From Camelus dromedarius (lineage: Eukaryota): a stretch of 64,000 nucleotides of DNA. The notes beneath the pieces are model-generated. The model was not told where the DNA came from, did not search any database, and saw only the letters and a program-made list of their open reading frames with translations. The stretch lies in assembly GCF_036321535.1 (NCBI RefSeq), contig NC_087453.1:23560001-23624000 (forward strand), written 5' to 3'. The position numbers and the translations under genes were made by a program. Shown here piece after piece: positions 1 to 64,000 of the stretch (position 1 is its first letter; each line of letters opens with the position of its first letter).

Positions 1-850
1 AGACAGTATTTCCCAGCCTCCCTTGCAGCTAAGTGTGGCCACGTGACTAAGATCTGGCGAGTGAGGTGTAAGCAGAAATGTTAAGAGGCAACTTCCAGAA
101 ACCTTTCTAAAGATAGCTAGTGTGTGCACTTTCCCCTTCTTTTTTGTCCATTCCTCCCTCTTGTCACCTGGACCATGGTGTGATGGTTGGCATCTAGCTG
201 CTCTTTTGGTCCCAGACATAGGGATGCTGGATCAGTGAGCTGGAAGGATCCTAGGATTAGATGACTTTACGGAGCAGAACGTCCACTTCAGCCTGTGGCA
301 GATTGTTTGAGAAGATCCCTCCGTCCCAGTGCCTTTGGACAATGTGACTTTGCCCTCTTCCCATCAAGAGATAAAGTGTTTCCCTACCCTGAAACTGGAC
401 TGGTCCTGTGACCTGCTTTGATCAGTAGAATTGGCCGTGGGTGACTTCTAAGGCAAGGCCATAAGGGGCCTCACAGTTTCCATGTTTGCTTGTTGGAGTG
501 CTGACCCGAGGCCCCATCATGAAGAAGCCGGTCTAGCCTACCAGAGGATGAGGGTCCCAGCCAGGGGCTCCAGCTGCCAGTACAGGATGAGAGTGAGGCC
601 AAGTGGGACCTTGCAGGCCAGGCTGCCCTCTAGCTGAGCCCAGGAGAAGCCCGCGGGGGAGGTGCCCCACCCCTGCCCCGAGTCGCAGAAATAAACGGTC
701 CTTGTTTTCAGGCACTAAATTTTAGGGTAGTTTGTTTACGCAGCAAAAGCTGAATAAAACACAGCCCTAGGCTGTGCACCTCTGACTTCTTCATGAGAAG
801 GAAACTTTGTTCTTGTCGAAGCCATTCTTGTTGTGAGTCTGGGGTGAGCC
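1..850 (+). mobile_element. Older MLT1 (J/K-like) LTR split by the 294-761 insertion
   Basis: TATTTCCCAGCCTCCCTTGCAGCTAAGTGTGGCCACGTGACT at the 5' side and CTCTGACTTCTTCATGAGAAGG...AAGCCA at the 3' side resemble MLT1 consensus pieces. Confidence 0.65.
294..761 (+). mobile_element. MaLR solo LTR (MLT1E/F/G-like) nested in an older MLT1
   Basis: TG...CA termini with an exact 5-bp TSD CAGCC (289-293, 762-766). Typical MLT1 3' end (AATAAA...GGTAGTTTGTTTACGCAGCA). Confidence 0.82.
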
Positions 851-1734
851 CAGTCCCGATGCACCTGTGGACTAGTGGTTTACGCTGGGACGTGACACTG
901 CAGTGTCCAGGGTGATTCTCTCTTGCTGCTGACCGACATGCTAAGCCCTTTTTCAATTGGTTGCCATGACAACAAGGGACTCCATTTCCTCTAAAGAGGA
1001 TGGTCTCCGGGGCAATTAGATTCTGGCCATATGCGTTACCTAATTCTCCAATCTGATCTGAAACTACAACCCTCCACATGCTCCCCGCTTTGGCCACCCT
1101 CTGCCCGGGAGGTCAAAGCCGACTTCCTCTGCTAATCTCCTTACAGCCTAATTGAATTCTGAGGCTGTTTCTTATTCATGCTATCTTCCCAGGCTCCACT
1201 CAGATATTCAGAGGCTTCCTTTTGGATTCTGCATCTCTTGTTTTCCAAGATCTCTGCTACAACATCCCTGAAGTTGAGTTAGACCAGGACAGTGAGCCCT
1301 CTCCCACACTGAGCCTCAGTTTTCTGATCTGTAAATGGAGACCACATGGGGTTGCTGGGAGATCCCCATCTATAAACCTTGCAGTTTTCAGCCCCTTCAC
1401 TCTGTGCTTTAAGTCCCTGAATGACATCCCAGAGCACTGACAATAAAATCTCATATGCTTGTTGCAGCCTGGAGGTCTGCCCAGCTCTCCACACTCCCAC
1501 TCCACACCCCCAACAGGGGCCTCACCCTCTTCCTCAAGCCCCTGTGTGTTCCCAGCTCAGGGCATTTCCCTTGCTGTTCCCTGGCTCCTCCCCACCCTTC
1601 AGACCTCATTTTAAAAGTCATCTCCCAGAGAGGCCTTCCCTGACCATATTGTCAAAAGAGGCAGCCTATTCCATCCTCCCCCCAACCAAAGGTAAGAAAA
1701 ATAACCTTAATAATTAAATTATAACTTTAATAAG

Positions 1735-1866
1735 NNNNNNNNNNNNNNNNNNNNNNNNNNNNNNNNNNNNNNNNNNNNNNNNNNNNNNNNNNNNNNNNNN
1801 NNNNNNNNNNNNNNNNNNNNNNNNNNNNNNNNNNNNNNNNNNNNNNNNNNNNNNNNNNNNNNNNNN
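1735..1866. other. Assembly gap (132 N)
   Basis: N run adjacent to L1 sequence. Confidence 0.99.
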
Positions 1867-2375
1867 TGGTACATCCAGATCATGGAATATTATTCAGAAG
1901 TAAAAAGACGTAAGCTCTCAAGCCATGAAAAGACAGGAAGGAAGTTTAAGCGCATATTACGAAGTGAAAAAAGCAATCTGAAAAGACTACACACTGTATA
2001 ATTCTAACTATATAGCATTCTGGAAAAGGCAAAACAATGGAGACAGTGAAAGATCAGTGGTTGCCACGGGTTAGGGGAGAGAGGGATGGAGGGGTGCATC
2101 GGGGGTTTTTAGGGAGTGAAGCTATTATTCTAGATGATACCGCAGTGGTGGGTATGTGTCATTATACATTTGTAAAAGCTCATAGAAAATATGGCACAAA
2201 GAGTGAGCCCAAATACTAATGTATCATTACTGGCTCATCAGTTGTAACAAGCGCATCCTGCTAATGCCAGATGTTAGTAACAGGGGAAACTATGAATTGG
2301 GGGAGGTGAAGCAGTATGGGAACTCTGTACTTTCATTCAGTCTTTTCCTGTAACCCTAAAACTAAAAAAAAAAAA
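1867..2375 (+). mobile_element. L1 (L1MC-like) 3' end with poly(A)
   Basis: Characteristic L1M 3' UTR (ATGGAATATTATTCAG...GGAAAAGGCAAAAC...GGGAACTCTGTACTTT...A tail). Confidence 0.8.
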
Positions 2376-2658
2376 ACCAAAATCTATTAAGTTTTTTAAA
2401 AATTAAAGCACTGATAGCACTTAACTTATGTAAAGTTAATTGAGGCTTTACTGTCACTATCTTATCCTTTAGAGTGTGAACCCCAGGAGAACAGGAGTCC
2501 CCATGAGGACCGAGAGTGAGAGTGAGTCCATTGACAGTACAGGGCAACATTCATTCCAAGGAAAGAGGGCATAACTGCTCCACTCCCACACTTCAAACCC
2601 TTAGGAGTAAATTCCAAACTCATTGCCAAGTGCACAAAGCCATCATCTGAGGCTACTT

Positions 2659-3153
2659 TGAGGTGGGAGCCCTGTGAGAAAGACGGAAGTAACCCCAGGC
2701 AAGGCCACTACTCTTCTGTCAGCACCATTCGGTTCCCTGGCCCAGTGGCATCATCTTGCTTTTTAACTCTGAAAGGGCTTACTTCTAGGACAGTGGAACT
2801 TACCCCTAAGATTCTATTGGTTCCCTGAGCTAACTCCTGATTGGTCCGTTTGTAGTGCCTCATTTGCATGGAGCTCACTCCTGATTGGTCCATTTCTACA
2901 AAGCTCTTTCCTAATTAGTCAACTTAGTTACACCTTATTTGCATATGATGCCAAGTATAGGCTGGCAGCCTATAAAAGCCTATGTAAACCTACAGACGGG
3001 GTCCAGAGCTTGGAGTGTTAACTCCTCTGGGTCTGCTGACATAATAAACCTAAGTTCTCCAACTCTCTGAGTGCTGCTTGGTCTCTGGTCCAGATCCAGG
3101 TTGCTGTCACAACTGAGCTGTGACACTGAGCTGTAACACACGTTGCTGCAATA
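2659..3153 (+). mobile_element. ERV solo LTR (class I-like, 4-bp TSD) with intact promoter motifs
   Basis: ACTT repeats at 2655-2658 and 3154-3157. TG start, 3' end CAATA (imperfect). ATTGG at 2816, 2840, 2884; ATTTGCAT at 2862, 2937; TATAAAA at 2971; AATAAA at 3043. Confidence 0.75.
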
Positions 3154-5339
3154 ACTTCAGCCCTCAAAGAAAGCCACTCCCTCTGGTTATGATGAGCCCA
3201 GATTTACCACTGGGAGCCTGAAGGAGAGGGTTTGTAACTCTCTTTGAAACTCTGTTGTTTTACTAAAGGGAAAGTCTCCATTGAATGCTAGAGTCTTCAC
3301 CATTCCTGAATGCTTGCAAAGCACCCTCTTCTCTTGTCTTTCTCTAGCAGGCTTGGTCCAGAGCTGGTCCCTCACAATTTTATTCTTAGAATGATTGTTA
3401 TATCATTTCTATTAATACAATACAATATGGGCTTTCCACTTATGGTAGTAGCATAACCTTTCCTTCTTTCATCAATTCATTCCTAGAAGTTTTTAAAAAC
3501 TAAGTTAAATTCAAGGAAACTGTTAAGTGCAGGACTGTGTTGGCAGTGAGTGGCTGTGCAGATGGTATGTGAATGTCTGAAGTTTGAGAAACACAACCAG
3601 GCAGATTCTGTGGGTCCTTTCAGCAAGAGCTGGTTGTGATTCTATGGTTTGTTTAAGCTGATTGGCTGAAGTATATTCATCATAGGGTGATTCACAGCAG
3701 CAATAAAAATACCATTTGTAATAGTATAAACAACTCAAATGTTCATCCCATTGAAAAGGTGGCCATATAATTCCTCATCCAGGACTCTCTGAAAAGGGAA
3801 AGAAGTGCTATCAAGAACGACAGCAGAGCAAGGCACCATTTCGACAATGTCCCAGACATGATGTTCAGTCCTCCTCCCATCAGGAGACGCTTGAGTAAAC
3901 TATGTGTATCCAGTTTGTGAACTATTATGATTATGTAGATTTATAAATGACACTTATGAAGAATGCATTAAAAAAATGCTAAGACGTATCACTTTAAATG
4001 AGAAAGGCATATCATTCAGTGCTCAGAGACAAGCAGAGAAACCAGCCTGGGAGGAGACACACCACAACAGTGACTGCAGCTAAGAGATGGGGTCAAAGGT
4101 GGTATTTTTTTTTTCTTAGTTGTAGGTTTATGTATAAATATTTATGCCTGACTTTGTTTCAGAAAACTCTGATTAAGCACATCTGACCGTGTCATTTCTT
4201 TGCTTAAAATCCTCCACTTGCTTCCCTTGTTCTTGAAATAAAGCCCACCCACCACAACATGGCCTACAGGTCCAGTGTGATCAAACTTCCTCTCCACGTC
4301 TCTGCACAGCATCCTGGCTTTCCTCTAAACTCATGCACAAAGTGTTCCTTTCACCTCTGCCTGTGCTGGTCCTTCCACTGAAAACCCTCCCTTCACTCGC
4401 CCAAACCTGCAGCTCTGTTTGTTACACACTCCTCCCCAGAGTAACTCTTTATTTTTCAGAGCTCCTTGCTCTCTGAGGTCTTCCCTGCTGAGCTGTAAAC
4501 CCCTTAAGGGCAAAGATTATACACGTTTTGATCCCCACTGTGCCTTGGCCCAGGGGCTCAGTTAACATTTGATACTTTTCTGATGCTTTTCTGAGTATCT
4601 CAAATGTTCCTAAGTGGGCAAGAGACACTTGTAATCTGTAAAGTCAATGAGAAAATTGACTAGCCATATTCCCTAGTGTGTTAAAATATAATTTGATTTG
4701 CAAAAATTCAATTTATACACTTTGCAATGACATATCTTTTACGTAAAACAAGTCTCAATTCAGGGACTTTTCTCCCCAAAAGATCAAAGCTCAAAATACC
4801 AAGACTACGTTTCTCAAGGTTGAGATGGGGAAGGGGTGGCGAGCGTTTGCTGTGAGCTGGCTTCTGCAGACGGATTTCTTAAGTGCAACCCACCACCACC
4901 TCCACTGGCCGAGCCCCGAGAGCTCACCTCTCCCTGGCCATGGTCCTGATACCTGTCAATGTCTGGTAAGGAGAGAACATTGTGTCTGGGGCCTTGATCC
5001 CAAGGAAAAGAAGCTCCCATGTCATTCCTGGTAGCCTGCATTTCTCACATTCACTTTGGAGGATGCTGTTTGCCAAGAGGACCACAGAACATTCCCTGCA
5101 GCTCCCTGCAGCCTGCCCTGCACTAGGCAGCTAGCCTGATCCCCCAAACCCAGTCAGATAATGTTCCTCAAGCACTTAAAACCCTCCAGTGTTCCCTCTT
5201 ATCCAAGGCAAAAAGTCCAAGTCCTTTCCCATCCCAGAATTGGGCAACAATATCATATACTGCCCAAACCAGGGCACTCTGAGGGTAAAGGGGGCTCTGC
5301 CAATACCACAGGGTAATGATGTAAACCGGGACCCAGTGC

Positions 5340-5820
5340 TGAGATCCGGGAGACCCACACGATTTGGCCCCTGTCTGCTCCTGTTTCCTACCCTCTGCCT
5401 TCACTGGTCCCCTTTGCTTCCTTATTCTTCTTTACACAACCACAAACCCTCCCCTGGACCTTTGCACTTGCTGTTCCCCTACCTGGAATGCTGCTTTGCC
5501 TACTGACACCCACAACGATCCCCCCACCTCCTACACATCTCTGATCAAATACCCCCACTTCCGAGAGGTCTTTGTGACCCCTCTAAGTAACACTTCCAGC
5601 CTGTCATCACTGGCATCTCCCTGCCCTTTCATCTTCCCGCACAGCACTCATACCCACATGAGACATCGACCCATTGCTTCGTTTATAGGCGACTAGTCTC
5701 CCCCTCAGAAAGTGAGCCCTATGAAGTAGAGATTCTGCTTAATCACCATGGAATCCCCCGCCTCTACCCCAGTGCAGGGTATACAACAGGAAGCATTCAT
5801 CAAGTGATCAGATGAATTTG
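5340..5820 (+). mobile_element. L2 LINE 3' fragment
   Basis: CTTTGCACTTGCTGTTCCCCTACCTGGAATGC and a decayed L2 3' terminus. Confidence 0.65.
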
Positions 5821-6954
5821 GGTGGGGAGGGGATTCGCACTGATCGCACAACAGCTTTGGGCCGTGATCCTCATGTCTTCTCATGTGACACCCCCACCAA
5901 CTACCTGCCAGGGTAGGAATGATCACCCCCCGGTTTCAGATGAGTTAGCCAAGGGTCCTTTGCTTTGTGCATCAATCATTGACACAAAGTCCAAAGCAGA
6001 GCAAGTGTTCCTTGTCAGCCTTGAAAGGACAAAAGCCCTTACAATATCATCCACGTGGTTTTAGAGAAGAGAAATCTGTGTCCTGGAGAATTCAAAGCCC
6101 ACCTCCTGCAGCTGGTTAGCAGAGCCGGGACCCCACTTGGACCCCAGGTCCCCGGATTCTCAGCCACAGGGCTCCTTTTTCCAAGTCCAAACACCGCATG
6201 GATCTTATCAGTGACAGGAAAGCACTCCCCCAACTCTCTCCAACACCAGGGTGGGTCCCTCGGGGTGTGAGAGTGGGACAGGTGGGCATTTTGGACAGCA
6301 AAACTCAAAGGTGATTAAGGATGAGAGGAGCCCTGGGGATGAAGAACAGTGGGGCTGGGCTTAAGTTAGAGCCGAGACAAATGCGTGGGGGCACAGCTTC
6401 GTGCAAATTTATATACTAGAAGGGTAATTGTAAATCTCTGTTATAAATCTCAGCAGCTATAATGGGAGGCGACAGGGACCCAATGCATGAATCGTAAATA
6501 CCAAAATGACATCTATTAGGGCACCATTGTTCCTGACACTGTTGTGGGCATTTTGTTGTCTTCAGCTTTGGGGCCTCTAATTAACAGACAAATCCCATCG
6601 CTGGGCCCGTTTGTGTGAAGGGCTTGGAGTTGGGGGGTGGGGGAGGGATAAGCCAAACGTCAGGGATCATTATGAATTGTCATCATTATGACAAGACTTT
6701 CCTCGTTGGCGATGGTGTACTGCGTTGTCGTGGAAACCGCATACTTATTAGTCACACGCTTTCTGAAGGTTACCGGGATGTCGGCATCCCTTAACCAATG
6801 CCTGCTCTCTGATCACTGCCCAGTGGCCTTGGTGACATGGACAAAGAACCAGAACTCCACGAGGCCTGTGATGTTTTCATTCCAATTCTTCCTCGGGCTT
6901 GCGTTCCATCACCACAAACAGCTCATAAAAAAAAAAAAAAAAAAAACTCAGCCC

Positions 6955-7090
6955 TCCGGGATGCTGGAAATGTCCTATATGGTGATGTGAGTGGTGATCA
7001 CATGGGTGTGTACATACGTAAGACTCTATCGAGCTGCACACTTAAGATTAAGTTCACTTTACAGCATGTATATTGCAGCTTGATTTAAAA
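6955..7090 (+). mobile_element. L1ME-like 3' end fragment
   Basis: GCTGGAAATGTCCTATAT...GGTGATCACATGGGTGTGTACAT...CACTTAAGAT typical of old L1 3' ends. Confidence 0.6.
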
Positions 7091-7799
7091 CCAGTTTTGT
7101 TAATATCATCTTTTCCTTACTACCAGGAGGATTGTGTCATTTCAATAGGTGTGCGCCTTGCTCAGGTGACACCTGGGAGACCATAATCAGAGGCACTGCC
7201 CTTCAAGAGGGGGCAGCGACCAGTGTCACACACTTCTGTGGGTCAAGTGTATCACAGACTTTACGTTACTGAATCCTAACCTCTGTCCAGAGAAGTCGGT
7301 CTTTTTCTCCCCGTTTGACAGTTTGGAAAGTGAGGCTCAGTCAAGTGCAGTGGCCTGCCCAGAGGCGCCCAGGGAAGTAGGATCTGAGCCCAGGTGTCTG
7401 TGACGGCTCCCTGGACATGCTCCTTCCAGCTTGTATGGGCAGCTCTCCTTCACCAAGTGAAATGCATCCAAAAGGGGAGTCCAGGACAACAGCATTCTGG
7501 AAACCATACCATATGGGGAAAATTGAAAAAGAAAAAAAAAAAAAAGAAAAAAAGAAGTGTTTCTCATTAAACAAAAGGTCACAAAATTGTGCTGAGACTA
7601 GTCTGTCTCATCCCAAACATATTACTGTTTGTTCTGCTCAGTACTTAAAAAAAAAAATTACTTGCCTACACTGAAATAAAACTGCAAACCCATATTTCTA
7701 CAGTCTCTTAAAAATCAAATCTGGCTACTCTGAGCCCACATTTCCATCGCACATCCTCTAGTTGGCCCTAGTCCCCCCACCGGCCACCCTCACTCACTA

Positions 7800-8330
7800 G
7801 TGGTGAATGTCTACTGTTTGGTGGGCTGGCATTCATTCACTCTCCTACTGGGAACAAGTGTCCCTCTGAGAAAATTACCCCCTTTCCCACTCCTAGTCCA
7901 ACTACTTTGAGTTGGATTGAATCCAGCTCTGGATCCAGTGACCACATGGTTTAATTCTGACCAATCAGAGCATCATGTTAATCTGTCTGTCTACAATGAC
8001 TGGCATTAGCACAGGATGGACGTTTGACCCATTCATGAGGTGCCATGAAACTTTGATTGGGATTTGCTGTGAAAGCATGCATGCTGGACTTGAGTCTGCC
8101 TGGTATAGCCTGGAGCTGCTGTCAGCCATCCTAAAAGCATGTGGAGTCTTAGAATGAGTCCAACACAGGGGAGAGAAGAGCCTAGTGACAGAGAGGTTCT
8201 GGTGTCCCTATTGGACCCCTGGATCAAGCTCCACCTGAAGCTAAGTATCTTGGATCTTTCTTTTGTGTGAATCAATAAATTACCTGGTTTTTTGTTTGTT
8301 TGTTTGCTTCTTTAACCTACTTGAGATGGT
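7800..8330 (+). mobile_element. ERVL-type LTR (LTR16/LTR33-like)
   Basis: TGACCAATCAGAGC, GACCCCTGGATCAAGCTCCACCTGAAGC...AATAAATT motifs typical of LTR16-family 3' ends. Confidence 0.6.
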
Positions 8331-9019
8331 TGGAGGAAATAATCCCAATCTTAGGTTCCTTCCAACTTGATGATCCTACAAATATCAAAAATGAAATATT
8401 CCTCAAGAAAGATTTCCTGAATACCCTATAGAGATTCCTTCCCTACCCCTATTATCCATTATTACCAAATCCCAATTATTTCCTTTAAAAAAAGTCCTAT
8501 ATTTTAATTTTAATTTTAATTTATTTTTAATTTATATTTTGGTTTATGTGTTTATTTCTCTCTCCCCAACTAGACTGTAAGTTCCATAAGAGGTGAGACC
8601 TTGTCTGTCTTATTTTCCTGTACCTCCAGCACCTGGTCAAAGGCCTTCAATTACCACTTCGTTGAATGAATGAAGGAATGAATGAAATCCCCCTGACTCT
8701 GTGTTTTCTATGAAGTCACTCAGAAAGCTAATGTCCAATGGGAACCCATGAGGTCTGTAGCCACTGAATCTTCTAGCCATATTTAAAAGCATCTCATCTA
8801 TGCCTTTTCATGAGAGATGTCATTTTAGTAAAGGACACCATGCCAGCCATTCTCTAGAGTGTTCTTCATCCTTATCACACTCCCCTTTGTCTGGAAACAT
8901 TTCTCCCTTCCAGTTGGTCACCCAGCATAGGAGACAGCACCCCTCCCTCCTCTCCCCACTATGTTGCTTGATCTTTGAGCTTTGCCACTATCCCTTAAGA
9001 CAATGTTGGAGAGGAAACC

Positions 9020-9215
9020 CTCATTTACTGAGTGCCTACTATGTCCTAGGACCTTTGCGTATTTGATCGCACCTAATCTTCACAGCCACCTTGCAAAATT
9101 GGTACTGTTGTCTTTATTGTACAGAGGAGGGAACAAAGGCTCAGAGAGGTCAAGTGACTTACCTGAGGCCACACAGATCTCAAATTTAGGGCCATGGCAC
9201 TCTAAAGTTTGTGTT
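9020..9215 (-). mobile_element. MIR SINE
   Basis: TTTACTGAGTGCCTACTATG...GGCTCAGAGAGGTCAAGTGACTT, reverse of the MIR consensus. Confidence 0.7.
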
Positions 9216-9331
9216 CTTTCTATTAGCCTACATTAAGTTTTCTAATCTGAATGTGTGTGTGTGTGTTTGTATTTTTTTCATTCCACAGTACTCTTTTCTG
9301 CAAATGGTCTTTTCACTCTTGGGGCTGAGGT

Positions 9332-9355
9332 ACACACACACACACACACACACAC
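9332..9355 (+). repeat. (AC)12 microsatellite; a (TG)7 tract lies at 9252-9265
   Basis: Direct inspection. Confidence 0.95.
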
Positions 9356-9364
9356 GCATGCACA

Positions 9365-10958
9365 GCCCAAGTCATCAGTATCTTTATTTTATTTATTGTA
9401 CTGGAGAAGTAGGAAACAACACAGTCTTGTTGAGGACTAAGCAATACCAAGTAAATTGCATAAATGGGATTTTCAAAAAGCACACAAAGTAACTCTAAAA
9501 CAATCTATACATTTCAGAACATCATGAGAGGCCTGGGGGTTGTGCATGAAGATGTGAGCTCAATAGCGTCTTATACAAAATAACCAAACTCAAGTTCATT
9601 TCCTCCCCTATCCAGGCCAGCCTCCTGGATCCACAAACCAAACCATAGTGCCTGGGGACAAATGAGAGACAGATTCAGAGAGGCAGAGAGAAAGAGACAG
9701 ACAAAGAGACAGAAGAGAGGACTCTGACTGAAACCAAAGCATCAGGAGGTCCCTGTCTCTGATTCTGGGTTATCTGAATCAAGGGAACTCATTTGGCCTC
9801 AAGCATTTAATCATTTCATTCCTCTCTGTGGTTTCACTTGGAGGCATTAAGAGGAAAGAATCATCACGGGGGATAAAGAGGGCCTTTTCCTCTTTCTAGC
9901 TGTCGCTTCTGGATTCCCTTACCCAATGCCCAATGCATATGTTTGGCCAGATGGCTTGGACTCTTGGCAGCAGATTCAGCTGCTCAAGAACACGGTTTTG
10001 CTTAACCTCATCAACTTGACTCAGCTTCAGTTCATCCTGGGGTTGGAGTGTGATACCAATCAGTTTAATTAGCTTAATGAGGGCTGAGGGAACCGGTCCA
10101 CATTTTGAGTCTGTTGCACAGAACAAATTGGTTTGCCTCGCTCCCTCCTTGGTCCTTTCAGCATTCAGGAGAGCTGCTCTCATTAACCATTTCGGAAAGG
10201 GATTTTCACTCCCTTCCCCTCCTGTGAGGAGTTGGGCGCTGTCCAGGGTACCGACACGGACTGGAATCCAGGAACTGGGTTCTTCAGAAGGTGTGTTTCT
10301 AAACAAAGAGAACTCAGAGTACATTGACCAAACATTTAACCCACTGGGAAACGGAACCCTAGTGTAGGAATTCCTGCTCCAATAAAAAAGCAGTGTTTGA
10401 GCTTTTTACCTAAAACACGGTCTCCACATGTAGGTGGATCTTTTGAGGTGTGAGAATAAAATGTTAGGATTTTTATTTGTTTATCTATCTTGTTTTAGAT
10501 TTCTCTTTTGTATGTTTATGATACATATTTACCATATAACTGAATATGTCTGCGTGGGAGGGGGTATGATCATTTTTTCTTCTTAGAGAAGCATTGAGCA
10601 GTAAAGTTTGGAGATCATAGATCCAGAGGGATCAAGAAGTCCGTCTGGATTCCAGGAACTGGGGAGTCACATGAATGGGGTGGAGGGATTGATACCAAAA
10701 GCTGCTGCTGGCAGTAGTTTTAGAAGCATAGGGGCAGAGCCAAGCATTAAGCCTACGGGAGAGGGGACCCTCTATTCTCACCCCTCACTGACCCCAGACA
10801 AACACTGCAGAAGACAGGCAGGCTAGGCTTGAGTGTTTTGTAGAAAATGCCGAACGGAGGATGGAGTGGGGGGCCACAGGGGGAGGATGAATGAGTGCCT
10901 TCCAATCTGGAAGGGCGTCAGGGGAAGCTCCTGACTCAACTCCGTGGTGGGGAGGGGT
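9365..10958 (-). other. PDYN: PDYN 3' UTR (about 1.6 kb)
   Basis: Runs from the stop codon to the AATAAA cluster at 9397-9383. No splice signals needed. Confidence 0.85.
9383..9397 (-). terminator. PDYN polyadenylation signal: three overlapping AATAAA
   Basis: Minus strand reads CAATAAATAAAATAAAGATACTG, followed about 30 nt later by a (TG)12 GU-rich downstream element (9355-9332). Confidence 0.88.
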
Positions 10959-11600
10959 TTACACATCAAAAAGCTCTTCGTAGTAGGCATTGGGGTCTTC
11001 CTGAGACCGAGTAACCACCTTGAACTGGCGCCGGAGAAAACCGCCATAGCGCTTCTGGTTGTTCCACTTGAGCTTGGGACGGATGCGCCGCAAGAAGCCC
11101 CCGTAGCGCTTGTAGAGGTCCTCATGGCCCACCTTATCCCCATCTTCATCCCCCTCCCCAGCCACCTCTGAGCTCCTCTTGGGGTATTTGCGCAAGAAGC
11201 CCCCATAGCGTTTGACCTGCTCCTTGGGGTGTTTCTCATCGGAATCCAGCGCTCCAGCCTCCATGGCACCGTCATCTGGCTGGGTGTCCCCCAGCAGCTC
11301 AGAGTCCGCTTCCTCCCCTAACCTGCTGGAGAGACCCCTGAGCTTCTCCTCCAGGCTCCTGCTCAGAGCATTCTCCTCTGTGGGGGTGCTGAGGAGGAAT
11401 CGGTTTTTTTCCAGCTCCTTCCAGAAGGGCCCCACGTGCTTGGCCAGCTCACTATAGGGTTCTTCCAAAGTGGCCTTGCTCTCCAAGTCTTCCTTGCCCT
11501 CAAGCCCGAGGGTGAGGGGAGTGAGAAAAGACAGAAGTCCCTGGCATCTCTCCCACTCCTCAGTGGGCTGCGGGGCGGCCTGGCATTCCAGCGAGCAAAT
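10959..11600 (-). CDS. PDYN: Prodynorphin CDS part 2 (exon 4): 213 aa plus TAA; total protein 256 aa
   Basis: Acceptor TCTTTTGCAG/ATTTGC at 11601/11600. In frame ICSLECQ...three KR-YGGFL cores...YYEELFDV-stop. Six conserved Cys in the N-terminal domain across the two exons. Confidence 0.99.
10962..11048 (-). other. PDYN: Leumorphin (dynorphin B-29) [29 protein letters not shown]; dynorphin B(1-13) at 11048-11010
   Basis: Direct translation. The YYEELFDV C-terminus is the pig/cattle type rather than human YSGELFDA. Confidence 0.95.
11055..11105 (-). other. PDYN: Dynorphin A(1-17) coding segment [17 protein letters not shown] (Asn at position 15)
   Basis: Direct translation, flanked by KR on both sides. 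Codon 15 is AAC at 11063-11061. Confidence 0.95.
11178..11207 (-). other. PDYN: Alpha-neoendorphin coding segment [10 protein letters not shown]
   Basis: Direct translation, flanked by KR and R. Confidence 0.97.
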
Positions 11601-11791
11601 CTGCAAAAGACCCCCCAAGACCATAGTGGTAATGCCACCCCCAGCAAATCATCAAACCACAAGCCCCTGCCCCAGAAAGTCCCCTGTTCAGTGTCTGAGA
11701 TAATCAAAAAGCCATTACTAAGCCCCGGACTGCCCACTTTAACATGCCCACTTTAATGCTCCCAATGGTGCATTAAAAAGGTAGGTGACTT

Positions 11792-11850
11792 TGTGCCTGT
11801 GCGGAAGATGAGGAAACAGACGTGGAGAGGTGAAACAGCTTCCCCCAGGA
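11792..11850 (+). repeat. Left arm of 59-bp inverted repeat in PDYN intron 3 (MIR-derived)
   Basis: TGTGCCTGTGCGGAAGATGAGGAAACAGACGTGGAGAGGTGAAACAGCTTCCCCCAGGA; 56/59 identical to the reverse complement of 12358-12416. Confidence 0.95.
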
Positions 11851-12357
11851 TGCATGGCCACAGGTGACACTGCCAAAACTGGAAGTAAGATCTTCCCGTA
11901 GTGCTCTGCTACGCTCACCAGTAATCTTGTACTTCTGACTCCAGAAGGAGTAGTTGGTTCTCCCAACCTTTCCAAGGTGTGAAGGATGCTGCAAACACTT
12001 CATAGAGAGGGACAGAAGCCAAGCAGAATGGTGGAAAGAACACAGGTGAGGACATGTTTGAGGGTTCTTCAAACTGGGGAGATAACAGTATCTACTTCAT
12101 AAGAGTAGGGAGAATTCAAACATTATAATGATGATGATGACCACAATGCAATGCTGCACAGTCCCAGAACTTGGACCCAGGTTCTAATGCCATGAGTCTT
12201 CACGTTTAACCACTGTGCTTTCCTGAGATCATATATGGGCAGCACCCAGTGCGTTGTCATGTGCATCTCAAGAAAGAGCGGCTAGAATTGTATACTTAAT
12301 ATTTTGTATCATCATCTCAGGGAACCGGACCCATTTTGCAAATAGCTTTCCCGTGTG

Positions 12358-12416
12358 TCCTTGGGGAAGTTGTTTCACCTCTCCATGTCTGTTTCCTCAT
12401 CTTCCGCACAGGCACA
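12358..12416 (-). repeat. Right arm of 59-bp inverted repeat in PDYN intron 3 (MIR-derived)
   Basis: Reverse complement TGTGCCTGTGCGGAAGATGAGGAAACAGACATGGAGAGGTGAAACAACTTCCCCAAGGA. Confidence 0.95.
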
Positions 12417-13008
12417 GAGAAGGGGTTCCAAGGTCATGCAACTAGAAAGTGGCAGAACCAAAGCCTGTGTTCTGTCTGCCACACCCTGCACCTCTGGGCC
12501 AGCTGGTCTGCTGTCACGGGAGAGTCAAAGGGAGAAGCTTGACTCAAAGTAAAGCCAGCAAAGCCAGCCAAGAGATGCTAAAGTCCCAGGAGAGGGGTCA
12601 GGCTTGGATACTGACAACCAGATCCTGGCATCCAGGGGTGGTGGAAAGAGCTCCTTCCGTGGGAGTGACTAGATTTGGGGGGTGCCCATCAGCCTGGTGC
12701 AAGCAGCCCTGAAAAGTTCATATAGTGCTGTTGACTCCTGAAGTCAGCACTGCCTCTTGAATGACACTCCTTGTTGCCAGGCAATCGGCTCCCTGGAAAC
12801 CTAAGTGTCTGCCCCAGACCTGAGGGAGCCCATGGTGGTGAGGTCTGGGGTGGGGACGGGAGCTGGAGAACAGCAGCCCCTGCAGTGCAGGCTGACAGAA
12901 CATGCCCTGCACAGGCGGGACCTTCCCTCTCTGGGCTCACACACAGACGGTCCCTTCCTCGCACGGGTGCCAGGACCTGGGCGTGGAGCAGCCTTGCCTG
13001 AAACTCAC

Positions 13009-13137
13009 CAGGGGGTCGATGGGCTTGGGCCCATCATGGGTCTTCACAGCACACAAGGAGCACCGGGACAGGCAGTCCGCTGTGGCGGAGGGGAGCGCGA
13101 GGAGGCAGGCAGCCAGCACCAGCCCCTGCCACGCCAT
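13009..13137 (-). CDS. PDYN: Prodynorphin CDS part 1 (exon 3): signal peptide and start of Cys-rich domain, 43 aa [43 protein letters not shown]
   Basis: ATG at 13137-13135 (minus). 129 nt followed by a GTGAGT donor at 13008-13003, phase 0. Sequence matches the mammalian prodynorphin N-terminus. Confidence 0.98.
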
Positions 13138-13153
13138 TCTGTCTTGGCTCTTC
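13138..13153 (-). other. PDYN: 5' UTR portion of PDYN exon 3 (tandem CAGCAG acceptor; alternative start 13156)
   Basis: ATCTCTCCC CAG CAG GAAGAGCCAAGACAGA ATG on the minus strand. The distal AG gives a 145-nt exon. Confidence 0.85.
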
Positions 13154-14627
13154 CTGCTGGGGAGAGATAAAGAGAAAATGATATCTGTGATCGCCCACAC
13201 TGCGGGGTGTGTCCTGAGCCTGCAAAGCCATCTCATCAACTTCTGCTGGCAGCCCTGCACTGCAGGGCAAGCGTTCTTGTTCCCATTCCACAGTCCAACC
13301 AACAGAGGCCCAGGGAGGAGGAGCGGGTGCGTAAGGCCAACAGTCCAGGAAGGGCGCTACCAGGGGCTGTGTGCCTGCTGTGTGCTAGGAGCTTTCCTGT
13401 GTGTTCACATTCAATCTGCACAAGACTCTTAACGTGGGTAGTGCCATGGGGAGGTTGAGGCTCAGAGAGGAGAAATGATTGCTCACACAACTAGGAAGTC
13501 TGCCAGACTTCAGAACCCGCCAAGCCAGAAGGCACTTGTCTACCTGCTTTTCTGTGTTCTCTGGGCCTTCCCTCACTTGCCCTTCTCTCCTGCACTCCAG
13601 GCTGTCCCCAGCCCAGTCCTTTCTGCTGTGGACCTTCTCCACCCCAGCACTTCTGCCTGCTCTGGCCAGAGCTCCATCTTCACCCATCTCCATGCTGGCC
13701 TCCCTGCCTCCAGCATCCTCCCCTGGTCCCTTTTACCCACCTTGTAGTGCCTGTCTCATCATATCAATCTTGGGATCAGACCCATCAGGCTGGGTCAGGC
13801 CTGGCCCTTCTCCTAAATGAGGGACACCCTCAATTTCATCCCTACATCCAACTCTTCAGCTCTGGGTTCCAACCACGTCTGGCTCCCTGTAATTTCCCTA
13901 ATGAATGGATCAGGCCCTGCCCCACCTCTGGCCCTTTGCACATGCTATCCCCTCTTCCTGGGAAACCCTCCTCTTCTCTTCTGTTACCTGTCATTTAGGC
14001 CCTGGAGGAGACATCACCTCCTCCAGGCAGCTTTCCCTGATGTCCTAGGTTAGATGGGATGTTCTTCCTGTGTGTTTTCCCAGAAATTTGTGCTTCCTCC
14101 GTGAAAATATCCCACTCTGGATAATTAACTATGTGAGTCTTCAGACTTTGGTTCCATGAAGGCAGGAGCTGTATCCTCTTTTGGTCTCTGAAATACTTTC
14201 TCTGTGTTCCTCAAATATGCCAGGCTTGCCCTTACCTCAGGGCATTTGCACTTCCTGCTTCTCCATCTGTAGTGCTCTGGCCTCAGATTTTCACAGGGCT
14301 CACTTCTTCTTGTAATTGAATGGATTAAGTGTCATGTGCCTGGGGAGGCATTTGCTGACCCCTGTCTGTGTCTTGGCTTCCTGGGTCTCTCTCACATCCC
14401 CCTGCTTTGTCTGCACTGGAACACTCACCGTTTCGCATCGTCCTGTTGTCTGGTGCGTGTTGTCAATGTTCTCATTACCATTCCCCCACTGGAATATTAG
14501 CTCCCAAAGGGCACAGACCCTTACTGGCATTGTCCCTGCTGTACCCTGACCAGCACACAGTACGTCTTCAACGAATACTAGGCAGATGAATGAATGCTTC
14601 ACAAATAGTCTATTAAAAGCTGTCTCT

Positions 14628-14787
14628 GGGGAGGGTATAGCTCAGTGGTAGAGTGTGTGCTTAGCATGCACAAGGTCCTGGGTTCAATCCCCAGTATCCC
14701 TATTTAAAAATAAATCAGTAAATAAATAAACCTACCCCCCCAAATTTTTTTCAAAAACAAACAAAAAAATTAAAAAAAAAAAAAAAA
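14628..14787 (+). mobile_element. tRNA-derived camelid-type SINE (Vic-1-like), copy A
   Basis: GGGGAGGGTATAGCTCAGTGGTAGAG head with A box, GGGTTCAATCCC B box, A-rich tail. TSD AAAAGCTGTC(T/C)C at 14615-14626 and 14784-14795. Confidence 0.9.
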
Positions 14788-14795
14788 GCTGTCCC

Positions 14796-14957
14796 GAGGG
14801 GAGGGGAGGGTATAGCTCAGTGATAAAGTGCATGCCTAGCTTGCATGAGGTCCTGGATTCAATTCCCAGTGCACCCATAAATAAATAAATAAATAAGTAA
14901 ATAAATAAATAAATAATCTAATTACCAACCCCCTCAAACTAAAACAAAAAACAAAAA
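14796..14957 (+). mobile_element. tRNA-derived camelid-type SINE, copy B, directly behind copy A
   Basis: Second GGGGAGGGTATAGCTCAG head at 14803, GGATTCAATTCC B box, (TAAA)n and A tail. TSD-like AAAAACTGTCCC at 14953-14964. Confidence 0.88.
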
Positions 14958-17655
14958 CTGTCCCTTTCATAGTTAACTCCTTATAAACCAAATATTGAGA
15001 CTCAAAGCCATCAAATGGGAGCGCGGTGCAGAACTCCAAACTAGAAGTGAGGACTTCCCCTGAGACCCCCGCCCCGGGCAGGGCCTCCGTGCTCCTCCCA
15101 GCCTGGTCCTGGTGGCCTAATGCCTGTACCGCTGCTCTCAGAGACGGCTGTCCTCCCTCCCTCTTCCGAGTTCCCCGTCCTGCACACTGCCCTGTTTGCT
15201 CAGGGGATACAGGGGTTTGGAGATTCCACCCATGGCCCCAGGGCCCCACGCTGTTACCCAGAGCAGTTGGTCTCAAAGTACACAGTAGGTTTCCCTCCAG
15301 AGCCTGGCTAGCAAGGATCCCCGCCACCACTGATGAAGCACCTACTGTGCTCCAGGCCTTGACTAAATCCCCACGTCCATCATCTCATTTATTCCTCCCC
15401 AGTGAGGTAGCACTTTTGGTTCAGTGAATTCCCTGTGCCCTCCAGTGAGTGGTGAAACTGGGGGGCAAGATCCATTCTGTTTGACTCCCCACCCGTGTGC
15501 CCTTAATGACTACAATTTCTAAGACAACTTTGATTATTAATAGCTGAGCCCTTTGTGAGACCCAGAGGGCCCTGTGCACAGAGCCTTTCCTCGTATATTC
15601 TACTCAATCCACCTGCCAGCTGTGAGAGGTAGTCATCATTATCCCCACTTCAGAGATGAGAAACCTGGGGCTCAGAGAGGTTTGGTAAATCTCCTGAGGT
15701 CACACAGCAATTAAAGGTGAGAACTCAGGCTTGTCCACCTCTCTTGAGGCTGGACTAGGTCTGCGTCCCTAAGCAGCAAGGCTCAGAGGAGAAACCTCAG
15801 GGCGGTGGACCTGCGTCCATCCCACGCTTCTATCCTTCCTTGAGTTTCTCTCACGCTCTATCAACTGCTGAGCGGATTTGGGTTCCAGGCGAGTGAGCGG
15901 TGCCATTTCTGTGCAGATGCAAAGCAGGCAGCTCCTGTTTTCTGTCACATCAGTGATGGCTGGGCTGGCTTGACACAAGATTAGCAGTGACTTAACCCAC
16001 TGAGGGAGGGGCAGCTGTACCACCCTCCAACTCCTGGCCAGAAGCTTCGCACAGTCTGGCTGCTATGGTAGGAAGCTCAATTTGAGGTCTTTTTGTCCCT
16101 GGCAAAAGTAACATCAGCATCCTTTCCTCTCATCCACGAACTTTATATTTAATCATAATAGCTCTAGTGGATCTGATGGTTGTTGAGTACTTGAGATGCT
16201 CTGAGCAATTCTCCCGGATGAACCCATTTATGCTCACAGCAACTCTGTGGGGTGGCTCCTGCTGGTACACCCACTTTCCAGATGAGAAAACAGAGTTAAG
16301 ACACCTGCCACAACACTGGAGCTAGTAAATGACAAAGCTGGAATTTGCACACAAGCATTTGAGCTCTGGAGCCCACAGCCCAGTCCCTTCATTGCACTTC
16401 CTCCCCAGGCTATAGCTCCTCCCTCCTGGCTCCAGAGCAGCCTCCAATGTTGCCCCTGAGACACCCTCCACACAGCAGCCAGAGGACAATTCCGAAATGC
16501 CAGTCTGCCCTGCTTCCGGGTTCTCCACTGCCTGTGCCCCTTCCCACCTTACCCAGGGCTTTCCTGCTGCCATTGACCAGGCACTCACTGTTTGCTAGGC
16601 CTTGTGCTTAGTCCCATATGTGTCTCTGAGTTTTGATGAAATTCAGCTTCGGCTGCCTCCTCCAGGAAGTTTGCCTGGATTAGGCCCCCCCTTTGAGCTC
16701 TCACAGCTATCTGTGTGGCTCTACCATACAACTGCCTCTTCCTGAGTCCCCTGTCAGTGCAAACTTTGGAAGTGAAGCGTCCGGAGGTTAGAGTGTGCTG
16801 TGTTTGAAGATGACAAGGAGGCCGGGTGGGTGTGGGAGCATCAGGGAGGAGACGGGGAGAAAGCAGAGATGTGGGCACAGGCCAGACGGTGACAACCCTC
16901 GTAGGCCAAGGTAGTGTTTGCATTTCATTCTAATGTGATGGGAAAACAAGGGACGTTTGAGTGATGGATGGATGAATGAATGAATGAATGATGTCCCCAG
17001 TGGTGAACACAGGGCTAGAATGAGAACAAGAGCTCCACACAAGTGTGTGAGTGAGTAAACAGGCAACCCTGGACCCCTCAGAAACCTGGCTTGAATTTTT
17101 CTGACTCACATCTTCGTGTTCCCAGAGAAAGCTCACAGACCTGCAGGCTGTCTAAACCAACACCTGCTAAAGAAATTCAGCAAATGTGAATGAAACCAGG
17201 GAGAGGAGTGAGGGGAGGAAAGAGAATAGGGCAGACGGGAGTGGGGACATAGGAGGGAGTGGGGAACTGAGACCAAGAGAGCCCAATAAGGGGGCGGAGG
17301 GAGAGGGAGTGGGAGGAAGTGCAAACAGTCCAAAGAGAGAGCAAGGAAGGATGGGGTGGGTAACTAAAATGGAGCGACAGAGAAGAGGGAAGGCATTGGG
17401 GCTGGGGGCAGAGACAAGGAAACGAAGGGGAGTATGAAGGCTGTATTTCAACCATACTCGGTCTGCAGGAGATGGAAAAGAAAAGGCAACAAGGAGTGAT
17501 AATATACAGCCTGGAACAGAACAGAAACTCAAAAAAAGTGGTTGAATGAATTAACTGCCATGTGTGGAGAGCTTGCTGGGTGCCGGCGGTCTGAGAGCCC
17601 GTACTCATGGTCCCATCAGTCCAACATCGGCCCCACTTCTCAAAAGCCTACTCAG

Positions 17656-17837
17656 GTGAGGGGTATAGCTCAGTGGTAGGGTGCCTGCTCAGCGTGTGTG
17701 AAGTCCTGGGTTCAGTCCCCAGGACTTCCACTTAAAAAATAAGTAATTAAATAAGCCTGATTACCTCCCCCCAAATTAAATAAATGTTATTTTACAAAAA
17801 TAAACTAAATGTTCTAAAAAAAAAAAAAAAAGAAACA
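17656..17837 (+). mobile_element. tRNA-derived camelid-type SINE, copy C, inserted into a MIR
   Basis: GGGGTATAGCTCAGTGGTAG head, GGGTTCAGTCCC B box, poly(A). 14-bp TSD AAAAGCCTAC(T/C)CAG at 17642-17655 and 17838-17851. Confidence 0.9.
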
Positions 17838-20800
17838 AAAAGCCTACCCAGTGCCAGGCTGCGCCTTCCCACTTTACACGTTATTCTAATCCTCACAACA
17901 ACCCAGAGGTGAGTTTTTATACCCACTGTACACAGGACAAGACTGAGGCCTGGAGAGGAGAATTTGCATGCCCAAACTCATTTGGTTTGTAAGCAGATGC
18001 ATAAGGCTTCCCAAGGGATCTCTCTGGTCTCTAATGGAGACGCATCAGCCCTGAGCTTTCCTAAGACATCCTATTTCCTTCCTTGGACGGGATAAACAAA
18101 TGATTGAGTAACGTCAGATGTCAGACGAGTCCCGGGGGAGGGACTTTGCTTTGCTGTAGGGATTTGCCCGGAAGCTGTACATTACGGGTAGCCCTGCCTG
18201 GTCATCTCCCCTGACTTTGCTGTTCATCTCTATGTAGGACGGGGAAGTGAGCTGCTTGGTGAGCTCCAGGGGCCGTGAGTCAGGCCCAGACCCCCCTGGG
18301 AGGGAGAGGGTGGTGGGGTGCGGGTTGGAGTCACCTACGGTGAAGGAGGGGCCTCTTTCACAAACTCAGCTTGGCCGGCCAGGGAGCCTCCTAAGGTCTC
18401 CCTTCCCCCTAAAGTAAAACCACTTTTGTAAGTTCAGGAAGCATTTCTTCAGCCACTACCTCGAGGCATGCTGGGCCAGCTCAGTGATGACAGCCTGGGC
18501 GGGTGGGGAGGAAGGGGGAGTCTCCGCCTTGGGAAAGGGGATTTTGGACTCACCAGCCTCCACAGTCACGCGACCCAGCCCTTATACCGAACCTCTTTCT
18601 ATGTGTACATCCTGGCGAACCCTGATTCATACGACAGCCTCCCCTTCATTTACATTTGTCTTGGCTGTTTTCACACAACAAAAGCACAGCTGAGTCCAGA
18701 AGCCAAAGATATTTACTAGCTGGTCCTTGACAGGAAAAGTTTGCTGACCCTGCTTTCATTAATTTTATAACCATTTTACAATTCTCATTATTCTAGCAGT
18801 TCTGAAGCTGATTTTCTTGGGGAAATCAGAGGGGACTTGCTCCTCTGTCCACGCCTCAGTCTTCTTACCTGTCAGTGGGTTTGTGTCACTTCCCCACTGT
18901 GTCTCCATAAGGACCCCTAAGACGCTATCATTTAAAGGCCAGCACACAGCAGACCCTTTCTTCACCAAGAGCCCAGAGTTCCTTGAAAGGGAAGGGATCT
19001 CCCGCCCTCTTATCTCCTCTTGATATTTCTGTATTGTATTCAGTGGGCTCTGAGGAGCAGCAAGCATTTTTATTTAAAAAGCCAGCATGGAATAATAATG
19101 GCTTGATTTAACATCGCAATTATCTCTCTGAGCACTTTATCCGCATATGATTATCCCTATTTGATAGAAGAGGAAATGGGAAAAGGTAGAAATGAAGTCA
19201 CTTGTTTAAGGTCACATCATGAGTCAGGAGGGAAAGGGAGACAGAACTGGGGCCTCCCACACCCGGGCCCTGACTCGCGTGGAGGCCATGGTGTCGTTGG
19301 ATAACCTTCTAGCAGTCACTGCGCTGCTGTGGCCCTGTGCCAGGCCTGGGGTGGCCCGTGGACCCTCCTGGGCAGGTGCTACCATTACAGGCTCAGTTTC
19401 CAGGTGGGAAGAGTGAGGACTGCGTGACAGCGCCCCCGGGGCCCCAGGCACACGCATGCCAGAGGAGTGGCAGCGACTGGGTCCCTTGCACCCCCTGTTT
19501 AGGGCACAGCGACCAGCTTGTATCTCAATTACTGCATCCTCACCTCTGGAGGGTCCAGTAGCCTGGGCTCTATTAGCCCATTTACTGGATGGCGAGACAG
19601 AGACTTGGAGAAGCAAAACGACTGGGCCAAGAGGCCAGGCCCCAGCAGAGCAGGCTCAGGGTCGGTTTGAGACTCCACTCCGCAAGCCATCGTGAGCTGT
19701 AGGCACAGATGAAACGTCCACAGGGCTCCCCTCATTCCAGCTCATGTTCCTGAAGATAAGACTGTTCTAGGAATTTTACCCCACTCAAAAATATATGAAG
19801 TTCACCTTTGTGGGTCTCCAGTGGGCTGGCCAATGGAGACCTCCAAAACCGGAAAAGAGTTTAAGACTTTTCATGCCATTAACAAAGAATGGATTATCAG
19901 TTTGGGAGGATGGGGGCTCCAGTTCTGAATGGAAAGTGAGGGCACTGGTTAGTCCACCAAGAAGTCAAAACATAGCAGAGCATGAGGCCCACGCTGAGGG
20001 CTGGCCGCCTCTCAGGCTATTTGCTGTGCAGAGACCAGTGAAAGACGGCCCTGTGATCCACATTCATGGCGGGACCATTAAGCACATTTTTAAAAGGCTG
20101 TTTTTCAAGAGCAAGATTCCTTTGGAACTCCCACCCTTCATTATTGGATGCAGTTAAGAGATGGGGAGAAAAGCAACGAAAGGGGGACCAGAGAGATGGA
20201 GGTGCAGAGATACAGAGAGAGAGAGAGAAAAGAACGAGAGGGAGACAGAGAAGGGCTTAGAAGAGCAGAGGGTGAAATGACAGACATGCGGGAAAAGAAA
20301 ATACAGGTGAGACGCCGAGATGGGTGGGGAGAGGGCGCAGGAGAAGGTATAACGAAAAGGAGGAAGAGGGGGAGGAGCGGGAACAAGACAAAGATGGAGA
20401 GAAGGCAGGGAGGAAGTGGATTTTGATTCAGGAGGTTGACCTACTATGTGAATCACAAACACCAGTTCCCTCCTCCCACAACCCTTTGATCTGCCCTTTG
20501 TTCCTAGTGGCCAGTGGGCCCGAGGCCCAATCACATAACTGCTCCGTAAGCCCTTGTCAGGTTAAAGTGAACTGTCCAATGATAGGTCAAGGGGCCAAAT
20601 GCCGATGCCCGCAACGAGCACGCCTGTTGCCCGCGGTGACCACTCTAGCCAGGCGGATGCTGGAAGGATTCATGGAGAGGCCTCCTGAGCCAGGGGATGT
20701 GCCTCGTGGCCCTGGGCTGTTACCTTCCTGCCAGGAGCATCTGTCTGGGCGCAGGCTGGAGGGATTAATGAGCTCCAGCTTCCTAGGACCCGGGGACACC

Positions 20801-21839
20801 TCTCCATCTCCAGGGCCTGATCCTGGGTGCCTCCAGCAATGTTTACTGCCTGCCACAAAGGTCAGTTCTGACTCACTGAAATCGTTTTAGCTCTTTGTCA
20901 GGCCCAGTGAGATTAACCAACATTTACGGGCTGGGACGCGCAAAAACGGTGAAAGATACCAGCTAGCTGACTGCACTTTCTCAGACATGCGTTGAAATCA
21001 AACCACCGGCTATTGATCCCGCTTAGAAGATGGAAGACATCTAATAAATACAACAATTGTGCAAGAATGACCCAAGGAGGCGGGCAGTGGGCGGGGGAGT
21101 TGGAGAGGATCGATCAATAAGACACGTGGAGATCCCGAGGCACCAGCTGAAGAAATAGTCTTCTGTTGGTGTGGAGAGAAGGGGTGGGGCAGGGAGGGAG
21201 TGCCAGCCCCACAGATAGAAATATTAGACATGAGACCATATTTCCTGGACATGGCACAGAATGCCATGGGAAGATCAAGGATGCTATCCTAGGTTCGGGG
21301 AAGGAGAAGGCTCCAACTCTGCCACTTTGGACAGTGAAAATGTGAGCAGTCACACTAGCATTTATTGAGTACTTACTGAATGCCAGGCATGTTACTGTAT
21401 CCCATGGGAATCTCCCAATAACCTCAGGAGGTGAAGATTGTTATCCCTATTGCTCAGAGAGGGAGAGTTACTGTCCCCAAATCACACAGGAAATGAGTGA
21501 TGGGATCTGGGACTTGAACCCAGCACTGACTTGGGTGATGTGAGACACACATTTAAACAATATATGGGTAATTCCTGACTCCTAAAGACTCTAATCCCTC
21601 TCCACGTGCTTTAAGGGGATTGCAAGTTTCTCAAACAGCCCCAGAGCTGATCCTTTTGCCAGCTCTGGTAAAACATGCTGGGTTCCATTACACAGCCTCA
21701 GGAGCCACTGCAACACACCCCTCCCAGCTGCAGCAGCGCCATGGGATTCACCTGGCACCCATCACACCTCTAGCTCATCTGGGGCAAAGCAGTGGGCTTG
21801 AGATCCCTTCAGCATCCTCCCCCAGGCAGCACAGCTCAC

Positions 21840-21900
21840 CCGGCTTGGGCTGCTTGCAACAGCTCCCCCACGCAGATCTCAAAGCCTGGAGATAAATGAC
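21840..21900 (-). other. PDYN: PDYN exon 2 (61 nt, non-coding)
   Basis: Acceptor CTATTTTTGCAG/GTCATTTATC and donor GCCGG/GTGAGC. Size and sequence agree with the about 60-nt second exon of human PDYN as I recall it. Confidence 0.9.
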
Positions 21901-23193
21901 CTGCAAAAATAGAACAAAAGGCAAGGTGGGGTAGGATGGGGGGAGAAGGTGAGGGGAAAAGAGATGGAAAGAGCAGCAGTGGGAGGGGGAGCAGGGGGGA
22001 AATGAAGTGAAGAGGATTGACATTCCGAAATGTTTTGCAGTGGATCTTAACTGGAAAGCCTGTCAAATTAGAAAGATGAGCCTGTGTATTTTCCCAACCC
22101 TTGAAAGAAAGATGGTAATGAAGACTTTTGATCTGTGGGAGGGGAATTGAAATCAGATCCAATAATCTGAAGAGCTTGTTTCCCTTGGGAAGCTTGGAGG
22201 CTTAAGTAAGGAATGTTTGTAAAGCTTGGAGAGATCTAGATAAAAGATACCCAGGAAAAAGTATGAGGTCTCAGAGTTAACTATTCAACCTTGGAGTCAC
22301 CAGCAGGCATTTTTCCCTGAAGCTCACTAGCTTTTTTCTTTCTTTTTTCTTTCTTTCTTTTTTTTCACTAGAGTCAAACTTTGAGATTCTAGAATACTTT
22401 GTTTGAATGTGGATATCTTTTACCAGTGAGCAAAATGTCTTTCTCATCTGAGTTTCATCCCTGCCTAACTTAACTCCTCCCGCTGCAATTTACATGAAAG
22501 CAACAAGTCCTCTCAAAGTAAAATTGACAGGAAAAATCCTGCTAAGCCTGCCTCTCCTGGCATGTTGTCACTCTCTCTTCGTTCCCTCCCAGCAAAACAA
22601 CCCCAAACTTCATTTCTGTGTGAAATTACTTTAAAGGAAGCCACTAAAGCCAGCACCCTGTCAGCAATTAAACACGATCCAAAAAGAATGAAAAGGCTAA
22701 ACTTGGCTGTACATTGATGTACACGATCCAAGGTAAATGCCAGAGCCCTGATGTCTCATGAATGCCCCCAACGTCTTGTTCTGTAAGTCCAGCGAGAATC
22801 ACTGACCTTTAGAATTACCCTGATTAGCTGGACCTCTCACTTCTTCCACACAGGGCACCCGATTCTCTCTCACATGGGAACCGATGTGTGGAGCAGCCTG
22901 CAAGGGGGAGAAGACCCCCCAGCCAAAACCAAGGTGGGGGTCCTCTTGGGAGGGAGCAACACATCTATTTATATTTCAGCCCGGGCTGTACGGAGAGGGA
23001 AATTCCGAAGAGCAGTCTGTCTCAAACTGATTTGGTTTTGTAAACTAGCCTCATAACTCTTTCTACCTTTGCAAGATAATCAGACCCGAACCTGAAATTC
23101 CCCAGCCCAAGCTCCAACGCTCTCAGGTCCAGAGAACCAGGAAAAAAGAAATAAAGCCAAAAGAGAGGATTCCAGTGACCCTCTGCATATTAC

Positions 23194-23340
23194 CTGTGCT
23201 CTTCTTTGTCCCTGAGCAGCTTCTGGCCGAGCAGGTCAGAGGGAGGTGCCAGGTAGCCGGTCCAGGACCCAGGGATGGCCCTGACTCCCCTCAGAAGGAG
23301 GTGTCAAAGAGGAAGCTGTGAGCACAGCCAAAGCCCCTTA
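23194..23340 (-). other. PDYN: PDYN exon 1 (non-coding; TSS estimated about 30 nt downstream of the TATA-like box)
   Basis: Ends GAAGAGCACAG/GTAATA at 23194/23193. No ATG in the exon. CATAAAA upstream at 23375-23369. Confidence 0.8.
23274..23295 (-). promoter_or_regulatory. DRE-like element (DREAM/KCNIP3 site, GTCA core) in exon 1
   Basis: Minus strand GAGGGGAGTCAGGGCCATCCCTG about 50-60 nt downstream of the TSS. Resembles the human prodynorphin DRE (GGAGTCAAGG) in sequence and position, from memory. Confidence 0.55.
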
Positions 23341-23368
23341 GAATGACAGTTCCTAAGCCTCAGCCCCC

Positions 23369-23375
23369 TTTTATG
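23369..23375 (-). promoter_or_regulatory. TATA-like box CATAAAA of the PDYN promoter
   Basis: CAGCCCATAAAAGGGGG on the minus strand, about 180 nt upstream of the exon 1 donor. Confidence 0.8.
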
Positions 23376-23426
23376 GGCTGGAGCCTCCCCCTGTCGCTCA
23401 GCCCTTGCTGAGCACAGGCTGCTCAG

Positions 23427-23435
23427 AGCCAATGG
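23427..23435 (+). promoter_or_regulatory. CCAAT box (NF-Y consensus AGCCAATGG), about -90, reverse orientation relative to PDYN
   Basis: Motif match at a typical distance from the TATA box. Confidence 0.6.
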
Positions 23436-23559
23436 GGAAGTAGCTCAGAGCAGTCAGAGGCGCAGACCCCGGGGCCCTCCAACCCCAACTCCCTGGGCCC
23501 GACACAATAGGCTTCTCTTCGTGACAGGGGATGTGGAGGAGGAAGGCAGCCGCGCTGGA

Positions 23560-23567
23560 GGGGGCGG
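23560..23567 (+). promoter_or_regulatory. GC box (Sp1/KLF) GGGGGCGG, about -220
   Basis: Motif match in the proximal promoter. Confidence 0.45.
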
Positions 23568-23639
23568 ATGCTGGGGGTAGTGCTGTTTGTCACTTGAAAT
23601 CCGGCCACTTCAGTCTGCGATGCGTTTCCAGGAGAGTGT

Positions 23640-24110
23640 CATAGAACAAGAGAGAGAGAGGTGGGGAAGGACAAAGCCCAAAAGAGTAGGGACACAGAGT
23701 CAGAGAGAGACAGAAAGACAGAGATATAGAGACTGGTGGAGACAGAGAGAGAGTCAGAGAGAGAGACAGAGATATATAGAGACATATGGAGACAGAGAGT
23801 CAGATAGACAAACAGATAAGAGACAGAGTCAGACAGATATAGAGACAGATGGAGACAGACAGAGGGAGAAAGGAGCAAAACAGAAAGATTCAGAGAGAAT
23901 CAGTATCAGAGAGAGGCCCCGTCAGAAGACGTGGAGAAATACAGACAAAGCCGGGGAGAAAGAGTCAGAAAATCACAGAGACTCGAAGAGAGCGTCAGGT
24001 GTCAGAGACGGGGAAACCCAAAGAGACAGACAGAAGCAGAGAGACAGAGGAAGAGGGAGAAGGAAGCCAGGACAGAAGACAGACTCAGAACCCACACGAC
24101 ACACAGATGC
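23640..24110 (+). repeat. GA-rich low-complexity tract (GAGACAGA-like units) in the PDYN upstream promoter
   Basis: About 470 bp of degenerate AG/ACAG repeats, strongly purine-skewed. Confidence 0.85.
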
Positions 24111-27100
24111 AGAGACGAGGCTGCCAGAGTCCTGTGATGTGGAGGGAAGCCAGCAGGGGTGTACGGGGCCCCGTGTCGTGAGTGGTGGTGGCCCCGCGTG
24201 TGGCTGGCGCGCGCGCGTGCTGGAATGTTTCTGTGCGTACGTTTGCCTGCAGCCGACAGTCGACTCGGGTACACGCCTGAGCTGGTGCCAGGCACAACCA
24301 GCCCTGGCAGAAACACAGCCCTTCCCAGCAGCCAGGAGCTGCGGTTTATTTTTCTCTGGCGGCAACACAAAACGAATATCATGAAATCCTCCTCAAGACA
24401 GGAGCTGCGATGCGCCTTTGCACGCACTCTGGGCAAAGGGTGTACCCTCTTCGGTGCACCCTCGGCCCCCGCCAGCAGCAGCTGAAAGGCTGTGCTCTTC
24501 ATGGCTGCAAATACCTTCCAGAATATAAGGAGTCTCTGAGTTTACAGAAGAATATGCTTCTCCCTTCAGTCAACAGCAGACCAGCAGTTTGTGGTGGGCG
24601 GCATGACTGTTTCAGAGCTCAGGCGGGGACTGCCCATTTTAATAGACACCTAAGCTGTGCTGGGCAGTTAGCCAACACTGTCAGGTTTAATCCTCAGGAC
24701 CTGGCCAGGTCATGAATATTATCCCCATTTTGCAGACAAGGAAAAATAGGCTTTGAGGGCTGAGAAACGTGCACAAAGACACACAGCAGGTAGGTCACCA
24801 AGCTAGGATCCAAACCCAGGTTTATCTGACCCTGAGGTTCCTGCTCACTCCCTCATCCTTCCTTAGACATGAAGCCTTGACTCTGCCTGCCCTGGGGGGT
24901 GGGGACAGGAACTTCCTCCTCTGGGACTGTCCCTCCACCTGCACAATGTAGGAGAGGGCTGTGCCTAGTACTATTTAGATGCGGACTGGATTCCCAGCTC
25001 TCTCTCACCAGGGCAGAGACCTTAGGCAAATTTCCAACCCAAGCCTCAGTTTGCTCATCTGTAAAATGGAGATAATGGTATCCAGATCACTGGGCTCTTG
25101 GGAGGGTGAGACGAGAGGATGTGCAAAACAGCACGTAACGAGTGCTCTGTGAGCATCTGTCCTGATGAACAATCACAGTGTTCCCTTTCTGACGCACCAG
25201 GGTTCTCTGGGGCATCATCCTCTCTCTGCCCCTGGTTCATTACAAGCAGGAAGACAGAAGGGGCCGTTTGCAGGGCACCTCCTCTGTTTCAGACACTTCT
25301 GTATGTTTCACTGTATCTTCACAACAAGCAAGCATGTGGGGTGGCTGTCATGCTGCATCCTCAAACCCATTAGGCAGCTGAAGTTCAAGGAGGCCCCAGG
25401 CACACAGGGATGGAGGAGGCATTGAACCCAGTCCCTCGGCCCCAAAGCTCAGCTCCCACACATCTCCCTCCAGCCCTGAGATGAAGTCTCCCTCCTCCCT
25501 TCCACAGAGGACTCTTTGCGATCCCAGTCTGGCCTCCCTTTTCCTCCTTGTCCCTTTCCCCAGGCAGTGCCTTGGATCTGACAGGCAGATGCAAAGACTC
25601 CAGGTGCCTGGGTAGGAGTCCCACCCCCAGTGTCCCATGGCCGTGGCCTGGGTTCAGCAAGTGCTTGGCCGCACCTCATCTCCCTGCCTGGCAACCCACA
25701 GGGCTTGGCTACAGACTGTTGACTGTCACCTGGTGATCTGGAACCCGGGTAGCTTCTTTATCCCTGAAGCCAAATCCTCACCCCCGTGGCTCTCTGTCCT
25801 CCTTACTGTTCACCTCCTCCTCCTGACCTCCACCTCCATGAGCTCTTGCTAATAACCTTGCATAGACAAAGGCCCTGAGAGATGAGCTACCCATTCCTGG
25901 AAGCCAGCAGGCACTACAATAGAGGAGTAGGGGCCTTTCTTTACCACAAGGAGAAGTACAGACAGAGAGGGTAGAGATGCTGTGGATAATCCTGCCTTAA
26001 GCCATTAATGTTTCATATCCTTCACCCTGGGAGTCTGTTGTCAGCCTCAAGAGCAAATGGTTCATTCATTTGCTTTTCCCTTCTTTGTGCAACATCCTTT
26101 ACACACACACAGGGCAAAGCCAGAAACAGCTTTTTCCATTAGTCCTGGAGGAGCTTGTCATAAGGCTCACCCCATCCTGGGCCATGCAGTGCTCTGCATC
26201 GATGCTCGCGGGCCCCAAGGGCAGCAGCATGTGGGATGGGAGACCACGGAGTCGGTACAAGCTCATTTGGGCTTGAATCAAAATGATCCTGCTTCCTCCC
26301 TGTGTGGTGACCAGTGGATATCTGGCCTCCCTGAGCTCCTGAGTCATCTGAAGACAGGGGGATGGCATTCGCCTCGTGCGGGGTCAAGACTGTCCCCAAC
26401 TTTGCCACACTCCCTTCCCCGCACGTCCTCAGTGCTCACATCTCTCATTCAGACCTTGAACCAAAAGCGAAGACTGAAGAGCAGGAGGTATTTGAAACCA
26501 CCAGCACTCAAACCATTCCGGTAGGTGGGAAGAAGGAAGAACTTGGCAGAAGACAGGAGAAGTGAAAAGGAAAGCCAGCATTTCTTAAGGCCGTCCTACC
26601 TGGTGGGCCCTGTTGTAAACGGTTCACAGCTATTAATGCGCTTGATTTTTCCCAACAGCCCTGCAATTAATTAGATGCGATTCCCACCCCGCTCTACAGT
26701 GAAGACAAGGAACAGGCGGTGAGAAGGTTTGTCACTTGCACGAAGTCCTGCAGCTAGAAAACCGCAGAACACGCCGGAAGCCGGGCCACCAGACTCCAGG
26801 CTGGTCCCATCTGCGAGCTGCATCACCTCCCAGCCTCTCCCTGCCCCGGTTCTGTCTCATACACGAAGCTCCGTGCATTCTCTCTACCCACCTGTTGCAT
26901 CGGGAGGTAGGAGCAGCTGACATGGGTCACTCGGGAAGATTCCAGCAGAATTTAGTCCCCACCCTCAGGTCAGCTTCCGGTCTTCATGCTACACGGGCCC
27001 CGTGTGACTCAGGGGACCCACACTGGCTGCTGGTTGCAGGAGCCGCATCTGTGTGTGGCCGCCACAGGGACAGGGAAAGTCAGAAGCTGTACTTGACGGG

Positions 27101-27689
27101 TAGCAATGCCCAGTCTCTCTCTCTCTCTCTGAGTTTCATTTTGAAATGTCACAATGTGCTTGGCCCTAGCAGTGAAATGTGCTGCACACAATTTTGCCCT
27201 CTTTGTCCTCATGGTCTGGGGTGGGAGGCAGATGTAGGGACAGGCAGTTCCTAGAGGTATGAGGCGGGCAGGGATAGGAGACCCAGAATAACGTGGAAAC
27301 ACTGAAGAGGGGCTCCTGACCCAGCCCGGTGGAGAGAGTCAGGGAGGGTTTCCTGGCGAAGTGAGAGCCAGGTGAGCTGATGCCCCAGTAGGAGTTGCCC
27401 AGGCACAGGCAGGGAAGGGCACCTGGCAGAGGGGACAGCTGAGGCAAAGGCCTGGAGGCAAGGAGAGTTGTGGGGGAGTCACCTTGATGCCCCTGATTCT
27501 CTGGCCCCAAATCCAGGTCATCAGATGTCTTCACAGTTTATGGCTCCATTGCCCTGGGCTGGCTGCCATCACTTCTCTCTGGGGTGACCGTCCCTGCTTC
27601 CAGCTTTAGCCTGTACCTACCACTGGCTCCTCTGAAGCTAGAGAGATTGTTTCAAAAATGTAACTCAGTTTGAAACACTCCAGTGGTTT

Positions 27690-28150
27690 TCATCCTACTT
27701 GGAATAAGATCCACACTCCTTACTGGCAGGGTCTGTTCTCTGCCGACCGTTTGCTTCCTGCTTCCTGCCTGCTCACTGCTCTGCAGCCGCCCTGCGTCCC
27801 GGCTGTTCCCCAGACACACCAAACACACTCCTGCTTCACAGACTTTGCATGTGCTGTGTCTTCCATCTGGAACACCCCTTGCCTTCATCTAGGTTTTGGC
27901 TTAAATGTCACTTCCTCATCAGGCCCCTTGCCCACCCTTCACCCCATCGATCCCGACCCCTTGCCCAACTCCATTATATTCACAGCATTTGTCTCTGGCT
28001 GAGTGATGTATCAGTTTGTCTGATCACTGCCTGTCCCCGCCAGTGGATATAAACGATGAAGGCAGGCACACTGTTGACTCGCTGTGTCCCTGGCACCTAA
28101 AACAGTGCCTGGCACAGAGTAGGTGCTCCGTAAACATTTGTTGAGTCAGT
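27690..28150 (+). mobile_element. L2 LINE 3' end
   Basis: CTTTGCATGTGCTGTGTCTTCCATCTGGAAC...CAGTGCCTGGCACAGAGTAGGTGCTC...TTTGTTGAGT. Confidence 0.7.
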
Positions 28151-28634
28151 GACTAAAAGAACTACCAGTCGCTTTTGTGGCTGGAACACAGAGCACAAGG
28201 CAGGGATGGGGAGAGGAGAGGATGATGGCTGTGGGACCTGAACACAAGGTGAAGTATGTGTAGCACTTTATCTGAAGAGCATTTGGAGGCTGGGAATAGT
28301 TCTCCACGAGGATCTAGAGCCCAGTGATCTGGAGAAGTGAGTTACTCAACCATTTCCATTCTGTTCATGAGCATTTCTTAATGCTCTGATGCTGGTGACC
28401 CAGATTCAAATCCAAGTTGATTGCTGTTACAAGTTCAGAGTCCAGTGGGGGGACATATGAAGGACATAAAAAATTATAGGGTAGGTGCAAAAGTAAAGCA
28501 ATGAAGGATACAGAAGTAGCAGTGATTAAGTTTGAGACTGTAAGGAATGTTTAGGAAGGCCTCTCTGAATGGGTAACATCTGAGGTGGGTTTTAAAGGAT
28601 GAATAGGAGTTTGTCAAGCAAACAAAGATCTCCA

Positions 28635-29300
28635 AATGCACCTCAAAGAGCCAATGTCAAGGATGTGGAGAAATAGGAACGCTCCTGCATTGTGGTGGGG
28701 ATGTACAATGGTACAGCTGCTATGGAAAAAATGTTGGTGGCCCCTCAAAATGTTAAACACAGAATCACCATACGGCCCAACAATTCTGCTCCTAAGTATA
28801 TACCCAAAAGAATCAAAAATAGGGACTCAGATTCTTGTACAGCAATGTTCATAGCAACATTATTCACAATATCCAAAGGGTTAAAACAAATCAGTGTCTA
28901 TCAATAGCCAAGTAGGTAAACAAAATGTAGACTATACNNNNNNNNNNNNNNNNNNNNNNNNNNNNNNNNNNNNNNNNNNNNNNNNNNNNNNNNNNNNNNN
29001 NNNNNNNNNNNNNNNNNNNNNNNNNNNNNNNNNNNNNNNNNNNNNNNNNNNNNNNNNNNNNNNNNNNNNNNNNNNNNNNNNNNNNNNNNNGTGTAGACAA
29101 ATTCATAGTGACAGAAAGTAGAACGGAAGTTACTAAGGGCTGGGAGGGAGGGAAATAGTGACATTGCTTAAACGGCACAGAGTTTTTTGGGGGGATGGAT
29201 GATGAAAAAGTTCTGGAAATCAATTGCAATGATGGCTGCACAATGTTCTGAATGTCCTCGATGTCACTAAACTGTACCCTTGAAAATGGTTAAAACAGAG
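28635..29300 (+). mobile_element. L1MB-like 3' end, interrupted by an N gap
   Basis: GGATGTGGAGAAATAGGAAC...CAATTCTGCTCCTAAGTATATACCCAAAAG...TGTTCATAGCAACATTATTCACAATA...GATGGCTGCACAATG. Confidence 0.85.
28938..29090. other. Assembly gap (153 N) within L1
   Basis: N run. Confidence 0.99.
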
Positions 29301-32300
29301 AGGGCAGGAAAGACCTGGGGAGGAAGGTGCCTGTTTTCCTGGTGGAGGAAAGCTCTCCAGTAGCAATGAGGCAGCAGAGGGAAAGCAGTGTTTTCTTCTC
29401 TCAGCCAAGAGGGCAGACAGATGCCAGCGGCTGAGTCGGTGAACCGGAATTGGAGGGAACATCGTTCCCCAAAGGGCCAAACGTCCCCTCCTCTCCCGTG
29501 TGCCTCAGCTGGCGGCAGACCTTTCTGGCTCCGGCTGATAGTTGTCCGACATCGGTTTGACGCCCGTCGCCCTGCTGAGTCGTCTCCTTGGGTCACCCCA
29601 TTTAATCCTTGTGGACCCTGCAGGTGGGTGCTGTTATTCCCTGACTCAGTCGGAGGAAGAACCCGAACTCAGGGAGGCAGTGACTCAGCTAAGAGCACAC
29701 AGCTCTCAAGAGGAAGACAACCCAAGCTCGAGTGACTCTGCCCCCAAAGCGCATGCCGAGAACTCCTGCCTCACGGAGGCAAGCGAAGGCGGGAGAGCAG
29801 CAAGTGCGTAAACGGCAGCGTTCGCTGCGCGATGCCGGGACGGGTGTGCACGGTCCTTCGTAAGCTCTCAGGAGCCCTGGGAGGGGAGCGCTGTAAGCTA
29901 CACTCTGCAGATGAAGAAACTGAGGCCCAGAGAGGTGAAATGACCCCCCACAGCGGGTAAGGGGTGGAGCCAGGGCTTGCATCAAGGTCTCACTCCAGAG
30001 TGCAGTGTTACCTCTCCCGGACGCTCCTCTGTCAGTCCCAGCCACCTGGGAACAGGTCCCCAACCAGAATCCAGCCCGCATGTAGCAAGAAGGGACACCT
30101 GTTGACTAAGCCCCTGTTGTGTTTTGAATCTTGAACTATAGACTTCACGTTCACGACCACACACGGGGCCCACATTGACCTCAGCCACAGTTGAACAAGA
30201 GGTTAGTGGTGGGAAATGTTTTTAACCAAGTGGAAAAGGGAAAAACCATGTATCAAATCCCTGCTAGGTGGTAGGTACTGCTCCCAAACCACCTCGCTGA
30301 CCCCTCCCAACACCCCTGGGACGTAGATGTCATTAACTCCACTTTGCAGATGGGGAACCTGAGTCAGGGCAGTGCAGTCCCTTGCCCGATGTTGCACAGC
30401 CAGTAAGTGGTAGAGCCAGTCTGTCTGCCTCAAAAGCCTGGGCTGTTTGCACTCACCAAGCTGCTTCTCAAAAGCCATCAGTTCTGAAATTCCTCAGCAG
30501 CAGCCTGGGCATCAGCAGGAGGACAGATCCACCGAGGGATCCCAGATACTAGATCTGAAAGGAGACCCTCAATCCGAGAGCCGCCTGCCACCACCCACGA
30601 GCTCCACGAGGCACATCGCTCCTAATGACAGCTCTTAATAGGAAGGGAGTTTCTTTTTTGCCACAGGGGGAGATTAAATTGCTTTTTTTCTCAATCTATG
30701 AATCTTACAGTTTCTCCTAAATCCTATCGAACTGACAGGTTGCCACCTGTTCTGCATTCATTCCACAAAATGCTCTCAGAGTATCTGCCACAGGCCAGGT
30801 TCTCTGCTAAACACTCAGCTGCATGGCCGAGAAGACCCAGTCCCTGCCTTCTGGGGATCACAGTCTGGTGGGGATGGTAGAAAGTAAACAGCTAATTTCA
30901 GTGCCATGTAGGAAAGTCGGAGATAGGGGTGACTGTGGAATCACAGAAGAGGGGTACCCAAGTCAGCCTGACTGATGATGGATGTCATCCTGCAGCTGGA
31001 GATGGAGGCTGGGTTTTAGAGACTGAGTAGGAGTGTGTCATGGTGACCGGTCAGGGTTCAGTGCAGAAGAAGGAGACACCTCAGGCTTCTATAAGTAAAA
31101 AGAGATTTAATATAGAGAACTGGGAAATTTTCAGGGTGTTGGCTGGGGTGGGCAGTGGGGCAGGCACTGCTGGAGGAGTAGACTGGGCCTCCAGGAATGA
31201 CTCCCAGAGCACTGCATGACTACCGGCCACACAGTCAGAAAGCAGGCCAACAGGATGCCATCCCTGCATGTGGGGACTTCAAGAGCTCAGCACCACATGA
31301 TGATCCTGGAGTCTAGAAGCTGGGACCACTGGTCTCTGAGATGCTGCTGCAGAAAGCCCACACCCCCGTGACTGCTCTTGCTCGAAGAAGCAGCAGGAAG
31401 ACGGCCTCCATTTCATTCCATCGTGTCAGCCTCACACAAGTCTAGGTAATTGTCAGGATGTAATTTGCACCCAGAACCCTAGCTGCAAGGGAATCTGGGG
31501 AAAATAGTTTTCATCTCTGCAGTCCAGAAAAGGTACATGATCAAAAAGCGGGAGGTCATGGGATTGGGTGCTGAGAGCCAAGCAAACATATCCACTGCAT
31601 GTGGGAAGGAAATAAAAGAGGTTTCCTCTTCTGCCCCCACACTGAGCCCTTTTACCAGGTCAACACTCACCAGGTGGTGTGGAAGCTGCCCACAAAGTCC
31701 CCCGCCCTGTGGCCCACACAGAGCAGGGCAGTTATGAGGAAACCGAGGTCCAGAGAGGCAGAGCTACTGTCTTAAGGCTTCACAACCACTGCATGGCCAG
31801 CTGGACCTAGAACTTAGTTGTTCCCATTTTGTCACTCTGTCCTGCCTGCCACCTCAATGCCCTCTGCTTCACCTTCTGGGGCTCACCCTGCCCAGGCTGG
31901 GGCTTAGCTAGACTGGGGGTTGTGATGCAGGTGGAAAATGTTCAGCCTCTGGAGTCAGATGGGCTGTCTGTGCTTCTCCTAGCTGCATGGCCCTGGGCAA
32001 GTTTCTTGAGTCCAGTGGCCTCCTCTATGAAATGGACATAATGGTGGCACAGAATTGTGATGAGAACCCAGCTAATGTACCTAAAAGGGCATAGAGTAAG
32101 TACTTTCTAAATGGAGATAGTATGACTAGTTCTACAATACTATTATTCACTTTTGTACTGCTATTTTTATTATTAATAGTAGATCATCTACCCCAGTTCA
32201 AGATGAAAAATTTGAAAAATTTTATACTGGTTTAACCTGCATTTTTCTTCTCCTACATCATAGCAGCATCAAAAGATGCTCTTTAACTCCTTCCATCATC

Positions 32301-33163
32301 CTAGCCCACTTATACCTATCAGTTTCTAATGAAACATGTAGATTCCTCCCCTCATAAAGGTCCTCAGAAATATATACCCAGAGACCCACAAGTACCCTCA
32401 GGCTCACGTACAGTGTCACACCAAACACACACTGATACACACACACACACACAGAGCAATCGCAGCAGCATGCATGCAAATAAACCCTCCGACAAACAGA
32501 TCTCACACCCCCAGTTCTGTGGCACATCCAGGAATACTGGAAGCTGCAGGAAGAGTAGCTGAGAAGCCCTGTTCCTGACTTTCCTTTGAATAACTGGTCA
32601 GCAACAGCTCACGGCTCTCCATAACTCTTGTTGAATGCCCTTTATCAGTCTAATTCTGAGTCTTCAGCCTGGGTACCATCTCAGATAAAATAATAATTTT
32701 CCATTATAGCCTCTCCATCTCTGAGTCATCCTTACAAGTCCCTGGAATAATGGCACTTAAGGAAGGAGCTTTCTGAACACCCCAAATTCCTACAGAAAAG
32801 TTCAGCTTCTTTGGTGAAGCATTTACGTGCTAGGAAGGGTGCGTGGAGCGACATAGTTTCCACATTTGAGAAAAGTAAGTGGGAGGGACTATCAGACAAC
32901 TGTGCAGTGCAGATCGTCATTTAAATAAAATCCCCACGGGGCTGCTTGGCAGAGTTAAATCACTCTGTGCCTCTATGGAGGTGTCTCAGAACAGCTTCTC
33001 TCCTTTCTTCTGCTGCACCATCGAGAAAGGCAGCGTGGAGCAGTGGGAACATCCTGGAGTTTGATCCTGAGCTCGTGTCTGATCATCATTTCCAGACTAT
33101 ATATAACTGGGCGAGTAGCGTGCCTCTCTGAGTAACGGCTGCTTTATAAACAGAGAACAATGA

Positions 33164-33390
33164 TTAAGAGTAAAGCCTCTAGAGTCAGAGTGCCTGGTTC
33201 TGCCCCTGACTAGCTGTGTGATCTTTGGCAAATTACTTAATATCTCTGGCCTCTAATTTCCTTATCTGTGAAATAGGAATAATAATGACACTTATCTCAT
33301 AGGGTGGTTGCAAATATAAATTAATATATATATAATGCTTAGGAAAATGCCTACTACACACTCAGTGTTCAATAAGTGCCAGCTATTCTC
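33164..33390 (+). mobile_element. Near full-length MIR
   Basis: Matches the MIR consensus from TTAAGAG...CTCTAGAGTCAGA to TCAATAAGTGCCAGCTATT. Confidence 0.75.
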
Positions 33391-35482
33391 ATCACTACTA
33401 CCTTCCAACATAGTTGGGGGGATTAGGAGAGATTAAGAATGAGATTGTGCCATGGAAGAAGCAGAGATATTGGGTGCTACCATAATCAAAGTTAGCTTCG
33501 CAGGGAATTGCTTTTAAAAAAAAAAAAAAAAAGCCAAACGTGAACTCCATGTTTGAGATCCAAGGAAAAATCATTACTGCAAATGGCTTTGGGGTCAGAC
33601 AGATTTGGAACTGAGTCCTATTTCTTCTCTTAAGCACTCTGTGACCCTAGATAAGTCGCTTAAACTTTCCAAGCTTCAGTTTCTCATTTGTCAAATAAAT
33701 AAACATTATTCTGACAAAATCTCAAAGATGCTGATGATACTATGGCAACAAAGCCAGGTGTATAAAATTTCTTTGCAACCTAGGACCAGTGAAGAAGGGG
33801 ATCTTGTTTGGCAGGATTTTGTTCGGGGACTTGGGAGTCTCCTTATGGGGATGATAAGGAAACTCCAACCACCTCACGGAGCTGACTTGAAGACTGAGTG
33901 AAATTCTTAGCAAAGATGCCTGGAATACATGTCCCTTTCCCCATGCTGTCTGGCAGGAAGTAGCCCACATTGCTTTCCTCTGTTTACTGAGCCTCAGTGG
34001 TGGGGGTGATTCTAAAGCACTTGTTTCTGAGGTGTAGCCTACTCTAGTCCAGTCTTGTTCTTGTCTCTCAAGAGGCTCTACTGGAGAGCAGACAGGAATC
34101 AGAGGGAAGTGGCTTTGCCAGGCCTTCTGCTCTCTGGAGCTTCTTACTTGCCTTTAGACAGTCTGGTTCCATCCAGGGACTCATTTCCTCTTCTCCTCAG
34201 CTCCTAGACCAAAGACTTATATTAAACAATGATCTTTGGGTAAGCAGTAGGTACCCAGAAAATGTTGGCTGAATAAATATTACATCGCTAACTACCACTA
34301 GCCTCCATTAATTAGATCTTTAGACATGGTGAGATCTGTAAAGACGAGGAGTCTAATTATCCTAGTGTCCCTGGTGGCATCCAGAGCGTTGTGGTTTATC
34401 CATGGCATGTGCAGTAGTAACTGTCATTTTGTAAGTGTTTCTTCTATTGTGAGCATCTTGCTTTGTCCTCCTCAAGACACAGATCTGGTCTCTGTGTGTT
34501 TATCCAACCTTTTCTAATGTCCTTTTTGATAAATCTGCTCCATCCGAACTGGCCTCTTTGCTGTTCCTTGGACATCCATCTTGTTCCCGCCTCCCTTTTG
34601 CTCTTTTTGTGTCTGCTGCCTAGCACACTGCCCTTCCCCAGTATTTATATGTCTTATTATCTCAATTAGTTCACATCTATACTCAAATGGCACCTCCTCA
34701 AAGAGGTCTCCCATGATCATCTTACCTAAAAGAGCATTCCCTGTCATTATCTATCCTCTTGCCTGAAACTGTACTACACATTCCTTTGTATATTTGTTTA
34801 TTTCATGTCTTGCCTACTGGAATGTAAGTTCTGGGAAGCCAGAGATCTTATCTTTCGTGTGCCTGATTGTATCTGGAACTCCTATAACAGTGCCATTCTA
34901 TAAATATTTATAGAATGAATGAATTAGTGAACAAACATATTGTCACATGAAATACTGGTCAAAATGAATTCTTGCCAGTGTAACACTCACCCAACTCCAG
35001 ACTGTCAATCTCAGGCCCTGCCTCTCTCTGGTTTCCCCATAGCCAGTTCTAACTCAGATCTGGCCACATTCTTAGGGGACAGACATGGATGAGATCAGCT
35101 GGGGGAAGCATCTATGACTGATGCCTTTTCCTCACTCAGGAAGAAGCTGGAAAAAGGGTCCACCAATTTTCAACAATATTTTCAAATAGGGCTTTATCAG
35201 GCTATGGGCTCCTAGTACCTTCCCTATTGTAGAGATTATCACCCTGGTTATTAAGAACACCTATCTCTGCTGTGTTTCCAGCTAGCAAGAAATGCCAAGT
35301 GGGGACAGCTGGGGGAAAAAAAAAACCCACCAGCTTTGAATTCTAAGATACGGCAAAATGAAGCTGTCACTATTAGCCAGTGAAAAGCTGGCTCATTCTT
35401 CCCTTCTCTACTCACTTCCCCTGGGCTCCATTTTCAGCCTCAGCACCTGCGCTGCCTCATGCCGAGAAGCAGGAATTTGCTT

Positions 35483-35503
35483 TTCAGCACCACGGACAGC
35501 AAT
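35483..35503 (+). promoter_or_regulatory. Canonical RE1/NRSE (REST-binding site)
   Basis: TTCAGCACCACGGACAGCAAT: the first 18 nt match the RE1 consensus TTCAGCACCNCGGACAGC exactly. About 12.1 kb upstream of the PDYN TSS. Confidence 0.92.
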
Positions 35504-36370
35504 CTGCTGGCAGCCGGGAAGGCAGAGGAAGCCAGAACTTGGGGCATCTGTGGAGCCAAACAAATATTTACCAACCACATCCTGGAGCCAGGCACACTGG
35601 AGAATATAAAGATTTATGTGGTCTTGACCTTCAAATCACTTAAACTTTTCAAGTCATCAACATTCCTAGACTGATACAGCTGGGCCAATGCCCCAAACTT
35701 CTTGATATTTGAAAAGTGGGGAGAATCAAAGGGAAAATGTTTTCCAACAGTTGTTGAATTTCTGCTGTGTGTTTGCCATCTAATATGTCATCTAATTTTC
35801 TCACTAGATTACCACCCTCAAAGAGAACAGGTACTGCCATGTCCTATGCACTGTTATATTCCAAGTACCCAGCACGGTGCCTGGCACATGGCAGATACTC
35901 ATTAGTTTTTGAATGGCTGTGTGAAGAAATTCTTACAAAATTCTGTTTTACTCCTTGTCTTGTTACCCTTATTTTACAGATGAGAAATCTGAGGCTCAGA
36001 GAACTACCTTCTCATGACAGCTATTAAGTGGTAGAGCTTGGATTCAAAACCAGGACCTCCAGATTTCACACTATGCTGCCAATCAGAGGCACTTACTATG
36101 TGCTGGCACTCTTGGGTCCTAGAGAAAAGTTCTAGCCACAGAGAGACTAGTTCTCAACTTAAAATAGACTTTCAGTAAATCACAACCTTGAGTAAATCAC
36201 ACTTTTCTTTCTGGCTTCAGTTTCCCCACGTGTAAAATGAGGAAAAGTGGTTGGTACGGCTAAAGGCTCCCCTCTCCCCACACCTGGCTTGTAAGCCACC
36301 CTGCCCCCCAACTGCCACTGTCCCCTGCTCCCCCTAAACTTGATTAGGCATCTGTCACAGTTGGGAAAGG

Positions 36371-36389
36371 ACACCAGCAGGGGGCATTA
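36371..36389 (+). promoter_or_regulatory. Candidate CTCF site ACACCAGCAGGGGGCATTA
   Basis: Core CCAGCAGGGGGCA closely matches CCASYAGRKGGCR. Motif only. Confidence 0.55.
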
Positions 36390-37859
36390 TGAAATGAATA
36401 TGAAACATTTCTCCCCCTGCCTCAGCAGGACATCAAATGACAAGTACTAAATTGATATCCCAACAGACTTCAGGCTCCTTTTTCATCTTCCTGCTATAAC
36501 CAGAGCTTGTGCGCAAGCAGTGCAGGCTCTCTTCTTTTTAGAGTGCAACAAATGAACTTCAACCCCTCTTGAGAAGTGAGTAAAGAGGCAGCCCCAGGAC
36601 ACAGAGACAGTGGAATGAGGCTGCGGTGACTTATCACCCAGGAACCCACTGGTTGAGTAACTTTGGACAAAGCCCCAAGCAAAGATAACTGTTTAAATGG
36701 CTGCAGCAGCGGAAAAATCAGTTTAGTTGATTGATGTCCTGGGTTTCTAGTTAGTGGGTGGCTTCCAACCATGGCTCTGCCTCAGCTCCCAGAATTACTC
36801 CAATAAGTGATCTGCTCATCCCTAACTCTTCCCGGGAGGCAGGGAGGGGGCTGAATCAGCTCTCCAAGCCTGATTGGGATTTAACGGGGGCCAGTGGGTA
36901 TTTGTGCACTGGGTCGTACGGGGAAAGGAGGAGCAGATCTGTCAGGCTTGGCAGAAGTATCTGGCTCCTGCCTGGGGGTGTGGAAGAGAAAATAAAATCA
37001 GGAAAGAACTGATTGCAGAGTGAATGTCTTTCAATAATTTGAAAAGAATGTGAATCAAATGTTTCATAAAGCCTGTTTTTCTAACCACAACTTAGTCATT
37101 GAACTCTAGATTGGCCAAGGAGGGTCTCCAGATTGAAGAACAGTGATGGGAGGCTTGGGAGGTTTTGTCAAGGGGCCTAACTCAGTAGGAGGCATCTAGG
37201 ATAACTGGAAGAGAACACACTCTTCAATTAGCCAGACCTGGGTGCAGATATTGGCTCCACCATTGACTACCTATGGGACCTGGATCAAGTTGCTTAATCT
37301 TTCTGAAACTCAATTTCTTCATCTGTAAAACAGAATGATAGTAACAATACTCATTCTTCCAGCTATCTGCTTCTGCATTAAAAAAAAAACACATGTTAAC
37401 ACTTTATAACACAGAAAACAACCATTTAATTAAGCTCACAGATTCTTAGATCAGGAATTCAGACAGAACATAAAAGGTATGGCTTATTTCTGCTGCATGA
37501 AATCTGGGGCCTCAAATGGGAGAATCTAAATGGCTGGAGGTTAGAATAACCTGGAAGTTATTACTCACTCACATAGTTCTGGCTGGGATGACTCAAGGCT
37601 GGGATTATCTAGAACAGTGACTGGATTATTCACTTGAGGAAGGTAGACTTTTGAGGATTGGCCTCTTGGAGAGGTGGTGTTCTTGGTCTCCATCTCAGGT
37701 CTTATATTCAGCACCTTCTGAGACAGCAGAGGAGAATTTAAGGAATGTCCAGATAGATTCTATAAGGTACAGGAAGAATGTTTCCATGTAAACTCATCTG
37801 AGCTTCTTTTCAGCCAAGTGGTGACAACACCACCATAAGCATTTAACAAGTAACTGAAC

Positions 37860-38760
37860 CATAGAATTGTATACACTTATACACTGTATGCTAGGCACTG
37901 TGCCAGGCAATAAAAATATAGGGATAAGAGGGCAGACATGGTCCCTGTTCTCATGAACTTTAAAGTCAAACAGGGGAGAAATATTTCAAAACACATAATT
38001 AGAGAAGTGTAAAATTTCTGTAATAGAGGAGTCCCAAGGGCCCGTGAGAGAACAGGGAAGGTGCCAACCCTGCCTGTGTTAGGGATAGTTAGGGATAGCT
38101 TTCTTGAGGAGATGATATCCAAACAAAGAATTCATAGGTCTTATTGAAAGGAAGAAGGAGGTGATGAAAAACAGTTTGAAGAATGGGGATAGCATGTAGT
38201 GGAAAGGACTAAAAGAAAAAAGTAGTGTGGCTTCTTCAAGAGGTGAAAAAATGTGAGAGAGGAAAGCACAAGATGAGATTAAAGAGCAGGCAGAAGCCCC
38301 AGGATTAAGGACAAAAGCTAAGCCATGTCAGGGAACCTGCACTTTGTCCTGAGAGCAATGGAAAGTCACTGAAGGGTGTTGAGCATGGGCCTGATAAGGC
38401 TTTAACATAGAGAGCAGATTATATGGAAAGACGCTGGAAGTAGGAAACCAGTTGGGAGACTGGTTATCGTCCAGGTAGGACGTAATGGTGGCCTCTTTGA
38501 TGCAATGGTAGAATAAGAGCAGTTGACAATTCCCAGGGATACCTGGGAGGAATAATGGTGATTCATAAGCAAAGGGGAGTGGAAGAGATAAGAGTCAAAA
38601 AGACTTCCAAGGTTCTGTCCTGAGTACCTGGATGTAAGGGGAGTCAGAATCTCAAGAGTAAAAGCATGTTAGTAAAGAGAGGTAATGAGTTCAACTTTTG
38701 GTCTCTTGAGTTTGTGGTGCTTGTGATCATGCACATGGAAATGTGGGTCTTGGAATACCC
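37860..38760 (-). mobile_element. L2 LINE fragment
   Basis: GCTAGGCACTGTGCCAGGC...GAGCAATGGAAAGTCACTGAAGGG...TAATGAGTTC, reverse L2 signature. Confidence 0.65.
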
Positions 38761-40390
38761 TGGTCCTGGAATCCTGTAAGGATTTGGCTTTATTTGGAGA
38801 GTGGATGGAGTCATGAGGAGAGAGTTCCATCTCAGGCAAAAGCTCCTAAAAACTCAAAATCTGGCTTATTATTTTGAGTTCCCCAAATACAGCCAGCTTT
38901 TCCAGGGATCAGCTCAGGGTGCATACAATCTCCTACCATGTGTCTGCTCTGTGGTGTAAAGAGAACATGATGTAAGAACTCAGAAATCAAGGGTTCTCAT
39001 TAGACGTGGGAAGTAATGAGTTCTTTCTCAGTAGTTGTATTTAAGCACAGGCTTCAGAGAGATGTTGTATCAGAGATTTAAGCATTGGATAAGTAATTGG
39101 ATCATGTGATCTTTAAGAACTCTTAAAGCTCTAATCTCTAAGGACCCTTAAAGCTGTGATCTCTACTTATTGTATCTGCTATTTAAAAAAAAAATCTAAA
39201 TATCTCATGGCCCCAATTTCCTTATCTTCAGAAAAGGGTATAAAGTGATGATTTCAGAGAATCCTTCTAGCTTGGTAACTACAACTGTTTTGTCAACAGC
39301 CTCCTTGTTGATAGATCCAAAGGGCCCTTCTCAGTCCTTATCTTGACTGATCCCCACCCCTGTAAGTATTGTATACTGCTAATTACTCTCTGTTCCTTGA
39401 CTCACTCACTTTCTGGAGTTTCCAAGACAAAGAACTCTCCTCTGTCTCTCTGAGCACTCCTCTTGTGTTCTTTCATGGGCTCCTTTTCCTTAAACGGGGC
39501 TCCCTCTTTTTCTTCTCTCTCTTGACACACTCTCATTTACCACCATAGCTTCCATACCCACTAGATGCTTATGTATCAGTCAGTCACTGGAAAGGTATGG
39601 AAAGCCTGATCAAAAGTAATTTAGGAAATAAAGAGAGTACTGGCTCACATGACTGAAAAGTCCAGAGACTGAGCCCAGATTAACTGGGGGCTCAGACAAT
39701 TTCCCCTGAACACATTCATTCCTGGCATCCCTCAGTTCTGCTTTCTCTCTTGCTGATGTATTTCCAGACAGCTCTTTCTTCAAGGAAGCAAGAAGGCAGC
39801 AGCATCTTCAGATCTTATTTCCTAATGGATTAACTCCAATTAGAAACAAAGTGTGTCTCCCCAAGATGATGGGACAGAAATATTGGACCTCCTTCTCATT
39901 GGCAAATTCAGTTACAAATCTAACCCTGAATGAATCCTTGTGGCCAGGAGGAATAGGAGGATAGTTAGTTGCATTTACTCAAGGTCCACTTGTAAAGTTG
40001 AAAGTAGGTTAGTTCGTCTCATGTGGTCAAGAGTTGGGGATGGCTTGCCAGAGGCAAACAAATGTTGAGTGGCAAAAACAATAGATGCCAACCACAACTG
40101 AAGACTTCCAAACCTATCCTTAAGCCCAGGATCCTTCTCTTAACTTCAGACCCATGTGACAAATTGCCTTCTGACATCTCCATATGAATGTTTCACAAGT
40201 ATCCCAAACTCTACATGTTCCAAACAAAACTCAGTTCCCCAAGATCTGCTGCTCTATTTAAATTCACTCTGGCAGTGAATGAAATCACCTTATACCCAGT
40301 TACCTGATCCAGAAACTTCAGTGTTATACTTAACTCCTTCCTTTCCACAGCCCCACATTGAATCAACCACCACATCATCTTGATTCTAGC

Positions 40391-43300
40391 AAACTGTTAA
40401 AAGTAAAGTACACATGTATATTGTAATCCCTAGAACAACCACTAAAAACTCCATACAAAGAGATATAGTAAAATAAAACTGGAAAAAATGTAAATGGAAT
40501 ACAAAAAAAATTTCAAACTTTAAAAGAAGTCAGTTCAAAATGAAAACAGAACAAAGAAAAATGGAAGTCAAAAACAGAAAAGAATTTTAAAATAGGAGAA
40601 CTAAATTTAAATTTATTAATAATTACATTAAACAGAAATAATCTGAACACACCAGTTAAAAGGCAGAGGTTGTCAGATTTGGATTAAAAAAACACTAAAC
40701 TATATGCTGTCTACAAGAATCTGATTTTAAATTAATGACATAGGTAGGTTAAAAGTAAAAGGATGAAAAATTATATACCTTGCAAATACCAATGAAAAGA
40801 AAACTGGAGTATATTTATTAATACTAGACAAAGTATGCATCAGAGAAAAGAAAATTACCAGAGATGAAGAGAGGAACTAAAAAATAATAAAAGAGTCAAT
40901 TCACGAAAAAGATATAACATTCTAAATATGTATGCATCTGACAACAGAGCTTCAAAATACACTGAGTAAAAACTGCTAGAAATGGAAGGAGAAGTGAACA
41001 AATCCATATAACATTTGGATATGTGAACACTAGCCTTTCCATGACGGACAGAACAAGTAAGAGAATCAACAAGGACAGAGAAGAACTGAACACACCACCA
41101 AGGAACTAGATTGAATTGACATTTGTAGAATATTCCATCCAAGAACAGAAGAATGCACATTCTTTTCATATGTTCAAGGAACAATCACCAAAATAGACCG
41201 TATTCTGCATCATGAAATAAACCCTAACAAATTTAAAGAACTGAAATCACCCAAACAATATCTCTGAGTATACTGGGCCTAAATTAGAAATTAATAACAA
41301 AAAGTTGTCTGGAAAATCCCGCAAATACTTAGATAAAACGTGTTTGAACTTGCAAACAATCATGGGTCAAAGAGGAAGTCCCAAGAGAAATTAGAATATT
41401 TTGAAATGAAGGAAAGTGAAAATACATCACAAAATTTGTGGGAATATAGCTAAAGCGGTGTTCAGGGGGAAACTGCCTATCATTAAACGTATGTATGTGA
41501 ATAAAAGAAAGGTGTCAAATCAGCACTCTAAGATTCCACCTTAAGAAACTAGGGAAAAATATGTGTAGTTTACTGTACAGGAACNNNNNNNNNNNNNNNN
41601 NNNNNNNNNNNNNNNNNNNNNNNNNNNNNNNNNNNNNNNNNNNNNNNNNNNNNNNNNNNNNNNNNNNNNNNNNNNNNNNNNNNNNNNNNNNNNNNNNNNN
41701 NNNNNNNNNNNNNNNNNNNNNNNNNNNNNNNNNNNNNNNNNNNNNNNNNNNNNNNNNGCAAAATAAACCCAAAGCAATCAGAGGGAAGGAAATAATAAAG
41801 ATGAATATAAAAATAAAGAATAATAAAAAAATAAAGCTAGATATATAATAATAAAGGCCAGAAATCAATTAAATTTAAAACAAAATCAATCAAACCAAAA
41901 ATTGCTTCTACAAAATTATCAAATTGTTAAACCTCTAGCCAGACTAACAAAAAATAAGAGACAAATTAACAATGCCCAGAGTGAAACAGAGAATATCACT
42001 ACAGACCCCACAGACATAAATGGATAATAAGAAAACACTTTGAACAACTCTATACATTTAAATTCAACAACTTAGTTGAAATGGACCAATTTCTTGAAAG
42101 CCACAAACTACCAAAACTCACCCAAGAAGAAATAGATGACTAATATTCTTATGTCTAAGATATCAAACAAGTAGTTAAAAACTTTCTGAACAGTATGACT
42201 CCAGGCTCATATGGTTTCAACAAAATATTAGCAAATTACATACATGCATCTATATATAATATATGTACACACACACATGAACACATACACGTAATATATC
42301 TCCACCAAGTGAGGTTTATCTTGGGAGTGCAATGCTGGTTTAACATTTGAAAATCAATGAAACACACAATACTAACATAGTAAAGAAGAAAACCACATGA
42401 TCATATTTATTAATGCAGAAAAAGCACTTAAATTATACCCAACATCCATTCGTGATTTTTTTAAATGCTCTTAGCAAACTAAGATCATAAGCGGAATTCT
42501 TTACCTGATAAAAGGCATCTACAAAAAATCTACAGCTAACATCAGACTTAATGGTGAAAGATTAAATGCTTTCCCTAAGACTGAGAAAAAGGCATGAAGG
42601 TCCACTCTTGCTACTCCTATTCAACATTGTACTGTAAGTCCTAACCATTGCAAAAAGGCAAGTAACAAAAAATAAAAGGCATATAGATTGGAAAAGAAGA
42701 AATAAAACTGTCACTATTCATGGACAATGTGATTATCTATACAAAAAATTCCAAAGACTCTACGAAAAGAAAAAGCTTCTAGAATGAATAGGTGAATTTG
42801 TCAAGGTCACAAAATATAAGGTCAACATGTAGGTTATTTTTTTAAAATGTAATTATTATTATTACTCATATTTCTATATGCTATTAATAAACACCTAGAA
42901 AGAAGTTTTTAAAATAGTACCATTTACAATAAGTCCTTAAAAAGTAAAATATTTAGGTAAGTCTAACAAAACAGGTAGGGGATCTGTATGCTGAAAATTC
43001 CAAAACACTGATAAAAGAAGACTTAAATAAATGGAAAGTCATGCCATGCTCACTGATTAAAAGACAACATAGTTAAGGTATCAATTATCCCCAAACTAAT
43101 TGCAGCAGGAGTTTTTTCGGTAGATATAGACAAGATGATTCTAAAATTTATATGAGTCCCCAAAAGAACTAAAATAGCCAAAACAATTTGGATGAAGAAA
43201 ACAATGTTGGAGGGCTCACACTACCCAATTTTAACATTTATTACAAAGCTACAGCAACAAAGACATTGCAGTTTTAACAAAAGCACAGACATATAGATCA

Positions 43301-44420
43301 ATAGAACAGAGCAGAGAGCACAGAAAAGAGACCCACATCAATATGGTCAGTTGCTTTTCAGCAAAGTTGCAAAAGCAATTCAATGGAGGAAAAATAGTCT
43401 CTTCAACAAATGATGTTGGAATAGTTGGACATTCACATGCCAAAAATAAATAAATAAACAAACTTCAACTTATATCTCATCTTATACAAAAATTAACTCA
43501 AAATGATCACAGAAGAATGTGAAATATAAAACATTTAAAAGAAAACACAAGAGAAATTTTCATGACTTTTAGTTAGGCAAAGAGTTCATAGGCATGACTC
43601 ACTAAAAATTATTGATAAATTGGACTTCATGGAAATTTTAAATGTTTGCTCTGCCAAGAGAATGAAAAAACAAGCTACATATGGGGGAGAAAATATTTGC
43701 AAATCGTATATTTTGTAAAAGACTGTGTTCAAAATATATAAAGAAATCTCAAAATTTAGCAATAAGACAAAAAAATTGGCCAAATATTTGAACAGCTATT
43801 TCCCCAAAAAAGACCTATGAATAGTAAATAAGTGTATGAAAAGACGCCCAATATCATTAGCCCTTACGGAAATGCAAACCAAAACTATACTGAGATACCA
43901 TTATACATCAGTTAGAATGGCTAAAATTAAGGGAGAAAAATCCTAACACTATCAACTGCTGATGAGGATTCAGAGCAACTGGAACTCTCATACACTGCTG
44001 GTGGGAAGGAAAATGGTATGGCCACTCTGTCCAACAGTTGATAAGCAAATTGGACTATCAACTCAATACATTATTACTAAGCAATGAAAAAGAATGACTT
44101 ATTGATACACATAATAATACAAGTGTCTTTCAGAAACATTATGCTGAGTGAAAAAAGTCAGCATCAAAATACTGTATAATCCCATTTATATGACATCTAT
44201 ATGGCAAAATTATAGGGACAAAGAATAGATCTGTGGTTGTCAGGGGTTGCTGGTTGAGGGAAGGTTTGTCTATAAAGGTGCAGCATGAGGAAATTTGAGG
44301 GGATGATGGAACTCTTCTGTTCTCTGATTCTGGTTGTGGTTATTTGAATATTGCATGCATTAAACTTCATAAAACAGTATATCAGAAAAGTCAATGCCCC
44401 ATATGTAAATTTTTTAAAGC
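40391..44420 (+). mobile_element. Decayed L1M (L1MC/MD-like), about 4 kb: ORF2 remnants plus 3' UTR
   Basis: A-rich. Endonuclease-like start near 40680 (TATATGCTGTCTACAAGA), RT-region motifs (CCACATGATCATATT, CTATTCAACATTGTACT), old-L1 3' end. Many stops and frameshifts. Contains an N gap. Confidence 0.9.
41585..41757. other. Assembly gap (173 N) within L1
   Basis: N run. Confidence 0.99.
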
Positions 44421-44934
44421 CTCAATGACAGAAAACGGTAGAGCAATGTCTACAAAGTTCCCAACCCAAACCCGATAATTTTATACCCAGCCAAGTCTTC
44501 ATTTGTATGAATGAAATGGCAACACACATTTTCAAGTGTACACGAGTCCAGGAAATACAGGAGAAATAAGACATTCTTTAAAAAGTACTTATTTATGAAA
44601 TCCAGCCAACAAAGAGATGAGTCAAAATAAAGAATTCAGGAAACAAAAGGACAAGTGATGAGCACAGAATTATTTAAATACATAATTAAGATTAAACAGC
44701 TCCAATCATAATTATGATTGCCAAAAAAGACATCAATGTTCTAAACCTCAACAATATAAAAATAACAAAAACTTGCAAGTTTGGAAAGAGAAAATGAAAA
44801 GAATTGTAAGAGTGCTAATGCCATCATGTCTGATAACAGGGAGTGATTCCCATACTCTCTAGAATAAAAATTTACCTAAAAACTACTCTAATCATTTGTA
44901 TTTTATAACTTTTTCCCTTAACCTTAAAATGATT

Positions 44935-45200
44935 TTTTAAAATGTTTTATTTTGAAATAATTTTAGAGTTACAGGAGAGTTGAAAACAATAGTAGAGAAA
45001 ATGTGGTACACTCTTCATTAGTGTCCCCTGATGCTAACATTTTACACGACCATAATACAATGATCAAAATCAGGAAATCAACATTGATATAACACTACAT
45101 GTGAAACTATACACTTTATTAAAATATCACCAGTTTTCTCATTGAGGTCCTTTTTCCAGTTCAGAATCCAATCCAGGATCCCACACTGCATTTAACTGCT
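44935..45200 (-). mobile_element. L1MC4/5-like 3' end, reverse orientation
   Basis: TTTTATTTTGAAATAATTTTAGAGTTACAGG...AATCCAATCCAGGATCCCACACTGCATTTA. Confidence 0.6.
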
Positions 45201-45649
45201 ATAATAATTCCCTTGGAGTAATTGTTAAGAAATAATATCCCTTGGGGGAAGAAAAATTACTTGGAAATCAGCAATTACTTCAATTTCACTTCAGTTTTTT
45301 TTTCCTTTAAATTCAAGTGAAGTTAAATTATACTTTTATTTAAAACACTATTGCAACAACACCAGTGTCATGTGTCACAAGAGTTGAATGATTAATATCT
45401 CAATATTCATCAGGGAAAAAAAAACTGATCAGGGTGCTGAAATGTTCCCTGAAAATCCTTATTAGCCAGAGAGTAATACAATGCCCAGGGCTGTTGTAGG
45501 TAACGGGAAACTTGAAAAGTTTTCAGCACAGGAATGATCAGATTTGTCTATTTCACAACAAACCTGTGGCTGTTATGCAGAGGATGAATTTCAGGGCTAA
45601 ACCTGGAGGACGTAAGTTGAGGGGCTGTTATAATAAAACAGGTAGACCA

Positions 45650-46130
45650 TTTAGGAATCCATTTGGCTCTAAGTAACAGGAAACCCAAATAATAGTGGTT
45701 TACACAAAAGAGGGGTTTATTCTTCTCACAAGAAAATCAGAGGCCAGCAGTTACTGGTGTTATCAACTGTTTCACCGAGGACCCAGGCAGTTTTTGTTTG
45801 TTTGTTTGTTTGTTTGTTTGTTTTTGTCTTTCTGTTCTATTATATCAGCTTTCATCTTCATGGTTGTAACATGGCTGCCACTGCTCCAAATATCACATCC
45901 ATGTTCAAAAAAAGAAAAGTTCAAGGCAGATATAAGGCTCTACATCTATTTATTTTACCTCCAGGAGACTTTTCCTTTCATCTCCTTGGTCAGAACCATC
46001 ACATCTAAGTGCAAAAGAGGCTCAGAAAGTGAGTATTTAACCTGAGATTATGCACATTACAGGCACAGACAAAAATCATGACACTTCTAGAATGGAAGAA
46101 GGAGGGAATGTGTATGTTGGGTAAGCAATT
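45650..46130 (-). mobile_element. MLT1 (J/K-like) LTR
   Basis: GGCTCTAAGTAACAGGAAACCCAAATAATAGTGGTTTA...GGTTTATTCTTCTCACA...ATGGCTGCCACTGCTCC, reverse MLT1 signature. Confidence 0.6.
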
Positions 46131-47319
46131 AACAATGTCTGTCAGGGATGAGTTTAGGAGCCCCAAACTATGTCGGTGAATGGGGGCTGAAGATGAGCAG
46201 ATACATTCGAGATATATAGAAGATAGAAAAGGTAGATAGAACTGGGTGACTGACTGGCTATCAGGTATGAGAAAAAAAGAGAAATGAAGGAAGCCTCGCA
46301 GGTTTATGAGTTGGTAGAATAGGAGAAAGGGGGTGCTAGGACTGAAGGGGGAAATGCTACCTGCTGTTTCCTTGGGGCTCCCAATATACTGATCAACATT
46401 AACAAAGTGTTCCTTGATTAATTTTAAAATAACAAAAACCCCACCATCTAATAAGCACATACAATGGACCAGGCATGGCACCAAATGTTTTATATGCATT
46501 ATATCATTTAATCTTTGTTTCAATTCAGTGAGTTTGGTCTCTTTTGGTCATTGGAATATCAGCAATATCCAGAAAAGCACCCAGTACATAGTAGGTGCTC
46601 TAAAAGTATTACACAAAGGAAGAAAGAAGCAGGATCATCATTATTTTATGGTGAAAAACCTGAGGTTCAGAGAAGTTAAATGGCTTGCCTAACCTGAGGT
46701 CATATATCTGTAGAATGGGAGAGCCAAGAGTTCAGCTTAGCCCTGTGTGCTTCCACCATGGTTTACCATCTTCCTGTTAAACAAAGCTATGATAAACTCC
46801 CATTTCTTCAGAGAAAATGGAACCACAGGGAAACTAAAACCTTTTCAGACACCAAGCCCTTCCATAGTTTCCCAAACCCTGCATGATCTGGCCTCTCAAT
46901 GCCTCCCACTTCAGTCTCCTGTCACTCTCCCCTCCTGGCTGTGCTCCGGTCACTTTGCTCCTTGCTCACACAGGTCTTCTCTGCCTCAAAGCTGACCTCA
47001 AGTTCTTCCCTCTGCCCCGAAGTCTCCGTTCAGCTCCCAGATGGATGGATAGCTCTTTCTCATGCATCATCTCTCAGAGGCTTACCCTGACCCCTAGGTA
47101 CAGGATCTCTTAGCACCATCTTTTCTATAGCACTTCTTGGAGCCATTAACTAAAAAGATATTGGCATGATTACCTGTTTATTGTCTGAACTCATGCTAAA
47201 ATATGAGCTCCATGAAGGTAAAATATCTGACTCATTCACTATATTCCCACAGACCAGCACAGTTATCTGGTGCATAGAAGATGCTCAGTACGTATTTTAT
47301 GCCTGAAGGGATAGATAAA

Positions 47320-47575
47320 TGAATGTGGTAGATGGGTGGATATAATGGATAGATGGATACAATGAATGCATGAATGAATAAACAGATAAATGGATGGATG
47401 GATGGATGTTACAGATGAACAGACAGATGCTATGGTTGGTTGGTTGGTTGTTTGGTTGGTTGGTTGGATGAATAGATGAATGAATGGATGGATGGATGGA
47501 TGCATACATAGATGTTACAGAAGAACAGACAGATACTATGGTTGGTTGGTTGGATGGATGGATGGGTGGATGGAG
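47320..47575 (+). repeat. Compound (GGAT)n/(GGTT)n microsatellite with a 106-bp higher-order duplication
   Basis: GATGTTACAGA(T/A)GAACAGACAGAT(G/A)CTATGGTTGGTTGG occurs at 47405 and 47511. Confidence 0.9.
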
Positions 47576-50500
47576 AGGCTTGCTCCAGACCACTTATCCC
47601 AGAGGCTTCTCATCTCATATTCCCGGGTTTCCTGGCAGGCTGCCCCATGCTGCAACTTTTGATTACTTCCTCTTTCTTCCTTTGCTGGCAAAGACTGCCT
47701 GATTGGATCTTACCTGGGCCCACGCTGCTGGGAAAGTAGCCAAGAGACTCTAGATCTGACTTGGGTGTGTGGCAGCAAGAGACTGTGGGCCGATATGAAA
47801 ATATCTTCCCCCTCGGGAGCAGGTGGGCCCACGGCAATTACACAGTAGAAAGGGCTCTCGAAGTAAATCTGTCTTGCACAAACGGGTTGGAGTTAAATTT
47901 GACCTGAGCCATGAATCATGCTGTCAGTCTCCCATTCCACCGCAGCACGAGCCAGCAACCTTTGTGAGCGCTACTATTTATACAGATACAAATATATGTA
48001 TTTATACAGACAGAGGTATGTGTGCAACTAAAGCATTCTGATTAATTGTATCCTTGGTGAGAAAGACTTTTTTTCATCATCCCTCCTTTTGTGTTTAGTC
48101 AAAACTGGTTCAAGGATGTGGAGATAGAGGCCTGTGAAGGACCAGGAGTGCCAGCAGTGCGAGGAGGGATCAACAATTCATTCAGCAAACGTTTCCTGAT
48201 GCTGTCTCAGGAGGAGCACTTGGGAGTGGGAGTCGGGGGTTGGAGGGTATGAAAGTTAATAAGACGTGCTTTTTGCCCCCATGTTATTCAGAGTCTGGTG
48301 GGGCTGCTGCCTGACAGGAGGAAGGAGAGTGGGTGGTTAAGGATTTAGTCTCTGAAATCAAATAGATGGAGATTCAAATACCAGCTTCAGCATGTACTTG
48401 CTGCGTGACCTTGTTATTTAAAGTCTCTGAGCCCAAGCTCTCACCTCTATGGGTAAATATATATATGTACATATATTCTGAATATATTTATATTCTGTCT
48501 TCCGGAGCTTGTGTGAGTCCAGAATGAAACAGTGAGTGTAAAGCCTGGCACAGACTAAATCCTCAAGACTCATCACCATCATCATCATCACATCATCGTA
48601 ACCAATACTTCTTCAGCGTTCACTACGTGCCAGGGACAAAAGGCACTTACGTGTAGGAACTCACTCAATCCTCGGAGATATCATTATCCTCCTTTCTCCT
48701 CCCTCCTCCACCCACACCCCATTTTTCAGATGGAAGAAAGTGTTACACAAAGAGCTGAAGTGACTTGCCCAAGGTCGCACTTCTACTAACTGATGTCTCC
48801 AGGCCTCAGAATACAAACCCAGATCCAGAGGGTCACAGATCCACTCCAGGATTTCTTTAGTGCCCTTCTGGCACCCTCTTCTTCCCAGTGCTGATCCCCT
48901 GGCCCAGCCTTGAGGGAAATGGCTTCTTTGCTTACTCATTGTCATTAAGTACTAGGTATTTTATATACAGGAGAAACAGTATTGGGTCGTGTTTACGGCT
49001 TGAATCCATGCTCTTCTCTCATGTGGAAGAAAAGATCCCTAACAACAGTACTCAGATGGACATCCTACCTTGAATTTATGGGGAGGCAGGGTGTCCTGAG
49101 GAGCTGGGTGGTGGTTTGGAACAGCCTGACCCTGGTAGGTGGTCCAGGATGAGGGAGGGAGGGAAGGAAAGAGGGTGGGGGAGGGAGGGAAGGAGGGAAG
49201 GAGGGAGGATGCACAAACACACTGGTAGGACCCCACCCCATCACCGTTCTAATTCATCTCAGAACCAGAATGTACTCTTCTTCTTGTCTCAGTTTCACAT
49301 CACAGCAATCACCTCCTGACACTAAACAATCGTCTGGAGGGTCTCATGTTCCATCCACCCCAAGGAGCTTAACAACTTATTCTTTTAAACAATTTCAGGG
49401 CTCTCCAGGTCCCACCTCAGTCCAACAGACATCAAACCTCTGGGGGTAGGACCCAGGCATTGGTATTTTTCTTAATCCATCCCGCAAAACACTACCCATA
49501 ACCATTTCCACTACCCTTGAGTGCCTAACTCATATTGGCCTTTCCAGTCTCACTTCCTCCAGGAAGCCTTCCTGCTGGCATTCCCCAACCCGAGTTGGGT
49601 GCGCCTCCTCTAAACTCCCACAACGTACCGTATGTCTGTGTTCACACTTAGCACCTCAGTGAAATTGCGCATTTACTTTCTCTTCCCCTCTGAACCTTGA
49701 GTGTTACATCCATATTGTGTCTTATTTCAGGCATCTGTCCAACGAGTCTAGTACAAAGGTCTCCCCTGTTGTAAAAGAGCTTAGTAACTGTGGAATAAAT
49801 GAGCAGTTGAACATTAAGGATGCTTCTGGCTTTCTACTTTTATAAATAACAGTAAGCATCTCCATAAATATTTTCTTGTGTTTTAGAATATTTCCCCAGA
49901 AGTAGGGCTACTGGGACAAAGACACAAAGATTCATGTGTCTCTTGTTACAGGCACATGTATTTCCTCCATACTTCTCCCTTCCCTCTTCCTAACAAGACC
50001 AGGAATGTGTCACTCATAGAGTTTGGATAGGACTGACTCAACCCCTTGAGTAAATCTCTGATTTAATCCAATCAGGACATCTTACCATTTCTCCACACTC
50101 ACCCACTGCTGCACAGAGTGATGGATTTAGGGATGATTACGTGATCAAAACCAGGCCCATCAGCAGGACCAGCCAGACTCAGATCCGATACTTTTTTTCA
50201 CTATTAGGAAAATGTAGTCTTCTGACAGGAGTCAGAAAGCATATAGCCCTGGTACTGGTGACACCAGTTTTGTGGCCACAAAAGGAAATCCCATTGCTTG
50301 CTAAGGATTAGCACATATCCCTCCTTCCTGTAAGGAAGGAGAGGGGAGAATTTCAGAAAAAGAAACTGATGTGGTCACGCTGCTGCTGGATTACGCCTCA
50401 CCTGAAACTCGACTTACCCCTCACGTTTTGAGCTATGGGAGTCAATACATTCTCTTTCTTGTCGAAGCCACTTCAAATTGGATTTTTTGCTGTTGTTGTT

Positions 50501-50914
50501 TTTACTTTCAAACATAAGCATCTTAATTCATGTACTGTGCTGCTGCCAAACTGTTTTTCAGAGTTGTCAACATTTGCTATTAGGCTTAAATTGGTTTTAA
50601 CTTATTAGATAACACAGCTGCTTCTAAGAATTCAATAATTCAGGATATCAGGGGTCACAAAGATGCTAGAATGTTGATTCAATCACATTGCCGCCCCCCC
50701 CCCCCCCGCCAACCCCAGTGAGCAGAATATAAAGTCAAGTGTCATCTGTCACCCCTGACCTGGAAGAATGAGTAGATGAAAGACAAATTTCTATTCCCAG
50801 ATGGTGCTGTGAATTTTTTTTTTACATCTGCAAATTTTAAAAGTAACCTTTTCTGTTTTTTAAAATATAAAGCAATGCTTGTTTATCACAGGAAAATCAG
50901 AAAATAGCTATATT

Positions 50915-51430
50915 TCAACTACCTATTGCTGCATAACAAACATTCCAAAGTAGAGCAGCTTCAAATAACTTGATTATGCTCCTACATTCTGCGGGTGAAG
51001 ACTTCAGAAATGGCACAGTGGGGATGGCATGTAATTGTCCTACCAAGGACCCTGAACTGGGAAGACTCATAGCTGAGATTGACTTGATTCTGGGGGCAGA
51101 ATTTTCGGGAGGGAACTGGACTTACATGTCTGGCCTTTGATGCTGGCTGTTAGCTGGGACCTCAGCTGGGGCTGGACTGTCCATGTGGCCAGGGCTTCCT
51201 CATGAAGCATGGCTGCCTCAGACTTCCTACATGGAAGCTCGTCTCCAAGGCTTGTGTCCCAAAAGGACTAGACCAAAACTTCATGACCTGTTATGACCCA
51301 GCATCGGAAGTCACACAGCATCACTTCCACCACACTTCAGTGGTCACTCCAGATTCAGTGGGAGAGGACACAGACCCCATCTTTTGCTGGCAAGGGTGTC
51401 AAAGAATTTTGGGGCATATTTTTAAATGAC
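50915..51430 (-). mobile_element. MLT1 (G/H-like) LTR
   Basis: CTATTGCTGCATAACAAAC...GGCTGTTAGCTGGGACCTCAGCTGGGGC...GAAGTCACACAGCATCACTTCCACCACA. Confidence 0.65.
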
Positions 51431-53739
51431 CACAATATTCATGTAAAAAGAAGACAATGAGCAACAACACAACTCTGCCCACCCAGAGAAAACCGCAATC
51501 AACATCTTGGCGGCTACTTCACAGAAACTTTTTTCTTATTGATTTTAGAACACTGGGTTAATTTTAAGCCAAATTTCTTTTCCTTAAAAGTGAGAGAAAC
51601 CCAATGCAAACTAATGTAAGCAATAAAAGAAATGTATTGGATCATAGAATTGAAAATCCCATAGATCTCACTTCAGGAGAAGGTGGATCCAGAAGCTAGA
51701 TAAGTGTCACCAGGATCTGTCTTACTACACCTCTCGGTTCTACTTTCTCTTAGCTGGTTTCATCTCAGGCAAGCTCTCCACCATGGTGGCAAAAGGCACA
51801 CTACAGCTCATGGCACGCCTGGTCCTCAGTCTTTATACCTGTAGAAAGAGAGTTGCTTTTCACCTGAGAGGTCTACCCTCATCCTGGGGATGGCCTCCAC
51901 TGGCCCAGCGTGAGTCATGAGCTCAGGGCGACCTCTAATGAGTGGCCTGCCCGAGAGTATCCTGGGGAGATGAAAACTCATGTCCACCACAGGGATTATA
52001 CCACACGTGCAGTTTTGTTCCCTGCTTTTTTTTCTGATTAACTTTACATCCACGTCTATGAATATGCTTCCAATAACACCATTTAGAATGACCCTATGGG
52101 TGGATGCACCATTATTTAATTAAGTTCCCTGTTGTCAAACATTTAGATATTTCCAATTCTTTCACTGCAACAATCAGCACAGTATGCCTTTTAACTACAT
52201 CTTTGCAAACATCCACCAAATATTATTTCTAGATGTGGAATTGCTAAGTCAAAGGACATGCAGGTTTTTAATGCACTTTTTCGTCACACTGTCTTTGCGA
52301 AATGTTGTAACACCCTATACTCCCACCTACATGATTTAAGATTGCTGATTCCTCCCCAACCATACCCATCCTGGGTCCTAACACTTTAGTAACAAAACCT
52401 TTGGCAAACAGACAAAATGGCATTTTGTGATTTCAATTTGCATTTCTCTTATTGCTAGTGAGGCTCAATGAATTTCAATTCCTCCTGTATAAATGGCATT
52501 CCCCGGAAGAGAAGCAAAATGCCTTTAAGAGTGGACTGGCCCAGAGCCCACAGCCCCCAGTCCCTGAGAGACAGTGGGGCACTGATTGTAATGATAATTT
52601 AAATAATAATGGCTACTGTCATAAAGCTTTTATTACGATCAAGGGTTGTGCCCAACACTCTCCACTCACCATCGTGTTTAGCTTCCTCAGACATCATGTA
52701 TCACCCCAACCATTAGGGGCTTGTAGAGCTTTACTCACAGGTCCCAGTTTCATGGCAATAAAAATCTCCCTCAAGATTTCTGCAAAGGGATTTGCTTTAC
52801 TGCGCCCCCTGCAGGAAAGTCTCAGTTTCGTGCCCTCTCTCCTCAGCTTTTTATTTGTCCAAGAGCTCTACTCACACAGAGCATTTTGTAAGTTTTGTCA
52901 ATTTGAATACAGCCTTGGCAGCTGCAGGAAGCAGGCAACAGGCTTACTGCTCCCTGTCTGGGCAACTTCATCTTTTCTTGTTTTCTCTCTCCGTCTCAGG
53001 AGCAAAATACATCCCTCTCCCTGTCTGTTCAGCAGCTTGGGAGTTGCCTTGGGTGGTTTAAACATGCCCTGGTAAGGGTGAGGATGTGTCTGCCACCCTC
53101 CACAGACTCACTGAGTCTTATTTTATTTCCATACAAATGACATGGGGGAAAATGGAAAATAAAATGTTCTCTCTGGCTTTTAATATCTATAAGGTAGGGG
53201 CTAATGCTGCCCCATTTTATAGGTGGAGAAAACTGAGGCTAAAAGAAATACAACAATTTGTGTGAGGTTCTACAGTCACACCATCTAAGAAACTCTGAAA
53301 GATGCTGTCCTGGCAACAGGAACTAACTACTGACCCTGAACTTGCAGCCCATCTTCTTGCTCCCATGCCTTCCCTCCTGCTTCTCACTGACTGTACCACA
53401 TTCTCCCATCATCCCCATGCCTGCCGCACAAAGAGACCGTATCCCCATCCTTCAACCTGCAGAGCAGAACTCAGCCTGTAAAAGCTGGAGAGCTCTGTTG
53501 GACCCACACCAATCTCAGCATGAAAGGTAAGAAAACGTGATCTTGAGACCTATTCCTCCAGCACCCCCAGCGCTCAGCCCTGAGAACAAGGCGCCTGGAG
53601 CAACTCTCGAGTTGGGCACAGCTCCCCGGCACATGGGCAGAGATCAGCCTGTACCAAGTACCAAGGCTGACGACTGACTCATTTGCCCAGATCCTTCCCG
53701 TTTTCTCAGCTCAGGCAGTTCCTGACGCAGAGCTGAAAA

Positions 53740-54130
53740 TTCTCCTCTGCCTCATTGTGTGCCTGTTCATGGGGGCGGGGGCTTTGGGTAGATTTCTGAA
53801 AAGCAATTATGCTTATTACTGGTTAGGATTTCAGAAACCTTCTCTGTTTGCTGAATGCATTAATTTGCAGCCCTTTCCATCACTCACTCTTCCTGACAGC
53901 CCCATTTTGCAGGTGGAAAAATGTGCAGATGGAGAGCAGCGGAGAAAGGCTGTAACAAAAAACCAAAGATGGAAGAGAGATTCAAAGGTGGAAAGAGACC
54001 TTCCTGATGACATTGGTGCCTGTGGCATTCCCAGGGCTTCACCCTGGACATCTCAGTCATGTAAGCCAATAAATCTCCTCTTTAACTTAAACCAGTTCGA
54101 GCTGGCTTTCTCCTACTTGCCATCACAGTC
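53740..54130 (+). mobile_element. MLT1/ERVL-type LTR
   Basis: Ends GACATCTCAGTCATGTAAGCCAATAAATCTCCTC...AAACCAGTTCGAGCTGGCTTTCT...CACA. Confidence 0.55.
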
Positions 54131-57100
54131 TTCTATTATGACTCTTATTTGTGGTGTCTTTTTTTAAAAAAAGTGTATCTGTTTATATACATATATACAC
54201 ATATACAAACTAAATGTTAGTATTAAATATACGTAACATTTTAGCTTGTTTTACAAAATAAAGGCTCATTAAAAAAATTGAAACCATACAGAATGATACA
54301 AGACACAGATTTGGGGTTAAGCATAACCAGTGAAGCCTGTGGGCTTCCTCTGCCCTCTTCCACATTCCCACTGCAATTAAAGAGATAAAAGAGGTGACCC
54401 GCAGGGTGAACAGAACTCACGAGAAGACAACAGCAATGAAACACTGAGGCTCTGTAGCCAATGGGCAAATGGTGACTGATCAGCCGATAAGAAAGCTGAA
54501 CCCTGCGCAAGGCAGCGGAGACAGCGGAGAAGCAGAAAAGCCACCCCACTTATGCTCTGGGTTCCCCCAAAAGGCTCAGGAGTTGGAGGTGTCATGTGCC
54601 TCTTAAAACAAGTAGCACAGGAAATGGCAGGTTTGTTAAAAACCCATAAAAGAAGTGATTAAGGCCTCTGGCAGAGGACCCCTTTCTCAGGCAGAAGATT
54701 AGAGAGTGTCTTTCTGGCCTGAAGCAGGACACCCTGGCCTTGGGATGGAGGTGGGGGTTGCAGGGTGGGGGGTTCCAGCCAGAAATCAGGAAGAGGCTGA
54801 GTGAAGTGAGAGGCAGAATCTGAAGGCTGAGGCCTCATTCTTCTCTGGCCTCATTCTTCTCTCTACTTTGAGAGTCAGGCTTTTACTCTACCAGGCAGGC
54901 AACCAGAAGGTTCTACTCTGGGAAAAATGAGCCTCCCAAGAGAAAAGGCACAGGCAGCTGGGGTTTCCCACAAATAGACAGCCCAGCCAATCAGTCCCTT
55001 CCCCACCAACACCTTTCTCCGATGCATTTATTTACATGCGTAATTGCTTACAAAAGAGGGAAGGTTGTGACTACTCACACTGTTCTGCCACTTGCTTTTT
55101 TAATTTAATAAGGTCCTATGGACTCAGCCCACGTCTGTGCAATAGACTTAAATCTATGAAGAATAGGACGTTCACGCAGTCTCCCAGTATCACTCACAGG
55201 TTACTTATGTACAGGGGGAGGGGGTTGCTTTCCAGTGAGAAATTTGCCGCACAGTGCTTTAACCAAAGGATCAAATTTGATGTCAGGAATAAGTGACACG
55301 CTGATACCACATGTCTTTTTATGTGATGCCCTAACAAGGACACAACATTACTTCCAAGACATGCCCACCTCAAACACACACCTTGATTCCAACCAGGAGC
55401 AAACAGACAAATCCAGAAAATGACTAGACTCTTCAAAAAAGGTCAATGTTATGGGAGGGGAAAAAAAATCTAGAAATAAACTGTTCTAGATTGAAGGCAA
55501 CTAAAGAGATTTGACAACTTAAATGGAGAGGAATTCTAGATTGGAAAGAAACTAGCTAAAAAGGACATTTGGGGGACAAATTCGAATAGAGAGCGTAAGT
55601 TTGAGTATATAATGCATAGAACGTATTTATGAATGTCTTAACGTCGAATTTCCTGAGTGTAGCGTAAATATGGCAAAATGTTAGCAACTGGTACAGCTAA
55701 GTAAAGGATACATGGGCGTTTGCTGTACTTCCCTTGCAAGTCTTCAGTAGGCTTGCAATTTTTCAAAATAAAAAAGCTGAGGGCATGAGGGAGTTGGCAC
55801 TGGAGTCTGAGCCACAGGATTCATTTAGGAAGGTGACTCAACTTCTTTAAGTGCCTTCTCTGTCAAAGGGTGGTAAGAATAGAACCTACCTCGTGAGCCT
55901 GTTAAATTAAATGAGATGATGCCTGCGAGTGCGTATCAGAGTTCCTGACATAGTAAATGTTAACTGTCATTATCTTCTGCCTCGTTCTTTTTTAATGGAT
56001 ACATAATTCCACTGTCTTGAGTTTCTCTTGAGTTAGGCAAGCAAGTCATCACCCAGCTAATGAGGGCTGCTGTTTTCTTGTCAGTGCCAGAGAAGGGGGT
56101 CACAGTTTGTGCGGGCTGCTAGGGAGTGGAGCACAAAGACGTCTTGCTCTAGCTGATGTATCTGGGTGCCTGACTGGTAGACACCTGTGGTTTCAGAGCC
56201 CCTTTCCCCACCTCCTTCGGCTAACAGAAACCCCTTTTCAGCTGGGAACCCATTCAGCGTGGTTTGAGTTGGGTTCACTCTGCTTCCTCTATTGCTACCA
56301 GGGTAGCCACCCACCCAGGTTCAGATAAAGCTCTCTCCTCCAGGCCACAGCAGTTACTTATAGGATAAGCATCATCCTTTACACAGGGTTCTTCCCGGGA
56401 AATCTTGCCACCATGATCTGGAATACCTACGATGAAGCAGAAATGCAGAAGCCGATAAAGCCCAGCCCTGGCCCCAGGCAATCCTTGGGTCTAGGAGGGG
56501 AGACTGACAAGATACAGGTCCAGCGGTCTAGAATCCCAACCCCCCCCCCCACAAAGATCAATACTTTTCATTCCTTTGTCATTTCTTCAAATGAGGCCCC
56601 TAAATTGAACTTCTCAGGAACGGGCTTTATCTGCAAGGCAGAGGTTTAAGGTTCTCTCCAAAAGACCTGGAAGGAGCAATTTCCTCCCAATTACCACTAG
56701 TTTCTCGTCAACACCATTCCCTTGGGAGGCATTACAGAGGGGAGATGGCACCAGATGATACTGTCAGGGAACCCGCGCACTATTAAATAACTTCTGAAAA
56801 TTCCCAAGGTTTAATGACAACGCTTTTCCTTTGAACTCCTAACTCCTTTTTTCAAAGAGCACTCTCCAGCTATTTCATTTTATTGTGTTCAGACCATCCT
56901 TTGACGCAAATGGGACAAATACAGTCATATCCGTTCCTCTGATGGCAGAGGGGGTGGTGCAGTGTCAAGCAGAAAAGCACCAGTTCCGGAGGCAGAAACT
57001 GCCAGCATTCACTCTTGGCTCTGACAGCAGCTTGTAACCTGGGGCCAGTGACTCTGTTTCTTGGAGCCTTGGTTCCCTCATCTGCAAAATGGAGATTTAA

Positions 57101-59825
57101 AAAAAAGTCCCTACTTCATAGCCTTGTGGTAAAGCTCAAATGAAATAATGAATGCAATGGCCAAACTTGGCATGTAGTAAGTGCTCAATAAATTTTAGCT
57201 ATTATTATTATTGTTATTACAGGCAGTCCAGAGGTGACAGAGATAGACAAGCAATTGGAGAGCTGGCAGAAGCATGGTGTTAGACGTGGAGGTAGATACA
57301 GAAGGTCAAGGAAATTGTGCCTGCTCTCTAACATCTCACCACTAGATTGGGGAAATGGGAAAAATGCAGTGACAAATGAAACAATAATGCTAGTAATGAA
57401 GAAGGAGCCCCCTATAAAAGATGTTCCCAGGTCACACTGACACTCATACATGCAGTTCAGGCATTGGCGTGAGCTCCACAGAGTAAGGATGGGAACTAAT
57501 TCATCTCTGGCTGGGAATCAGCATAGCATCAACCCCAAGAAGATGCTCAGGTGCACACGCAGACATTTGTTACAGACAAATGTGGTTTGAGAAGTGTCTT
57601 GATAAACTCTTGCAGGAAAGTCATGGCAGGGGTCATGGAGTTGGTCTGGTCTAGAATTCAGGTCTACGTGATGCCCAAGCCCCTGATCTTTCTATGACAA
57701 CCCACTGTCTTCACTGATTTTTCTCTACATCTTCACAAACTCTGAAGCAGAAGAGGTGCTCATTCCGCACTGGTGGAGGGGATGGAAGGGTGGGTGGATG
57801 GCGGGTTGCAGAGCAATGAATGGATGATATATGAATGGAAAGTAGAGGGTAGAGGGACAGTAGACAGATGAATGGATGGATTACGGCTTGATAGCTGCAT
57901 AGCGGATGGATGGGTGGACAGGGGCTGGAAAAATGGTGTGGATGAATAGTTGGATAGTTGAAAGATGAAAGGATGATGAAGAGAAGGATGAGGGTGGATA
58001 AATGGACAGAGGTTCAGACTTGCTTTTACTTAAAATCTCATGAGATATAACCTATAGTTTGGGCAGTAGCCCAGGGTGAAGTGCAATCAAGTACAGTTAG
58101 GTACTTAACAGCTCAGTACTTCTTGTTAAATGACAGCTACTTCACAATAGCTAAGTACTGTTGCTCAGTACTTACTATTTGCCAGAGCCTGTGCCAAGCC
58201 CTTTACAGGGATCATCTTACAAAAGTCCCAAAGTCATTATTATTATACCCATAAGGAGCTAGAGCTTAGAGAGACATGTCTCCAAGGTGCACAGCATGTA
58301 ACTGGCAGAATCAGGACTCAGACTCAGGCTGCTGAGAACTCCAAGCTCCTGTCTTAACCTCAGCGGTCAATTTCTGTGATTGACATTTTTCTTCACAGAA
58401 GAGGCTCATAACACCAACTAGGCATCAGGAAATATTTCCCCAGGGAAGGAGACACCTGAACTGAGTCTTAAAGGCCAGGAGACCAAAGGGCTTTCGGGGC
58501 AGAAAGGAGATGTACAAGCTCTTCCCACATGTGAGAGGGAAGCAGGAAAAAATACAAGACTGTAAAGACAGGCGAGGACAAAATCACAGAGGGTCTTGAA
58601 TACCATAGATGGAATAATTAACAGTAATATTAGAAGTAATGAATACTATGAGTCAAGCATTCCACCAAGTACTTTTACTTGTATTAGCTCATCCATCCTC
58701 TCAAATATGTGAGATTAGTTGCCACTGTTACCCTGATTTGAGAACGCTGAGCCTGTGATTTAGTAACTTACTGAAGGTTTTACCACTAATAAGTGGCAGT
58801 CAAGACTTGAACCCGGGTCTCTCTGACTCCAAAGTCCGTGTTCTTAAGCACCATGCTGTACTGCCCTGAGTTTAACTTTATCCATTTCACTAGGGTTTGG
58901 ACTTCACCCTGTCCAATGGGATGCCATTGAAGCTTTTAAACAGGGAAACGGCCTGAAAAATGTACATATGAGAAATATCCCCTCTGATGACTATGCAGGT
59001 TAGACAGAGGAAGACAAAACTGGGCTCTCCCATAAGTCCACCTTGGGAATTTTCCATGTGCCTGCCTTTGCCTAGACAGCCCGCCCTCACCTCCCAGATC
59101 CCTGAGCCCATTTACTGGATGGGAGACAAGATAACTGATTCTCTGTGTGACCTTATGAGGCCCTGACCTCACCGCACCTCGGATTCTGCATGGCATGTGA
59201 AGGCGCAGGCTCACAGATGCCTGGCACTCTCTCCAGCTCTGCCACTCTGCTTCCCTTTGATCTTTTCTGGGACTGAGTGGCTAAGTGTGCCACTTCCAGC
59301 CACTCATAGCAGCCTCAGGAAAGTTGACATCTGCATTTTTTTTTCACACTATCATGAAGTTGCAAAGGCTCCTCCTCCCAATATAAAAGAGTTATTTTTG
59401 GCCACTGTTCAAAGCTTTGTTCTCCTAGCTAGCCCTCCGGTGTCATCGCCAGCTTGTCTCTACAGAATCCTCTTCAAGACACCTTTGCCTTCCAGACCCA
59501 CTAACTCCAAGGGAAGCTATTTATAAGCCCCTGACAGTGTTTAATTGCTGATTGAGTCTAGCTGAGGAGTTGTCAACAAGTAGCTTTATACCGGAGATTG
59601 GTTCCCAAAATGGCCCGCAGACGTGTCAACTGTCACTCGCTTGAGAACTGGGGAAAGTTTGTATTCCATTTAAATGCAGTCTGGGAACTAAAGTTGGGGG
59701 TTGGGGGGGGGGAGTCGTAAACCAAATGGTGAACATGGCCTCTGGCTTGTGCCCTGGAGAGAACTTGGGTAGGACCAGCCCTTTCCGTCTTAGTGGAAAG
59801 GCAGGTACTAATGAGCGTGGGGACT

Positions 59826-60050
59826 AGAGTGTGGTGCTTATGGGTGTGGGCTTTGGAACCAGACTGCCTGGGTTCAAGCCCCGCTCCTTTATGGGTGATA
59901 CAACCTTAAGCAAGTCACATAACATCTCTGTGCCTCAGTTTCCCCACATGGAAAACGTATCACGGGTTTAAGTGAGTCGCTGTGCATGACGTCATAAGAA
60001 CAGTAATCAAGAACAAAGTAATTGCTCAACAAAATGTTGTATATTATTAT
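59826..60050 (+). mobile_element. Near full-length MIR
   Basis: GGCTTTGGAACCAGACTGCCTGGGTTCAAGCCCC...CTCTGTGCCTCAGTTTCCCCAC. Confidence 0.75.
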
Positions 60051-60109
60051 TATTAGGATTCCAGGGACTGTGAGAGACCCAACTATCCTGAAATAAATAT
60101 ACTGTAAGG

Positions 60110-60285
60110 CTGTGGTCCTCAAATTGTTCTCCCAGCTTACCAGGCAAACTTGTTAGAAATGCAAATTCTCCGACCCCACCCAGGCCCACTGAATCAGCCT
60201 CTCTGGGGGTGGGGACTGTCATAAATCCGGGCTTTAACAGACCCTCTGGGTGACACTGATGCACAGTGAAGTCTGAGAACCATAA
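60110..60285. mobile_element. MER5A-like hAT-Charlie DNA transposon (MITE)
   Basis: Terminal inverted repeats CTGTGGTCCTCAAA / TCTGAGAACCA; internal CTTGTTAGAAATGCAAATTCTC...ACTGAATCAG. Confidence 0.75.
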
Positions 60286-61374
60286 GCGTCCCTCCTTCCT
60301 CCTAAAACACCCCTAGCGACCCTTCCTTTAAGCTGGATAAAGATGGCAGCAGTGACTGCGACTCGGGGCAGGTCTGCCCCTTTGCCTGAGCCACAGTGTT
60401 CCCTGTTGTGAAATGGGTGAAAATACAGGATTGTTGTGAGGAACCAGTGAAATTAGGGAAATGACAAGCCTGACTGGCCCATCCTACCTCGGTTTTGTCT
60501 TCCCGGAAGATACTAGGAAAACGTCCCTGGGACGAAAAGTTGGCCACCACTGATTTAAGTTTGGTTCCCTGGCTTTGGAAACATACATACCTTTGCAGTA
60601 AAGAGAAACCCAAATGAGAGGTGAGGCTCCGGGTGACTTTCAGCAGGTGGCCCCCTCCTCTCTAGGTTCCATTTGTAAACCTGGGAGCAGAGGGCCTCCA
60701 GACCAAGTGACTAGGGGGAGAGGAACAGCTTCAGAATGACCAGGACTCAAATCCTGGCTCCAGCTGAGTGACATGGGCGATTTATTACACCTTTTGGAGC
60801 CATTGAAAAGGAAAATAATCATCTCCCCTCTTCAAGGCTGTTGAGACAACTAAATAAGATCTCTTACCCAGGAGACTCTTATTAAACACCTATTATATAC
60901 AGCTCTGTTCTTGTCCTGCAGATACAGTGGTCACCAAGACAGATGTACTCCTGCCCTCGTGAAGCGAACATTTTAAAGAGGGAGACAGACATTCCATATC
61001 TAGTTACAAAGTTACTTATCTTATTACCATTGCGATAAATACACGGTGACATAAGAGGGACCCAGTCTGATGTGTGGGGCTAAGGGCAGGTGAGGAAGTA
61101 ATATTTGGTTTGAGAGCAGGTCTGGACTCAGTGGGCAAAACTTCAGCAAAACTGCAGAATCTTGAAGGCCACCTTGAGAATTCTGAGCAATAAGAAGAAA
61201 CAGAGAACTTTCAGCAGGGACATGAAGTGATCAAATCTGAATGACAGACCTGTTTTCTATCTTGATGACAGTGTTGGTTAACTGACTCTGAGTGTTTGTC
61301 CAGATTCACAGAACTGCATCGTTTTTTAGTGTTCAGTGAATTTTACTGATATTGTTTATGAATAATACCTTTTA

Positions 61375-62010
61375 AAAAAACAACAGATTTAAAGGGCAGA
61401 AGACCTAAATAGGACATTTCTCCAAAGAAGACATCCAGATGGCTAACAGGCACATGAAAAGATGCTCAATATTGCTATTTATTGGAGAAATAGAAATCAA
61501 AACTACAATGAGGTATCACCTCCCAACAGTCAGAATGGGCATTACAAATAATAAATGCTGGAGAAGGNNNNNNNNNNNNNNNNNNNNNNNNNNNNNNNNN
61601 NNNNNNNNNNNNNNNNNNNNNNNNNNNNNNNNNNNNNNNNNNNNNNNNNNNNNNNNNNNNNNNNNNNNNNNNNNNNNNNNNNNNNNNNNNNNNNNNNNNN
61701 NNNNNNNNNCAGAGAAAACTGTAATTTGAANNNNNNNNNNNNNNNNNNNNNNNNNNNNNNNNNNNNNNNNNNNNNNNNNNNNNNNNNNNNNNNNNNNNNN
61801 NNNNNNNNNNNNNNNNNNNNNNNNNNNNNNNNNNNNNNNNNNNNNNNNNNNNNNNNNNNNNNNNNNNNNNNNNNNNNNNNNNNNNNNNNNNNNNNNNNNN
61901 NNNNNNNNNNNNNNNNNNTTCTGAGTGAAGTAAGTCAGACATAGAAAAGAGAAAGACAGATATGATATGATATCACTTATATGTGGAATCTAAAAAAATG
62001 ATATAAAAAA
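61375..62010 (+). mobile_element. L1 (L1MA-like) 3' region with two N gaps
   Basis: CATTTCTCCAAAGAAGACATCCAGATGGCTAACAGGCACATGAAAAGATGCTCAA...CTGAGTGAAGTAAGTCAGAC...TCACTTATATGTGGAATCTAAAAA. Confidence 0.9.
61568..61918. other. Two assembly gaps (61568-61709, 61731-61918) within L1
   Basis: N runs separated by 21 called bases. Confidence 0.99.
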
Positions 62011-62559
62011 ACCCCAACAGATTTGCTACAGAGAGGGAATAGATTGGGCTGGAGAACAATTAGAAGGTCTTTACAGGTGAGAGATAAGAGATGACTGTGC
62101 CTGTACTGGCGAGTGGTGGTGAGGATAGCGAAGGGGGTGGATTCAAGAGCTAGTTAGGAGGGAAGTATATACACAAAATACCACACAGCATGAGGCTGGC
62201 ATCTTGTAGGCTCACTCTCAAAGCTCTCTCATATCATCTATATGAGCCTTAAGAACACATAGACAACTTTCAAGTGTGTATCTGCAGTTCCTGCCAATTA
62301 GAGCACGCTATGGCCTTGTAGGTTCATAAGAGAAAGGAACCAGGGACAGAGATGAGTGGGCAAAGGCATCTTTGGAGACCCAGTGGAACAGAAATTCACA
62401 TATGATCTCATCTACATGTGGAATCTAAATGGTGATCATTTCACAATACACACAAGTAATGAATGTTGTGTACCTGATGTACAACATAATGTTGTATGTC
62501 AATAATTAAATAGTTATTTTTAGAAGAAAACACTTAGGATGTGAACAGGGTCTTGAGTG

Positions 62560-64000
62560 ATGGCTGCAGAGGGACAACTGGCTGCTGTCCATAAGGAGAC
62601 CAAAAACAGTGAACTGTAACACCATGGTAAGCAAATTCATTGACACAGATGAACTTAATAGAGACTCCAGATTTAATGTGTTATCTCACACCCCTGGAGA
62701 TGTCTCTAACTGCTTACTTGGTGATCAACTAAAACTTGAACCTAATGGTGAGTTTAATTTAATGAGTTTGGGATGCTGGAGCCTGGATTTATATGCCTGG
62801 AATTAGACAGAGGAGATAATTCAAAGGCGTAGGGACATCAAAAGGCTTGATTGGATTTGTGATGTGCAATCTTCACAAACTCTATTCCCCAAGAAGACCC
62901 AGAAGACACTGCCTTGACCAAGGCATCAAGTGGGGACACTTGTGTCCCTGAAAGCTCGGTGGTTGCTCTTTTTGAATGATAGGTTCAACTACAGGGAAAG
63001 TCACCGTTGATATGGGTCCCTGATTTCAGTGAAAATGATGGGATCCTGAAGTAGCAGAAGACAAATGGCAGCACTTGACTTTCAGACCAGGTGGGCACAT
63101 GTATATAAAAGGCAATAGGGATGTCCCAGTAATTAGAATGTCTTAGTCCACAGAGGTCTTTGATGATGGCTAATTGATCACAGAGTCCTGGGAACGAAAT
63201 AGATGGGCACCCTATTGGAGAACTGCTTGACTTCTGTAACAGGAAACATTTTAGATCTGGTAGCCAAAAATCTGACTGTCTCCACAGTGAAGAGTCATGG
63301 CTTTACTCGGTTTCAAAGTCTAAGTCAATTCACACATGAAGAGCCCTTTGATTGTAGGGGAGGTGGGTTATTCTTGAAAAATAGCTCTATACCATTGTCT
63401 CAAGTACACACAGTAAATCTTCCTCTAAGAATTTCTGTAGCCACTTGCTAGAGTGACTCTGTTAAGAGGAAAAAAGAAATGTTCAGAGATTACTGTCCAC
63501 TGGCTCTGAACTGACGCTAATTCCTGGGGACCCAAAATGCCCCTGCGGCCCAAAGTGGGTATTGTAGTGTCAGGTGATGGAGTCTCAGCTCAAGTCAGAC
63601 TCATGGCAGACCCAGTCTGTCCCCAAACCCCCACCATGGGTTATGTTCTCAGTTTCTAAATTTTCCATTTAAATAGATATACTTGACAACTTGCAGAGTC
63701 CCCACACTGGCCCTTTGAGCAATGGGATGAGGACCGTTTTGGTAGGAAAGACGGAGTGGGAGCCCTTGGAACTTCCCCTCTTATTGCAGTGGTAAAACTG
63801 AAGCAATACCACATCACTGGGGAAACTGCAAAGATTAATGCTTTTGAAGTAGTGGAAAATAGTAGGAATATTATATCTCCCACTTAACTCTCCAGTTTCA
63901 CCCATGCAGAAGTCAGATGGCTCTTGAAAAATGAGTGTGAACGATTATAAACTTAATCAGGTGGTGATTTCCATTGAAGTTGCTGTTCCAGAAGCGGTAT
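62560..64000 (+). mobile_element. Decayed ERV-L internal region (gag remnant, protease, RT start), runs off the window
   Basis: 63490-63540 reads LLSTGSELTLIPGDPKC (ERV-L protease LLDTGSELTLIPGDPK with catalytic D to S). 63883-63999 reads LNSPVSPMQKSDGS*KMSVNDYKLNQVVISIEVAVPEAV (ERV-L [23 protein letters not shown]-like, with a stop). Confidence 0.88.

Follow-up and report, generated by a model that had tools for sequence, protein, structure and literature searches.

An inverted copy of one ancient MIR element within another in intron 3 of camelid PDYN, and the long pre-mRNA stem it is predicted to form

We analysed a 64,000-nt stretch of dromedary DNA (the window, to which all positions refer) that carries PDYN on its minus strand. 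Exon 3 ends at 13009 and is followed by the donor GTGAGT, while exon 4 begins at 11600 and its translation holds three YGGFL peptides. The exon 4 product includes alpha-neoendorphin, dynorphin A and dynorphin B and is 100% identical to Camelus dromedarius proenkephalin-B; in this translation dynorphin A (11055-11105) has Asn at position 15. The annotation of alpaca (Vicugna pacos, L003 1001-64621) includes a 321-aa PDYN isoform with a gene range of ~64 kb, which implies an annotated far-upstream coding exon that is missing from the 256-aa form.

Several other repeats and low-complexity tracts occur in the window. A family of ~103-nt direct repeats lies at 14628-14730, 14803-14905 and 17656-17758, the later copies being 81% and 69% identical to the first. 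ARAGORN calls a tRNA-Ala (AGC) at 14631-14702, within the first of these copies, which is probably a tRNA-derived SINE head or a pseudogene and not a working tRNA gene. Purine-rich AGAGAC-like low-complexity arrays are found on the plus strand at 23686-24061, 9651-9726 and 20180-20237, in agreement with strong GC and AT skew at 20-24 kb.

Intron 3 of PDYN contains a long inverted repeat (Table 1). Positions 11792-11850 and the reverse complement of 12358-12416 share 56 of 59 bases, and 192 nt separate the left arm from exon 4, both values reproducing those of a first-pass annotation made from the sequence. Ungapped extension lengthens the arms to 69 nt at 90% identity, separated by 493 nt. A 24-mer specific to the arms occurs exactly twice in the 64 kb where 0 occurrences are expected, the PDYN arms are the sole inverted repeat of at least 40 nt within the window, and the match between them is far beyond what chance can account for. 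In PDYN pre-mRNA the left arm provides the 3′ strand of the stem, and the mismatches within the 59-nt arms are C.A (11822/12386), C.A (11838/12370) and G.A (11846/12362), the two A.C and one A.G described previously. The spacer between the arms holds further old MIR fragments (weak MIR matches at 12072-12117 and 12158-12196) together with an (ATG)n run.

Table 1 Features of PDYN intron 3 in the dromedary window
Feature	Position	Strand	Description
PDYN intron 3	11601..13008	-	1408 nt; acceptor AG 11602-11601, donor GT 13008-13007
MIR-D	11750..11896	-	near full-length ancient MIR, PDYN-sense; nhmmer model 5-152, E = 1e-11
Left arm	11789..11857	-	parent copy; native core of MIR-D, the downstream old MIR
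Candidate A-to-I sites	11809, 11831, 11840	-	T>C on the plus strand in run X18; A paired with U in the predicted stem
Spacer / stem loop	11858..12350	-	493 nt of ordinary orthologous intron; aligns to all outgroups at 76-84%
MIR-U resumption after insertion	12327..12343	-	sense ATTTGCAAAATGGG...; aligns to outgroup ATCTGCAAAATGGGG
Exit-junction filler	12344..12350	-	7 nt, sense GAAAGCT, before MIR-U resumes at ATTTGCAAAATGGG; from multi-species alignment
Right arm	12351..12419	-	in Camelus and Vicugna; no counterpart in whale, hippo, cattle or donkey
MIR-U 5′ part	12411..12466	-	upstream ancient MIR, PDYN-sense; model 20-83, E = 1e-6; interrupted by the insertion

To assign the arms to a repeat family we utilized a MIR profile obtained by iterative nhmmer on the window itself and rebuilt from 41 copies excluding the PDYN locus, its consensus being window-derived and not that of Dfam. 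The left arm falls within MIR-D, an element found in all species compared, while the right arm matches MIR model positions 42-98 only, in the opposite orientation (nhmmer, E = 6e-8). The other MIR-core pairs (n = 527, among 33 window cores) have a mean identity of 57% (sd 6.7, max 74.5%) against 90% for the arms, in line with the earlier proposal that both arms derive from the MIR core and are too alike to be independent copies. Both share departures from the MIR consensus, namely GTTGTTTC, a 2-nt deletion and the tail. All three of these had been recorded in the first-pass annotation and are real, but the tail is not ‘non-MIR’ sequence as stated there. It is MIR sequence diverged in place, because the downstream MIRs of outgroup species carry intermediate forms of it (hippo TCTCCCACATGGGTAAC vs consensus TCTGTAAAATGGGGATA).

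Both arms are present in the dromedary window, in two further Camelus assemblies (identical to the window over 1741 nt), in two Camelus ferus assemblies and in alpaca. At least 17 DNA runs from several studies contain every sampled 31-mer of the stretch, and a 3402-nt contig of organism B extends across the entire intron, both arms included. This contig also has the Camelus ferus state at 12775 and 12857, while at the nine remaining ferus-specific sites (11620-12990) it has that of dromedary, a mixture which suggests shared polymorphism or introgression.

Orthologs of intron 3 were obtained from four outgroups, blue whale, hippo, cattle and donkey, the loci being reached via PDYN proteins; Suina (pig, peccary) were outside this set. 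Left-arm sequence, which in the window lies within one contiguous MIR match spanning the arm and both of its flanks, is found in all outgroups. The right arm is lacking in all four with flanks aligned on both sides, the outgroup alignment reaching window position 12410 and resuming at ~12343 with ~10-13 nt between, typically CAGTTTCCTC. The outgroup MIR-U is one contiguous sense-oriented match extending from model position 14/25 to 111/113, and there is no inverted repeat of at least 25 nt in intron 3 of blue whale, hippo, cattle or donkey. Intron 3 of the non-camelids thus contains two ancient MIR SINEs ~570 nt apart, both in gene-sense orientation, and two direct-orientation MIRs are taken as the ancestral arrangement because the outgroups are without the right arm and their MIR-U is uninterrupted.

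Set against this arrangement, the camelid intron is shown by the alignment to carry the product of a single mutational event in the camelid stem lineage, the copying of ~64 nt of the MIR-D core as its reverse complement into the core of MIR-U. The novel segment is the reverse complement of its donor, is identical to it at the camelid ancestor and is lacking in the four outgroups. The copied part of the right arm (~12351-12414) corresponds to 11794-11857, while the end of the arm (12415-12419) is native upstream-MIR sequence that is homeologous by coincidence. The resulting inverted repeat was perfect over ~66 bp and had a spacer of 493 nt. It is older than the split of camel and alpaca and has decayed separately in each lineage since.

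The insertion replaced 10 nt (CAGTTTCCTC), directly after which the outgroups have ATCTGCAAAATGGGG. Its entry junction lies in a homeologous patch with 8/10 identity (upstream CTCTGAGCCT vs reverse-complemented donor CTTTGTGCCT, product CTCTGTGCCT) and is a hybrid, CTCTG/TGCCT, with 2-5 nt of exact overlap within the homeologous decamer. Clear microhomology was not seen at the exit junction, where a short filler precedes the resumption of MIR-U. In alpaca the filler and the bases after it include a 9-mer that matches the complement of a portion of the arm, and the filler may, at low confidence, represent a further short stretch copied from a template. The arm end overlaps the MIR fragment at 12411-12419, which had first suggested transfer from right to left; this overlap is due to junction homeology, and the outgroups show that the direction was left to right.

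These data bear on two readings of the repeat that need no such event. An assembly artefact, or a MITE or other DNA transposon with terminal inverted repeats, would fit the bare inverted-repeat geometry and draws nothing further in its favour. Both arms occur together on contiguous sequence in independent assemblies and many DNA runs, which answers the earlier concern that the second arm might be missing from raw reads, and a MITE is ruled out by the lack of a target-site duplication at the arm ends and by a spacer (and left arm) that are orthologous intron in species without the right arm; we give either version a negligible probability. The first-pass annotation offered two origins, a local inverted duplication, which the outgroup alignment bears out, and inter-arm gene conversion, in which two pre-existing inverted MIRs would have been homogenised, perhaps repeatedly. 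Gene conversion would explain the high identity of the arms despite their ancient MIR origin, as well as their being still identical at the camelid ancestor. The outgroups, however, contain no inverted partner, the upstream MIR being direct, and the arm was inserted cleanly in place of 10 nt. Nor has there been any homogenisation since camel and alpaca split, the arms having diverged uncorrected from then on, and on these grounds a palindrome homogenised by gene conversion was rejected as highly improbable.

The inverted duplication would be best described as a template switch during replication or repair, of the four-point type 1-4-3-2 (MMBIR- or FoSTeS-like) and of unusually long range, in which replication would leave at point 1, copy the stretch between points 2 and 3 as its reverse complement and re-enter at point 4. 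The reference order 1-4-3-2 is the type that creates inverted repeats in the four-point template-switch model (PMC5453318). Template switches can create RNA hairpins in one step (PMC8794818), and de novo miRNA hairpins have been attributed to them (PMC10710096). As in other template-switch mutations, one event writes a nearby reverse complement into a new site and so yields a perfect inverted repeat, mimicking many coordinated changes with neither selection nor gene conversion required. The PDYN event differs in its size, a ~64-nt fragment and a ~570-nt jump being well above published short-range events, in having two homeologous MIRs as donor and acceptor sites, and in the filler at its exit junction. 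Short-range switches are those of one replication fork, spanning tens of bases in published scans, and long-range switches were explicitly set aside by the authors of the four-point study (PMC5453318). A donor-insertion distance of ~570 nt places the putative event outside that short-range class, among long-range MMBIR or FoSTeS-like variants. As such it belongs to a kind of event already described, of which it is a well-dated case, and is unsurprising to a specialist.

To follow the arms after their formation every variable paired position was polarised using three camelid lineages, the partner arm and the four outgroups. Over 11792-11857 the arms did not differ in the common ancestor of Camelus and Vicugna, the sole standing ancestral difference being 11791/12417, inside the junction homeology. 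All present mismatches post-date this ancestor and none has been compensated by its partner; four changes occurred on the Camelus stem (11852, 11851, 11846 and 12386), two are restricted to dromedary (11855 and 12370) and five to alpaca. CpG decay was considered for 11851/11852 and ruled out, as polarisation reveals that TG became CA in the left arm of Camelus. The Camelini-Lamini split is placed at 11-25 My (PMC1939714), from which our own arithmetic gives an intron rate of ~0.9-2.1e-9 per site per year. By the same arithmetic the insertion is no more than roughly 11-24 My older than the camel-alpaca split, because there were zero differences in 2 x 66 sites at that time. Alignment of orthologous introns, put forward in the first-pass annotation as the means of dating the repeat and carried out here with blue whale, hippo, cattle, donkey and alpaca, thus assigns it to the camelid stem and reveals no compensatory changes.

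Between camel and alpaca 11/128 arm sites differ, compared with 60/1280 in the rest of the intron (8.6% vs 4.7%, p = 0.085). On this evidence the arms evolve no more slowly than the remainder of the intron and show no sign of selection on the stem, a comparison of small counts (11 changes, three camelid lineages). Selection on RNA structure, which had been suggested as a reason for the preservation of the repeat, is therefore disfavoured both by the lack of compensatory changes and by arms that diverge no slower than the intron.

When the 1000 nt upstream of exon 4 are folded in the sense orientation, the MFE and centroid structures both pair the arms in a single long stem (z = -5.9), as the first-pass annotation had anticipated. 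The predicted stem of ~69 bp encloses a 493-nt loop and stops 190 nt before the exon 4 acceptor is reached, with sense duplex energies of -113.7 kcal/mol in dromedary, -126.2 in C. ferus and -125.9 in alpaca. No Rfam match, miRNA precursors included, was obtained at E <= 1 on either strand of 10500-14500 of the window. In an antisense (plus-strand) RNA all six dromedary transition mismatches become G.U, extending the same earlier remark on A-C mismatches, and the duplex strengthens to -134.7 vs -113.7 kcal/mol. An all-G.U pattern would arise by chance ~1 time in 32, and we attach no weight to it as a signal, since the polarised changes are mostly G>A on the sense strand; no antisense transcript was seen. 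Formation of a DNA cruciform, also proposed previously, is unlikely with a spacer of 493 nt.

Evidence on the RNA itself comes from run X18, labelled ‘reproductive system metagenome’, which has no DNA from the same animal and in which the right arm is without RNA coverage. A 151-nt contig at depth 2 (11732-11882) shows four differences from the window, all of them plus-strand T>C and all in the extended left arm, and a mate-like contig from the loop (11896-12046) shows none. Plus-strand T>C changes indicate that any edited RNA would be the PDYN sense strand (A>G). One of the four, at 11855, would have been an edit at an A.C mismatch; it is seen in both X18 and X19 and was rejected as a candidate, as C. 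ferus and alpaca DNA carry that G and it is a genomic allele. Five Camelus assemblies, alpaca, the four outgroups and the MIR consensus all have A at the remaining three (Table 1), none of which is preceded by a 5′ G. With 11855 left out, changed Ts number 3/13 in the arm vs 0/51 outside it (hypergeometric p ~0.007, by hand); with all four sites counted p = 0.0011. Clusters of sense A>G changes within a long duplex are the signature of ADAR hyper-editing, and this one depth-2 contig hints at ADAR hyper-editing of the left arm. Editing had been predicted in the first-pass annotation at 12386 and 12370, positions with no RNA coverage; the present hint concerns sites other than those named there. 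Run X19, for which an RNA or DNA origin is a guess, provides a single 212-nt contig (11749-11960, depth ~10) that is restricted, within intron 3, to the left arm and the sequence on either side, and its only difference is the C. ferus-type allele at 11855. It might represent either a locus from reduced-representation DNA sequencing or a fragment of stable RNA. Our literature search found no paper on editing of the PDYN intron or on the camel editome.

We consider it probable, taking these observations together, that a template switch in the camelid lineage gave rise to the stem, and that the stem would act as a promiscuous ADAR substrate and would otherwise be a neutral by-product with no selected function. 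Two other readings accept the repeat and part from this one over its consequences. The stem may exist in the DNA with no consequence for RNA, the three T>C changes being sequencing or assembly errors or private variants and the arms being unedited in vivo. A single contig at depth 2, where differences below depth 5 may be errors, is compatible with this, as are the fourth T>C having turned out to be an allele that C. ferus and alpaca also carry in their DNA, and the X19 contig, which crosses the left arm with no other change. However, the X18 differences are all of one type and inside the arm with none in the contig flanks or the mate contig, they fall at positions that are A in every assembly, outgroup and consensus compared, and three derived variants of the same type in 32 nt of one haplotype would be extraordinary; we regard an unedited stem as rather unlikely. 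The stem could instead be a selected camelid regulatory RNA structure that tunes exon 4 splicing, by shortening the effective intron or through ADAR or dsRNA-binding proteins. Such a role would suit its persistence from before the Camelini-Lamini split, with energies of -114 to -126 kcal/mol in every camelid examined, its standing as the sole long inverted repeat in the 64 kb around PDYN, its location 190 nt from the acceptor and possible editing in vivo, and as ~30 bp are enough for a stem to act, decay at some positions would be compatible with function. Against this, the arms change at least as fast as the surrounding intron, each of the 11 changes since the split weakens the stem or turns a pair into a wobble, with no compensation in any case, and the stem is lacking in every other mammal examined though PDYN and its splicing are conserved. 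A 66-bp repeat can moreover outlast 11-25 My at neutral rates without selection, and we judge a selected structure to be quite unlikely. An effect of the stem on exon 4 splicing is possible in principle and is unsupported here, and no effect on the opioid peptides is indicated. Still a little less likely, in our view, is a camelid-specific functional innovation in which folding of intron 3 and recruitment of ADAR or dsRNA-binding proteins would alter PDYN splicing kinetics, nuclear retention or mRNA level.

The stem shares features with known intronic inverted SINE pairs, such as the inverted Alu pairs of primates and lineage-specific SINEs in other mammals. It is likewise a predicted intramolecular SINE-derived duplex of >60 bp in an intron and may share with them clustered A>G changes limited to the paired region of the sense transcript, which come here from one contig, and the 69-nt stem found in MFE and centroid folds (-113.7 kcal/mol, sense) is a duplex of the kind on which ADAR acts. 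It differs in being built from an ancient MIR core and a local inverted copy of it, not from two young SINE insertions; MIR pairs are normally too diverged for such strong pairing. Inverted MIR pairs have been reported to promote back-splicing, as in ciRS-7/CDR1as and circCDK8, with the stability of the pairing being important (PMC7371899). PDYN has in common with these the use of MIR-MIR pairing in pre-mRNA as a structural element, whereas the ciRS-7-type pairs flank the circularised exon in separate introns and are conserved across mammals, and the PDYN arms are both in intron 3, have no third copy in the 64 kb and are restricted to camelids. Pairing within an intron favours linear splicing, if anything, and no joints were seen in contigs aligned to the window. 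A back-splicing MIR pair of the ciRS-7 type is ruled out by the position of both arms in the same intron.

The PDYN repeat provides a clean and datable case of how a long RNA hairpin can be born in one mutational step, in which two old repeats of the same orientation became an inverted pair through the backwards copying of one into the other. Near-identical arms derived from an ancient repeat require neither gene conversion nor selection, and the template-switch model would here be extended to a jump of ~570 nt and a fragment of ~64 nt. Were the stem to prove functional, it would represent a lineage-specific shift in opioid-precursor regulation made in one step by a template switch. For the PDYN pre-mRNA of camels, the arms mark the sole place at which to expect long dsRNA and perhaps ADAR editing.
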